Assembly: GCF_000025685.1 (NCBI RefSeq) | Contig: NC_013967.1 | Coordinates: 210,001 to 242,000, forward strand | Length of the DNA stretch: 32,000 bases | Direction: 5' to 3' | From: Haloferax volcanii DS2 | GTDB lineage: Archaea; Halobacteriota; Halobacteria; Halobacteriales; Haloferacaceae | In this document: positions 1 to 32,000 of the stretch, in pieces | Layout: each line of letters starts with the position of its first letter | How positions within the stretch are numbered: the first letter of the stretch is position 1 | Program-made: the position numbers and the translations under genes | The notes under the pieces: model-generated | Told to the model about the DNA's origin: nothing | Databases searched by the model: none | The model's input: the letters and a program-made list of their open reading frames with translations, nothing else

Positions 1-823
1 GCGCGACGGACACCTCGCTCACGTCGCGTTCGATGGTGTCGGTACCGACGACGCGCTCGATACCGGCGCGCGCGAGTTTCGTGCGGGCGTTGCGGGCGAG
101 AAGCGGGTGGACGGTCGCACAGAAGACGCGCTTCGCGCCGCCGTCGGCGAGGACGCCGACCGCCTCGCTCATGGTCGACCCGGTGGCGATGATGTCGTCG
201 GTGATGACCACGTCGCGGCCCTCGAAGTCGGCGTCGCTCGGCGTGATGTCCACGTCGGTCCCGGAGTGGCGCACCTTCTCGAAGTAGTCGGTCTCGCCCT
301 CGCCGTAGGCGTCGCGGACGGTCTCCGCGATGTCGATGGCTCCCGAGTCGGGCGACAGAAACAGCGGGGCGTCGAGTTCGGGGAGCGGCTCCGCGAGTCG
401 CCCGGCGGCGTCGACGATGTCGACGGGCACGTCGAAGAAGTCGGCGACGGCGTCCTCGTGGGGGTTGACGAGCACGACGCGGTCGGTCGTCGTGCTGACG
501 GCGCGGGCGACCGCGCGGGCCGAAATCGGGTGGCCGGCCTCGAACGCCTTGTCCTGTCGGGCGTAGCCCATGTACGGGATGACCGTCGTGACCGCCGATG
601 CGCCGGCCTCGCGGACGGCGTCTTGCAGTTGGAGCAGTTCGACGTAGGCGTCGTTGCTGGCGGTGCTGGCGACGATGGTGGCGGCGTCGGCGTCGAAACC
701 GGGGACCGCGGCCAGCGTCTCGCCGTCGGGGAAGCGGTCGTACTCGACGGCCGCGAGCGACTCGCCGAGTTCGTCGGCGAGCGCGGCCGCGAGTGCCTGC
801 GAGGATGCGCCGGGTACGAGCAT
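1..823 (-). CDS. prs: Ribose-phosphate pyrophosphokinase (PRPP synthetase), 3' end beyond the left window edge
   Basis: Manual reverse translation from ATG (rc of cat 821-823) gives MLVPGASSQALAAALADELGESLAAVEYDRFPDGE...VIPYMGYARQDK...DVVITDDIIATGSTMSEAV...ATVHPLL. These are the PRPP-synthetase ribose-5-P and PRPP-binding loop signatures. The ORF is absent from the track because it has no stop inside the window. Confidence 0.85.
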   Translation of the reverse strand, partial: MLVPGASSQALAAALADELGESLAAVEYDRFPDGETLAAVPGFDADAATIVASTASNDAYVELLQLQDAVREAGASAVTTVIPYMGYARQDKAFEAGHPISARAVARAVSTTTDRVVLVNPHEDAVADFFDVPVDIVDAAGRLAEPLPELDAPLFLSPDSGAIDIAETVRDAYGEGETDYFEKVRHSGTDVDITPSDADFEGRDVVITDDIIATGSTMSEAVGVLADGGAKRVFCATVHPLLARNARTKLARAGIERVVGTDTIERDVSEVSVA

Positions 824-883
824 ACCCGTTCGTCTCTCGTGGGGGGTAAAACCGCTTTTCGTTGCGTTCAGCCGCGTCGCGTG

Positions 884-1711
884 TCAGCGAACCGCGACGC
901 CGACCGTCTCTAACCCGAGCACCTGCGTCCGCCAGTCGCCCCCGGTCAGCCGAACGCAGAAGCTCCCCGCGTCGGTGACGGCGTAGGCGGCCCGCGCGTC
1001 GTGGGCGAGCGCGACGACCGACTCGTCCAGCGGAATCGGCGCGGCCTCCCACGCGCCCGACTCCTCGTCGCGCGCGACGACGCCGTCCGGGCCGACCGCG
1101 TGGGCGCGGCCGTCCGGCATCGACGCGACCGCCGAAAACGCCCCGTCGAGCGCGTCCATCCAGCCGTTGCCGAGCGCGTACAGTCCCGAGTCGGTCGCGG
1201 CGAGCGGGGTTCCCGAGTCGCCGCCGAGGCGGCCCGCGGGGTCGGACACGTCGGTCACGTCGTTCAAGCCGACGTGCGAGAGGCCGCCGTCACCGATTCG
1301 GTAGACGCCGTCGTCGGCCGCGACGAGGCTCCCGTCGAGGGCGCGGACCGCCCCGACCGCGCCGAGGTCGGTCCACCCGGACTCGTCGAAGCGGGCGACC
1401 CGACCCGAGTCGTCGGCGGCGACGACGCGATTGCGGTGGAAGCCGACGGCCGCCGCGGGGCCGAAGTCGAGTTCGTGGTAGTCGTCGCCCTGCACGAGCA
1501 GCACGTCCTCGTCGGTGGCGACGACGACTTCTCCGGGCGACCCGGCGGCGTCCAGCGCGGTACACCGGCGGTCGATGCGGAAGCCCCCGACGAGGTCGTC
1601 GGAGACGTCGACGGTCACGACCCCGACGCCGGCGGCGACGTACGCCGTCTGCTTGCCGGACTTGTCCGCGTACACCCGCTTTTCGTCGATAGAGAGGTCG
1701 AAATCAGCCAT
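884..1711 (-). CDS. Conserved hypothetical protein, probable beta-propeller-like repeat protein
   Basis: 275-aa ORF with an ATG start and acidic composition. It has recurring strand-turn units (VVVATDEDVLLV, VVAADDSGRVARF, LVAADDGVYRI, LAATDSGLYAL, AYAVTDAGSFCV). No catalytic motif recognised. Confidence 0.6.
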   Translation of the reverse strand: MADFDLSIDEKRVYADKSGKQTAYVAAGVGVVTVDVSDDLVGGFRIDRRCTALDAAGSPGEVVVATDEDVLLVQGDDYHELDFGPAAAVGFHRNRVVAADDSGRVARFDESGWTDLGAVGAVRALDGSLVAADDGVYRIGDGGLSHVGLNDVTDVSDPAGRLGGDSGTPLAATDSGLYALGNGWMDALDGAFSAVASMPDGRAHAVGPDGVVARDEESGAWEAAPIPLDESVVALAHDARAAYAVTDAGSFCVRLTGGDWRTQVLGLETVGVAVR

Positions 1712-1807
1712 CCGTTGGCCCGAGGTTCACGGCGGGGTTCGGAAAGGATTGTGGTCGTTCCCGCGGCGCGGCGACGGGCCGAACGGGCGCGCGAGTGAGC
1801 CGTGTGC

Positions 1808-2236
1808 TTACAGAAACTCCCGCACGTCGGAGTACCACATGTCGTGGTGGTCGAGTTCGTCGAGGGCCTCGGCCACGTCGACCGCGAGGACGTGCCAACA
1901 GCGCTCGCCCTCGTCGGGGTCGAGGTTGTACTGGGAGTCCTTGCAGGTACAGCCCCGGTCTTCGACCACGTACTCGTCGTCGTAGCCGACGACCACGTCG
2001 AAGTCGCGGTAGCGCTTCACCCGCCGCTCGGAGACGGCCTCGATGGCCGTGACGCCCCGGTCGCCGTGGGCGTCGACGATGGCCTGCACGATTTGCGGCG
2101 AGAGTCGCCCGGTCTCCGCGAGCGCCGCTCGCCAGTCGTCGGCCGAATCCACGCTCCCGAGTTCGTCGGTGGCGGTGAAAACGCATTCGATGCCGCGGGG
2201 TGGACCGACCGCCGCAATCGCGTCGTACAACCGCAT
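1808..2236 (-). CDS. SWIM-type zinc-finger protein
   Basis: Inside track ORF 1808..2395. I chose ATG at 2236 ([10 protein letters not shown]...) because the upstream extension is Arg-rich junk. The CxC...CxH signature ([20 protein letters not shown]) is typical of the SWIM zinc finger. Confidence 0.65.
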
Positions 2237-2262
2237 CGCACAATCGCACCGCACAATCGCAT
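2237..2262. repeat. Tandem 13-bp direct repeat (CGCACAATCGCAC / CGCACAATCGCAT) in a 62-bp divergent intergenic region
   Basis: Read directly. The copies are at 2237-2249 and 2250-2262 with 12/13 identity. They lie between the start codons of the SWIM gene (2236, minus) and trm1 (2299, plus). Confidence 0.6.
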
Positions 2263-2298
2263 CGCAACCGGTTTCCGCTCGCGCGGGCGACTGCGGGT

Positions 2299-3429
2299 AT
2301 GCACGTGAGCGAGGGAGGCGTCGAAATCGAGGTTCCCGACGCCCGCGACGGGGCGTCAGCGGGGACCGGCGACGATGTCTTCTACAACCCCACACAGGAG
2401 TTGAACCGGGACATCACCGCGGCCGTCCTCCGCGCCTTCCGCGAGCGCGAACCCCGCGCCGAGAGCTACCTCGACGCGATGGCCGCCTCGGGCATCCGGG
2501 GCGTCCGCGCCGCCGCCGAGGGCTACGACGTGACCTGCGCCGACCTCGACGCCGACGCCGTCGAACTCGCCCAGTCGAACCTCGACCGCGCCGGCAACGG
2601 CGGCGAGGCGGTCCACCGCAACGCCAACGCCCTCATGTACGACGAGGTCTTCGACGTGGTCGACCTCGACCCCTTCGGCACGCCGATGCCCTTCGCCGAC
2701 CCCACGTTCGCCAACACCCGCGACCTCGTCTGCGTCACCGCCACCGACACCGCCCCGCTGTGCGGCGCACACCAGAAAAGCGGCATCCGAAAGTACGGCT
2801 GTCTCCCGCAGAACACCGACTACCACCCCGAGATGGGGCTTCGAACCCTCCTCGGCGCGATGGTCCGCACCGCCGCCCGCTACGACAAGGCGGCCGTCCC
2901 GATTCTCTCGCACGCGACGCGTCACTACGCGCGGGCGTATCTCGAACTCGACGAGCGGGCGACGAAGGCCGACGAACTCCTCGAATCGACCGGCTTCGTC
3001 TACCACTGCGAGGACTGCCTCCACCGCGAGGCCGAGCGCTCGCTGGTCGCCCACCCGCCCGAGGCGTGCGCTAACTGCGACTCGACCCGGATTCTCGAAG
3101 CCGGCCCCATCTGGCTCGGTCCCGTCTCCGAACCGGCGTTCGCCGGGGCCGTCCGCGACGAGGTGACAGAGGACTTCGGCACCGCGAAACGCGCCCGAAA
3201 GCTCCTCGACACGCTCGCGGTCGAACTCGACACGCCGACCCACTTCGACCAGCACCGCCTCTGTAAGCTCTGGGGCCGGTCGGCCTCGAAGATGGAGACG
3301 TTCCTCGAAACCCTCCGCGACGCCGGCTACGACGCCACCCCCGCCCACTACCACGGCACCGCGTTCAAGACCGACGCGACGGTCGCTGAGATACGCGAGG
3401 TGACCGCCGCGCTCGACCCCGAGGCCTGA
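2299..3429 (+). CDS. trm1: tRNA (guanine26-N2)-dimethyltransferase Trm1
   Basis: ATG at 2299 inside track ORF 2200..3429. Motifs seen: [11 protein letters not shown], the [11 protein letters not shown]-MTase motif, and the C-terminal Cys cluster CEDC...CANC typical of archaeal Trm1. Confidence 0.9.
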
Positions 3430-3506
3430 GAACGACCCCGCGTAACCGACCTACGGCGTCACTTCGGCGGGTAGCTTCTTTGCCTCCCGTGTCGTTTCGG
3501 TGATAC

Positions 3507-4844
3507 GTGAGCGCCAACATCCGAACCGCCGTTCCCGTCGCGCGGGCGGTCGTCGACACGATTCGGGAGAAGGAAATCTCGTTTCTCGCGGCCAGCATCT
3601 CGTACTACGCGCTCGTCTCGCTGATTCCGCTTCTCGTCCTCGGCGTCGTCGTCGCCACCGCCGTCGGCGGCGCGGCGTTGCAGGCACAACTCCAGACGCT
3701 CGTCGAACAGTACCTCGTTCCGACGGGCCAGGGCCTCGTCGAGGAGGCGCTTTCCGACCGAACCGGGCAGGGAAGCGTCGGGGCGGTGGGCCTCGGGCTG
3801 ACGGTGTGGGGCGCGCTGAAGCTCTTTCGCGGCCTCGACATCGCCTTCTCGCGCATCTACGGCTCGGAGGCGGGCGGCCTCCTCGACCAGCTCCGCGACG
3901 GCGCAATCGCCCTCGCCAGCATCGGCGTCGGCACCATCGGCGTCGCGGTGCTGACCGCGCTGCTCGGCCTCCTTGACGTGCCGTTTCTCCAACTGCTCTC
4001 GCCGCTTTTGCTGTTGCTCACGCTCTGTGCGGCGTTCTTCCCGCTGTACTACGTCTTCCCCGACGCCGACCTCTCGCCGCGACAGGTCGTGCCGGGGACC
4101 GTCTTCGCGGCCGTCGGCTGGACCCTCCTCGGGGTCGGCTTCGGCATCTACGCGTCGGTGGCCGGCGCGTCGGTCGCGGGCGCGCTCGGGACGCTCCTGT
4201 TGCTCGTGACGTGGTTTTACTTCTCGGGGCTCATCCTGATTTCCGGCGCGGTCGTCAACGCGGTCCTCGCGGGGGTCGGGGGCGACGCGTCGCCCGCAGA
4301 ACCGCGTGACCCGCCGGGGGGACCGCGCGGAGTGGACCGGCAGGTACAACATACGGGAGGCCGACATGACGCTCGTACGGATATGAGCGACGACCGAGGT
4401 GACACCGATGGGCCGCGGACGGAGGACGCCGACGACGCGGAGACCGGCGCGTCCGTCTCCCCGCGCGGCGCTCCCGACATCGAGGAGCTGGAATCGCAGG
4501 TCGAGGAACTTCGGGCCGACCTCGACGCGTTCGAGGACGACGTGACCGACCGGACGGTCGAAAAGCCCAAGCTCGAAGCCGAGTTGAAGCGCTACGTCCG
4601 CCGCCGGATGCGCCGCGGCAAGGCCCGCGGGTGGGGTCCCTACCTCGTGCTCGGCTACGGCGTCGTCCTCACGCTCGGCGCGTTTCACTACCTCCAGTCG
4701 GACCTCATCGCGGTCGTCGCCATGCTCATCATCTTCCTATCGACGCTCGGACTCTACGTCCTATTCGTCATCTTCGGCATCGGCCTGAGCGCCCTCGGCG
4801 TCCCCGGGCGCGCCATCGACGCGGTCCGCAAACGCCGCGGCTGA
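3507..4844 (+). CDS. YihY/BrkB-family membrane protein with a C-terminal coiled-coil plus 2-TM extension
   Basis: 445-aa ORF with a GTG start. The N-terminal ~270 aa have a multi-TM YihY-like pattern (SFLAASISYYALVSLIPLL..., FYFSGLILISGAVVNAV). The C-terminal part is acidic, carries the heptad-like IEELESQVEELRADLDAFEDDV, and ends in two hydrophobic helices. Confidence 0.8.
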   Translation: MSANIRTAVPVARAVVDTIREKEISFLAASISYYALVSLIPLLVLGVVVATAVGGAALQAQLQTLVEQYLVPTGQGLVEEALSDRTGQGSVGAVGLGLTVWGALKLFRGLDIAFSRIYGSEAGGLLDQLRDGAIALASIGVGTIGVAVLTALLGLLDVPFLQLLSPLLLLLTLCAAFFPLYYVFPDADLSPRQVVPGTVFAAVGWTLLGVGFGIYASVAGASVAGALGTLLLLVTWFYFSGLILISGAVVNAVLAGVGGDASPAEPRDPPGGPRGVDRQVQHTGGRHDARTDMSDDRGDTDGPRTEDADDAETGASVSPRGAPDIEELESQVEELRADLDAFEDDVTDRTVEKPKLEAELKRYVRRRMRRGKARGWGPYLVLGYGVVLTLGAFHYLQSDLIAVVAMLIIFLSTLGLYVLFVIFGIGLSALGVPGRAIDAVRKRRG

Positions 4845-4845
4845 G

Positions 4846-5811
4846 ATGTTCCGGTCCGCGCTTTCGCTTCAGACCCGCGGGTTCGGGGAGTTGGTGCTCG
4901 CGGACGCCCCGGACGCGCTCGTCTTCCTGTTCGGTCTCGTCACCCAACTCGGAGACCAGTGGTTCTTCTTCGTCGCGTTCACCTCGCTGTACTGGCTCTG
5001 TCGGCCCCGAATCACGGCGCGCCCGCGGCGAACCGCGGCCTCCTTCGTCGGCCTCGCGCTCGGGTCGCTGGCGCTCGTCACCGCGCTGAAAGTCGGATTC
5101 GCCCTGCCGCGACCGCCGACCGCGGCCGTCGCCGCCGCGCCCGCGTGGCCGTCGCCGCTTTCGGACCTGTTCGTCTCGTTCACGACGGACGACGGCTTCG
5201 GGTTCCCGAGCGGCCACGCCCTCGGGACGACCGTCGTCTACGGGGCCGCGGTCTCGCTTCTCGACGTGTGGGACCGTCGCCGCCGGCTCGTCGCCGCGGC
5301 GGTCGTCGTCGGCATCGTCTCGCTCTCGCGGGTCTTCCTCGGCGTCCACTACGGTGTCGACATCGTCGTCGGCGTCCTCCTTGGCCTCGGCTTCCTGAAG
5401 GCGGTGTCCGTGGTCGCCGCCGCGGACGACCCCGACGCGACCGGCCATCTCGACCCGGCGCGCCTGTTCGCCATCGCGGCCGGCCTCAGCGTCCTCGCGC
5501 TCGCGGTGGTGTTCGCCACGGGTCTCTCCGGGCACACCGAAAACGCCGCGGCGGCGCTCGGCGGGTCGCTCGGCGGTCTCTTCGGCTGGACGCGACTCGC
5601 CGGCCACGAGTCGCTCCCGACGCTGTCGCCGCCGGTCGCGCTCGTCGCGTTCCTCGGCGCGGGCGGCCTCTGGGTCGGCGTCGACGTTGCCGACGCCTCG
5701 GTTCCGGTGACGGTGCTCGTCACCGCGGCGGTGGTCGCGTTCATCCTCGTCGCGCCGCGGATACAGGGCCGACTCGGGCTCGGAAACGGAGCGACCCGGC
5801 GCGCCGACTGA
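4846..5811 (+). CDS. PAP2-family (type 2 phosphatidic acid / undecaprenyl-PP) phosphatase, membrane protein
   Basis: All three acid-phosphatase motifs are present in order: K-x6-RP (KVGFALPRP), PSGH, and SR-x5-H-x3-D (SRVFLGVHYGVD). Several TM segments. Confidence 0.8.
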   Translation: MFRSALSLQTRGFGELVLADAPDALVFLFGLVTQLGDQWFFFVAFTSLYWLCRPRITARPRRTAASFVGLALGSLALVTALKVGFALPRPPTAAVAAAPAWPSPLSDLFVSFTTDDGFGFPSGHALGTTVVYGAAVSLLDVWDRRRRLVAAAVVVGIVSLSRVFLGVHYGVDIVVGVLLGLGFLKAVSVVAAADDPDATGHLDPARLFAIAAGLSVLALAVVFATGLSGHTENAAAALGGSLGGLFGWTRLAGHESLPTLSPPVALVAFLGAGGLWVGVDVADASVPVTVLVTAAVVAFILVAPRIQGRLGLGNGATRRAD

Positions 5812-5911
5812 GAGCCTGTTTCGGTGTGTTGCTCAGGTTCTAGGTAGTGTTGTCTCTGGTTTCTCGCCGACTGCGATACCGGTGGCTGTCGCTCTCCGGC
5901 GAGCGGGCGCG

Positions 5912-5920
5912 AAAGAAAAA
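5912..5920 (-). terminator. Possible oligo-T terminator of glnA (TTTTTCTTT on the minus strand)
   Basis: The plus strand reads aaagaaaaa 24-32 nt downstream of the glnA stop. It is followed by an imperfect hairpin, CTCGCCG...CGGCGAG. Haloarchaeal terminators are commonly T-tracts. Confidence 0.3.
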
Positions 5921-5943
5921 TCGGTGTTGGGCGTGCGCGACGC

Positions 5944-7314
5944 TTAGAACGTCTCGAGGTACCGGTCGAGCTCCCACTGGGAGACGTCGACGAGGTAGTC
6001 CTTGAACTCGGAGCGCTTGGCTTCGACGAACTTCTCGAAGACGTGGTCGCCCAGGGCCTCCTGGATGACTTCGTCCTCTTCGAGGGCGTCGACGGCGCCG
6101 CCGAGGTCCTTCGGGAGCGTCTCGATGCCGTACTCTTCGCGCTTTGCCTCGTCGAACTCGTAGATGTTCTCGCGGACCGGGTCGGGGCAGTCGAGGCCCT
6201 TCTCGACGCCGTCGAGACCGGCGTGGATGAGCGCGGCGAACGCGAGGTACGGGTTACAGGACGGGTCGGGGAAGCGGGCCTCGATGCGCGAGGCGGCCGG
6301 CGTGCGGGCGGCCGGCTTGCGGATGAGCGCCGAGCGGTTGCGGTCGGACCACGCGATGTAGACCGGCGCTTCGTAGCCGGGGACGAGGCGCTTGTAGGAG
6401 TTGACCGTCGGGTCAGCGACCGCCGTGATGGCGGGCGCGTGGTCGAGGATGCCCGCGACGAAGCTCTTGGCCGTGTCGCTCAGGTCGAACTCGTCGTCGC
6501 CGTCGTGGAACGCGTTCTCGCCGTCCTTGAACAGCGAGATGTGCGTGTGCATGCCGGAGCCGTTGATGCGCGGGATTGGCTTGGGCATGAACGTCGCGTG
6601 GAGGTCGTGTTCGGCCGCGATGGCGCGGACGACGGACCGGAACGTTGCGACGTTGTCGGCCGTCGAGAGGGCGTCGTCGTACGTGAAGTTAATCTCGTGC
6701 TGACCCTCGGCGACCTCGTGGTGCGAGGCTTCGATGTCGAAGCCCATGCTTTCGAGGCCGTAGATGATGTCGCGGCGCACGTCGGACGCGAGGTCCTTCG
6801 GGGCGAGGTCGAAGTAGCCGCCGGCGTCGTTCGTGACGGTCGTCGCGCGGCCGTCTTCGTCTTCTTCGAACAGGAAGAACTCCGGTTCGGGAGCGACGTT
6901 CACGTCATAGCCGAGTTCCTCGGCGCGCTCGATAGCGCGCTTGAGGACGCCACGCGGGTCGCCGCTGAAGGGCTCGCCGGTGGACGTGTTGAACACGTCA
7001 CAGATGAGACGGCCGGCGGCGCTGTTTTCCTTCTTCCGCCACGGGAGGACGGCGAACGTCGACGGGTCGGGTTCGAGGCGCATGTCGGACTCCTGGATGC
7101 GCACGAAGCCGTCGATGGAGGAACCGTCGAAGTAGATGCCCTCGGTGAACGCCTTCTCGGCCTGCGAAGCCGGGATGGAGACGTTCTTCACCGTTCCGAG
7201 AATGTCGGTGAACTGGAGTCGGAGGAAGTCGACGTTCTTCTCTTCGATTTCGTCGATGACTGCCTGTGCCTCGTCGCTCAGGCCGCCGTCGGTGAGTGCG
7301 TTGTCTTCCGTCAT
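5944..7314 (-). CDS. glnA: Glutamine synthetase, type I
   Basis: Hallmark GS-I sequence: [57 protein letters not shown] at 7314 is preferred over the GTG at 7326 that opens the track ORF, because the TATA-like element at 7346-7351 places the TSS between them. Confidence 0.95.
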
Positions 7315-7440
7315 TTTCCTGAACACGCGATTCGAACACCCGCACTATAAAGACATTTCCGCTTAATGCAATTCCCCGCACCTCGCCACAGAATTGGATA
7401 TTCGTAAAATTCTAATGCCCCCGGACGGTCTTTGGATGTA
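7315..7440. promoter_or_regulatory. Divergent glnA / lrp promoter region with two TATA-like boxes
   Basis: tataaa at 7346-7351 reads TTTATA on the minus strand, about 34 nt upstream of the glnA ATG. TAAAAT at 7405-7410 lies about 33 nt upstream of the lrp ATG. This geometry fits short-leader or leaderless haloarchaeal transcripts. Confidence 0.5.
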
Positions 7441-7899
7441 ATGACGTACGAAAACCTCGACGCGAAGCTCATCAATGCGCTCCTCGGCGACGGTCGAGCG
7501 AGTCTGCGAAGCCTCGCCGAAGAGCTCGACGTGTCGGTGACGACCGTCTCGAACCACCTGCGAGACCTCGAAGACGAAGGCGTCATCGAGGGCTACACGC
7601 CGCGGGTGAACTACGACGCGCTCGGCTACGACGTGACCGCGGTCATCCAACTCAAAGTCGAGGGCTCCGCGCTCCCCGAGATTACAGAGCGCCTCCGCGC
7701 CGAAAAGCAGATGATTTCGGTGTACGAGGTCACCGGCGACTACGACATCATCGCCATCGGCAAGTTCCGCGACACCGACGGCATGAACACGCAGATCAAG
7801 AAACTGCTCACCGACGCGGACATCCGCGAGTCCAACACCTCGGTCGTGCTCAACGCCGTCACCGAAAACGAGCAGTTCGACCTCGACCTCGAAGAGTAA
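7441..7899 (+). CDS. lrp: Lrp/AsnC-family transcriptional regulator
   Basis: N-terminal HTH ([44 protein letters not shown]) followed by a RAM/AsnC_trans_reg domain (AVIQLKVEG...[13 protein letters not shown]). ATG at 7441 is preferred over the TTG at 7432. Confidence 0.9.
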
Positions 7900-7904
7900 C
7901 GCCG

Positions 7905-8057
7905 TCAGACGATTCGCGTTTTTACGTCGCGCATCTCCGACTTGCAGTAGGGACACCGATATCGCGTGTCGAAGCCGTCGGGCGTCGTCTTCGTCGTCGT
8001 CTCTATCTCGTGGACCGCCACGTCGCGTCCACACTCCCGGCACTGAACCGCTGGCAT
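7905..8057 (-). CDS. Small zinc-finger protein (50 aa, CxxC...CxxC)
   Basis: Below the track's size cutoff, so found by manual translation: MPAVQCRECGRDVAVHEIETTTKTTPDGFDTRYRCPYCKSEMRDVKTRIV. It has an ATG start. ATTTAT on the minus strand at about 8083-8090 is correctly spaced for a leaderless start. Confidence 0.55.
   Translation of the reverse strand: MPAVQCRECGRDVAVHEIETTTKTTPDGFDTRYRCPYCKSEMRDVKTRIV
7919..7923 (+). terminator. Possible T5 terminator of lrp
   Basis: TTTTT begins 20 nt after the lrp stop. The tract lies inside the convergent micro-protein gene, where it is read as VKT on the other strand. Confidence 0.3.
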
Positions 8058-8336
8058 CGGTTCGTGTTCGTCGACTGGGCGGAATAAATCTACTGGCGTG
8101 TGTGTATAGTTATCATCAAATTGTCTGTATCCGGACGGGAACCGCTTCGACTGGAGAATCTACGGTTTTCGGTCGATACGCTCCGTCCGAACCCCGCGTT
8201 TCCGGGTCGATTTCGGCGGCCGTTCGAAGGCTACTGTTTCGACTGGAAAACCCGATGACGTGGCGCGATTCCTCGGTGGATAAACTGGAGACGAAATGTT
8301 GCGAGTTTTCGCTGCCCGGCGGAGCCGGCGGTCCGG

Positions 8337-9419
8337 TCAGAACCCGTCTTCGAAGACGAACGTGCCGTCTCGCTGGACGACCTCGCCGTCGACCTCGATG
8401 ACCGAGTCCTCGGACATATCGACGATCATGTCGACGTGCTCGGCGCTCTCGTTGAGTTCGTTGTCCGCGCCGACCGTCTCGGGGTACGCCGAGCCGACGG
8501 CCATGTGGACGGTGTCGCCCATCTTCTCGTCGAACAGCATGTTGTAGGTGAACTGGTCGATGCCGCGGTTCATGCCGATGCCGAGTTCGCCGAGATAGCG
8601 CGCGCCCTCGTCGGTGTCGAACACGCCGTCTAAGACCTCCTCGTTGCCCTCGGCGGAGTAGTCGACGACCTCGCCGTCCTCGAAGCGGACGCGGACGCCG
8701 GAGACCTCGCGGCCCTGCCGGTACAGCGGCAGGTCGAAGTGGACCTCGCCGTTCACGGAGTCCCTCACGGGCGCGGTGAACACCTCGCCGCCGGGGAGGT
8801 TGTGTTCGGCCGTGTCGTTGATGGCGGTGTTGCCGGCGATGCTCATCGTCACGTCGGTCTCGTCGCCCGACGTGATGCGGACCTCGTCGCCGTCGTTGAG
8901 GATGTCGACCAACTGCTGTTGGAGTTCGCCCTGCGCGTCCCAGTCGAGGGTGACGGCGTCGTAGACGAAGTTCTCGTAGGCTTCGGTGCTCATGCCCGCG
9001 AGCTGGGCGCTCCCCTTCGCGGGGTACTGGGTGAGACACCAGCGCTTCGAGAGCATCTCGCCCTGCACGGGTTTGTAGGCGCGCTTGTACGCGGCGTTCG
9101 TCTCCGGCGGCACGTCGCTCTGTTCGGTCGCGTTCGTCTCGCCGCGGACGCGGATGATGACGTCGGTCTCCTCGTAAAGCGCCAGCACGTGCTCGGGCGT
9201 CTCGTAGTCGTCGTCGCCGGCGCGGAGGAACGCGCGGGTGAACCGCGGGTTCGCGTCCATCGCGACGACGTTCGCGCCGCGGTCGCCGAGCAGTTCGTGG
9301 ATGGCCGTGACGAGGTCCTCGGCCACCGAGGGCGCGGAGACGACGACGTTGTCGCCGGCCTCGACGCTCGTGGAGTGGTCGACGATGGTTCGTGCGTGCT
9401 CGCGGATGCGCGGGTCCAT
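8337..9419 (-). CDS. M29-family aminopeptidase (AmpS/PepS-like thermophilic metalloprotease)
   Basis: ATG at 9419 (MDPRIREHARTIVDHS...). Family-typical segments: LTQYPAKGSAQLAGMS, NLPGGEVFTAP, ELGIGMN, FDEKMGDTVHMAVGSAY. Confidence 0.85.
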   Translation of the reverse strand: MDPRIREHARTIVDHSTSVEAGDNVVVSAPSVAEDLVTAIHELLGDRGANVVAMDANPRFTRAFLRAGDDDYETPEHVLALYEETDVIIRVRGETNATEQSDVPPETNAAYKRAYKPVQGEMLSKRWCLTQYPAKGSAQLAGMSTEAYENFVYDAVTLDWDAQGELQQQLVDILNDGDEVRITSGDETDVTMSIAGNTAINDTAEHNLPGGEVFTAPVRDSVNGEVHFDLPLYRQGREVSGVRVRFEDGEVVDYSAEGNEEVLDGVFDTDEGARYLGELGIGMNRGIDQFTYNMLFDEKMGDTVHMAVGSAYPETVGADNELNESAEHVDMIVDMSEDSVIEVDGEVVQRDGTFVFEDGF

Positions 9420-9535
9420 ACCGCGTCGTGTGTGCCCCCGGGGCAAACACCTTTCGAAGCGCAAATATTGCGGCCGCGGCCGAGAACGCCCCGCGGACCA
9501 CCGATTATTTCTCCGTCGGCGCGGTCTCTCCGCGC

Positions 9536-10561
9536 ATGATTGACCTCCGAAGCGACACCGTCACGCTCCCGTCAGACGAGATGCGCGAGGCCGCCCGCGA
9601 CGCCGCCGTCGGTGACGACGTGTACGGCGACGACCCGACCGTGAACGAACTCGAAGCGCGCGCCGCCGAACTCGTCGGCAAGGAGGCCGCGCTGTTCGTG
9701 CCGTCGGGGACGATGGGCAACCAAATCGCCGCCCGCGTCCACGCCGACCCCGGGCAAGAGGCGCTCGTGGACGAGAAGGCGCACGTCTACGAGTGGGAGG
9801 TCGGCGGCTTCGCCCAACTGTCGGGCTTGCAGGTCCGCGCCTACGACGCCGGCGAGCGCGCCGCGCCGACGCCCGCGCAGGTCCGCGACCACGCCCGCGA
9901 GGAGTCGCTTCACGTCGCCGGCACGGGCGTCCTGTGTCTCGAAAACACCCACAACGCCCGCGGCGGCGTCGCGGTTCCGAAGGCCGATATCGACGCCGCG
10001 GCCGACGCCGCCCGCGACCTCGGGATTCCCGTCCACCTCGACGGCGCGCGCCTGTTCAACGCCTGCGTCGCCCTCGACGAGGACCCGACGGCGATGGTCG
10101 AGCGCGTCGACACGGTGATGTGCTGTCTCTCGAAGGGCCTCGGCGCGCCCGTCGGCTCGATGCTCGCCGGTCCCGAGGCGTTCATCGAGGAGGCCGTCCG
10201 CGTCAGAAAGCAGTTCGGCGGCGGTATGCGTCAGGCCGGGCTCATCGCCGCGCCGGGGCTCGTCGCGCTCGACAACGTCGACCGCCTCGCGGACGACCAC
10301 GCGAACGCGACGGTCCTCGCCGAGGGTCTCGACGCCGTTTCCGGACTGTCGGTGCCGACGCCCGACACGAACATCGTCGTCGTCGACTCCGAAGGTGCCG
10401 GGCTGACGGCCGAGGAGTTTGTCGAACTGTGCGACGATGTTGGCGTCCTCGGCGGCACGTTCGGCCAGTACCACACCCGCTTTACGACGAATCTGAACGT
10501 CTCGCGTGCGGACGTGGAGCGCGCGGTCGACCTCGTCGCCGACGCGGTCGAATCGCGGTAG
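9536..10561 (+). CDS. Low-specificity L-threonine aldolase (PLP-dependent, beta-eliminating lyase family)
   Basis: ATG at 9536 ([13 protein letters not shown]...). Motifs seen: [32 protein letters not shown], and [13 protein letters not shown] containing the PLP lysine. Confidence 0.85.
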
Positions 10562-10621
10562 GTCGGGGGAAGCCGCCGCGAGTCGCGGTCGGCCGGTGGC
10601 GGCCCACTCGGTTCGTTCGGA

Positions 10622-11566
10622 TTACAACTCGGGTTCGATGTAGACGAAGTGCACCCGGTCGTCGGCCGCCTTGAGTTCGTCCTCGATTTCGGTGATGTGG
10701 TCGTCCAGTTCCTCGGTGTCGAGTTCGGGGTCGAAGCTCACGTCGAGGGCGACGAGCAGCTTCTCGGGGCCGACGTAGCTCGCGCGGAAGTGGTCGATGT
10801 GGACGACTCGCGGGTCGTTTTTGACGATGTCGCGGAGCGCCTGTTCTTCGTCCACGGGGACGCTCTCACCGATGAGCAGGCGTTTGTTCTCCCACGCGAG
10901 CGCGATGGCGAAGCCCATGAGCAGTATCCCGATGAGGAGCGCCGCGCCGGCGTCGAACAGCTCGTTGCCCGTGAGCTCGGTGAGGCCGATGCCGGCGAGC
11001 GCGAGCACCGCGCCGACGAGGGCGACGGTGTCCTCCGTGAACGCCGTGAGCGTCGTCACGTCGCTCGTCTCTCGGAAGGCCTCGACGAGGCCGCTCCACT
11101 CGTATTCTTCTATCTGCCGGCGGAGTTCCGCGTTCGCCTTCAGGAAGGCGTAGCTCTCGAAGGCAATCGCCCCGAGGAGGATGGCGACGTTGACCAACAC
11201 GGGCTCGATTTCGAATCCGAGCAGGACGAGCGCCTCGCCGCCCCCGCCGTGGCCGGGGTGCATCAGGGCGTCGTAGCCGTGTTTGGCCGACTCCCAGCCG
11301 GCGATGCCGAACAGCATCACGGAGACGAGAAACGAGTAGAAGAACTGCGACTTCCCGTGGCCGAAGGGGTGCGACTGCGTCTCGCCGCGCTTGCTGTCGC
11401 GGATGCCGATGAGGAGAAACACCTGGTTGCCGGTGTCGGAGATGGAGTGATACGTTTCGGAGAGCATGGAGGGACTCCCGGTCGCGAGATAGCCGAGGAA
11501 CTTGAGGACCGCAATCACCCCGTTCGCGAAGAGCGCGGCGACGACGACGGACGTACTGCCTGCCAT
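10622..11566 (-). CDS. Cation diffusion facilitator (CDF) family metal efflux transporter
   Basis: Six TM segments. Metal-site residues lie in ETYHSISDTGN and HPFGHGK, and a cytoplasmic C-terminal domain is present. ATG at 11566 is preferred over GTG at 11578. Confidence 0.85.
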   Translation of the reverse strand: MAGSTSVVVAALFANGVIAVLKFLGYLATGSPSMLSETYHSISDTGNQVFLLIGIRDSKRGETQSHPFGHGKSQFFYSFLVSVMLFGIAGWESAKHGYDALMHPGHGGGGEALVLLGFEIEPVLVNVAILLGAIAFESYAFLKANAELRRQIEEYEWSGLVEAFRETSDVTTLTAFTEDTVALVGAVLALAGIGLTELTGNELFDAGAALLIGILLMGFAIALAWENKRLLIGESVPVDEEQALRDIVKNDPRVVHIDHFRASYVGPEKLLVALDVSFDPELDTEELDDHITEIEDELKAADDRVHFVYIEPEL

Positions 11567-11698
11567 GTCGTGGGCCACTCCCCCCGACCGGATAGAGCTA
11601 CCGACGGCGAATCGAGAGACGGACCATCCTCGACGGGCCGACGGGCGGACCGACGCCGCAGTCGGTAGGTTTCAATCCCTCCGGTCCCTAGCCCGCGC

Positions 11699-12217
11699 AT
11701 GCTCGTCGTCGTCTCCGACACCCACAGCACGGACGGTCATCGCCTGACCGACAGAACCCTCGACGCGGTCCGCGAGGCCGACCTCGTCGTCCACGCGGGC
11801 GACTTCATGCGCGAGTCCGTCCTCGACGCGTTCGTCGACGAGGCCGACAGCTTCCTCGCGGTGTACGGCAACAACGACGGCTCCGAGATTCGCGACCGGA
11901 TTCCCGCGGCGCGGAACGTCATCTACGGCGGCGTCGAGTTCGCGGTGACGCACACCCGCCGCGGCGGGAACACCGCGCTGTCGATGTTCGGCCGCGAGCG
12001 CGGGGCCGACGCGGTCGTCTTCGGGCACAGCCACCGGCCGGGTTTCCACGGCACCGGGCCGATTCCGCTCCTCAACCCGGGGAGCCACGCCCAACCGCGG
12101 GGCAACCGCAAGGCGCACGCGGAACTGGAGGAACTGCCGGACGGCGGCCTCCGCGGGCGACTCGTCACGGTCGACGGCGAGACGTTCGAGACGTTCCGTA
12201 TCGTCCCCGACGAATAG
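11699..12217 (+). CDS. Metallophosphoesterase (YfcE/MJ0936-like)
   Basis: Ordered calcineurin-like motifs: VVSDTH (DxH), HAGD (GD), GNND (GNxD), GHSH (GHxH). Confidence 0.8.
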   Translation: MLVVVSDTHSTDGHRLTDRTLDAVREADLVVHAGDFMRESVLDAFVDEADSFLAVYGNNDGSEIRDRIPAARNVIYGGVEFAVTHTRRGGNTALSMFGRERGADAVVFGHSHRPGFHGTGPIPLLNPGSHAQPRGNRKAHAELEELPDGGLRGRLVTVDGETFETFRIVPDE

Positions 12218-12423
12218 GGGAGGTCCGGTGGAGGGCCGGAAGAAGCAGCGGGAACAGACCGGAGCGGGTCTGTTGGGGGGCAGTCCGAGGCCGCGCGAGA
12301 CGACGGGGAGAGGGGCAGGGGGCACGGATGGCAGCCCCGTCGTCGTCGGGGGCCACGCGCGACCTCGCACTCACTCCTACGGGTGACGGTATCAAATACG
12401 CACCGTAAGCTCAAACAGCCGTT

Positions 12424-13386
12424 TTAGTCACGCAGCACGCCCACCGCGACCCACGCGAGAAGCACGGTCAGCCCGCCGAGGAAGAACAGCGTCCCCGGCG
12501 ATAGCGTCCCGATGGTCTCGGCGAGTCCGCCCGACCCGGACGTGACCCGCGCCGCGGTCTCCGTGGCCGTCTGCGCGGCCGTCGTGTCCGGAACCGGCGT
12601 CTGCGTCGGCGTCGCGGTCACGGTCTCCGTCGCGGTCTGCGCGGCTTCCGTCACGGTCGGCGTCGACTCGACCGCGGTTCGGGTCGCTTCCGCGGTCTGC
12701 GTCGTCGAATCCGCGGTCGTGGTCGCCTCGGCGATGCTGAACCCACCGCCGCCGTCGGTCGTCGCCGTCTCTGTGGCCGTCCTCGTCGGGGTCGATGCCG
12801 TCTCGGCGGTCGCGGGAGTGGCGTTCGCCGAATCGGCTGTCCGGGTCGCGTTGAGGTCGGCTCCCGAGCCGCCGCTCTGGCCGGCACCGGAGTCGCCCGC
12901 GCCGCCGGTCGAGCCTCCGAGACCGAACGGAAGCATCGACCCGGCACGGGCGAGCCGGTTCACGACGGCCGCGCCGATGCCGAGGACGCCGACGCCGCCG
13001 ATGAGGCGCGTGAGCGCGCCCTTCAGACCCTTCGTCTCGTCTTCGCGCCCGGCGACGACGACGAGCGCCCGGTCAGCGGGCGTGTAGACGTTCATCTCGC
13101 GGCCCTTCTCGGAGTACCTCGTGTCCGCGACTTCGATGAGGCCCGCTTCCGAGAGGTTGCCGAGGTGGTACTGGACGTTCTGGAGGGACGTGTCGATTTC
13201 GGCGGCGAGGTCGGAGGGCGTCGCCGGCGACTCGTGGAGCGACGCGAGGACCGTCCGGGCGGTCGACGAGGAGATTGCGCCGAGGAGGTCGTCCGCCTCG
13301 TCGCTGTCGAGGCCGATGACCTTGGGGTCTCGGTCGTCCCGGTCGTCGTCCGGGTCGCCCGGGCTGGAGGGGATGAGGTCGGCCAT
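12424..13386 (-). CDS. Membrane-anchored winged-helix (ArsR-like) DNA-binding protein with a Thr/Ala/Glu-rich low-complexity region
   Basis: ATG at 13386. The wHTH segment is ARTVLASLHESPATPSDLAAEIDTSLQNVQYHLGNLSEAGLIEV, followed by a TM helix (LIGGVGVLGIGAAVV). A stretch of ~130 aa rich in T/A/E is built from imperfect DNA-level repeats at 12540-12800. A C-terminal TM helix closes the protein. Confidence 0.7.
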   Translation of the reverse strand: MADLIPSSPGDPDDDRDDRDPKVIGLDSDEADDLLGAISSSTARTVLASLHESPATPSDLAAEIDTSLQNVQYHLGNLSEAGLIEVADTRYSEKGREMNVYTPADRALVVVAGREDETKGLKGALTRLIGGVGVLGIGAAVVNRLARAGSMLPFGLGGSTGGAGDSGAGQSGGSGADLNATRTADSANATPATAETASTPTRTATETATTDGGGGFSIAEATTTADSTTQTAEATRTAVESTPTVTEAAQTATETVTATPTQTPVPDTTAAQTATETAARVTSGSGGLAETIGTLSPGTLFFLGGLTVLLAWVAVGVLRD

Positions 13387-13482
13387 CGAATCGGCGTTAC
13401 TCACCGCTTCCCATGAGTGTTCGTATTCTTTCACGACACGTCGCCGAAATTGCTATACCTCGTGCCCGCCGAACCCACCCAC

Positions 13483-13650
13483 ATGACCGACCCTTTGGTC
13501 GTAGACGGCCTCGTCGACTTTCTCGCGGGGAATCCCGTGTTCGTCGGGTTGCTCGCCGCGTTATTGCTTTTCGTCTTCTTCGGCTATCTCCTCGTCCGGC
13601 GGACGCTCCTCGGGCTGAGTGAGGGCTACGACGAGGCGCGCCGCCGCTGA
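13483..13650 (+). CDS. Small membrane protein (55 aa)
   Basis: ATG at 13483 inside track ORF 13417..13650, with one strong TM helix (FVGLLAALLLFVFFGYLLV). The TATA-like ctatac at 13453-13458 is spaced for a leaderless start at this ATG. Confidence 0.45.
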   Translation: MTDPLVVDGLVDFLAGNPVFVGLLAALLLFVFFGYLLVRRTLLGLSEGYDEARRR

Positions 13651-13692
13651 CATGGACCGGACAACTGCCGACGACCGCCGAGGTGTCGCCCC

Positions 13693-14892
13693 GTGGTAGC
13701 CGCCGGAACGCTCGCAACGTTCGTCGTCGCCGCCCTCGCCAGCCTGTTCATGGCGTGGGCCATCGGCGCGGGGTCGTCGGGGTCGACGCCGTTCGCGCCC
13801 GCCGTCGGAGCCAACGCCATCTCGGTGATGCGCGCGGGCTTCATCGTCGGCCTGCTCGGCTTCGCCGGAGCGTTTCTGCAAGGTGCGAACGTCACCAACG
13901 CGGTCGGGACGGAACTCATCGGCGGCGTCACGCTGACCGCGGGGGCCGCGGTCGTCGCGCTCCTCACCGCGGCGGTGCTCGTCGCAATCGGCGTCTTCGC
14001 CGGCTACCCCATCGCGACCGCCTTCACCGTCACCGGCGCGGTCGTCGGCGTCGGCCTCGCCATGGGCGGCGACCCCGCGTGGTCGAAGTACCAACAAATC
14101 GTCTCGCTGTGGGTGCTCACGCCCTTCGTCGGCGGCGGCGCGTCGTACGCGACCGCCCGGCTCCTCCGCGCCGACGGCGTCTCCGAGCGGTGGACCGTCC
14201 CCGCGCTCGCCGGCCTCGTCGGTCTGCTCGTCGCCAACATGGAGTTCGCGGGACTCGGCGGCGCGTCGGGGTCGGCCTCGGTCGCCCGGGCCGCCGCGGT
14301 CGAACTGACCGGTCTCGGCGGCCTCGGCGAGACGGGCTGGTTCGTCGCCGCCTCGCTTCTCGTCGCGCTCGCCGCCGCCGCCGTGGTCGGCCGCTGGGTG
14401 ACGACCGACAAGACTCGCGGCCAGCGGCGCTTCCTGCTCGTTCTCGGCGGCCTCGTCGCCTTCTCTGCCGGCGGCAGTCAGGTCGGCCTCGCCATCGGGC
14501 CGCTCGTTCCCCTCCTCGACGTGGTCGCGGTCCCGCTCCCGGCGCTCCTCGTCGGCGGCGGACTGGGCCTCCTCGCGGGGTCGTGGACCGGCGCGCCGCG
14601 CATGATTAAGGCGCTCGCGCAGGACTACTCCTCGCTCGGGCCGCGGCGCTCCATCGCGGCGATGATTCCCTCGTTCGCCATCGCCCAGACCGCCGTCGCG
14701 CTCGGCGTCCCCGTCTCCTTTAACGAGATTATCGTCAGCGCCATCATCGGTTCGGGCTACGCCGCCGGCGGCTCGGGGGTCTCCGGGCGGAAGATGCTTT
14801 ACACCGTTCTCGCGTGGATTGGCTCGCTCGCCCTCGCGCTCGGACTGGGCTACGGCGTCTTTACGCTCGCGTCGAGCGTACTCGGCGTGTGA
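13693..14892 (+). CDS. Inorganic phosphate transporter, PiT (PHO4) family
   Basis: 399-aa polytopic membrane protein with the duplicated PiT signature regions (AWAIGAGSSGSTPFAPAVGANAIS ... and the second half IVSAIIGSGYAAG). GTG start. Confidence 0.85.
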   Translation: MVAAGTLATFVVAALASLFMAWAIGAGSSGSTPFAPAVGANAISVMRAGFIVGLLGFAGAFLQGANVTNAVGTELIGGVTLTAGAAVVALLTAAVLVAIGVFAGYPIATAFTVTGAVVGVGLAMGGDPAWSKYQQIVSLWVLTPFVGGGASYATARLLRADGVSERWTVPALAGLVGLLVANMEFAGLGGASGSASVARAAAVELTGLGGLGETGWFVAASLLVALAAAAVVGRWVTTDKTRGQRRFLLVLGGLVAFSAGGSQVGLAIGPLVPLLDVVAVPLPALLVGGGLGLLAGSWTGAPRMIKALAQDYSSLGPRRSIAAMIPSFAIAQTAVALGVPVSFNEIIVSAIIGSGYAAGGSGVSGRKMLYTVLAWIGSLALALGLGYGVFTLASSVLGV

Positions 14893-15164
14893 ACGTCCGT
14901 GCGCTCCGCGTCGCGCTTACCACCCTCGTGTCCGCGCTCTGGGCCGCCTTCGGCGTCTACCACGTCGCGATGGCGGTCGTGACCGGCATCTCGCTCCGCG
15001 GGTTCGCCTTCGGGACCGTCGGCCTCGGCGCGTTCGCGCTGGCGATTCGCTTCCGCGGACGGGCGCGACGGCTCGGTGACGGCACCGCCGACGCGACCGG
15101 ACTGGTGGTTCTCGCGCTGGCGTCGCTGGTGCTCGTGGTGCTGTCGGTTACGCTCCTCGAATAA
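14889..15164 (+). CDS. Small membrane protein (91 aa, about 3 TM)
   Basis: GTG at 14889 overlaps the PiT stop by 4 nt (GTGTGA), suggesting coupling. Hydrophobic helices are present (LTTLVSALWAAFGVYHVAMAVV, FGTVGLGAFALAI, LVVLALASLVLVVLSV). Confidence 0.4.
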   Translation: MNVRALRVALTTLVSALWAAFGVYHVAMAVVTGISLRGFAFGTVGLGAFALAIRFRGRARRLGDGTADATGLVVLALASLVLVVLSVTLLE

Positions 15165-15231
15165 CTCGCGGTCGGAAAACGGGTTCGACCGGGTGTCGGC
15201 GGTGGCGACTCCGTCGCGTCGTCAGGTCAGG

Positions 15232-16647
15232 TCAGGTGTCGGGTTCGACTTCCGCTTCCTCGTCGCCGCCGTTCTCCTCGTCGTCGCCGTCGCCGTTGCC
15301 GTCGGCGGCTTCGATGCCCGCGTTGGTCCGGATGCGGGCTTTCATGATGCGCGTGTTGTCGACCTGCTCGATGCGGATGACGATGTCGTTGTAGCTGATC
15401 TCCTCGCCCTCCTCGACGAGGCGGCCGGCGCGGTTGAAGATGAAGCCGGCGAGCGTCTCGAACTCCTCGCCCTCGGGGAGTTCGATGTCGAGCATCTCGT
15501 TGACCTCGTCGATGTTGACCTCGCCGCGGACGAGGTAGGTGTTCTCGTCGACCGACTCGAACGGCTCTTCCTCGTCGCCTTCGAGGATGTCGCCGACGAT
15601 TTCCTCGACCATGTCTTCGAGGGTGATGAGCCCCTCGGTGGTCCCGAACTCGTCGATGACGACGACCATCTGCATCCGGGTGTCCTGCATCTCGGCCATC
15701 AGTTCGTCGACGTTCTTCGACTCGGGGACGTGGAGCGTCGGCGAGACGATGTCGGCGATGCCGACGCCGCGTTCGCCGTAGTACTTCTCGCGGACGAGGT
15801 TTCGGATGTTGACGATGCCGATGATGTTGTCGAGGTTCCCGTCGTAGACGGGGACGCGCTCGTGGTCGGCCTGCACGCACGTCTCGATGGCCTCGTCGAT
15901 GGTCGCGTCCTTCGGGACGGCGGTCATGTCGAGGCGGGGCGTCATGACCTCCTTGGCGATAGTCGAGTTGAAGCGGAAGATGCGGTCGAGCATCTCGCGT
16001 TCTTCCTCCTCGATGACGCCCTCGCGCTCGCCCGTCTCGATGAGGTTCTGAATCTCGTCGCGGGTGACGTACGTCGTCTCGATGGCGGTCTGCCCGCCGG
16101 TGACGCGGTTGACGAGCCGCGTCAGGTGGTCGAACAGGACGACGAGCGGGAGCAACAGTAGCTCGGCGTACTTCAGGGGGCGTGCGATACGGAGCGACCA
16201 CGATTCCGTGTTCTCGACGGCGTATGACTTCGGTGCGCTCTCACCGAACAGGAGGACGAGCGTGGTGATACCGAACGTCGAGATGAGGACCGACTCGCCC
16301 GCGCCGAAGTCGAGGACGGCGAGGAGCCCGGTCGCCAGCGACGACATCGCGATGTTGACGATGTTGTTTCCGACGAGGATGGTCACGAGCAGGCGGTGCG
16401 GGTCGTCTTTGAGCGACTTGACCCGCTCCGCGCCCGGAATCCCCTCTTCGACCATCGAGTCGACGCGGTGCTTCGCGAGCGAGAACATCGCGATCTCGGA
16501 CGAGGAGAAGAACGCCGAGAGACCGACGAGAACGATAATCGCAGCCACGCCGAGGACTGTGATCGTCGTGTCGTCCAGCGGAATATTCGAGACCTGTGCG
16601 GCCGCGAGTGTCGAGGCTGGTGGTAACTGTGTCGGCGGCAAACCCAT
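15232..16647 (-). CDS. CNNM/DUF21-CBS-CorC_HlyC family transporter-associated protein (hemolysin-family / putative Mg/Co efflux)
   Basis: N-terminal DUF21 membrane domain (FFSSSEIAMFSL, LVTILVGNNIVNIA), a tandem CBS pair (IAKEVMTPR..., PVYDGNLDNIIGIV), a CorC_HlyC domain (ISYNDIVIRIEQVDNTRI) and an acidic tail. Confidence 0.85.
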   Translation of the reverse strand: MGLPPTQLPPASTLAAAQVSNIPLDDTTITVLGVAAIIVLVGLSAFFSSSEIAMFSLAKHRVDSMVEEGIPGAERVKSLKDDPHRLLVTILVGNNIVNIAMSSLATGLLAVLDFGAGESVLISTFGITTLVLLFGESAPKSYAVENTESWSLRIARPLKYAELLLLPLVVLFDHLTRLVNRVTGGQTAIETTYVTRDEIQNLIETGEREGVIEEEEREMLDRIFRFNSTIAKEVMTPRLDMTAVPKDATIDEAIETCVQADHERVPVYDGNLDNIIGIVNIRNLVREKYYGERGVGIADIVSPTLHVPESKNVDELMAEMQDTRMQMVVVIDEFGTTEGLITLEDMVEEIVGDILEGDEEEPFESVDENTYLVRGEVNIDEVNEMLDIELPEGEEFETLAGFIFNRAGRLVEEGEEISYNDIVIRIEQVDNTRIMKARIRTNAGIEAADGNGDGDDEENGGDEEAEVEPDT

Positions 16648-16808
16648 GTAACTACACTGTCTTGCGCGGGACCGGAATTAAGAGTTGCCCTCGACACTGC
16701 CTCGGCCGGCGCGTCGTTCGTTCTCCCCGGTCCGGCCGTCGAACCGATGTTGCGGCGCGGATGCCCGCGAGCGAAGGGCTTAGGCGACGCTCTGCTCAAC
16801 ACCCGCCC

Positions 16809-17072
16809 ATGGCAGACGAGCAACCGGCGATTACGCTGTACCGACTGCAAGCGTGCCCGTTCTGCGAGCGGGTCGTCCGCACGCTCGACGAACAGGGTCT
16901 CGCCTACCAGTCGCGGTTCGTCGAGCCGATGCACTCCGACCGGAACGTCGTCAAGCGCGTCTCGGGCAAGCGCTCGGTCCCGGCCATCGTCGACGACAAC
17001 ACCGGCGTCACGATGTCCGAGTCGGCGAACATCGTCGACTACCTCGAACACACCTACGGGGAGGGAGCTTGA
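16809..17072 (+). CDS. Glutaredoxin-like protein (CPFC active site)
   Basis: ATG at 16809 inside track ORF 16596..17072. ITLYRLQACPFCERV plus SVPAIVDD is the Grx fold signature. Confidence 0.8.
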   Translation: MADEQPAITLYRLQACPFCERVVRTLDEQGLAYQSRFVEPMHSDRNVVKRVSGKRSVPAIVDDNTGVTMSESANIVDYLEHTYGEGA

Positions 17073-17578
17073 TGCCGGAGTTCGACGTCGTCTCCCTGCC
17101 CGACCACGACGCCCCGTCCGTGGGCGACACCGCCCCGGACTTCACCCGCCCGCTCGTCAACGCGGAGTTCTGGGAGGACGCCGCCCTCTCGGACCTCACC
17201 GACGACGGGCCAGTCCTCCTCGTGTTTCACACGATGGCGGGCGCGTTCCCCGCGACGTACGTCTGGAACGAACTCCGCGACCGCGGCGTCCCAGACGAGG
17301 TACAGACGGTCGGCGTCTCCATCTCGTCGCCGTACGAGCACAAGTCGTTCCTCGCGGAGCGCGGCGTGGACGCCCGCCTGTTTTCGGACCCCGCGGCCGG
17401 CGTCGCCGCCGACTACGACCTCGAACACGACCTCGACGGCATGGCCGGCGTCACCGAACACCGCCCCGCCGTGTTCCTCCTCGACGAGGAGCGGACGGTC
17501 CAGTACCGCTGGGTCGCCGCGGAGTGGCCGGACTTCCCGGACTACGAGGGCATCGCCGACGCCCTCGACGACCTGTAA
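17072..17578 (+). CDS. Redoxin/peroxiredoxin-fold protein lacking any cysteine
   Basis: ATG at 17072 overlaps the Grx stop by 1 nt (TGATG). The layout is AhpC/TSA-like (GDTAPDFT...PVLLVFHTMAGAFPATYVWNEL...VGVSISSPYEHKSF), but the position of the peroxidatic Cys reads FPATY. The whole 168-aa protein contains no Cys. Confidence 0.7.
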   Translation: MPEFDVVSLPDHDAPSVGDTAPDFTRPLVNAEFWEDAALSDLTDDGPVLLVFHTMAGAFPATYVWNELRDRGVPDEVQTVGVSISSPYEHKSFLAERGVDARLFSDPAAGVAADYDLEHDLDGMAGVTEHRPAVFLLDEERTVQYRWVAAEWPDFPDYEGIADALDDL

Positions 17579-17671
17579 GCCGCTTCCCGACGCTCGCCGC
17601 GTCGACCGCATTCGCCCGCGCGGAATCGCCGTTTCGTCACGCTTTTTCGCCCGTTGCGCGTCGGTTCGTAC

Positions 17672-18271
17672 ATGAGCGACGACGTACAGCGTGCCGCCGC
17701 CGCCATCCGCCGCGGCGAGGCGGTCGTCTACCCGACCGAGACGGTCTACGGCATGGGCGCGGACGCGACGAACGCCGACGCGGTCGAACGCGTCTTCGAC
17801 ATCAAGGGCCGCGACCGAGACAACCCGCTCTCCGCCGGCTTCCCCGACGTGGACGCCGCGCTGGAGCTCGTCGAGGTCGACGACCGCGAGGAGGCCTTTA
17901 TGCGCCGGTTCCTCCCCGGTCCGGTGACGGTCGTCGTGGAGCGACGCGACAGCCTGCCGGACGCGCTCGTCGCCGGGAAAGACCGCATCGGCGTCCGCAT
18001 CCCCGACCACGAACTCGCGCTCGCCCTCTTTCGCGCGTCCGGGACGCCCGTCACCGCGACCAGCGCCAACCGCTCCGGCACCGGGAGCATCACGCACCCC
18101 TCGCAGCTCTCCGACGAGATTCGGGAGGCGGTCGCCGTCGTCCTCGACGGCGGGACGACACCCGGAACCGAGAGCACCGTCGTCGACCCCGGCCGCGGCG
18201 TCGTCCACCGCCGCGGCGCGATGGCCGACGACATCGAGGCGTGGTTAGACGAGCACGACGACGACGCGTAA
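17672..18271 (+). CDS. L-threonylcarbamoyladenylate synthase (Sua5/YrdC/TsaC family)
   Basis: ATG at 17672. Motifs seen: VVYPTETVYGMGADA, KGRDRDNPL, PGPVTVVV, ATSANRSG. Confidence 0.85.
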   Translation: MSDDVQRAAAAIRRGEAVVYPTETVYGMGADATNADAVERVFDIKGRDRDNPLSAGFPDVDAALELVEVDDREEAFMRRFLPGPVTVVVERRDSLPDALVAGKDRIGVRIPDHELALALFRASGTPVTATSANRSGTGSITHPSQLSDEIREAVAVVLDGGTTPGTESTVVDPGRGVVHRRGAMADDIEAWLDEHDDDA

Positions 18272-18342
18272 CCCGACGGGCGCGACGACGAGGCAACCCT
18301 GAGCCACGCGGACGCGACCCGGAGTCACCGCGGACGCCGCCC

Positions 18343-19059
18343 TCATCGACCGAGTAACGACGACAGCGACCACGTTTTCACGCCGCAGCGCTCCCGATAG
18401 GTACAGGACTCGCATTTCGCGGAGTCGCGGAGCCGCGACGGGACGAAATCGAGGTCGCGGGCGACGCGGAGCGCCCGCCGATAGGCCGCCTTGTTCCCGG
18501 TCGTGAGCCCGACCGTCCGGACGACGCCGACCGCCGGGTACTCGACCAGCGCCCGCGGCACCGGTGCCTCGCGCTCCCATGCGAGCGCCTTCGCCAGCGC
18601 AACGGCCCTGACGCGCTGGGGCTCCCAGACGCCGCGCTCGGGCGGTTCGCCCGGCGAGACGAGCGAGGGAACCGGCACTGGCGGTCGGTCCCCCTCGCCG
18701 TCGGGCGCGCCGACGAGTTTGTGCGCGACGCCGCGGCAGTCCTTGCCCGCGAGGAGTTCGTCGCGGGCGACGGGGTCGGTGAGCGCGTCCCAGTCGTCGC
18801 GCTCGCGGAGTCGGGTGAGGCGCTCGCGGTACGCCGCGGGCGACACCGAAATCGGCCGCGACGCGAGTTCGTCGTCGGTCGCGTCGAGCAGGTCGGGGTA
18901 GTCGAAGGCGAGCGCGCGAACCTCGCGGACCGCGGGCGGCGGCGTTCGGTCGTCGTCGCGGCGGGCGTAGTAGAGCTGTCGCGGGCAGTACGCGGCGCAA
19001 GCGAGGTCGGAGGCGGCGACGAGAGCGGACACGGGAGGGCTGGACCCGGTATCGGACAA
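18343..19059 (-). CDS. Stand-alone Cas4/Dna2-like PD-(D/E)XK nuclease-family protein with a four-Cys cluster
   Basis: N-terminal ...DLACAAYCPRQLYY and C-terminal CESCTYRERC reproduce the C...CxxCx5C Fe-S arrangement of Cas4/DUF83 proteins. The start is uncertain: TTG at 19059 or GTG at 19032. The nuclease core motifs are not clearly readable by eye. Confidence 0.6.
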   Translation of the reverse strand: MSDTGSSPPVSALVAASDLACAAYCPRQLYYARRDDDRTPPPAVREVRALAFDYPDLLDATDDELASRPISVSPAAYRERLTRLRERDDWDALTDPVARDELLAGKDCRGVAHKLVGAPDGEGDRPPVPVPSLVSPGEPPERGVWEPQRVRAVALAKALAWEREAPVPRALVEYPAVGVVRTVGLTTGNKAAYRRALRVARDLDFVPSRLRDSAKCESCTYRERCGVKTWSLSSLLGR

Positions 19060-19169
19060 GAACGTTCGCGCGAGCGCGCCGTGGAGGCGGCGGGTTCCGA
19101 ACCGGACTCGCGTCGTCTGATTCGCCGCCGTGCGTGAATTAATACGGTCGTGTCCCTTGGCTTACTGAC

Positions 19170-20783
19170 ATGGCATCGACCGCCACCGGCTCGTGGCTCC
19201 GGATGACGCGGCCCGAACTCGCCGTGTTCGTCTCCGGGGTCACGAGCATGGGTCTGGAGATTCTCGCCGGGCGAATGGTCGCTCCCGAGTTCGGCAGCAG
19301 CATCTACACGTGGGGGAGCATCATCGGCGTCTTCCTCGCGGCGCTGAGCCTCGGCTACCACCGGGGCGGACAGCAGGCCGAACAGGCGTCGAACGGCGCG
19401 CTCGCCCGCGTCTTCATCGGCACGGCGGCGTACATCGCGGGCGTCATTCTCCTCGGCGACCTGTTCATCCAGTCGACCGCCGGCCTCCCCGTCCCGAGCC
19501 GATTCGCGTCGCTCCCCGCCATCACGCTCCTGTTCGGGCCGCCGACCTACTTCCTCGGCTTCATCAGTCCCTACGCGGCGGAACTCTCCGGGCGGACCGA
19601 CGTGGGGTCGGCCTCGGGGCACGTCTACGCCGTCGGCACCGTCGGGAGCATCATCGGCGCGTTCGCCACCACGTACGTTCTCATCCCGTCCCTGAGCGTC
19701 ACCAACATCGGACTCGTCTTCGGCCTCGTCTCGGTCGTGACGGCGCTCGCGCTCGTCCGACCCGAAATCGGTCGAGAGGAAGCGGTCTGGAGCGTCGGCA
19801 TCGCCGCCGTCCTCGTCCTCGCGTCCGCGACCGGGGGCGTCGGTCTCGACTCCCGCGGCAGCACCGTCTACCACACCCAGACTGCCTACCAAGAGCTTCG
19901 CGTCGCCGACGCGGGCGGGACGCGGACGCTCTACCTCGACGGCCAGCCCCACAGCGCGATGGACCTCGACGACCCGACGCGGCACGTCTTCGACTACACG
20001 TCGTACTTTCACGTCCCCTTCCTGTTGTCCGACGATATCGACCGCGTGCTGTTCGTCGGCGGCGGCGGGTTCACCGGCCCGCGCGTGTTCTTGGAGAAGT
20101 ACCCGAACGTGACCGTCGACGTGGTCGAACTTGACCCCGAAGTCGTCGACATCGCCGAGGAGTACTTCCGCGTCGAGGAGTCGCCGCGACTCAACGTCCA
20201 CACGATGGACGGCCGGCAGTATCTCCGGGAGACGAACCGGACGTACGACCTCATCGTCCTCGACGCCTACCAGAAAGACAAGGTCCCGTTCCAGCTGACG
20301 ACACAGGAGTTCATGCAGCTCACGTCGGACCGCCTCGACGACGACGGCGTCCTGTTCGCCAACGTCATCTCCGCGCCCAGCGGCCCGGCCTCGCAGTTCT
20401 ACCGCACGGAGTACAAGACGATACAGTCGGTCTACCCGCAGGTGTACAGCTTCCCCACCGCCGGGCGCGTCGTCGTCCAGAACATCGAGGTCGTGGCGAC
20501 GAAAGACGAGACGCTCGTGACCGCCGAGGAGCTTCAACGTCGGAACCGGAACCGGAATATCGGCATCGACCTCGCGGCCGAACTCACATCGTACCGGAAC
20601 GACGAACCCACCGACGACGTGCCGCTCCTCACCGACGACCGCGCCCCGGTCGATAGCCTCTTGGACCCGATGGTCGGCCAACGCTACGTCGTCCAGCGGA
20701 CGAACGAGACCGAACAGCGCGCGGCCGACAGGAACGCCACTCCCCGGAGCGCGGTCGCCGGCACGGCCGTGAGGGCGGCGTAG
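19170..20783 (+). CDS. Membrane-fused spermidine-synthase-like methyltransferase-fold protein
   Basis: The N-terminal ~210 aa are polytopic membrane domain. The C-terminal domain has VLFVGGGGFTG (SAM/dcSAM loop), VDVVELDPEVV and DLIVLDAY. TTAATA at 19137-19142 is spaced for a leaderless ATG. Confidence 0.8.
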   Translation: MASTATGSWLRMTRPELAVFVSGVTSMGLEILAGRMVAPEFGSSIYTWGSIIGVFLAALSLGYHRGGQQAEQASNGALARVFIGTAAYIAGVILLGDLFIQSTAGLPVPSRFASLPAITLLFGPPTYFLGFISPYAAELSGRTDVGSASGHVYAVGTVGSIIGAFATTYVLIPSLSVTNIGLVFGLVSVVTALALVRPEIGREEAVWSVGIAAVLVLASATGGVGLDSRGSTVYHTQTAYQELRVADAGGTRTLYLDGQPHSAMDLDDPTRHVFDYTSYFHVPFLLSDDIDRVLFVGGGGFTGPRVFLEKYPNVTVDVVELDPEVVDIAEEYFRVEESPRLNVHTMDGRQYLRETNRTYDLIVLDAYQKDKVPFQLTTQEFMQLTSDRLDDDGVLFANVISAPSGPASQFYRTEYKTIQSVYPQVYSFPTAGRVVVQNIEVVATKDETLVTAEELQRRNRNRNIGIDLAAELTSYRNDEPTDDVPLLTDDRAPVDSLLDPMVGQRYVVQRTNETEQRAADRNATPRSAVAGTAVRAA

Positions 20784-20786
20784 GCG

Positions 20787-21071
20787 ATGGTTCACGACAG
20801 AATCCACGCCAGAGAGCCGACGCACGACCGCGACCGCTGGACCGAGGGCGTCGTCGAGTCGACCGTCGAACGCGACGGCCATTGGGTGGCCCGCGCGCGC
20901 CCGGCCGGCAGCGACCGACCGGCTGACGAGACGGTCGAACGTGCGGGCGACGGCTCGGTCGAACTGGTCGTCACCTTCGCGGTCCGCGACCTGTTTCTCC
21001 GCCGACTCGATGTCGACGCCGGCGAGTCGCCCGTCGGCTGTCGGTTCTGGTACCGAAAGAAGCGACGGTAA
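20787..21071 (+). CDS. Hypothetical protein (94 aa)
   Basis: The ATG lies 3 nt after the upstream stop, so it is operonic. GC3-rich, acidic, halophile-like codon and amino-acid usage. No domain recognised. Confidence 0.45.
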   Translation: MVHDRIHAREPTHDRDRWTEGVVESTVERDGHWVARARPAGSDRPADETVERAGDGSVELVVTFAVRDLFLRRLDVDAGESPVGCRFWYRKKRR

Positions 21072-21139
21072 CTCCGCGGCCGCGACCGCAAACTCGACCC
21101 GACGGCCTGAAACACGGGTCGGCCGGGGGTCGATGCCGG

Positions 21140-21331
21140 TTAGTTCGTCGTTTCGAGGGCTGTTTGATACATGCGCGGCCCGGCGACGGCGGCCGTTCCG
21201 AGCACCATGAGCGAGGCACCGACGCCGAGGCGCTGCCCCGGGGCGACCGCGGACGCGACCACGCCGGTCACGACCGTGAGGCCGGCGAGGAACATGACCC
21301 CGCCGAGAACATCGAGCGGCTGGATTGACAT
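21140..21331 (-). CDS. Small membrane protein (63 aa, 2 TM)
   Basis: ATG at 21331 (MSIQPLDVLGGVMFLAGLTVVTGVVASAV...LMVLGTAAVAG) inside track ORF 21140..21421. Confidence 0.4.
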   Translation of the reverse strand: MSIQPLDVLGGVMFLAGLTVVTGVVASAVAPGQRLGVGASLMVLGTAAVAGPRMYQTALETTN

Positions 21332-21537
21332 CTCAGTCGAGACGTTTCCCGCTCGTTGCAAAAGTCTTCCCGCCGCCGTCTCGTGGTTCTCGTTCCTGCG
21401 GCCCTCTCCCGAACACGACATGCGGCACTCACGTATCAGGTCAGAGTCAAAATGGGACCGCCCGGGCTGTCCTTACCTATCAGTAGCCGACTCTCCACTA
21501 CCTCTATCGGTCGAACTGAGATATTCCTACTCATGAC

Positions 21538-22569
21538 TCATTCAATCCGGAGTTTGTCCAGGTGAGGACGGCGGCGCAGCTCCATCCGTTCGCGCTGGGA
21601 CGCTTTGTCGTAATGCTGTTCAATAACCTCTTGAGACGCATTCACGCGCTCCGCGGTCACCTCCGCAGGGAACCCGCGATCTCTGTGCCACGTAATCGAC
21701 CCCGTTCGAATGTGGTGTGGTGATCGAGAAGACGGACACTTGCTACCCTGAGTGTATGACCCCGCGAACTCGCAGGAATCTTTCTCGTACTCGTGCGGGC
21801 ACGGACCAGCAACACACGGCTGCGTCGCCTGATACATCCACCCCCGAAAGCCGTTCTTCGAGATACGAGTTCCGTGGTGCGTCACGAACAGCGGAGAGCG
21901 ACCAAAGTCGTCGTGGCCATCCGGCCGGAACTTCTCGATGTAGGTGTTCAGCGACTCGACGACCTCCGGCAAGAGCGAAACCGTACGTTCGCCATTCATC
22001 TGATTCTTCAGCGGCGTCTCGGACTCCGGCCGGTGGACGAACTCGACGTACTGCTCATCGGGGTAGTAGTCGCGCAGATCGAGCCCGCGAAGGGCACCGA
22101 GACGAGCGCCCGTGTGCCACGCGAGTTCGAGAACCGCGTGGAACCGAGTCCCGCGGACGCTACTGTGTGACCGGTAGTACCGAAGCAATCGAAGCGCGTC
22201 GTCGGGAACCAACATCGTGTCTCGCGACCGCTCCGACATCGGGACACTCGGTACGTGGACCTTCTTCGAGAGACCGTCCTCGACCGCCTCGATGCGCTCG
22301 AGGTACTCGATGAACCCGAGCAGCGTCTCCATCTCGCCGTGGAGAGTGGGTGAGGCGATACCCTGACCAGCGCGAAAGGCCTCGAACTGCTCGAACGTCC
22401 ATCCGTTCAGGTCAGAGACGCGCTCGATATTCTGGTCCTCGCACCATTCGACCCAGAGTTTCAGACGGTATCTGTAGGTCTTGATGCTCGACTCCGAGAG
22501 TTCCGTCCCTCGACGGTCAAGATAGCGGCGAACGGCCTCGCGGGGCTTGAGTTCTGAGGGTCCGTTCAT
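21538..22569 (-). CDS. Tyrosine recombinase / phage-type integrase
   Basis: 343 aa. It has an N-terminal SAM-like core-binding domain. Catalytic residues are in order: R (HTGARLGALRGL), HxxR (SPHHIRTGS) and Y (IEQHY). A Cys-rich insert (CVAGPCPHEYEKDSCEFAGSYTQGSKC) is also present. Confidence 0.9.
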   Translation of the reverse strand: MNGPSELKPREAVRRYLDRRGTELSESSIKTYRYRLKLWVEWCEDQNIERVSDLNGWTFEQFEAFRAGQGIASPTLHGEMETLLGFIEYLERIEAVEDGLSKKVHVPSVPMSERSRDTMLVPDDALRLLRYYRSHSSVRGTRFHAVLELAWHTGARLGALRGLDLRDYYPDEQYVEFVHRPESETPLKNQMNGERTVSLLPEVVESLNTYIEKFRPDGHDDFGRSPLFVTHHGTRISKNGFRGWMYQATQPCVAGPCPHEYEKDSCEFAGSYTQGSKCPSSRSPHHIRTGSITWHRDRGFPAEVTAERVNASQEVIEQHYDKASQRERMELRRRPHLDKLRIE

Positions 22570-22742
22570 GGCTCACCCCACCCGTCGAAGACAGACATGG
22601 CGCATCGCCAATGCAGGTAGTAGTCGTCGACATCGTTCCGGTCGGCGGTGAACCTGTACTCCGCTTCGACAGAGACGTAGTCTTCAGACGGGTCGACTTC
22701 CATCCGACAGACCGCACACGTCGGGTAGTACGTCATCTGCAT
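22566..22742 (-). CDS. Small zinc-finger protein (58 aa; CxxC...HxxC)
   Basis: MQMTYYPTCAVCRMEV...YYLHWRCAMSVF. Its TGA overlaps the integrase ATG (ATGA at 22566-22569). An alternative ATG at 22736 gives an ATGA overlap with the upstream gene. Confidence 0.55.
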   Translation of the reverse strand: MQMTYYPTCAVCRMEVDPSEDYVSVEAEYRFTADRNDVDDYYLHWRCAMSVFDGWGEP

Positions 22743-23029
22743 CCTCCGTCGTGCTCGGGGCAGACCGGAACCATTCGCGGATAATACTCGTCTTCGGTCG
22801 AGAGATCGAAGCCGTCGCACTCCGTCGGCTCCAGAACTCGCCCGCAGAAGTGACACTCAACCCACTCGGTCAGCGGATCGATGAACGCAGGACGAGTAGA
22901 ATCGACTTGCCCGCCGTCGGTCACGAGCTGGCGTTCGGCGCGACGACACTCAGAACAATGACCGTCGTCGTCGAGACCGCGGAGTCTGTCACACGCGCGG
23001 CAGGGACGCCTGCACGCGGGGTGACTCAT
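22733..23029 (-). CDS. Cys-rich multi-zinc-finger protein (98 aa)
   Basis: MSHPACRRPCRACDRL...HCSECRR...CHFCGRV...CPEHDGGC. Acidic, halophile-like composition. Its ATG overlaps the upstream TGA (ATGA at 23026-23029). Confidence 0.6.
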   Translation of the reverse strand: MSHPACRRPCRACDRLRGLDDDGHCSECRRAERQLVTDGGQVDSTRPAFIDPLTEWVECHFCGRVLEPTECDGFDLSTEDEYYPRMVPVCPEHDGGCR

Positions 23030-23202
23030 CTGTCGACCTCCAGCGCCGCGCACTTCCGGCAGGCGCTCAGGCGAGTCTCGGCATCGACGCCGACCGCCGG
23101 GCGGAGGAGACAGACCTCACACGTGGACTCGTCGCCCTTATCAAACTGTGCTGCATCGGTCGCTATGCGGGTGGTAACACCCGTGGTTTTGGCTTCCGTC
23201 AT
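23026..23202 (-). CDS. Small zinc-ribbon protein (58 aa; CxxC...CxxC)
   Basis: MTEAKTTGVTTRIATDAAQFDKGDESTCEVCLLRPAVGVDAETRLSACRKCAALEVDR. This is the first gene of the ATGA-linked string that ends in the integrase. Confidence 0.55.
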   Translation of the reverse strand: MTEAKTTGVTTRIATDAAQFDKGDESTCEVCLLRPAVGVDAETRLSACRKCAALEVDR

Positions 23203-23314
23203 GGCTATTGACGGACCCTTCCTGAGAGCGGTGCTGGACCCACCGCGCTCAGGGCCTACAAAAATCATCTCCAGCCGACGGTGTCTCTCAGGGTTCCGTG
23301 AGTCTACCATAACA

Positions 23315-23340
23315 CTAACTGTGCATAAATGCACCGTTAG
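23315..23340. promoter_or_regulatory. 26-bp imperfect palindrome over a TATA-like core (candidate operator/promoter of the switch region)
   Basis: CTAACTGTGCAT-AA-ATGCACCGTTAG has 12-bp arms with one mismatch. The centre GCATAAATGC is TATA-like. It lies in the 212-bp divergent spacer between the integrase operon and the repressor-like genes, and the ATG at 23352 is about 27 nt downstream of its centre. Confidence 0.5.
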
Positions 23341-23414
23341 TTTGAGAACAGATGTTTGGATTGCTAAAGCACGATTCGTCGGCAATAGACCAAACCAGCG
23401 TATACGTACACGTA

Positions 23415-23702
23415 ATGAGAAAGTCTGCATCGTGGATGACGATATGGGACGACCGAATCCTCGAGTGGGCACGGGAACACGAGTCGGCGAGCGCCGCCGC
23501 GATGAAAGACACCGAATACTTCCAGGTATCTCGTTCGTCGCTCTCACGGCGGCTCTCGAAGCTCAACGAGAAAGGGCTACTCCAGCACCTCGGCAATGGT
23601 GTCTACGTCATCACGGCTACCGGCGAAAGCTATCTCGAAGGTGAACTCAGCGCTGAAGAACTGAACGGCGAGAATGGTGAAGAGGGCTCTGCGTCCGCGT
23701 GA
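23415..23702 (+). CDS. PhiH1-repressor-like winged-helix protein (paralog 1)
   Basis: MRKSASWMTIWDDRILEW...SRSSLSRRLSKLNEKGLLQHLGNGVYVITATGESYLEGEL shows the WM-x-x-WDDRILE N-terminal motif and the Y-x-IT-x-G-x-x-YLEG tail typical of haloarchaeal PhiH1-repressor-like proteins. The start could instead be the ATG at 23352, which would be leaderless from the palindromic TATA. Confidence 0.7.
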   Translation: MRKSASWMTIWDDRILEWAREHESASAAAMKDTEYFQVSRSSLSRRLSKLNEKGLLQHLGNGVYVITATGESYLEGELSAEELNGENGEEGSASA

Positions 23703-23713
23703 CTCACTCTGAG

Positions 23714-24040
23714 ATGCGGAAGTCAGGTGACTGGATGACGATCTGGGATGACCGGATTCTCGAGTATCTCCTCGAGCACGGCTGGGGGTCTCCGGAGACG
23801 ATCCATTGGGAAATCGGCCGCGAGACGACGCTTCACCAGATTCGAGAACGATGTCGCGTGCTGTGTCACGCTGGGCTGGCGTCGCCGTTCATCGACGAGC
23901 GGAGTGCAGACATGTTCGAGATCACGATCTGGGGGCAGTTGTATCTCGAGGGGAAGGTGAATGCGGGGTTGATTCGACCGCTTCCGAAGCCAAGGCCGCC
24001 AGACAAAGTACGACCCAGATATTGGTCACAGATTGCGTGA
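23714..24040 (+). CDS. PhiH1-repressor-like winged-helix protein (paralog 2)
   Basis: MRKSGDWMTIWDDRILEY...FEITIWGQLYLEGKV has the same N-terminal motif as paralog 1. The alternative GTG at 23699 overlaps the upstream stop (GTGA). Confidence 0.7.
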   Translation: MRKSGDWMTIWDDRILEYLLEHGWGSPETIHWEIGRETTLHQIRERCRVLCHAGLASPFIDERSADMFEITIWGQLYLEGKVNAGLIRPLPKPRPPDKVRPRYWSQIA

Positions 24041-24084
24041 CTGTTCATAAATTATAACATTCACCTATACCAATAGGATAGGAA

Positions 24085-24963
24085 ATGTCTGGAACAAAGT
24101 TCTACTTTGCTACCTTTGAGGTAGAGGGTAATTTCGGTTTTGATTACCCGGCGGATATGGAATACGATCGAAAGGTGCGTGAATCGTTGACTGATTTTGT
24201 TGAATTGGAGGGTGCTGTTGCCCAAGGAGACTCTGAAGAATGGTACTTTGGACGGCCTGAGTTCGATGCCAACATGATTTATGGGAAATTTGGAAAAGTG
24301 TATGCAGATGAACCATTAACCTACGATGATGAAATAGGTGACTTCGTGGAGGGTGATGAACCAAACAAAGAGGCAGACTACTCTCTATTTGCCATTGATC
24401 TAGAAAATAATCTCGTCATTTTCAGCTCAACCTATCGCGTTAGACACCGAAACTTCACCAAGTATCTCAAAAAAGGATATGACAGCTTTACAGGTGGTGA
24501 TGCCTCAATTCATTTAGAGCTTGTTAGAAATAAAGAGGGTGTTGAGACAGTAATTCAAAACTATCCTGTTCACAAAATCCATGCAGAATTAGTCCCATCT
24601 AACCCGTCTCCTGATGAAGAATGGGAAGAGTTAGACGAGAGCCTCAGAGAGATGCTAGCCGATAAACTAGGAATTACTGCTGAACAGTACAATGATGGTG
24701 GATTAGATTTCTCAGAGAGTTTTCTGTCACAAGTGGCCAGTATGTCACAGTCAAAATATGGTGAATCTTGGGAGATTACCTATAGTGACGATGACGGAGA
24801 ATTCAAGGTCATTTCATCGGATGACGATCCGGCCTCAAAGGTTATTGATGAAGAGCCGACCACTACTGGCGGTCTGAAAGCGCATATCGAAGGGATACTG
24901 AGTTACGGTCTCACGTTCTTAGACTCAGTACCTCACAAAGCATCCTCGGCTAGCTGTTTCTGA
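24085..24963 (+). CDS. Hypothetical acidic soluble protein (native length 280 aa; the present 292-aa form carries a 12-aa IS-encoded tail)
   Basis: Visibly AT-rich ORF with an ATG start and an AT-rich TATA-like stretch at 24044-24061. No TM segment or motif recognised. The last 12 codons (SVPHKASSASCF) are read from the left end of the IS. Removing the IS restores ...TTA GAC TAA. Confidence 0.65.
   Translation: MSGTKFYFATFEVEGNFGFDYPADMEYDRKVRESLTDFVELEGAVAQGDSEEWYFGRPEFDANMIYGKFGKVYADEPLTYDDEIGDFVEGDEPNKEADYSLFAIDLENNLVIFSSTYRVRHRNFTKYLKKGYDSFTGGDASIHLELVRNKEGVETVIQNYPVHKIHAELVPSNPSPDEEWEELDESLREMLADKLGITAEQYNDGGLDFSESFLSQVASMSQSKYGESWEITYSDDDGEFKVISSDDDPASKVIDEEPTTTGGLKAHIEGILSYGLTFLDSVPHKASSASCF
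24926..24941. repeat. IS left terminal inverted repeat
   Basis: CAGTACCTCACAAAGC, read directly. Confidence 0.8.
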
Positions 24964-25109
24964 AGCCTGAGTTCTGTGGCGGAGCGGTTGGACTGGCGGT
25001 TTCGACGAGAGAATTATGGACGGATCGGCGGAGAGCCGTCGCTGTCGGCGGCGGCTGCCGCCGACGCGACAGCGTCGCCACTCCCACCGTTGGCTAGCCC
25101 GGTCGGGAG

Positions 25110-26276
25110 TTACCGGTGGAACCGGTCGTCTGGTGGTCGGTTCGCGGGGACGGCCCGACGCACCGCGAGGGCCGTCCACGCTGCTCGACGGACCATATTG
25201 ATGAACTCCTTGAACGACCACTCCCAGAGGCGACGCCCCCCACGGCGGGGCGTCGCCACGTACTCCCAGTGCAAATACCGCCAGACGTTCTGTAACAGCA
25301 GGCTCACCACGACGTACAACAGCCGTACGACCGGATTTTGTGTCGAGGTCGTCGCGATACTTTGCTCGGAGAGTCGATAGCTTGCCTCGATACCGAAGCG
25401 TTTCGCGTAGTGGTATCGAGCGTCCCGTGGTGAGTCGATGAACGGCGCGTCAGCGGCGTAGCCGTGACGCGCCACGCCATGTTCGTCGTACCGTCCGTTC
25501 TGGTAGGTACAGTCGATGTAGACGGGAAACTCGACGGTCCAGCTGTGACCGTCGAGTTTCGCTGTCAGACTGTGCTGAATCACGCGACTCCACCCTTCTG
25601 AGAGTTCTCGCTTGATCGTCTGTCCCCAGCGGACGATCGGCATGACGTAGGCGTGGTTGTGCGCCTGAAGCAGCGTCAAACACTTGCTGTCGTAGAATTC
25701 GCGGTCAAGATAGACGGCCTTGACACCGAGGTCAAGGCCGTCGAGAATACCGAGGAACTCTGCGAGGACACTGCTGGCGGTGTCGCCGTCTTCGAGACGG
25801 CGCACCGCCAGCGTGTAGCGTTTGTTCTTCACGCGTGCGTACAGTGTCGCGTACGCGTGAAACGCGGTGGTTCCACGCTTCGCTTGTGAGTGATACAGGC
25901 CGTCTGTATCGTCTTCGTCGCCGTAGTAGGGCCGCAGGTGGAGGTCTGCGCAGACCTCCACCTGCTGGGGAAGGACGTTGAGAATGTCCTTCTGGAGGAG
26001 CGTGTTCCCGATTTGTTCGAGCGTCTCGAGGTCGAACTTGGTGCGGAGATGGTAGAGAACCGAGTTTTCGTGAGGTGCATCTTCGCTTCTCTTGCAGAGT
26101 GTAGAGACCGAGGTCCCGTCGGCGCAGGCGCCGACGAGGACCTCGTAGATGTCTTCAGCATCGAGTTCAGCGTTTTCAGCGAGTGAGAGAGCAACTTCCT
26201 CGTCAAGAGAGTTGACGAGGAAGTTAAGGAGCTGGTCCTCGTGGATTTCATCGTCTGTTTGCTGGTTGTTGGACAC
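25110..26276 (-). CDS. ISH3-family DDE transposase
   Basis: ...HEDQLLNFLVNSLDEEVALSLAENAELDAEDIYEVLVGACADGTSVSTLC...VYLDREFYD...YAKRFGIEASYRLSEQ contains the Y-x2-R-x3-E region. There is no ATG start. GTG at 26276 (MSNNQQ...) is preferred over TTG at 26300, which would lie only 8 nt inside the IR. Confidence 0.85.
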   Translation of the reverse strand: MSNNQQTDDEIHEDQLLNFLVNSLDEEVALSLAENAELDAEDIYEVLVGACADGTSVSTLCKRSEDAPHENSVLYHLRTKFDLETLEQIGNTLLQKDILNVLPQQVEVCADLHLRPYYGDEDDTDGLYHSQAKRGTTAFHAYATLYARVKNKRYTLAVRRLEDGDTASSVLAEFLGILDGLDLGVKAVYLDREFYDSKCLTLLQAHNHAYVMPIVRWGQTIKRELSEGWSRVIQHSLTAKLDGHSWTVEFPVYIDCTYQNGRYDEHGVARHGYAADAPFIDSPRDARYHYAKRFGIEASYRLSEQSIATTSTQNPVVRLLYVVVSLLLQNVWRYLHWEYVATPRRGGRRLWEWSFKEFINMVRRAAWTALAVRRAVPANRPPDDRFHR

Positions 26277-26307
26277 ATCTTCAGCAAGCAGACGTCTCAA
26301 CTAACCG

Positions 26308-26323
26308 GCTTTGTGATGTACTG
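26308..26323. repeat. IS right terminal inverted repeat
   Basis: GCTTTGTGATGTACTG, whose rc is CAGTACATCACAAAGC. There is one mismatch to the left IR. Confidence 0.8.
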
Positions 26324-26332
26324 AGACTAATT

Positions 26333-26932
26333 ATGGTCAACCGTGGTACCGTTCAGCGAATACGTAGTTTTGGTCCTATCCGGATTGTCACTTCATTTGA
26401 GGTTATCGGGGCAGCTCTACTTACAGCGATTGCTCGGTGTTCTTTTTCAGGTAGTTTTCAACCGGATGGGATGTCTAGTTTTGTAGCTGCAGCAACTGGT
26501 ATATCTTCATCCCTCATTGCAGTTGTCCTCACGGGAATCGCAATTCTAGTTTCCTTGTCTAGTGAACAGTTCCTATCCTTTCTACGGGAACAAGATATTT
26601 ATGATAGAATTATGTTCGTGTTTGAATATACCGTCGCACTCGCGATTATAACGTCATTATTGGGGTCAATACTGCAGACTGTAGAATATTCTGAGTACAT
26701 GTTTTGGATATTTGTATTCTTCTTCATCTATCTACTTCTAAGTACTATGCAAATCGTATCTACTATAATTGAGTATGGGGACAAGATTGGTGAGTTCAGC
26801 AAGGCTAATAATTTTGAACCAAATGAAGATCTGAAAAAAGATATGCAAGATCTGATTCAGGAGCATGGTAATTTCGACGAGGACGATAATCAGACACGGA
26901 ATCGTGGCGAGAACGAAAGTGAGAGTGAGTAA
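26333..26932 (+). CDS. Hypothetical four-TM membrane protein with an acidic C-terminal tail
   Basis: AT-rich ORF with an ATG start. Predicted helices: FEVIGAALLTAIARCSF, FVAAATGISSSLIAVVLTGIAILVSL, IMFVFEYTVALAIITSLLGSIL and YMFWIFVFFFIYLLLSTMQIVSTII. The tail, ...DEDDNQTRNRGENESESE, is charged. Confidence 0.65.
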   Translation: MVNRGTVQRIRSFGPIRIVTSFEVIGAALLTAIARCSFSGSFQPDGMSSFVAAATGISSSLIAVVLTGIAILVSLSSEQFLSFLREQDIYDRIMFVFEYTVALAIITSLLGSILQTVEYSEYMFWIFVFFFIYLLLSTMQIVSTIIEYGDKIGEFSKANNFEPNEDLKKDMQDLIQEHGNFDEDDNQTRNRGENESESE

Positions 26933-26933
26933 A

Positions 26934-27194
26934 TCACCTCCACTGACTCTCCAAACTCGTCCGATATCGCATCCCCAACACGGACGTATTGCAACAGTCC
27001 TTCACAGTCTGAGGCGGATACGCATCGCGAACTTCCTCGAGATTTTCGTAGCTCTCGATCAAGTGCGTGAGCGCCGCGTCGATCACATCACTTCGCGGCG
27101 GATCGTCCGACACATCTCGAGCCACGATCTCGCTTGCTTTGTCGAAGAGCAGCTGCCGTTCGTCGGTCAACTTCAGGCTGGTTCGTTTGGTCAT
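26934..27194 (-). CDS. Hypothetical protein, possible ribbon-helix-helix (CopG-like) N-terminus
   Basis: MTKRTSLKLTDERQLLFDKASEIV has the strand-helix pattern of RHH proteins. ATG start. The gene is convergent with the 4-TM gene, 1 nt apart. The assignment is tentative. Confidence 0.45.
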   Translation of the reverse strand: MTKRTSLKLTDERQLLFDKASEIVARDVSDDPPRSDVIDAALTHLIESYENLEEVRDAYPPQTVKDCCNTSVLGMRYRTSLESQWR

Positions 27195-27480
27195 TTATGA
27201 ATCACCGTATGCACCGGGGGTCGATTTGCGTGCATCTCGAGTGAACGAGCCTCGGTTCTTCTTATACTGGGGGTGACCCATGACCGCGACCGTGCCGGCC
27301 ACTTGGTCGAATCGGCCTGAATCTATGCACGGTACTCGCCGTCGACGGCGGTGAAGGTGCATACATCGAGGATGGCGTATACATTCACGCCTGACCCCAT
27401 GGGGGCGAGATTGAGAAGGGGTCTGCACGGGGCTACTCGCCGTCCGAACGCTTATCCTCTGAGACCGATTCGAATTCAGT

Positions 27481-27741
27481 ATGGCTAGTGCGACCCGTGA
27501 TGATAACGGCGAGGAGGGCGTCGAGTTCATCCACGAGGATGACGGCAGTATCACCGCCCGAGACATCGAGACGGGGATCGCATCCTTCGGCGAGACGAAG
27601 TCTGAGGCGCTTCGGATGCTCTCGGAGGCGCTTCTGCTGCACGAAGGGGGTGGCGAACCCGTCACGGACGAAGATCTCGAGGAGTTGGGACTCGATACTG
27701 ACGAGTTCGACGATCGAGAGCTTCCGGACTTCATGCAGTAA
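27481..27741 (+). CDS. hicB: HicB-family antitoxin
   Basis: IHEDDGSITARDIETGIASFGETKSEALRMLSEALLLH matches the HicB/UPF0150 N-terminal fold pattern. The tail is acidic, and the gene lies directly upstream of a HicA-like ORF. Confidence 0.75.
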   Translation: MASATRDDNGEEGVEFIHEDDGSITARDIETGIASFGETKSEALRMLSEALLLHEGGGEPVTDEDLEELGLDTDEFDDRELPDFMQ

Positions 27742-27742
27742 C

Positions 27743-27988
27743 GTGGCGCGAACGACCTTCTCCGGCCGGGAAGTCGTGAAGGCGTTAACCCGTCATGACT
27801 TCGAACCCGCTGGCCGAACCGGGAGCCACGTTCAGCTGCGGTACGAACATCCAGAGACTGACGAAGTCCGAACGGTAACCGTACCGATGAAGTCAGACAT
27901 CCCGACCGGAACGCTTCAGTCCATCGCCAAGCAGTCCGGCGCGAAGGATTTCCACTCGTGGTGCGAGTGGATCGAACAGACGCTGTAA
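27743..27988 (+). CDS. hicA: HicA-family mRNA interferase toxin
   Basis: The GTG at 27743 lies 1 nt after the hicB stop. ...GREVVKALTRHDFEPAGRTGSHVQLRY...TVPMKSDIPTGTLQSIAKQSG is the HicA/YcfA signature (GSH...VP.H/K...GTL..I.KQ.G). Confidence 0.75.
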   Translation: MARTTFSGREVVKALTRHDFEPAGRTGSHVQLRYEHPETDEVRTVTVPMKSDIPTGTLQSIAKQSGAKDFHSWCEWIEQTL

Positions 27989-27991
27989 CCG

Positions 27992-28198
27992 TCATCGGTG
28001 TGGAATCGATTCCGGGAGTTCTGCGATTCCGCCGTCCGTCACATTTCGAACCACGTACACGCCTTCGTCGAGACGCTGTACGTGCATCTGTTTCCCCTCC
28101 GGTGCTGTACCGTTCTCGAGAACACCATCCATCTCTAACTCATTTTTATCCAGCGCGATCAGCGGCGTCCCATCGTGATTTCGAAGTTTTCTGAACAT
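27992..28198 (-). CDS. Hypothetical small protein (68 aa), possibly AbrB/SpoVT-like
   Basis: ATG at 28198 inside track ORF 27992..28273, which opens with TTG. MFRKLRNHDGTPLIALDKNELEMDGVL...VQRLDEGVYVVR loosely resembles a swapped-hairpin barrel. Weak call. Confidence 0.35.
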   Translation of the reverse strand: MFRKLRNHDGTPLIALDKNELEMDGVLENGTAPEGKQMHVQRLDEGVYVVRNVTDGGIAELPESIPHR

Positions 28199-28328
28199 CG
28201 CTACCGCGGTCGGCCACCCGCCTGTACTTAATCCTTCGGACGGGGTGAGAATCTCAATAGGACCACGCACCAAATCCTCCGGAATTCCTGAATGTTATTG
28301 CACAACGGGTAGCCGCCGTCTTCGTATC

Positions 28329-28736
28329 ATGTCCGTAATGGAGTTCGACCCGGAGGACGCCGCGGCGCTCGTCGCGACGTTCATCGGGACGACGGCAATG
28401 GCAGGAATCGCATCGTGGTCGCTGTTCGACGTGACGCTCTCAGACGTGGCGTTCCAACTCGCGGGCAACGACGTGACGCTGGCGACGCTCCTCACGTTGG
28501 GCGCGCTCGGCGTCACCATCCTCACGAACGACAACGCCGAGTTATCCACCCTGCACCAGCAGGCGAAGGACCTCGACAACTACTACTACTACAGCATCGT
28601 CGCCTCGGTCGGCCTGTTGGTCGGCTGGGTCTTCTTCGGTGACGTGAGTTCGTTCGTGCAGTCGCAGGACCTCTGGGGCGTCGGCTACGTCGCTGTGAGT
28701 CTCACCGCGCAGATGGCGATCGGGTGGATGCTATGA
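28329..28736 (+). CDS. Membrane protein (135 aa, about 4 TM), first gene of the envelope-protein operon
   Basis: ATG at 28329. Predicted helices: AALVATFIGTTAMAGIASW, LATLLTLGALGVTIL, YYSIVASVGLLVGWVFF and GVGYVAVSLTAQMAIGW. A TATA-like gttatt lies at 28294-28299. Confidence 0.6.
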   Translation: MSVMEFDPEDAAALVATFIGTTAMAGIASWSLFDVTLSDVAFQLAGNDVTLATLLTLGALGVTILTNDNAELSTLHQQAKDLDNYYYYSIVASVGLLVGWVFFGDVSSFVQSQDLWGVGYVAVSLTAQMAIGWML

Positions 28737-28948
28737 ACCTCGATCTCGACGACCTCGATCTCGAAACGGTTGCAATCATCGGTGCGGGCGTCGGTTCGCT
28801 CGATGCCGGACTGTCGGCCGCGACTGACATCACGCTCCTGTCTGATCTCCTCGGTGGAAGCCTCGAAACCGGACTTATCGCTGTCGGCGCGGCTGGTGGT
28901 GTCGTGATCGCGGACAAGCTCGGACTCGTTGAGGTGTTCGAGTCGTGA
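28733..28948 (+). CDS. Small Gly/Ala-rich protein (71 aa)
   Basis: ATGA overlap with the upstream gene (28733-28736). Sequence: MNLDLDDLDLETVAIIGAGVGSLDAGL...GLIAVGAAGGVVIADKL. Confidence 0.45.
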   Translation: MNLDLDDLDLETVAIIGAGVGSLDAGLSAATDITLLSDLLGGSLETGLIAVGAAGGVVIADKLGLVEVFES

Positions 28949-29475
28949 GGCGCGGCCGCGCAACCCTCGCGCTCGTCGGTCTTTTGGTCGCAGCTGTTGC
29001 CGCAGTCGCCTTCGTCGGTCTCGGTGCGGCGACCGTGACGACCGACTCGGCCAACTTCACGAGCGTCGGCAACGACTCGCTCGCGAACCAGACCATCGAC
29101 GTGACGAACGACACGCGGAGTCTCTACGTTGAGTTGGACAACGACACCGCGACTGCCTCCGAACCCGTCGAAGTCGCGGTCTTCGAAGTCGATGCTGACG
29201 GTAACGAGACCGAAGTCGACCGCGTGCAGATCTCTGCAGCGGACGGGACAACCGAACTCTACGAGTTCGATGCCCTCGACCCGACGAACGTCTCGACCTA
29301 CCGCGTCGAAGTGCTCGGGACTGCGTCGGCGATTGACTCGTCTGCCCTCGACGTGGGGACGGTCGCGGCAGTCTCGTCCGGTGGTGGCTTCCTCGGCGGC
29401 TCGTCCGGTGGTATCGGAATCGGTGCGATTGCAGTCGTCGGAATCGGCGGCTATCTCGCGCTCAAGGAGGACTGA
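28945..29475 (+). CDS. Secreted, C-terminally anchored glycoprotein candidate (176 aa)
   Basis: GTGA overlap with the upstream gene. It has an N-terminal signal/anchor (MRRGRATLALVGLLVAAVAAVAFVG). I counted 7 N-x-S/T sequons (NFT, NDS, NQT, NDT, NDT, NET, NVS). A Gly-rich stretch, GGSSGGIGIG, precedes the C-terminal TM. Confidence 0.65.
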   Translation: MRRGRATLALVGLLVAAVAAVAFVGLGAATVTTDSANFTSVGNDSLANQTIDVTNDTRSLYVELDNDTATASEPVEVAVFEVDADGNETEVDRVQISAADGTTELYEFDALDPTNVSTYRVEVLGTASAIDSSALDVGTVAAVSSGGGFLGGSSGGIGIGAIAVVGIGGYLALKED

Positions 29476-29481
29476 CCCCTG

Positions 29482-31095
29482 ATGCTCCGACTTGCATCGA
29501 CCTACGCCGCCGTTGGTCTCTCGGTGGCCGCCGCCTACCTCGCCGGGGTCCACGGCGACCACCATGCCGCCGCCATCGTCGCCGCGGTCGCTGTCCTCTT
29601 CGTCGCGCTTCGACTCTCGTTCGGTGATGTGCTTCGGCTCGGCGCGCTCGATGCCGACCGGGTCAAGGTCAAGGCTCGACAACTCGGCACGCTCGCCGCC
29701 GTCAGCCTCGTCGTGACAACCGTGGCCACGAGTGGCGTTGTTCCTGGTGCGTCGCCGGTTGGTGACGCTTCTGCGGAGTGGGTCGACTGCTCGCTGTCCG
29801 ACCCGCTACTCGGCGCGGCGTTCAACACCTTGACCGGCACAGACACCGGCTGTCGCTGGGAGTCCGGCGAGCAAATCGACTATGAGAACGTCTCGAAGAC
29901 TGACGCGTACGCCTCCGCCCTCGGGATTGCTGACGCCTCCGAATCGTACACGACGACGACGAGTAACTTCCTCGAAGACACGCGGTCGGTCGCGTGGTCG
30001 AAGGCGAAAATCACCATCGTTAACGAGCTCAACAACGGCTCGACGGTCAGTCAGGCGAAAGTCGCGGCCAATCAGACAGTCGCGGAGTACTACACCGGCG
30101 TCCAGCGGAACGTGATTGCTGATTGGAACGCGAAGACGTACACACTCGGGTACCTCCACACGGAAAGCGGACTTGCCCTCACTCCAGACGGTTTCTCGCA
30201 CATCACAGAGTGGGACAACAAGACGTACACGCTTTCGGATGGGTCGACGCAGACCCTGCGAGCGATGGACTACTCAACGAATGGAGACTACCACGTGGCC
30301 CCTGAGACGACTATCATGCCACGCTCGACGGCCGACCCCGGTATCACGACTATGGGGTCCATCCAAGCCGAAGACCCGTCGGACGGATCTACGACTCACG
30401 TTCTTAGTGCGGTGGCCTACGCCGAGATTCTCGACAACACCTACAATCAGTCAAATCAGATTCAGGCGAACGTCGACGAGTACGCTGATGATGCGTACGC
30501 GCAGTACCAAGCGGGCGACATCAACACGAGCGACCTGCTCGACCCGACAACGATTGCCTCGCAAGCGGCGACTGATTACAACTCGACGGGGTACTACTCG
30601 TTTGCCGCTGTGCAACTCGCGTCGCTCGGTGCGTCGGGCGACCTCAACGCCTCGCACACTATCGAGACGGGCGACGGTACGACGCTCAACGGGACGCTCT
30701 ACTACACAGGCGACGACGCGCCTGCCGGTGGTTGGGTGACTAATGAGACGTACACCGTTTCGAACTTTAGCGGGACGTTCTACGTGGCCGCCCAACAGCA
30801 GGACGGAAACGGGAGTATCGTCGACCTCTCGACCTACGAGAATTTCACAATCGTCGACGCGGTCAACACCCGGACAGGTGAGTCGCTGAACGCGACGCAA
30901 CCCGAGACGTACATCTACGACTCGACGAACGCAAGCGCCCTCGCGGACGAAATTGATCGGCTTCGTGATCTTCGCGCAGAGTACGAGCAGGCCGGCGGTT
31001 CCGGTGGCGGCGGTGGAATCGGAATCGGAACTGAGGACCGCCTTATCATCGCCGGTGCGATCGTTGCGCTCATCCTCGTCGCTACCCGGAACTGA
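29482..31095 (+). CDS. Large membrane-anchored surface glycoprotein (537 aa), candidate spike/fusogen-like protein
   Basis: The ATG is preceded by the SD-like AAGGAGGA at 29464-29471. Hydrophobic N-terminal segments are followed by a ~430-aa ectodomain with about 15 N-x-S/T sequons and only two Cys (CSLSD...GCRW). It ends in GGSGGGGGIGIG plus a C-terminal TM (LIIAGAIVALILVATRN). An alternative in-frame GTG at 29629 would give a classical signal peptide. Confidence 0.7.
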   Translation: MLRLASTYAAVGLSVAAAYLAGVHGDHHAAAIVAAVAVLFVALRLSFGDVLRLGALDADRVKVKARQLGTLAAVSLVVTTVATSGVVPGASPVGDASAEWVDCSLSDPLLGAAFNTLTGTDTGCRWESGEQIDYENVSKTDAYASALGIADASESYTTTTSNFLEDTRSVAWSKAKITIVNELNNGSTVSQAKVAANQTVAEYYTGVQRNVIADWNAKTYTLGYLHTESGLALTPDGFSHITEWDNKTYTLSDGSTQTLRAMDYSTNGDYHVAPETTIMPRSTADPGITTMGSIQAEDPSDGSTTHVLSAVAYAEILDNTYNQSNQIQANVDEYADDAYAQYQAGDINTSDLLDPTTIASQAATDYNSTGYYSFAAVQLASLGASGDLNASHTIETGDGTTLNGTLYYTGDDAPAGGWVTNETYTVSNFSGTFYVAAQQQDGNGSIVDLSTYENFTIVDAVNTRTGESLNATQPETYIYDSTNASALADEIDRLRDLRAEYEQAGGSGGGGGIGIGTEDRLIIAGAIVALILVATRN

Positions 31096-31128
31096 CCGTT
31101 TCGACCACTCTACCAACCTTTCACACTC

Positions 31129-31704
31129 ATGCGCAGAACCATCATCACGCTCGTGATCCTCATCGCAGTCGTATCGCCCGCGCTCGTCGGCACGGTCGCC
31201 GCGCAAGAATCGACGAACTCCACGACGACCACCGCGCCGTCGACCACGCCCGAAGCAACTCAGACTATCGAACTCTCTCCGACGACGCGAATCAAATCGT
31301 GGTCGTTCTCGAATGGGACGTTCTCGCTCGTCGTCGAGGCTGACATCCCGACACGGATCGCCATCACCGACGCTGGTGAACTCTCTCGGATTCTTTCCGA
31401 GGGAGACGGTGCAGCTGCCGGGAAAGCCCGCGTCCGGCGCATGACCTTGACCCCCGGAACGACCGTCGTCAAGTTCCGCGCCGAATCGGTCGGTGACGCG
31501 TCGGCAATCACCGTCTCCTCGTCGAACGCAGACGGTATCGTTGCTATCCGCTCCGACGCGATCAAGACTGGAAACCCGCCCGTCGAGTACGGAACGGTCC
31601 AGACGCTTCTCGCGTCGACGGCGGTCGCCGCGGCCGGTGGGACCTTCCTGTGGGTTCGCAAGAAGCGCAACGAGAAGCAGCTGGAGGTTGAGCGGGAATG
31701 GTGA
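31129..31704 (+). CDS. Secreted, C-terminally anchored protein (191 aa)
   Basis: Sec-type signal (MRRTIITLVILIAVVSPALVGTVAAQE), a Thr-rich linker ([17 protein letters not shown]), and a C-terminal TM followed by a basic stop-transfer (LLASTAVAAAGGTFLWVRKKRNEK). Confidence 0.65.
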   Translation: MRRTIITLVILIAVVSPALVGTVAAQESTNSTTTTAPSTTPEATQTIELSPTTRIKSWSFSNGTFSLVVEADIPTRIAITDAGELSRILSEGDGAAAGKARVRRMTLTPGTTVVKFRAESVGDASAITVSSSNADGIVAIRSDAIKTGNPPVEYGTVQTLLASTAVAAAGGTFLWVRKKRNEKQLEVEREW

Positions 31705-32000
31705 ACGACTGGGTGAAGCTCGGCGCTGTGGGCGCTGTTTTCGCCTACTTCGGCGGGTACCAATTCCCCGAGTGGGCACCACTCGCCGCGTCCGGTCTCG
31801 TCATCGCTGGAATCGGTGCGCTGTTCGCGACGGGGAAGATCAACGATCTCCTCCCCGACCCACCGCGGGTGCGTCTCGTGCAGGTGAACGCGAACAGCGA
31901 CGACCCGCTGGCGTGCTGGTCTCTGTCTCCGGACAAGTTCGCAGAGATGCAGGTCGAGTGGGGCCCGCTGTATCCACACGAGCAGGCTCACGGCGATGTG
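31698..32000 (+). CDS. Membrane protein, N-terminal fragment (continues beyond the window)
   Basis: ATG at 31698 overlaps the upstream stop (ATGGTGA). Manual translation gives MVNDWVKLGAVGAVFAYFGGYQFPEWAPLAASGLVIAGIGALFATGKINDLLPDPPRVRLVQVN... with two TM helices. The frame stays open to the window end. Confidence 0.55.
   Translation, partial: MVNDWVKLGAVGAVFAYFGGYQFPEWAPLAASGLVIAGIGALFATGKINDLLPDPPRVRLVQVNANSDDPLACWSLSPDKFAEMQVEWGPLYPHEQAHGDV

Follow-up and report, generated by a model that had tools for sequence, protein, structure and literature searches.

A DUF4747-like protein and a four-TM protein form a candidate Rex-type virus-exclusion module in a provirus of Haloferax volcanii

The cassette A–B of Haloferax volcanii DS2 consists of a gene for a soluble, acidic protein of 280 aa (A) and a gene for a four-TM protein of 199 aa (B) and is located inside a beta-pleolipovirus-like provirus, probably Halfvol1 of this species. 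The pair looks like an archaeal representative of the already known Rex/CarolAnn-type systems. Its best explanation, which we consider fairly probable, is a provirus-borne two-component virus-exclusion module of the abortive-infection type and of the Rex or DUF4747/CarolAnn kind, situated in the immunity region of the provirus. The window, i.e., the whole stretch of DNA that was analysed, comprises 32,000 nucleotides and contains the following features:

21538–22569, minus strand: tyrosine integrase, left end of the provirus (Phage_integrase, E 6e-6; phrog_1 integrase, E 1e-26)
23352–23702, plus strand: wHTH gene 1, phiH1-repressor-like (phrog_2440 'transcriptional regulator', E 4e-36; HVO_A0261_N, E 4e-6)
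23699–24040, plus strand: wHTH gene 2, paralogue of gene 1 (phrog_2440, E 3e-33)
24046–24057, plus strand: TATA-like box ATAAATTATAAC, 28–39 nt 5′ of the ATG of A
24085–26932, plus strand: cassette A–B
24085–24924, plus strand: gene A, DUF4747-like soluble acidic protein, 280 native codons, predicted RexA/RdgC-like fold
24921–24925: left copy of the target-site duplication AGACT, from the junction comparison with the IS-free locus L001
24926–26323, minus strand: ISH3-family IS, 1398 bp (transposase at 25110–26300, minus strand; NF033541, E 5e-116)
26324–26328: right copy of the target-site duplication AGACT, from the same comparison
26333–26932, plus strand: gene B, four-TM protein of 199 aa, acidic C-terminal tail
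26934–27194, minus strand: DUF7386 gene (PF24111, E 4e-48; phrog_7612, E 4e-48)
27481–27988, plus strand: DUF7387 gene and HicA toxin gene (PF24113, E 3e-40; HicA_toxin, E 1e-15; phrog_353 toxin)

The two plus-strand genes stand out by their composition, as a sequence-only reading of this DNA had pointed out: The GC content is 0.40–0.42 (about 0.41) over 24000–24800 and 26400–27000 versus 0.58–0.70 on both flanks. That reading had taken the AT-richness as a sign of separately acquired cargo. The AT-rich and accessory-like character holds; however, low GC is a lasting trait of the cassette and not merely the mark of a recent import. The neighbouring genes of the provirus fall into halovirus PHROG families with E values of 1e-42 to 1e-148, whereas A and B have weak PHROG matches only, as would fit accessory cargo. 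A check for virion or housekeeping families, which had been proposed, gave a match for neither protein.

On the same strand, the pair of phiH1-repressor-like wHTH genes stops 44 nt 5′ of A. The likely start of wHTH gene 1 is the ATG at 23415, giving a protein of 95 aa; the gene call in the IS-free H. volcanii CP106966.1 (L001) aligns from residue 22, and the identity with the 'PhiH1-like repressor' of virus HHPV4 amounts to 54.5%. wHTH gene 2 has its likely start at 23735, giving 101 aa, and is 36% identical to wHTH gene 1 and 100% identical to a 101-aa protein of L001. The placement of A–B directly 3′ of two repressor-like genes, as read from the sequence beforehand, is thus borne out by the phrog_2440 matches and the identity with the HHPV4 repressor. 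The TATA-like box ATAAATTATAAC is a candidate promoter for a leaderless A–B transcript, and a TTATA(T/A)-like box occurs at a similar distance 5′ of A in seven of the eight distinct haloarchaeal loci, the exception being L011, where it is not evident. A–B would be expressed as a leaderless bicistron with translational coupling, starting from a TATA box of its own; read-through from the two repressor genes is also possible.

Protein A is soluble and very acidic (pI 4.2; 61 D+E versus 23 K+R), in agreement with its earlier description, and its C-terminus ...FLD is kept across the family. A may correspond to HVO_0262, a gene with a reported 2.3-fold increase upon infection by HFPV-1. At the level of sequence, A appears to belong to a DUF4747-like family at a borderline score: The match to Pfam DUF4747 (PF15931) has 24.5 bits and E 2e-5 at a gathering cut-off of 27, and the relatives P0026, P0085, and P0131 reach 28.4, 27.9, and 51.9 bits, respectively. 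The A family counts roughly 416 representatives; nearly all full-length homologues of A carry a precomputed PF15931 match, and two are named 'DUF4747 family protein' by NCBI. The view that the two proteins fall into no described family therefore no longer applies to A, which is DUF4747-like, and holds for B insofar as its family is unnamed. There is no match of A to Pfam RdgC, to PADLOC-DB v2.0.0, or to Pfam RexA (PF15969) at E up to 1, with lambda RexA as a control giving E 1e-97; NCBIfam yields nothing for A or B. Profiles of A built from 25 and from 72 sequences give no signal in hhalign with lambda RexA (probability <1%) or with CarolAnn gp44, and an HMM search of the A profile against PDB sequences returned a chance match only. 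Searches by tblastn with A and with its bacterial relative P0131 against phage and plasmid collections gave no match, a scan of IMG/VR with the A alignment gave none, and a GTDB genome scan returned only two loci.

For A, AF2 gave a model with pLDDT 81 and pTM 0.77, whose first-ranked match in a Foldseek search of the PDB is lambda RexA (8TWQ; 8twq_B, E 2e-6, probability 1.0), followed by E. coli RdgC (2owl, E 2e-5, and 2owy). The global TM-scores are 0.28–0.38 for RexA and 0.46–0.49 for RdgC. As the score for 8twq_B is just 0.38, the likeness to RexA is one at the level of the fold or domain, and as the RdgC scores are somewhat higher, the fold by itself cannot tell a Rex-like from an RdgC-like role. 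RdgC is, moreover, a reported fold relative of RexA (PMC11077077). Among viral structures, the best match is A0A8S5S8L2 (E 6e-12) of the phage 'Siphoviridae sp. ctylc9', and phage proteins that are RdgC-like or annotated as 'exonuclease' are among the significant structural matches. These matches, together with 2owl and 2owy and the slightly higher TM-scores, speak for A as an RdgC-like protein that would bind DNA or modulate recombination in the replication of the provirus genome, with B as its membrane tether. We give this reading a very small probability, since A lacks a Pfam RdgC match and has an obligatory membrane partner, the cassette was not found in sequenced haloviruses or in IMG/VR and is accessory within pleolipoviruses, and one pair is present in a defence island. 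To our knowledge, a four-TM partner is not a feature of RdgC proteins.

Protein B features four hydrophobic segments corresponding to TM helices and an acidic tail, in keeping with the four helices and charged tail assigned to it before. Lys and Arg are confined to the N-terminus, the TM2–TM3 loop, and the tail, and from this distribution both termini are predicted to lie inside the cell. The cytoplasmic TM2–TM3 loop, which lies at S74–D91 and includes F80 and L81, is conserved, with the pattern SLSxxxFLxxL...FEY. B is a member of an unnamed family; because the homologue searches were shallow (2 and 5 proteins), its partners were taken from the loci. The structural matches are weak, with E 0.02 at best, and membrane bundles of four helices are readily matched. 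The third-ranked match, A0A8S5S8H0 (probability 0.99), is from 'Siphoviridae sp. ctylc9', the same phage that encodes A0A8S5S8L2. The ninth-ranked is a weak match (E 0.58, probability 0.77) to a 165-aa protein of Sbash, and 165 aa is also the length given for Sbash gp31. No match of B to Pfam RexB (PF15968) was found, hhalign of the B profile gives a probability of 3% with RexB and no signal with CarolAnn gp43, and RexB scores no better against the B profile than shuffled sequences do. No profile of RexB could be built, since its phage homologues are too scarce and too similar to one another. Hence, of the comparisons with RexA, RexB, and PADLOC models that had been suggested, the one with RexA succeeded for the fold of A, but neither sequence similarity nor a usable PADLOC match was obtained. 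Weak matches of B to PycTM (PADLOC-DB v2.0.0, E 0.86), Tetraspanin, and SpoIIIAC were dismissed as compositional. B as a virion structural protein was rejected: The pair is found outside viruses, and B has no halovirus PHROG match, unlike all of its neighbours.

The co-occurrence of A and B, proposed earlier as a check in haloarchaea, is complete there and extends beyond them. In all eight distinct haloarchaeal loci, a B-family gene lies directly 3′ of A at −8 to +2 nt, and of five more distant loci, the same holds for three, which are of bacterial or metagenomic, non-halophile origin. Their A-like genes are recovered by the haloarchaeal A profile with E values of 1e-15 to 1e-18; the haloarchaeal B profile scores 34–60 bits on the three distant partners versus at most 10.5 bits on 2000 shuffled controls. 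The A-like genes of the remaining loci, L017 and L018, have no B-family partner nearby. Three pleolipovirus-like proviruses carry the pair. In one of them, L009, the order integrase–wHTH–wHTH–A–B is repeated with proteins just 36–42% identical. The layout of lambda cI–rexA–rexB, which had been claimed for architecture only, thus recurs in a second provirus, and RexA heads the PDB matches of the modelled A.

That A–B follows a pair of phiH1-type repressor genes in both of two diverged proviruses would also suit a role of A chiefly in the switch between lysogeny and replication of the provirus, with B modulating A and defence not being the primary function. In lambda, RexA interacts with DNA and with CI/Cro and makes the lytic state more stable, for which RexB is not needed, and both the switch function of RexA and the non-specific DNA binding of its homologues are documented (PMC11077077). 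The RexA fold of the A model is in line with this, as is the divergence between the two strains of the repressor-1 region (74–77% identity) while A–B is at least 99.4% identical. We nevertheless regard such a switch as unlikely. A–B occurs without a repressor or virus nearby next to primase/GINS genes (L003), in a plasmid defence island of the cyanobacterium Picosynechococcus beside Dnd, HNH/ScoMcrA, and HigB genes (L015), and in L016; in the provirus L002, the pair sits at the opposite end, away from the wHTH genes. A switch also leaves the obligatory, translationally coupled membrane partner unexplained. A further pair (L008) lies in an integrase-adjacent island.

The virus-exclusion reading draws on the likeness to characterised systems. 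Lambda RexA/RexB resembles A–B in having a soluble protein of ~280 aa followed by a small four-TM protein with both ends predicted inside, in being encoded on the same strand immediately 3′ of the prophage repressor gene (or genes), and in having a temperate virus as its carrier. RexB has 144 aa, whereas B has 199 aa with an acidic tail of roughly 50 aa. In contrast to lambda, A–B has an archaeal host, is borne by a pleolipovirus-like provirus that is enveloped and non-lytic, and probably possesses a promoter of its own and a leaderless mRNA. Also similar are the DUF4747/CarolAnn-type pairs, i.e., gp44/gp43 of the Gordonia phage CarolAnn and gp30/gp31 of the Mycobacterium phage Sbash and of Butters, in which a DUF4747-linked cytoplasmic protein is adjacent to a four-TM protein. 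DUF4747 has been reported, by weak HHpred matches, in RexA, Sbash gp30, CarolAnn gp44, and Butters gp30, each with a four-TM partner and demonstrated defence (PMC6426606, PMC6426596, PMC7542560), and 'DUF4747/CarolAnn' is counted among immune operons (PMC13373217). These pairs are prophage-encoded and expressed in lysogeny, the CarolAnn pair being co-transcribed with the repressor, and A–B likewise resides on prophages or in defence islands. The segment of B that is conserved most coincides in position with a feature described for these pairs. gp44 and gp30 have about 370 aa and no Pfam DUF4747 match by hmmscan. Of the haloarchaeal and actinophage proteins, it is haloarchaeal A that stands nearer to DUF4747 of Pfam in the strict sense. 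Experimental tests exist for the actinophage systems; for the exact A–B family, no such tests were found in the literature.

The same two families as A and B occur in bacterial operons such as that on plasmid CP016488.1 of Picosynechococcus sp. PCC 8807 (WP_065717474.1). These operons have overlapping genes and a mobile or defence-island setting, like the haloarchaeal pair; the A-like proteins of bacteria and non-halophiles are about 20–25% identical to A and lie outside viruses, and no experimental characterisation of the operons was found in the literature. Kiwa is likewise a two-gene defence system, with the four-TM protein KwaA and the soluble KwaB (DUF4868, about 300 aa). Its order is reversed relative to A–B, with the membrane gene first, its soluble protein is of another family, and neither A nor B matches the PADLOC Kiwa models.

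In the window, the cassette is split by the IS, which has the terminal repeat CAGTACCTCACAAAGC, a GC content of 0.595, and a single copy within the window, with inverted repeats at 24919–24941 and 26308–26330. The insertion hit the last sense codon of A. The ORF of A accordingly runs from 24085 to 24963 and encodes 292 aa, namely all 280 native residues and a tail of 12 IS-encoded ones. The original TAA stop of A lies at 26328–26330 and is followed by the 2-nt spacer TT. A search for IS-free copies had been proposed, and the intact allele is present in CP106966.1, which also contains the integrase gene of the provirus: It reads ...TTC TTA GAC TAA TT ATG..., with A of 280 aa, B of 199 aa, and a gap of 2 nt, so that the operon predicted by removing the IS on paper can be read directly. 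B now lies 1.4 kb from its candidate promoter and coupled start, which probably leaves the module of the window strain inactive or unbalanced; the insertion has probably disabled it, the locus may thus be non-functional here, and the copy of the laboratory lineage is probably a disabled one.

An IS between both genes is the sort of event that inactivates toxic loci and would be compatible with an addiction or stabilisation module that retains the provirus or island, with B as a membrane toxin countered by cytoplasmic A, or with the roles exchanged. The compact operon of two tightly coupled genes, found on mobile elements and beside a HicA module, and the plausibility of a small membrane-active protein as a toxin favour this as well. 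Its probability is nevertheless small: A is atypical as an antitoxin (280 aa, RexA/RdgC-like two-domain fold), neither protein matches a toxin–antitoxin family, and the ORF of A is still intact in the IS-disrupted strain. The idea also overlaps with the virus-exclusion module, as Rex-type systems are conditionally toxic too.

For the virus-exclusion module, the following course is proposed by analogy. A, as a cytoplasmic protein of RexA fold, would sense a superinfecting virus and act on the conserved cytoplasmic TM2–TM3 loop of B; B would then impair the membrane potential, and the resulting arrest of the cell would block replication of the invader. The mechanism of Rex is still unsettled after decades, and archaeal virus-encoded exclusion systems are barely known. 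Because genetics of H. volcanii, a provirus-free strain that lacks Halfvol1–4, and the infecting pleolipovirus HFPV-1 exist, an archaeal Rex-like pair would be directly testable. If it proves true, it could extend the logic of sensor plus membrane effector across the domains of life and to budding, non-lysing viruses. DUF4747 gains a conserved partner family, and the invariant cytoplasmic loop of the B family offers targets for mutation, with F80, L81, and F97 as candidate residues. More tentatively, A–B could be the first Rex-type system (sensor and four-TM effector) recognised in Archaea and part of a distinct DUF4747-plus-B family common to bacteria and archaea, maybe the ancestral widespread form of which lambda RexAB and the actinophage pairs would be divergent offshoots. 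The IS-split and intact alleles would, on the same tentative footing, constitute a natural on/off pair that could explain differing susceptibility to viruses such as HFPV-1.

The right border of the cassette is formed by the DUF7386 gene, which is convergent with B. The DUF7387 and HicA genes beyond it constitute a toxin–antitoxin-like pair neighbouring the cassette; in SNJ2, HicB and HicA are located directly 3′ of the repressor (PMC10123103).

Two plus-strand genes, A and B, which stood out by eye as AT-rich in the sequence-only reading, are borne out by the composition profile of the window: GC drops to 0.40–0.42 over about 24000–24800 and 26400–27000, against 0.58–0.70 in the flanks, and both dips coincide with the ORFs. 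The element between them has a GC content of 0.595, imperfect terminal inverted repeats, and a 396-aa minus-strand ORF for an ISH3-family transposase (NF033541, E 5e-116).

Features of the cassette and its surroundings
Left of cassette, minus strand: tyrosine integrase
Left of cassette, plus strand: two paralogous wHTH genes, phrog_2440 "transcriptional regulator" (E 4e-36 and 3e-33)
24085–24963, plus strand: ORF A, low-GC block
24926–26323, 1398 bp: insertion sequence (IS)
26333–26932, plus strand: ORF B, low-GC block
Right of cassette, minus strand: DUF7386 gene
27481–27988, right of cassette: DUF7387 (86 aa)/HicA pair, HicB/HicA-like

An IS-free allele is present in Haloferax volcanii CP106966.1 (locus L001), where a 280-aa gene (P0001), 99% identical to A, is followed after 2 nt by a 199-aa gene. 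Base-by-base comparison of the junctions places the IS in the last sense codon of A, with a perfect 5-bp duplication, AGACT, on either side. Without the IS, the sequence is TTC TTA GAC TAA TT ATG, so the arrangement reconstructed earlier (280 aa, TAA, 2 nt, ATG) was exactly right. In the window, A retains all 280 residues plus a 12-residue tail encoded by the IS, and B is moved 1.4 kb away. The system is thus probably off or unbalanced here, with B uncoupled from A; A on its own might keep a RexA-like, RexB-independent activity.

A, a soluble, acidic protein (pI 4.2), matches Pfam DUF4747 at 24.5 bits (E 2e-5), slightly under the gathering score of 27. The 28 close homologues come without exception from haloarchaea or hypersaline metagenomes; a precomputed PF15931 match is attached to nearly all that are full-length, and NCBI labels two "DUF4747 family protein". 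The family comprises 416 representative clusters in an exhaustive profile search (E up to 1e-3), shading into lysine-rich non-halophile proteins of about 280–295 aa, some of which clearly match DUF4747 (51.9 bits). From 25 sequences, AlphaFold2 gives a confident model of A (pLDDT 81, pTM 0.77). Searched against solved structures, it matches lambda RexA best (8twq_B, E 2e-6, probability 1.0), with E. coli RdgC next—two proteins likewise paired as relatives where the RexA structure was described (PMC11077077). Matches to predicted viral structures are led by uncharacterised siphovirus proteins (E 6e-12), with RdgC-like proteins ranking lower. No sequence-level link of A to RexA or CarolAnn gp44 was found, even with a 72-sequence profile; the published DUF4747 assignments of RexA, gp30, and gp44 are weak HHpred matches (PMC6426606, PMC6426596, PMC7542560).

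B features four hydrophobic helices, and its lysines and arginines are confined to the N-terminus, the TM2–TM3 loop, and the C-terminal tail, a distribution that predicts both termini and the central loop on the cytoplasmic side. A four-TM topology is also predicted for RexB (PMC11077077, PMC6426596). Word-based searches yielded few relatives of B, and reading the loci of A homologues yielded many more. Conservation in the family peaks at the end of TM2 and the cytoplasmic loop (…LTGxAILVSLSxxxFLxxL…FEY), with I71, F80, and F97 invariant, bacterial partners included. With a haloarchaeal-only profile, the partners encoded downstream of three distant A-like genes from non-halophiles score 34–60 bits, compared with a best score of 10.5 bits among 2000 shuffled sequences; neither RexB nor CarolAnn gp43 outscores the shuffled set. 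Weak as they are, the structural matches of B lead in the same direction: the third-ranked is a protein of Siphoviridae sp. ctylc9, the phage that also supplies the top viral match of A, and rank 9 is a 165-residue Sbash protein, the length given for gp31. In Haloarcula sp. JP-L23 (L002, 6846–7423), the B homologue is called as 165 aa from a TTG start at 6926; starting at an ATG 2 nt past the stop of A, the homologue is full-length at about 193 aa and its N-terminus aligns with that of the family, and the gene call is probably too short.

The co-occurrence of A and B holds in all eight distinct haloarchaeal loci with sufficient flank (L001, L002, L003, L007, L008, L009, L011, and L012): a B-family gene lies directly 3′ of A, with stop and start overlapping or at most 2 nt apart. 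Three of the eight are pleolipovirus-like proviruses (window/L001, L002, and L009/L010). The gene order of L009—integrase, small gene, wHTH, wHTH, A, B—is that of the window despite integrase, wHTH, and A proteins only 36–42% identical to their counterparts, so the association with the repressor genes is an old one that has been maintained. The remaining contexts include the following.

Further loci encoding A homologues
L008: A–B copy adjoining an integrase
L007: A–B copy adjoining IS remnants
L003: A–B copy in a chromosomal slot, primase/GINS on one side and DUF2071 on the other
L017, metagenome contig, 4001–4867: divergent DUF4747-like gene
L018, Salinirubrum litoreum, 5001–5894: divergent DUF4747-like gene

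The two divergent A-like genes of L017 and L018 have no B partner and are possibly stand-alone variants or variants with another partner. No A–B pair was found in isolated haloviruses or IMG/VR contigs. A distant bacterial copy lies in a defence island on a Picosynechococcus plasmid, amid Dnd-type genes, HigB, and a gene for an HNH/ScoMcrA-like nuclease; independent work also counts "DUF4747/CarolAnn" operons among the CapK/CapS-controlled immune operons (PMC13373217). Three less probable readings, namely an RdgC-like DNA transaction role for A, a RexA-like part in the provirus's own switch, and an addiction module, each account for less of the evidence, in which the membrane partner is obligatory, the pair also occurs outside viruses, and one copy sits in a defence island. 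The best-supported reading of A–B is a putative Rex/CarolAnn-type two-component exclusion module, in which A, a cytoplasmic RexA-fold protein, would act as the sensor and would work on the four-TM effector B via its conserved cytoplasmic loop. What the analysis shows is the anatomy, the assignment to family and fold, the joint occurrence of the two genes, and their contexts; the sensing step, the A–B contact, and the phenotype would be as in the lambda Rex, Sbash, and CarolAnn experiments from which they are borrowed. The likeness of the layout to lambda cI-rexA-rexB, proposed by the sequence-only reading, thus gains support beyond what was claimed, RexA being the top solved-structure match and the pair being conserved. 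The locus is an archaeal, pleolipoviral newcomer to an already known kind of system, within a distinct DUF4747-plus-B family of putative function.

Cassette GC stays at 0.385–0.46 throughout the eight haloarchaeal loci, where the flanks run at about 0.6, and since the A–B proteins are only 40–50% identical across them, low GC is a lasting property of the cassette. The AT-richness read earlier as separately acquired cargo is real, but no proof of recent import into the H. volcanii genome. A TTATA(T/A)-like box about 25–38 nt 5′ of the ATG of A in most haloarchaeal loci—not evident in L011—suggests a promoter proper to A–B and a transcript without a leader.

One wHTH protein left of the cassette shares 54.5% identity with the "PhiH1-like repressor" encoded by Haloarcula hispanica pleomorphic virus 4. 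Further genes to the right match halovirus PHROG families (E 1e-42 to 1e-148), and their L001 counterparts have precomputed assignments to the pleolipovirus families VP3, Viral_env_HRPV, DUF8063, and DUF8125/8126. As judged by these matches, the element is a beta-pleolipovirus-like provirus, very probably Halfvol1 (20.6 kb) of H. volcanii (PMC12091111). Experiments on the temperate pleolipovirus SNJ2 showed its phiH1-like wHTH protein, Orf4, to be the master repressor, and HicB/HicA come directly after; this pair, the equivalent of DUF7387/HicA, is a functional toxin–antitoxin module (PMC10123103). Set against this layout, the repressor genes are followed at once by inserted material: A–B, accompanied by DUF7386 and a small gene on the minus strand. 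The window takes in just the integrase-side end of the provirus; as ARAGORN found no tRNA genes in 1–32000, the attachment-site copy that Halfvol1 is reported to have at tRNA-Pro must lie past the right end.

Between the window and L001, identity is only 74–77% over the intergenic region and first phiH1-repressor-like gene (23100–23700), 100% for the second wHTH protein, and 99.4–100% for A–B. The diverged region looks like swapped immunity specificity between heteroimmune variants. The putative spike gene (29555–31101, 537 aa, phrog_2231, E 1e-148) has no nucleotide-level alignment to its counterpart in the IS-free strain, which suggests a variable host-recognition module.

A is probably HVO_0262 by inferred numbering, since HVO_0260 and HVO_0261 are phiH1-like repressors (PMC3495736). 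In published transcriptomics, HVO_0262 is the sole Halfvol1 gene induced (2.3-fold) on infection with the pleolipovirus HFPV-1, its neighbours being strongly repressed (PMC9436352). The transposase of the IS (24926–26323) is transcribed in the direction of A, so read-through would yield antisense RNA across A. If the inferred DS2 numbering is right, the transposase gene is HVO_0263, which is among the chromosomal antisense RNAs validated by Northern blot in H. volcanii (PMC8303175).

Follow-up and report, generated by a model that had tools for sequence, protein, structure and literature searches.

The envelope gene block of the Haloferax volcanii provirus Halfvol1 and the gene family preceding its spike gene

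Pleolipoviruses have enveloped, pleomorphic virions that lack a capsid and leave the cell without lysis, and the Pleolipoviridae share a cluster of five genes encoding an internal membrane protein, a spike, the products of two ORFs downstream of the spike gene, and an NTPase (ICTV profile, PMC12642806). Fusion activity has been described in the literature for the spike family, and virions of HFPV-1 (Haloferax volcanii pleomorphic virus 1) have been reported to hold the products of ORF3-ORF7, that of ORF3 being detected by mass spectrometry (MS) and that of ORF5 being among those present. A temperate relative, Halfvol1 (HVO_0268-HVO_0274; CP001956 nt 231453-252025), has been published as a provirus of H. 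volcanii DS2 (PMC7911831, PMC12091111), assigned in the literature to the genus Betapleolipovirus and bordered at tRNA-Pro-TGG by direct repeats of 14 nt. Halfvol1 has been reported to excise, a 20,573-bp circular form being found in virus stocks, and its circular DNA, at high read coverage, and VP4 occur in the culture supernatant. By MS, VP4 (HVO_0271) was found in a CsCl fraction and HVO_0272 was likewise detected, and particles of ~80 nm have been reported; infection of a provirus-free strain was tried and failed, and infectious particles have not been demonstrated.

The DNA analysed here, a stretch of 32,000 nucleotides referred to as the window, takes in only the leftmost ~10.5 kb of Halfvol1 (20.6 kb). 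An initial annotation had proposed that positions 28329-32000 encode either a pleolipovirus-type envelope module of the VP3/VP4 kind within an integrase-bearing element or a cell-surface remodelling module. Exact protein look-ups identify the six genes as HVO_0268 to HVO_0273 of H. volcanii DS2, with proteins identical to those of Halfvol1, and no difference from that element was found. The published homologue table was closely matched (71, 80, 50, 77/33, 77/52, and 54/52% identity), as were the neighbouring genes, namely a spermidine-synthase-like gene, an XerC/D integrase, and two repressor-like genes. We are therefore highly confident that positions 28329-32000 carry the envelope (structural) genes of Halfvol1 and that this provirus, at tRNA-Pro in the DS2 chromosome, is a temperate betapleolipovirus. 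The virus reading is correct but already known; what the exercise demonstrates is that the envelope module of a capsid-less archaeal virus was correctly recognised from raw sequence alone, with the tools tying it to Halfvol1.

Element borders and accessory genes

The left border of the provirus is marked by 14 nt that recur exactly as the 3' terminus of the tRNA-Pro(tgg) gene located at the right end of the related provirus in L011 (Table 1). Related proviruses terminate at tRNA-Pro. No tRNA was detected in the window by ARAGORN, the tRNA-Pro being situated at the opposite end of the element and outside the window. As in a temperate (SNJ2-like) integrating pleolipovirus, a tyrosine integrase adjoins this tRNA-derived attachment site; its match to Pfam Phage_integrase (E 6e-6, 26.5 bits) falls just under the cut-off of 27.1, and that to NCBIfam XerC/XerD (E 2e-15) lies far below the equivalog cut-offs. 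The repressor-like genes noted in the initial annotation correspond to two phiH-repressor-like genes, as HVO_0260 and HVO_0261 have been described in the literature, the product of the first matching HVO_A0261_N, HTH_Crp_2, and MarR_2, all below cut-off. The transposase of the ISH3-family insertion matches NCBIfam transpos_ISH3 well above threshold (E 5e-116; 387 bits against a 225-bit cut-off), and the insertion is bounded by 23-nt terminal inverted repeats at 24919-24941 and 26308-26330. Among the accessory genes of the provirus, PADLOC matched no defence system.

HGPV-1 ORF8-15 gave no match within the window, and the two ORFs specific to the genus (homologues of HRPV-3 ORF6 and ORF9, with the long reverse ORF) are expected past position 32000; at the position expected of betapleolipovirus signature ORFs, the related loci L008, L011, and L012 carry genes for a DUF7845 protein (538-553 aa) and a PDDEXK_16 protein.

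Table 1. Features of the Halfvol1 portion of the window.
Feature	Positions	Strand	Remarks
attL core, left attachment-site repeat ATGGGACCGCCCGG	21452-21465	.	left provirus border; 14-nt exact match
Tyrosine recombinase (XerC/D-like integrase)	21538-22569	-	Pfam Phage_integrase; NCBIfam XerC/XerD
Two adjacent winged-helix phiH-repressor-like genes	23352-24040 (23352-23702, 23699-24040)	+	
ISH3-family insertion sequence within provirus	24919-26330	-	transposase 25110-26300
HVO_0268 (ORF1), internal membrane protein of virion	28329-28736	+	HRPV-1 VP3 type, equivalent of HGPV-1 VP2
HVO_0269, small Gly/Ala-rich virion protein	28733-28948	+	HFPV-1 gp3 homologue
HVO_0270, sequon-rich C-terminally anchored beta-sandwich protein	28945-29475	+	'pre-spike' family; exact match ADE03358.1/HVO_0270
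HVO_0271, VP4-type spike/membrane-fusion protein precursor	29482-31095	+	HGPV-1 VP4 homologue
HVO_0272, conserved pleolipovirus core protein	31129-31704	+	signal peptide, Thr-rich linker, C-terminal hydrophobic tail
HVO_0273 (ORF6), conserved core protein	31698-32000, running past window end	+	HFPV-1 gp6 homologue; first 101 codons of 264 aa

Products of the six-gene block

The arrangement of six coupled plus-strand genes described initially was confirmed in its coordinates and junctions: the first three genes overlap at ATGA (28733) and GTGA (28945), spacers of 6 and 33 nt precede the genes starting at 29482 and 31129, and the last pair overlaps at ATGGTGA (31698). The counts of N-glycosylation sequons were likewise exact and far above those of shuffled sequences, the 176-aa protein holding 7 where 1.2 are expected and the 537-aa protein 15 where 5.2 are expected, values reached in 0/2000 shuffles in either case; the sequon-rich proteins of the block are predicted to be N-glycosylated. 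The hydrophobic N- and C-terminal segments were found as described, although a simple Kyte-Doolittle scan gave lower transmembrane counts for two products, with three clear segments in ORF1 instead of four and one clear and one weak segment in the ORF6 fragment; for ORF1 homologues, four transmembrane helices have been predicted in the literature. No capsid-type gene is visible in the block, as had been noted, and none is expected because pleolipoviruses lack one (PMC12642806).

All six products match virus protein families in PHROGs (E 1e-37 to 1e-148), and five of the six align in order with HGPV-1 VP2, VP3, VP4, ORF5, and ORF6 and with HFPV-1 genes 2-6. The local Pfam-A copy yielded sub-threshold noise only for all six proteins, and the families given by PF number below were found in precomputed annotations only. 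HVO_0268, annotated in DS2 as 132 aa from the second Met, is 71% identical to HGPV-1 VP2 over 135/135 aa and 47% identical to HFPV-1 gp2, and matches phrog_3232 (E 2e-42) and PF26064 (VP3). HVO_0269 shares 80% identity with HFPV-1 gp3 and 34% with HGPV-1 VP3 (phrog_7558, E 2e-37), and HVO_0272 shares 77% with HFPV-1 gp5 and 33% with HGPV-1 ORF5 (phrog_1938, E 3e-48; PF26259, DUF8063). The HVO_0273 fragment is 75% identical to HFPV-1 gp6 and 51% to HGPV-1 ORF6, and matches PF26446 and PF26447. The two conserved ORFs that follow the spike gene thus match HGPV-1 ORF5/ORF6 and HFPV-1 genes 5/6, and their correspondence to HRPV-1 ORF6/ORF7 is as given in the literature.

Contig L003, which is 100% identical to the last 5.8 kb of the window (26176-32000), continues past its end with the remainder of ORF6, the full-length product being 77% identical to HFPV-1 gp6 and 52% to HGPV-1 ORF6, and then with a 383-aa P-loop NTPase (Walker A GPPGAGKT; 54% identity to HGPV-1 ORF7; AAA_25 score of 27.5 bits, cut-off 27). 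The VP8-like NTPase for which a search beyond position 32000 had been proposed is thus encoded directly downstream, and the five-gene cluster of the Pleolipoviridae is complete.

The spike assignment of HVO_0271 is supported by 50% identity to HGPV-1 VP4 and 49% to the HFPV-1 spike, by profile matches to the structures PDB 6QGI (E 6e-73), 6J7V, and 6QGL (E 8e-66), with E-values ranging between these limits, and by PF26255 (Viral_env_HRPV). Searching with the 537-aa protein by tblastn retrieved pleolipovirus spike genes only, in 23 records. The resemblance to pleolipoviruses, initially offered as one of architecture only, is thus one of truly homologous sequences and shared gene order with betapleolipoviruses. 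The protein has a hydrophobic N-terminal region and a C-terminal transmembrane anchor at about residues 513-535, and the mature form is predicted to start near 29776 with residue E99, which follows ...ASPVGDASA, the cleavage site being placed on the basis of the HGPV-1 mat_peptide annotation. The first ~60 codons of the ORF precede the start of homology to other spikes; this putative N-terminal extension is kept in L011 and L008 and is only weakly constrained, with 9 synonymous and 17 non-synonymous changes. An internal GTG start at V61 or V63 was rejected, these codons being GTC, which leaves ATG 29482 (GGAGGA 10 nt upstream) or a GTG at codon 50. The mature region differs from that of L011 by 84 synonymous and 49 non-synonymous codons, indicating purifying selection.

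On the favoured reading, the genes of the block would be co-transcribed and translationally coupled, and their products, with the NTPase just past the window, would form a capsid-less virion in which a host-derived membrane vesicle surrounds circular viral DNA. HVO_0268 is its multi-pass internal membrane protein and HVO_0271 a signal-peptide-processed, C-terminally anchored VP4-type spike predicted to mediate host binding and membrane fusion. HVO_0269, HVO_0272, and HVO_0273 are small conserved proteins with virion-associated homologues in HFPV-1, and HVO_0270 is an additional membrane-anchored beta-sandwich protein, dense in sequons, that would be produced along with the spike.

The gene family preceding the spike gene

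The context and properties of the HVO_0270 family are the sole point found here that goes beyond the published accounts consulted, and no function assigned to it was found in the literature. The 176-aa protein matches phrog_13810 (E 8e-82) and has no homologue in HGPV-1 or HFPV-1. The family comprises at least 119 clusters, all unannotated, whose members are sequon-rich, membrane-anchored beta-sandwich proteins, and the AF2 model of HVO_0270 has a pLDDT above 90 over residues ~31-145. A family gene, present in a subset of betapleolipoviruses, lies immediately upstream of the spike gene in 9/9 sampled contexts, among them HRPV-10 gp03, which was detected (E 3e-31) solely by a family HMM built locally from 109 members; tblastn of HVO_0270 and two divergent members against the phage collection gave no match. 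An identity as an archaeal type IV pilin or archaellin-like protein was rejected, the sole match, to Arch_flagellin, being sub-threshold (E 0.065; 14 of the 29.5 bits required) and the C-terminal transmembrane anchor of the protein being a feature that pilins lack.

HVO_0270 is most likely a spike-associated minor envelope protein or assembly factor. A more specific and quite tentative suggestion is that the family (HRPV-10 gp03, phrog_13810) represents an undescribed spike-companion glycoprotein of a betapleolipovirus sub-lineage, which might be made in a fixed ratio to VP4 from the gene just ahead of the spike gene, carry a similar Gly-linker and transmembrane tail, and chaperone or shield the spike or tune receptor use. 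The parallel with companion glycoproteins of eukaryotic enveloped viruses would then lie in logic and not in ancestry. Because H. volcanii can be manipulated genetically and a strain lacking the provirus is available, any part that HVO_0270 plays in spike maturation, in host range, or in superinfection exclusion is directly testable.

Alternative readings and comparison with known pleolipoviruses

Among other explanations, the one that survives best, though we consider it rather unlikely, is that of a decaying or domesticated provirus which forms no infectious virions and whose envelope proteins now mainly serve the host, for example in superinfection exclusion against related pleolipoviruses or in the modulation of extracellular vesicles. 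Such decay would fit the ISH3 insertion, the related L011 element at the same locus without a counterpart of the integrase region, the published low titres and failed infection, the reported provirus-linked phenotypes in motility and CRISPR expression, and the reported 40 to 150-fold repression of HVO_0268-0271 on HFPV-1 infection. However, the six ORFs remain intact and tightly coupled, as does the NTPase, the mature spike is under purifying selection, and the element excises, with circular DNA in the supernatant and proteins in CsCl fractions. That the block instead serves vesicle formation in a plasmid, as part of a plasmid-vesicle or pHK2-like element, seems highly improbable: pleolipoviruses and pHK2-type plasmids have genes in common, pHK2 homologues are annotated in Halfgib1, and the particles have been described as resembling membrane vesicles, yet the closest relatives HGPV-1, HFPV-1, and HRPV-10 (Halorubrum pleomorphic virus 10) are isolated plaque-forming viruses, the full five-gene core is present, and the distinction between plasmid and virus is largely semantic for the Pleolipoviridae. 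A host chromosomal cell-surface or S-layer remodelling operon merely adjoining the integrase, as in the second reading of the initial annotation, is effectively refuted, for although every product is a sequon-rich protein of the membrane or secreted type and the local Pfam copy gave no significant match, all the genes have viral homologues arranged in a conserved order, the att repeat and integrase delimit the block, and the related blocks examined were found in small virus-like contigs or in islands flanked by tRNA-Pro. For Halfvol1 as a temperate betapleolipovirus, infectivity is presumed, and the provirus may be partly crippled, given the ISH3 insertion and a second IS which has been reported as the route of pHV4 integration in laboratory strains.

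Compared with described viruses, Halfvol1 shares with HGPV-1 the order VP2, VP3, VP4, ORF5, ORF6, ORF7 (NTPase), with protein identities of 33-71%, and the signal-peptide cleavage context ...ASA|E of the spike, whereas in HGPV-1 VP4 directly follows VP3, an integrase is lacking, and the spike precursor is shorter, at 486 aa against 537 aa. HFPV-1 infects the same host species and is 75-80% identical in genes 3, 5, and 6 and 49% in the spike, but its gp2 is only 47% identical and it lacks both an HVO_0270 homologue and an integrase. HRPV-10 gp01-gp04 show the same succession of VP2, small protein, 176-aa protein, and VP4 precursor, although this virus is very divergent, with a spike ~24% identical and a different small protein as gp02. 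The VP5 spikes of HRPV-2 and HRPV-6 (PDB 6QGI, 6QGL), V-shaped fusion proteins that define the class in the literature, belong by profile search to the same protein family as HVO_0271; they are alphapleolipovirus proteins, however, and fusion by HVO_0271 is predicted by family membership only.

Homology of the six-gene block to pleolipoviruses

The six plus-strand genes of 28329-32000 (HVO_0268 to HVO_0273, the last running off the window) had been read in the initial annotation as a pleolipovirus-type envelope module on architecture alone, and homology now backs that reading. All six products match PHROGs virus families (E 1e-37 to 1e-148), and five of the six align, in conserved order, to proteins of the annotated genomes of the isolated pleolipoviruses HGPV-1 and HFPV-1 (see table). 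Among GenBank phage and archaeal-virus records, pleolipovirus spike genes are the sole tblastn matches of the 537-aa protein HVO_0271, the best being HGPV-1 VP4 (50%) and the HFPV-1 spike, and a profile built from homologues of this protein hits the solved structures of pleolipovirus spikes, 6QGI, 6J7V, and 6QGL (E 6e-73 to 8e-66). Pleolipovirus virions are capsid-less membrane vesicles that enter by fusion and exit by budding without lysis (PMC12642806); in this scheme HVO_0268 is the internal membrane protein and HVO_0271 the spike precursor. Homologues of HVO_0269, HVO_0272, HVO_0273, and of the NTPase have been detected in HFPV-1 virions by mass spectrometry.

The layout proposed for the block was recovered in full, with all six reading frames and the N- and C-terminal hydrophobic segments where they had been placed. 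The genes are tightly joined, by ATGA at the start of HVO_0269, GTGA at that of HVO_0270, gaps of 6 nt before HVO_0271 and 33 nt before HVO_0272, and ATGGTGA at HVO_0273; the overlapping stop/start junctions suggest co-translation in fixed proportions. The sequon richness claimed for the surface proteins also stands well above shuffle expectation, with 7 N-x-S/T sites in the 176-aa HVO_0270 against 1.2 expected and 15 in HVO_0271 against 5.2, counts reached in none of 2000 shuffles in either case. The HRPV-1 spike is N-glycosylated.

An exact-protein look-up of the 191-aa HVO_0272 returned further contigs, among them L003, which matches the window at 100% identity over 26176-32000 and continues for another 1.9 kb. 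There HVO_0273 is complete at 264 aa (77% to HFPV-1 gp6), and the next gene encodes a protein of 383 aa that has GPPGAGKT as its Walker A motif, shares 54% identity with HGPV-1 ORF7, and only just reaches the Pfam AAA_25 cut-off. This is the VP8-like P-loop NTPase that had been suggested as something to look for beyond 32000.

Similarity of the HVO_0271 reading frame to other spikes starts only at about residue 66. The 60 additional codons hold two extra hydrophobic stretches upstream of the canonical signal peptide, and a GGAGGA motif lies 10 nt 5' of their ATG. Internal starts at V61 or V63 were ruled out, both codons being GTC. The extension is conserved in L011, a metagenomic Haloferax contig, and more loosely in contig L008, whereas the HGPV-1 and HFPV-1 spikes lack it. 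Against L011, its differing codons are 9 synonymous and 17 non-synonymous, compared with 84 and 49 in the mature part, so the putative extension is at best weakly constrained. Alignment to the annotated HGPV-1 mature peptide predicts cleavage after ...ASPVGDASA, giving a mature N-terminus that begins EWVDCS... at E99.

Coordinates of features in the window and of related loci on other contigs
Feature	Position	Strand	Description
14-nt repeat	21452-21465		ATGGGACCGCCCGG; same as the 3' end of the tRNA-Pro bounding the related provirus in L011
Stretch compared with L011	21394-23515		set against L011 5396-5538
Integrase gene	21538-22569
CxxC-rich candidate ORFs	22566-23053	minus	overlapping; 96 aa and 106 aa
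Low-GC gene left of IS	24085-24963		292 aa; DUF4747 match below threshold
ISH3-family IS	24919-26330		23-nt terminal inverted repeats, 91% complementary
Transposase gene	25110-26300	minus
Low-GC gene right of IS	26333-26932		199-aa multi-TM protein
DUF7387 and HicA-toxin-like genes	27481-27988		86 aa, then 81 aa
HVO_0268	28329	plus	HGPV-1 VP2 (best match), 71% across all 135 residues
HVO_0269	28733	plus	HFPV-1 gp3 80%; HGPV-1 VP3 34%
HVO_0270	28945-29475	plus	HVO_0270-family locus
HVO_0271	29482	plus	HGPV-1 VP4 50%; HFPV-1 spike 49%
Spike extension	29482-29661	plus	60 codons
Predicted mature spike start	29776	plus	E99
HVO_0272	31129	plus	HFPV-1 gp5 77%; HGPV-1 ORF5 33%
HVO_0273	31698	plus	HFPV-1 gp6 75%; HGPV-1 ORF6 51%
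HVO_0270-family gene, L018 (HRPV-10)	696-1226
HVO_0270-family gene, L012	4647-5126
HVO_0270-family gene, L008	10001-10531

Identity and extent of the provirus

Exact look-ups return H. volcanii DS2 proteins (HVO_0270, ADE03358.1; HVO_0271, ADE03515.1; HVO_0272, ADE04739.1), and the block belongs to the already-known provirus Halfvol1, a betapleolipovirus of 20,573 bp integrated at tRNA-Pro-TGG and bounded by 14-nt repeats (PMC12091111); its published table of homologues gives about the same identities as those measured here. A circular Halfvol1 contig has been obtained from a virus stock (PMC7911831), excision has been published, with higher efficiency at 30 °C, and CsCl fractions hold Halfvol1 circular DNA together with HVO_0271 and HVO_0272, as well as particles of ~80 nm. 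No infection by Halfvol1 has been achieved so far (PMC12091111), and HVO_0268-0271 are repressed 40 to 150-fold upon HFPV-1 infection (PMC9436352).

GC content is ~70% in the first 20 kb and 43-65% from ~21 kb on, a drop that fits a foreign element. Contig L011 shares the chromosomal flank of the window and has a related provirus at the tRNA-Pro that Halfvol1 occupies; the match to the 3' end of that tRNA places the start of Halfvol1 at ~21452, from which it reaches ~10 kb beyond the window. The left ends of the two proviruses differ, as L011 has no counterpart of the integrase and CxxC-protein region. Two CxxC-rich candidate reading frames adjoin the integrase gene in the window; in integrative pleolipoviruses, a CxxC-motif CDS and an attP-spanning CDS are published as neighbours of the integrase.

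Further to the right, the provirus contains an ISH3-family insertion sequence whose left end overlaps the 3' end of the preceding gene; that gene may thus be disrupted. The genes on either side of the insertion sequence have a GC content of 43-45%, against ~60% in the remaining provirus, and may be cargo from a different source; neither product matched anything in PADLOC or NCBIfam. On the identical contig L003, precomputed Pfam annotation shows a DUF7387 protein gene followed by a HicA-toxin-like gene immediately 5' of the structural genes; the two look like a provirus-borne toxin-antitoxin pair.

The HVO_0270 family upstream of the spike gene

Neither HGPV-1 nor HFPV-1 encodes a homologue of HVO_0270, and tblastn gave no match to it in the phage collection. 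A word-indexed search returned just four clusters, all from Haloferax, and an exhaustive profile search extended the family to at least 119 clusters defined at 50% identity; its proteins are ~170 aa long, with almost all clusters between 150 and 195 aa. Among 109 members of 140-200 aa, an N-terminal hydrophobic segment is present in 107, a C-terminal one in 108, and a Gly-rich linker in 103, and sequons average 6.7 per protein against 1.7 on shuffling, the best-conserved positions being N55, N48, and N66 of HVO_0270. The domain is doubled in some members (P0061 and P0069).

AlphaFold on a deep alignment models the HVO_0270 ectodomain as a confident beta-sandwich (pLDDT >90 at residues ~31-145) flanked by helices at the N and C ends, for which Foldseek gave only generic CBM or jelly-roll-like matches. 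In all nine sampled contexts (the window, HRPV-10, and contigs L008, L009, and L011-L015), the family gene lies directly 5' of a VP4-type spike gene.

Our best guess is that HVO_0270 acts as a minor envelope or spike-assembly factor, the main alternative being a role in superinfection exclusion. Two major structural proteins are reported for HRPV-10, -11, and -12 virions (PMC7547991), from which it follows that the family member is not a major virion component. As the only gene of the block without a published counterpart, HVO_0270 and its unannotated family provide the sole modest lead here, and in the isolated pleolipovirus HRPV-10 the family is represented by gp03, a 176-aa 'hypothetical protein' that matches the HVO_0270-family HMM (E 3e-31).

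Follow-up and report, generated by a model that had tools for sequence, protein, structure and literature searches.

HVO_0271 of Haloferax volcanii DS2, a 537-aa protein encoded in the 32,000-nt stretch of genomic DNA analysed here (the window), is a VP4-type pleolipovirus spike as judged by sequence, predicted fold and gene context, and it is almost certainly the envelope spike of the betapleolipovirus provirus Halfvol1 at tRNA-Pro(TGG). The assignment as such is not new, as HVO_0271 has been named the VP4 spike homologue of Halfvol1 with 50% identity to HGPV-1 VP4 (PMC7911831, PMC12091111). Previously unremarked are the leader of the spike precursor, which is unusually long, three-helical and conserved, and, in passing, the extra gene HVO_0270. 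Homology, predicted fold, gene context, provirus boundaries and the coding conservation of the leader were computed here. The initial annotation, made from the raw sequence, had proposed a spike/fusion glycoprotein of the pleolipovirus type, and sequence, fold and provirus context all agree with this proposal, with fusion itself attributed by analogy. The features referred to below are as follows (window positions).

21452..21465, + strand: attL, the 14-nt ATGGGACCGCCCGG, an exact repeat of the 3' end of tRNA-Pro(TGG)
21538..22569, − strand: tyrosine integrase of the provirus (Phage_integrase 6e-06, phrog_1 1e-26)
28329..28736, + strand: HVO_0268, VP3-family internal membrane protein (phrog_3232 4e-42)
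28733..28948, + strand: HVO_0269, small 71-aa membrane protein (80% identity to HFPV-1 gp3; phrog_7558 2e-37)
28945..29475, + strand: HVO_0270, extra 176-aa type-I membrane glycoprotein-like gene without counterpart in HGPV-1 and HFPV-1
29482..31095, + strand: HVO_0271, spike ORF with ATG start, 537 aa
29482..29775, + strand: 98-aa leader of the spike precursor (alignment with the HGPV-1 mat_peptide, conservation in homologues)
29776..31095, + strand: predicted mature VP4-type spike (homology to pleolipovirus spikes)
about 31030-31086, + strand: C-terminal transmembrane (TM) anchor of HVO_0271
31129..31704, + strand: HVO_0272, ORF5-like conserved pleolipovirus protein (phrog_1938 3e-48)
31698..32000, + strand: HVO_0273, ORF6-like, only its start within the window (ends at window-equivalent 32492)

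Sequence and predicted fold of the spike

Tblastn comparison of HVO_0271 with deposited virus genomes matched pleolipovirus spike genes only, including the HGPV-1 VP4 precursor (50% identity over residues 90-502, 2e-98), the HFPV-1 spike (44%, 8e-88), the Halfgib1 spike (40%, 5e-72) and His2 VP1 (28%, 3e-25), while matches to the spikes of HHPV and HRPV viruses, and to what in Archaeoglobus pleomorphic viruses are termed "VP4-like membrane fusion proteins", were weaker. A phmmer search of PDB sequences matched VP5 of HRPV-2/HRPV-6 (6qgi, 6j7v, 6qgl; 5e-13 to 5e-08). The family PF26255 (Viral_env_HRPV) is assigned to 39 of 39 homologues retrieved from a large protein collection, including the identical sequence P0001; these assignments are precomputed, and direct scanning of HVO_0271 against a Pfam copy without the PF26255 model gave noise only.

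The composition of the ORF is as the initial annotation had described it, namely a 537-aa, C-terminally anchored protein with a very high density of N-x-S/T and two closely spaced cysteines. The hydropathy scan placed the hydrophobic C-terminal anchor at about residues 517-535 and revealed N-terminal hydrophobic stretches at about 25-56 and 68-90. All 15 sequons lie within the ectodomain, compared to 5.6 ± 2.1 in composition-matched shuffles, none of which (0/5000) reached 15 or more. The ectodomain is acidic (57 D+E vs 15 K+R), and the only two cysteine residues, C103 and C124, flank CSLSDPLLGAAFNTLTGTDTGC; C124 is invariant, and at least 90% of homologues have C103. The loop between them contains LLGAAF and may be the counterpart of the VP5 fusion peptide, within a mildly hydrophobic region (mature residues 99-140) of peak hydropathy 1.1 in an 11-residue window and pLDDT 33-49. 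From its N-terminus, the predicted mature protein consists of the loop between Cys103 and Cys124, an N domain that is helical with an inserted beta-subdomain, a C domain, a linker rich in Gly and the TM anchor, followed by the stop codon. With a signal-type helix, an ASA|E motif at the putative cleavage site and the C-terminal segment 517-535, a type I topology is predicted.

An AlphaFold2 model built with the 38 homologues as input (mean pLDDT 71) scored 72-94 across most of residues 131-350 and 390-470 and was poor at residues 83-129, 358-387 and the C-terminal linker. Helices at 131-184, 189-229 and 310-343 surround strands at 240-309 and are followed by a mixed helical and beta C-terminal half, consistent with a two-domain V-shaped fold (helical N1, beta N2 insert and C domain) in the model. 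A Foldseek comparison with pleolipovirus VP5/VP4 spikes had been proposed in the initial annotation, and it gave significant matches to such spikes only: four in the PDB, all VP5 of HRPV-2/HRPV-6 (6qgi, 6j7v, 6qgl; E 7.8e-12 to 1.8e-06, probability 1.0), with the next-best PDB match at E 0.07, and HRPV-11 VP4 as the sole significant match among predicted viral structures (7.7e-19). Global TM-scores to VP5 are low (0.36-0.39, with only the domain-sized chain 6qgl_B reaching 0.64), which is a caveat, although low values are to be expected when two domains are joined by a hinge and the termini of the model are disordered.

The second fusogen class suggested at the outset, that of the HAP2/fusexin (class II) fusogens found on integrated elements, can now be dropped for HVO_0271. 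Fusexins also occur on haloarchaeal mobile elements (PMC9259645), and a membrane-anchored glycoprotein on such an element is the general setting that speaks for this reading. Both fold and sequence results reject it: the Pfam scan gave no HAP2 family match at E<=1, no class II, HAP2 or Fsx1 structure is among the best 50 fold matches listed, the N-terminal half of the model consists of helices of 34-54 residues instead of beta-domains, and HVO_0271 contains two cysteines only. We therefore regard this possibility as vanishingly small.

The Halfvol1 provirus and exchange of the spike ectodomain

A second copy of ATGGGACCGCCCGG, which occurs three times in the genome, is the 3' end of the intact tRNA-Pro(TGG) (C1:252025-252098) beyond the window end; tRNA scanning found no tRNA gene within the window itself. 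The two repeats set the provirus boundaries at C1:231452-252038 and bound an element of 20,573 bp. Halfvol1 has been described as a betapleolipovirus provirus of 20,573 bp (CP001956 nt 231453-252025) with 14-nt tRNA-Pro-derived flanking repeats (PMC7911831, PMC12091111), and the match in boundaries and size identifies the provirus as Halfvol1 and the gene as HVO_0271. The integrase (Pfam score 26.5 bits, slightly below the cut-off of 27.1), the tRNA-derived att repeats and a DUF7845 / ORF14-like regulator are those of an integrated betapleolipovirus.

The spike gene lies at its conserved position in the pleolipovirus core, in the order VP3-like protein, small protein, extra 176-aa gene, spike, ORF5-like, ORF6-like and AAA ATPase, and the core order from the VP3-like gene through the spike to the ATPase is also found at the relatives' loci L006-L009. 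HVO_0268 has 71% identity to HGPV-1 VP2 (PMC12091111), and its syntenic 135-aa counterparts in L007 and L008 carry PF26064 VP3; its start was placed at 28329 because these homologues are 135 aa long. HVO_0269 is a homologue of HGPV-1 VP3 and HFPV-1 gp3, and the counterparts of HVO_0272 in L007 and L008 carry PF26259 DUF8063. The full-length HVO_0273 (264 aa; phrog_7373 8e-149) is followed by a VP8-like AAA ATPase (phrog_1979 9e-122, AAA_25) and, further on, by an ORF9-like gene and the regulator (DUF7845 8e-110, phrog_3288 2e-186). The PHROG E-values may include self-matches, given that phrog_13810 has exactly the length of HVO_0270, and are not counted as independent evidence. Four IS transposase genes are present in Halfvol1 (one at 25110-26300, a tandem DDE transposase pair and one of the IS110 type), so that Halfvol1 may make particles inefficiently; its core of structural and ATPase genes is full and intact, and the frames are open.

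Residues 45-141 of HVO_0270 form a 7-strand beta-sandwich in the AlphaFold model, the fold matches of which are generic beta-sandwiches only, and tblastn gave no match among 50,697 virus records. Comparison with the spike ruled out that HVO_0270 is a duplicate of part of it.

Spike matches were found in 10 of the 21 species-level genomes of the genus, one of which harbours four identical copies, and no match from another species exceeds 51% identity to HVO_0271. Homologues lying chiefly outside mobile elements had been named at the outset as an argument against a spike; all four of the relatives' loci examined are pleolipovirus-type clusters. Alignment with the provirus of Haloferax sp. ATB1 (L008) revealed DNA identity of 95% from 28306 to 29558 (about codon 26 of the spike), which is undetectable from 29559 to 31061, where the proteins are 31% identical, and which returns at 92% from 31062 (the last ~11 spike codons) onward. 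Near-identical proviruses have exchanged the spike ectodomain as a precise cassette. Over its first 25 residues HVO_0271 is nearly identical to two homologues, P0037 and P0039; this marks the recombination breakpoint, and strong selection was rejected as the explanation. The closest ectodomain relative with a short leader (P0003, 79%) resides on a different backbone with a DUF1424 protein, which agrees with the published view that spikes follow hosts and not virus taxonomy (PMC10599561). The precise exchange of the ectodomain likewise agrees with the published proposal that spike evolution is driven by host recognition.

A long leader and the translation start

Two possible starts had been pointed out in the initial annotation, an ATG at 29482 supported by a Shine-Dalgarno sequence and an in-frame GTG at 29629, and both are present: GGAGG (29466-29470) lies 11 nt upstream of the ATG, within the 3' end of the preceding gene, and the GTG is codon 50 of the HVO_0271 ORF. 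The two extra helices noted ahead of a signal-like segment also appear in the AlphaFold model, in which the N-terminus forms three helices (2-24, 27-47 and 59-86). The leader is accordingly described as a two-helix hairpin (about 2-47), a basic loop, a signal-type helix (about 59-86) and the motif ...SPVGDASA. The annotated mat_peptide boundary of HGPV-1, ASA|EF, aligns to A98|E99 of HVO_0271, and by this homology cleavage would occur after A98 to give a mature N-terminus at E99 (nt 29776). The predicted N-terminal semi-tryptic peptide of the mature protein would then be EWVDCSLSDPLLGAAFNTLTGTDTGCR. The basic loop between the second and third helices, with several R and K, would fit an N-in/C-out third helix and would be compatible with cleavage by signal peptidase.

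Leader length, measured up to the conserved cleavage motif in 38 aligned homologues, is bimodal. Conventional leaders of 28-41 aa with one hydrophobic segment are found in 20/38, and long leaders of 92-114 aa with 2-3 hydrophobic segments in 14/38, HVO_0271 included. The remaining four comprise one mature-peptide record, two nearly leaderless proteins and one 77-aa leader that is seemingly truncated. A motif of the long leaders, M-x-R-L-A-x-T-Y...A-Y...R-L-S, is kept in proteins that are 31-47% identical overall. No isolated virus matched the leader in a tblastn search of a collection of 50,697 virus records, which yielded no match at all.

It was considered whether translation starts at GTG 29629, which would leave an ordinary 49-aa signal peptide behind an untranslated spacer of 49 codons. 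The resulting 488-aa product would be close in length to HGPV-1 VP4 (486 aa) and the HFPV-1 spike (493 aa), and its leader would resemble the 28-41-aa leaders of the larger group of homologues. A Shine-Dalgarno sequence is weak evidence for a start in haloarchaea, which was counted in favour of the GTG. Against this, the upstream extension is kept in 14 of the 38 homologues at overall identities down to 31-47%, and four homologues share 43-49% identity with the hairpin (residues 1-49), a value at or above that of their ectodomains (39-50%). Substitutions in the leader are of the coding type, with dN/dS of 0.42 in comparison with L007 and, in comparison with L009, pS of 0.82 (saturated) and pN of 0.41; GC content by codon position did not discriminate the coding status of the leader. 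The ATG lies 1-2 codons past an in-frame stop in the window, L007 and L008, and no hidden hydrophobic sequence was found upstream of the spike in HGPV-1, HFPV-1 or L006, so the segment is truly present or absent in the different genes and the difference is not an artefact of gene calling. The hairpin residues 1-50 were in addition modelled at pLDDT 73-90. The small gene that precedes the spike in HGPV-1 and HFPV-1 was also considered as a counterpart of the extra helices and rejected, as it corresponds to a separate ORF of the window (28733-28948). Taken together, ATG 29482 is most likely the true start of the spike precursor and a start at the GTG is unlikely. The N-terminus, regarded as ambiguous in the initial annotation, does offer both start codons, with the comparative evidence favouring the upstream one.

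The three-helix type of leader is present in ~37% of the spike family and in none of the isolated pleolipoviruses searched. With an upstream ATG and such a leader in about one third of the family, the design of expression constructs and of proteomic searches is affected. It is conceivable, although rather doubtful, that the cleaved 98-aa leader persists as a small three-pass membrane protein, which by analogy might associate with the spike or the virion envelope or act in the membrane of the lysogen. The stable signal peptide of the arenavirus glycoprotein and the Env leader of foamy viruses are analogues of such a persistent leader.

Proposed role and comparison with known systems

For HVO_0271 we infer where it is cleaved, that it is glycosylated and that it binds a receptor and fuses membranes. 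As suggested by its relatives, the spike precursor would enter the cell membrane via its leader, to be cut by signal peptidase after ...ASA (A98) and probably N-glycosylated on some of the 15 sequons. The mature spike, held by its C-terminal helix, would exit the cell on virions that bud as membrane vesicles, and the V-shaped two-domain ectodomain may then bind the S-layer of a new host, leading to fusion of the viral and cell membranes by analogy with HRPV-6. HRPV-6 VP5 has been demonstrated to mediate fusion with the host membrane (PMC6381117), for which the host S-layer is the trigger (PMC8875312). HVO_0271 was detected by mass spectrometry with few spectra in CsCl-gradient particle fractions of a provirus-carrying strain and was absent in a provirus-free strain (PMC12091111).

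In the lysogen, HVO_0271 might instead serve the host or provirus mainly as a cell-surface glycoprotein, which could act in excluding superinfection or in remodelling the surface, and not as the entry machine of an infectious virion. The genes HVO_0268-0271 are expressed without induction, as HFPV-1 infection cuts their transcripts 40- to 150-fold (PMC9436352), the protein has been observed in cell-surface fractions (ArcPP dataset PXD011015; PMC7911831), the provirus contains several IS elements and host phenotypes shift on its deletion (PMC12091111). However, circular Halfvol1 DNA has been obtained from a virus stock (PMC7911831), the structural and ATPase genes retain open frames, and the swap of the ectodomain cassette is what selection for host recognition would yield. 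We consider a mainly cellular function improbable, and the two roles are not mutually exclusive.

Among the closest known systems, HGPV-1 VP4 shares with HVO_0271 the ASA|E cleavage motif, the two cysteines, the Gly-rich linker, a C-terminal anchor ending in ...TRN and the position in the gene cluster, whereas its leader has 38 aa and one helix compared to the 98 aa and three helices of HVO_0271; in contrast to Halfvol1, the small-protein and spike genes of HGPV-1 are not separated by an HVO_0270-like gene. VP5 of HRPV-2/HRPV-6 is likewise of type I with a Gly-rich linker and a C-terminal TM helix, but is only ~20% identical, and its mature N-terminus is a putative fusion peptide of ~20 hydrophobic residues, whereas HVO_0271 has a mildly hydrophobic, poorly modelled loop between two conserved cysteines. 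HFPV-1 shares its host species with Halfvol1, and its spike and adjoining small protein are 44% and 80% identical, respectively, to those of the provirus, yet it has a short spike leader and carries neither an HVO_0270 homologue nor an integrase. Finally, HVO_1431, the spike of the second pleolipovirus provirus in the same genome, Halfvol3, is a member of the same family with a 541-aa open frame (named in PMC12091111), although it resides on a backbone of the alphapleolipovirus type and is 31-34% identical to HVO_0271 in two matched stretches only.

Cassette exchange of the spike ectodomain

The DNA on both sides of the ectodomain of the spike HVO_0271 shares 92-95% identity between Halfvol1 and the related provirus of Haloferax sp. 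ATB1 (locus L008), and no nucleotide similarity was found between the window and L008 across the ectodomain itself. This identity pattern delimits the following exchanged stretch:

Window 29559-31061 against L008 6078-7640

One breakpoint is located within leader helix 1 and the other within the C-terminal anchor of the spike. The ectodomain has been swapped as a cassette between near-identical proviruses.

Further spike copies

The same DS2 chromosome carries a second spike-family gene, published as HVO_1431 of the provirus Halfvol3 (PMC12091111):

G000:C1:1302478-1303875 (-), 541-aa open frame, 31-34% identity to HVO_0271

Homologues of HVO_0271 with 48% identity are also encoded in G007, another genome of the same genus:

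C1:411913-413250
C1:1345789-1347126
C2:13082-14419
C3:4606-5943

These four copies, distributed over three contigs, gave the same match score, which suggests a pleolipovirus element that is multicopy or actively replicating in G007.

Transposases and HicAB-like ORFs in Halfvol1

The interior of Halfvol1 harbours four IS transposase genes, none of which breaks any of the structural core genes examined:

Window 25110-26300, transposase of 396 aa within the provirus's low-GC cargo region
L005 (DS2 locus reaching past the window end) 5864-7228 and 7319-8683, window-equivalent 33864-36683, tandem pair of DDE_Tnp_1 ORFs, 454 aa each, 1455 nt apart
L005 10186-11184, IS110-family gene

Directly before the structural operon (window 27481-27988), inspection by eye indicated ORFs for a putative HicB-like antitoxin of 86 aa and, next in order, for what resembles the C-terminal region of a HicA-like toxin.

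An extra gene before the spike

HVO_0270 separates the gene of the small membrane protein from that of the spike:

Window 28945-29475, HVO_0270, 176 aa

The protein has a signal/TM helix and, modelled by AlphaFold at residues 45-141 with a block pLDDT of about 70-89, a 7-strand beta-sandwich rich in sequons. A Gly-rich linker then leads to a TM segment at the C-terminus. Fold searching gave only generic jelly-roll or carbohydrate-binding-module-like matches (E >= 2e-3), and tblastn against 50,697 virus records returned no match. Only 4 homologue clusters were retrieved among 5.8 billion proteins, their single named source being a Haloferax. HVO_0270 may be a second envelope glycoprotein of Halfvol1. 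Unlike Halfvol1, the pleolipoviruses HGPV-1 and HFPV-1 possess no HVO_0270 counterpart.
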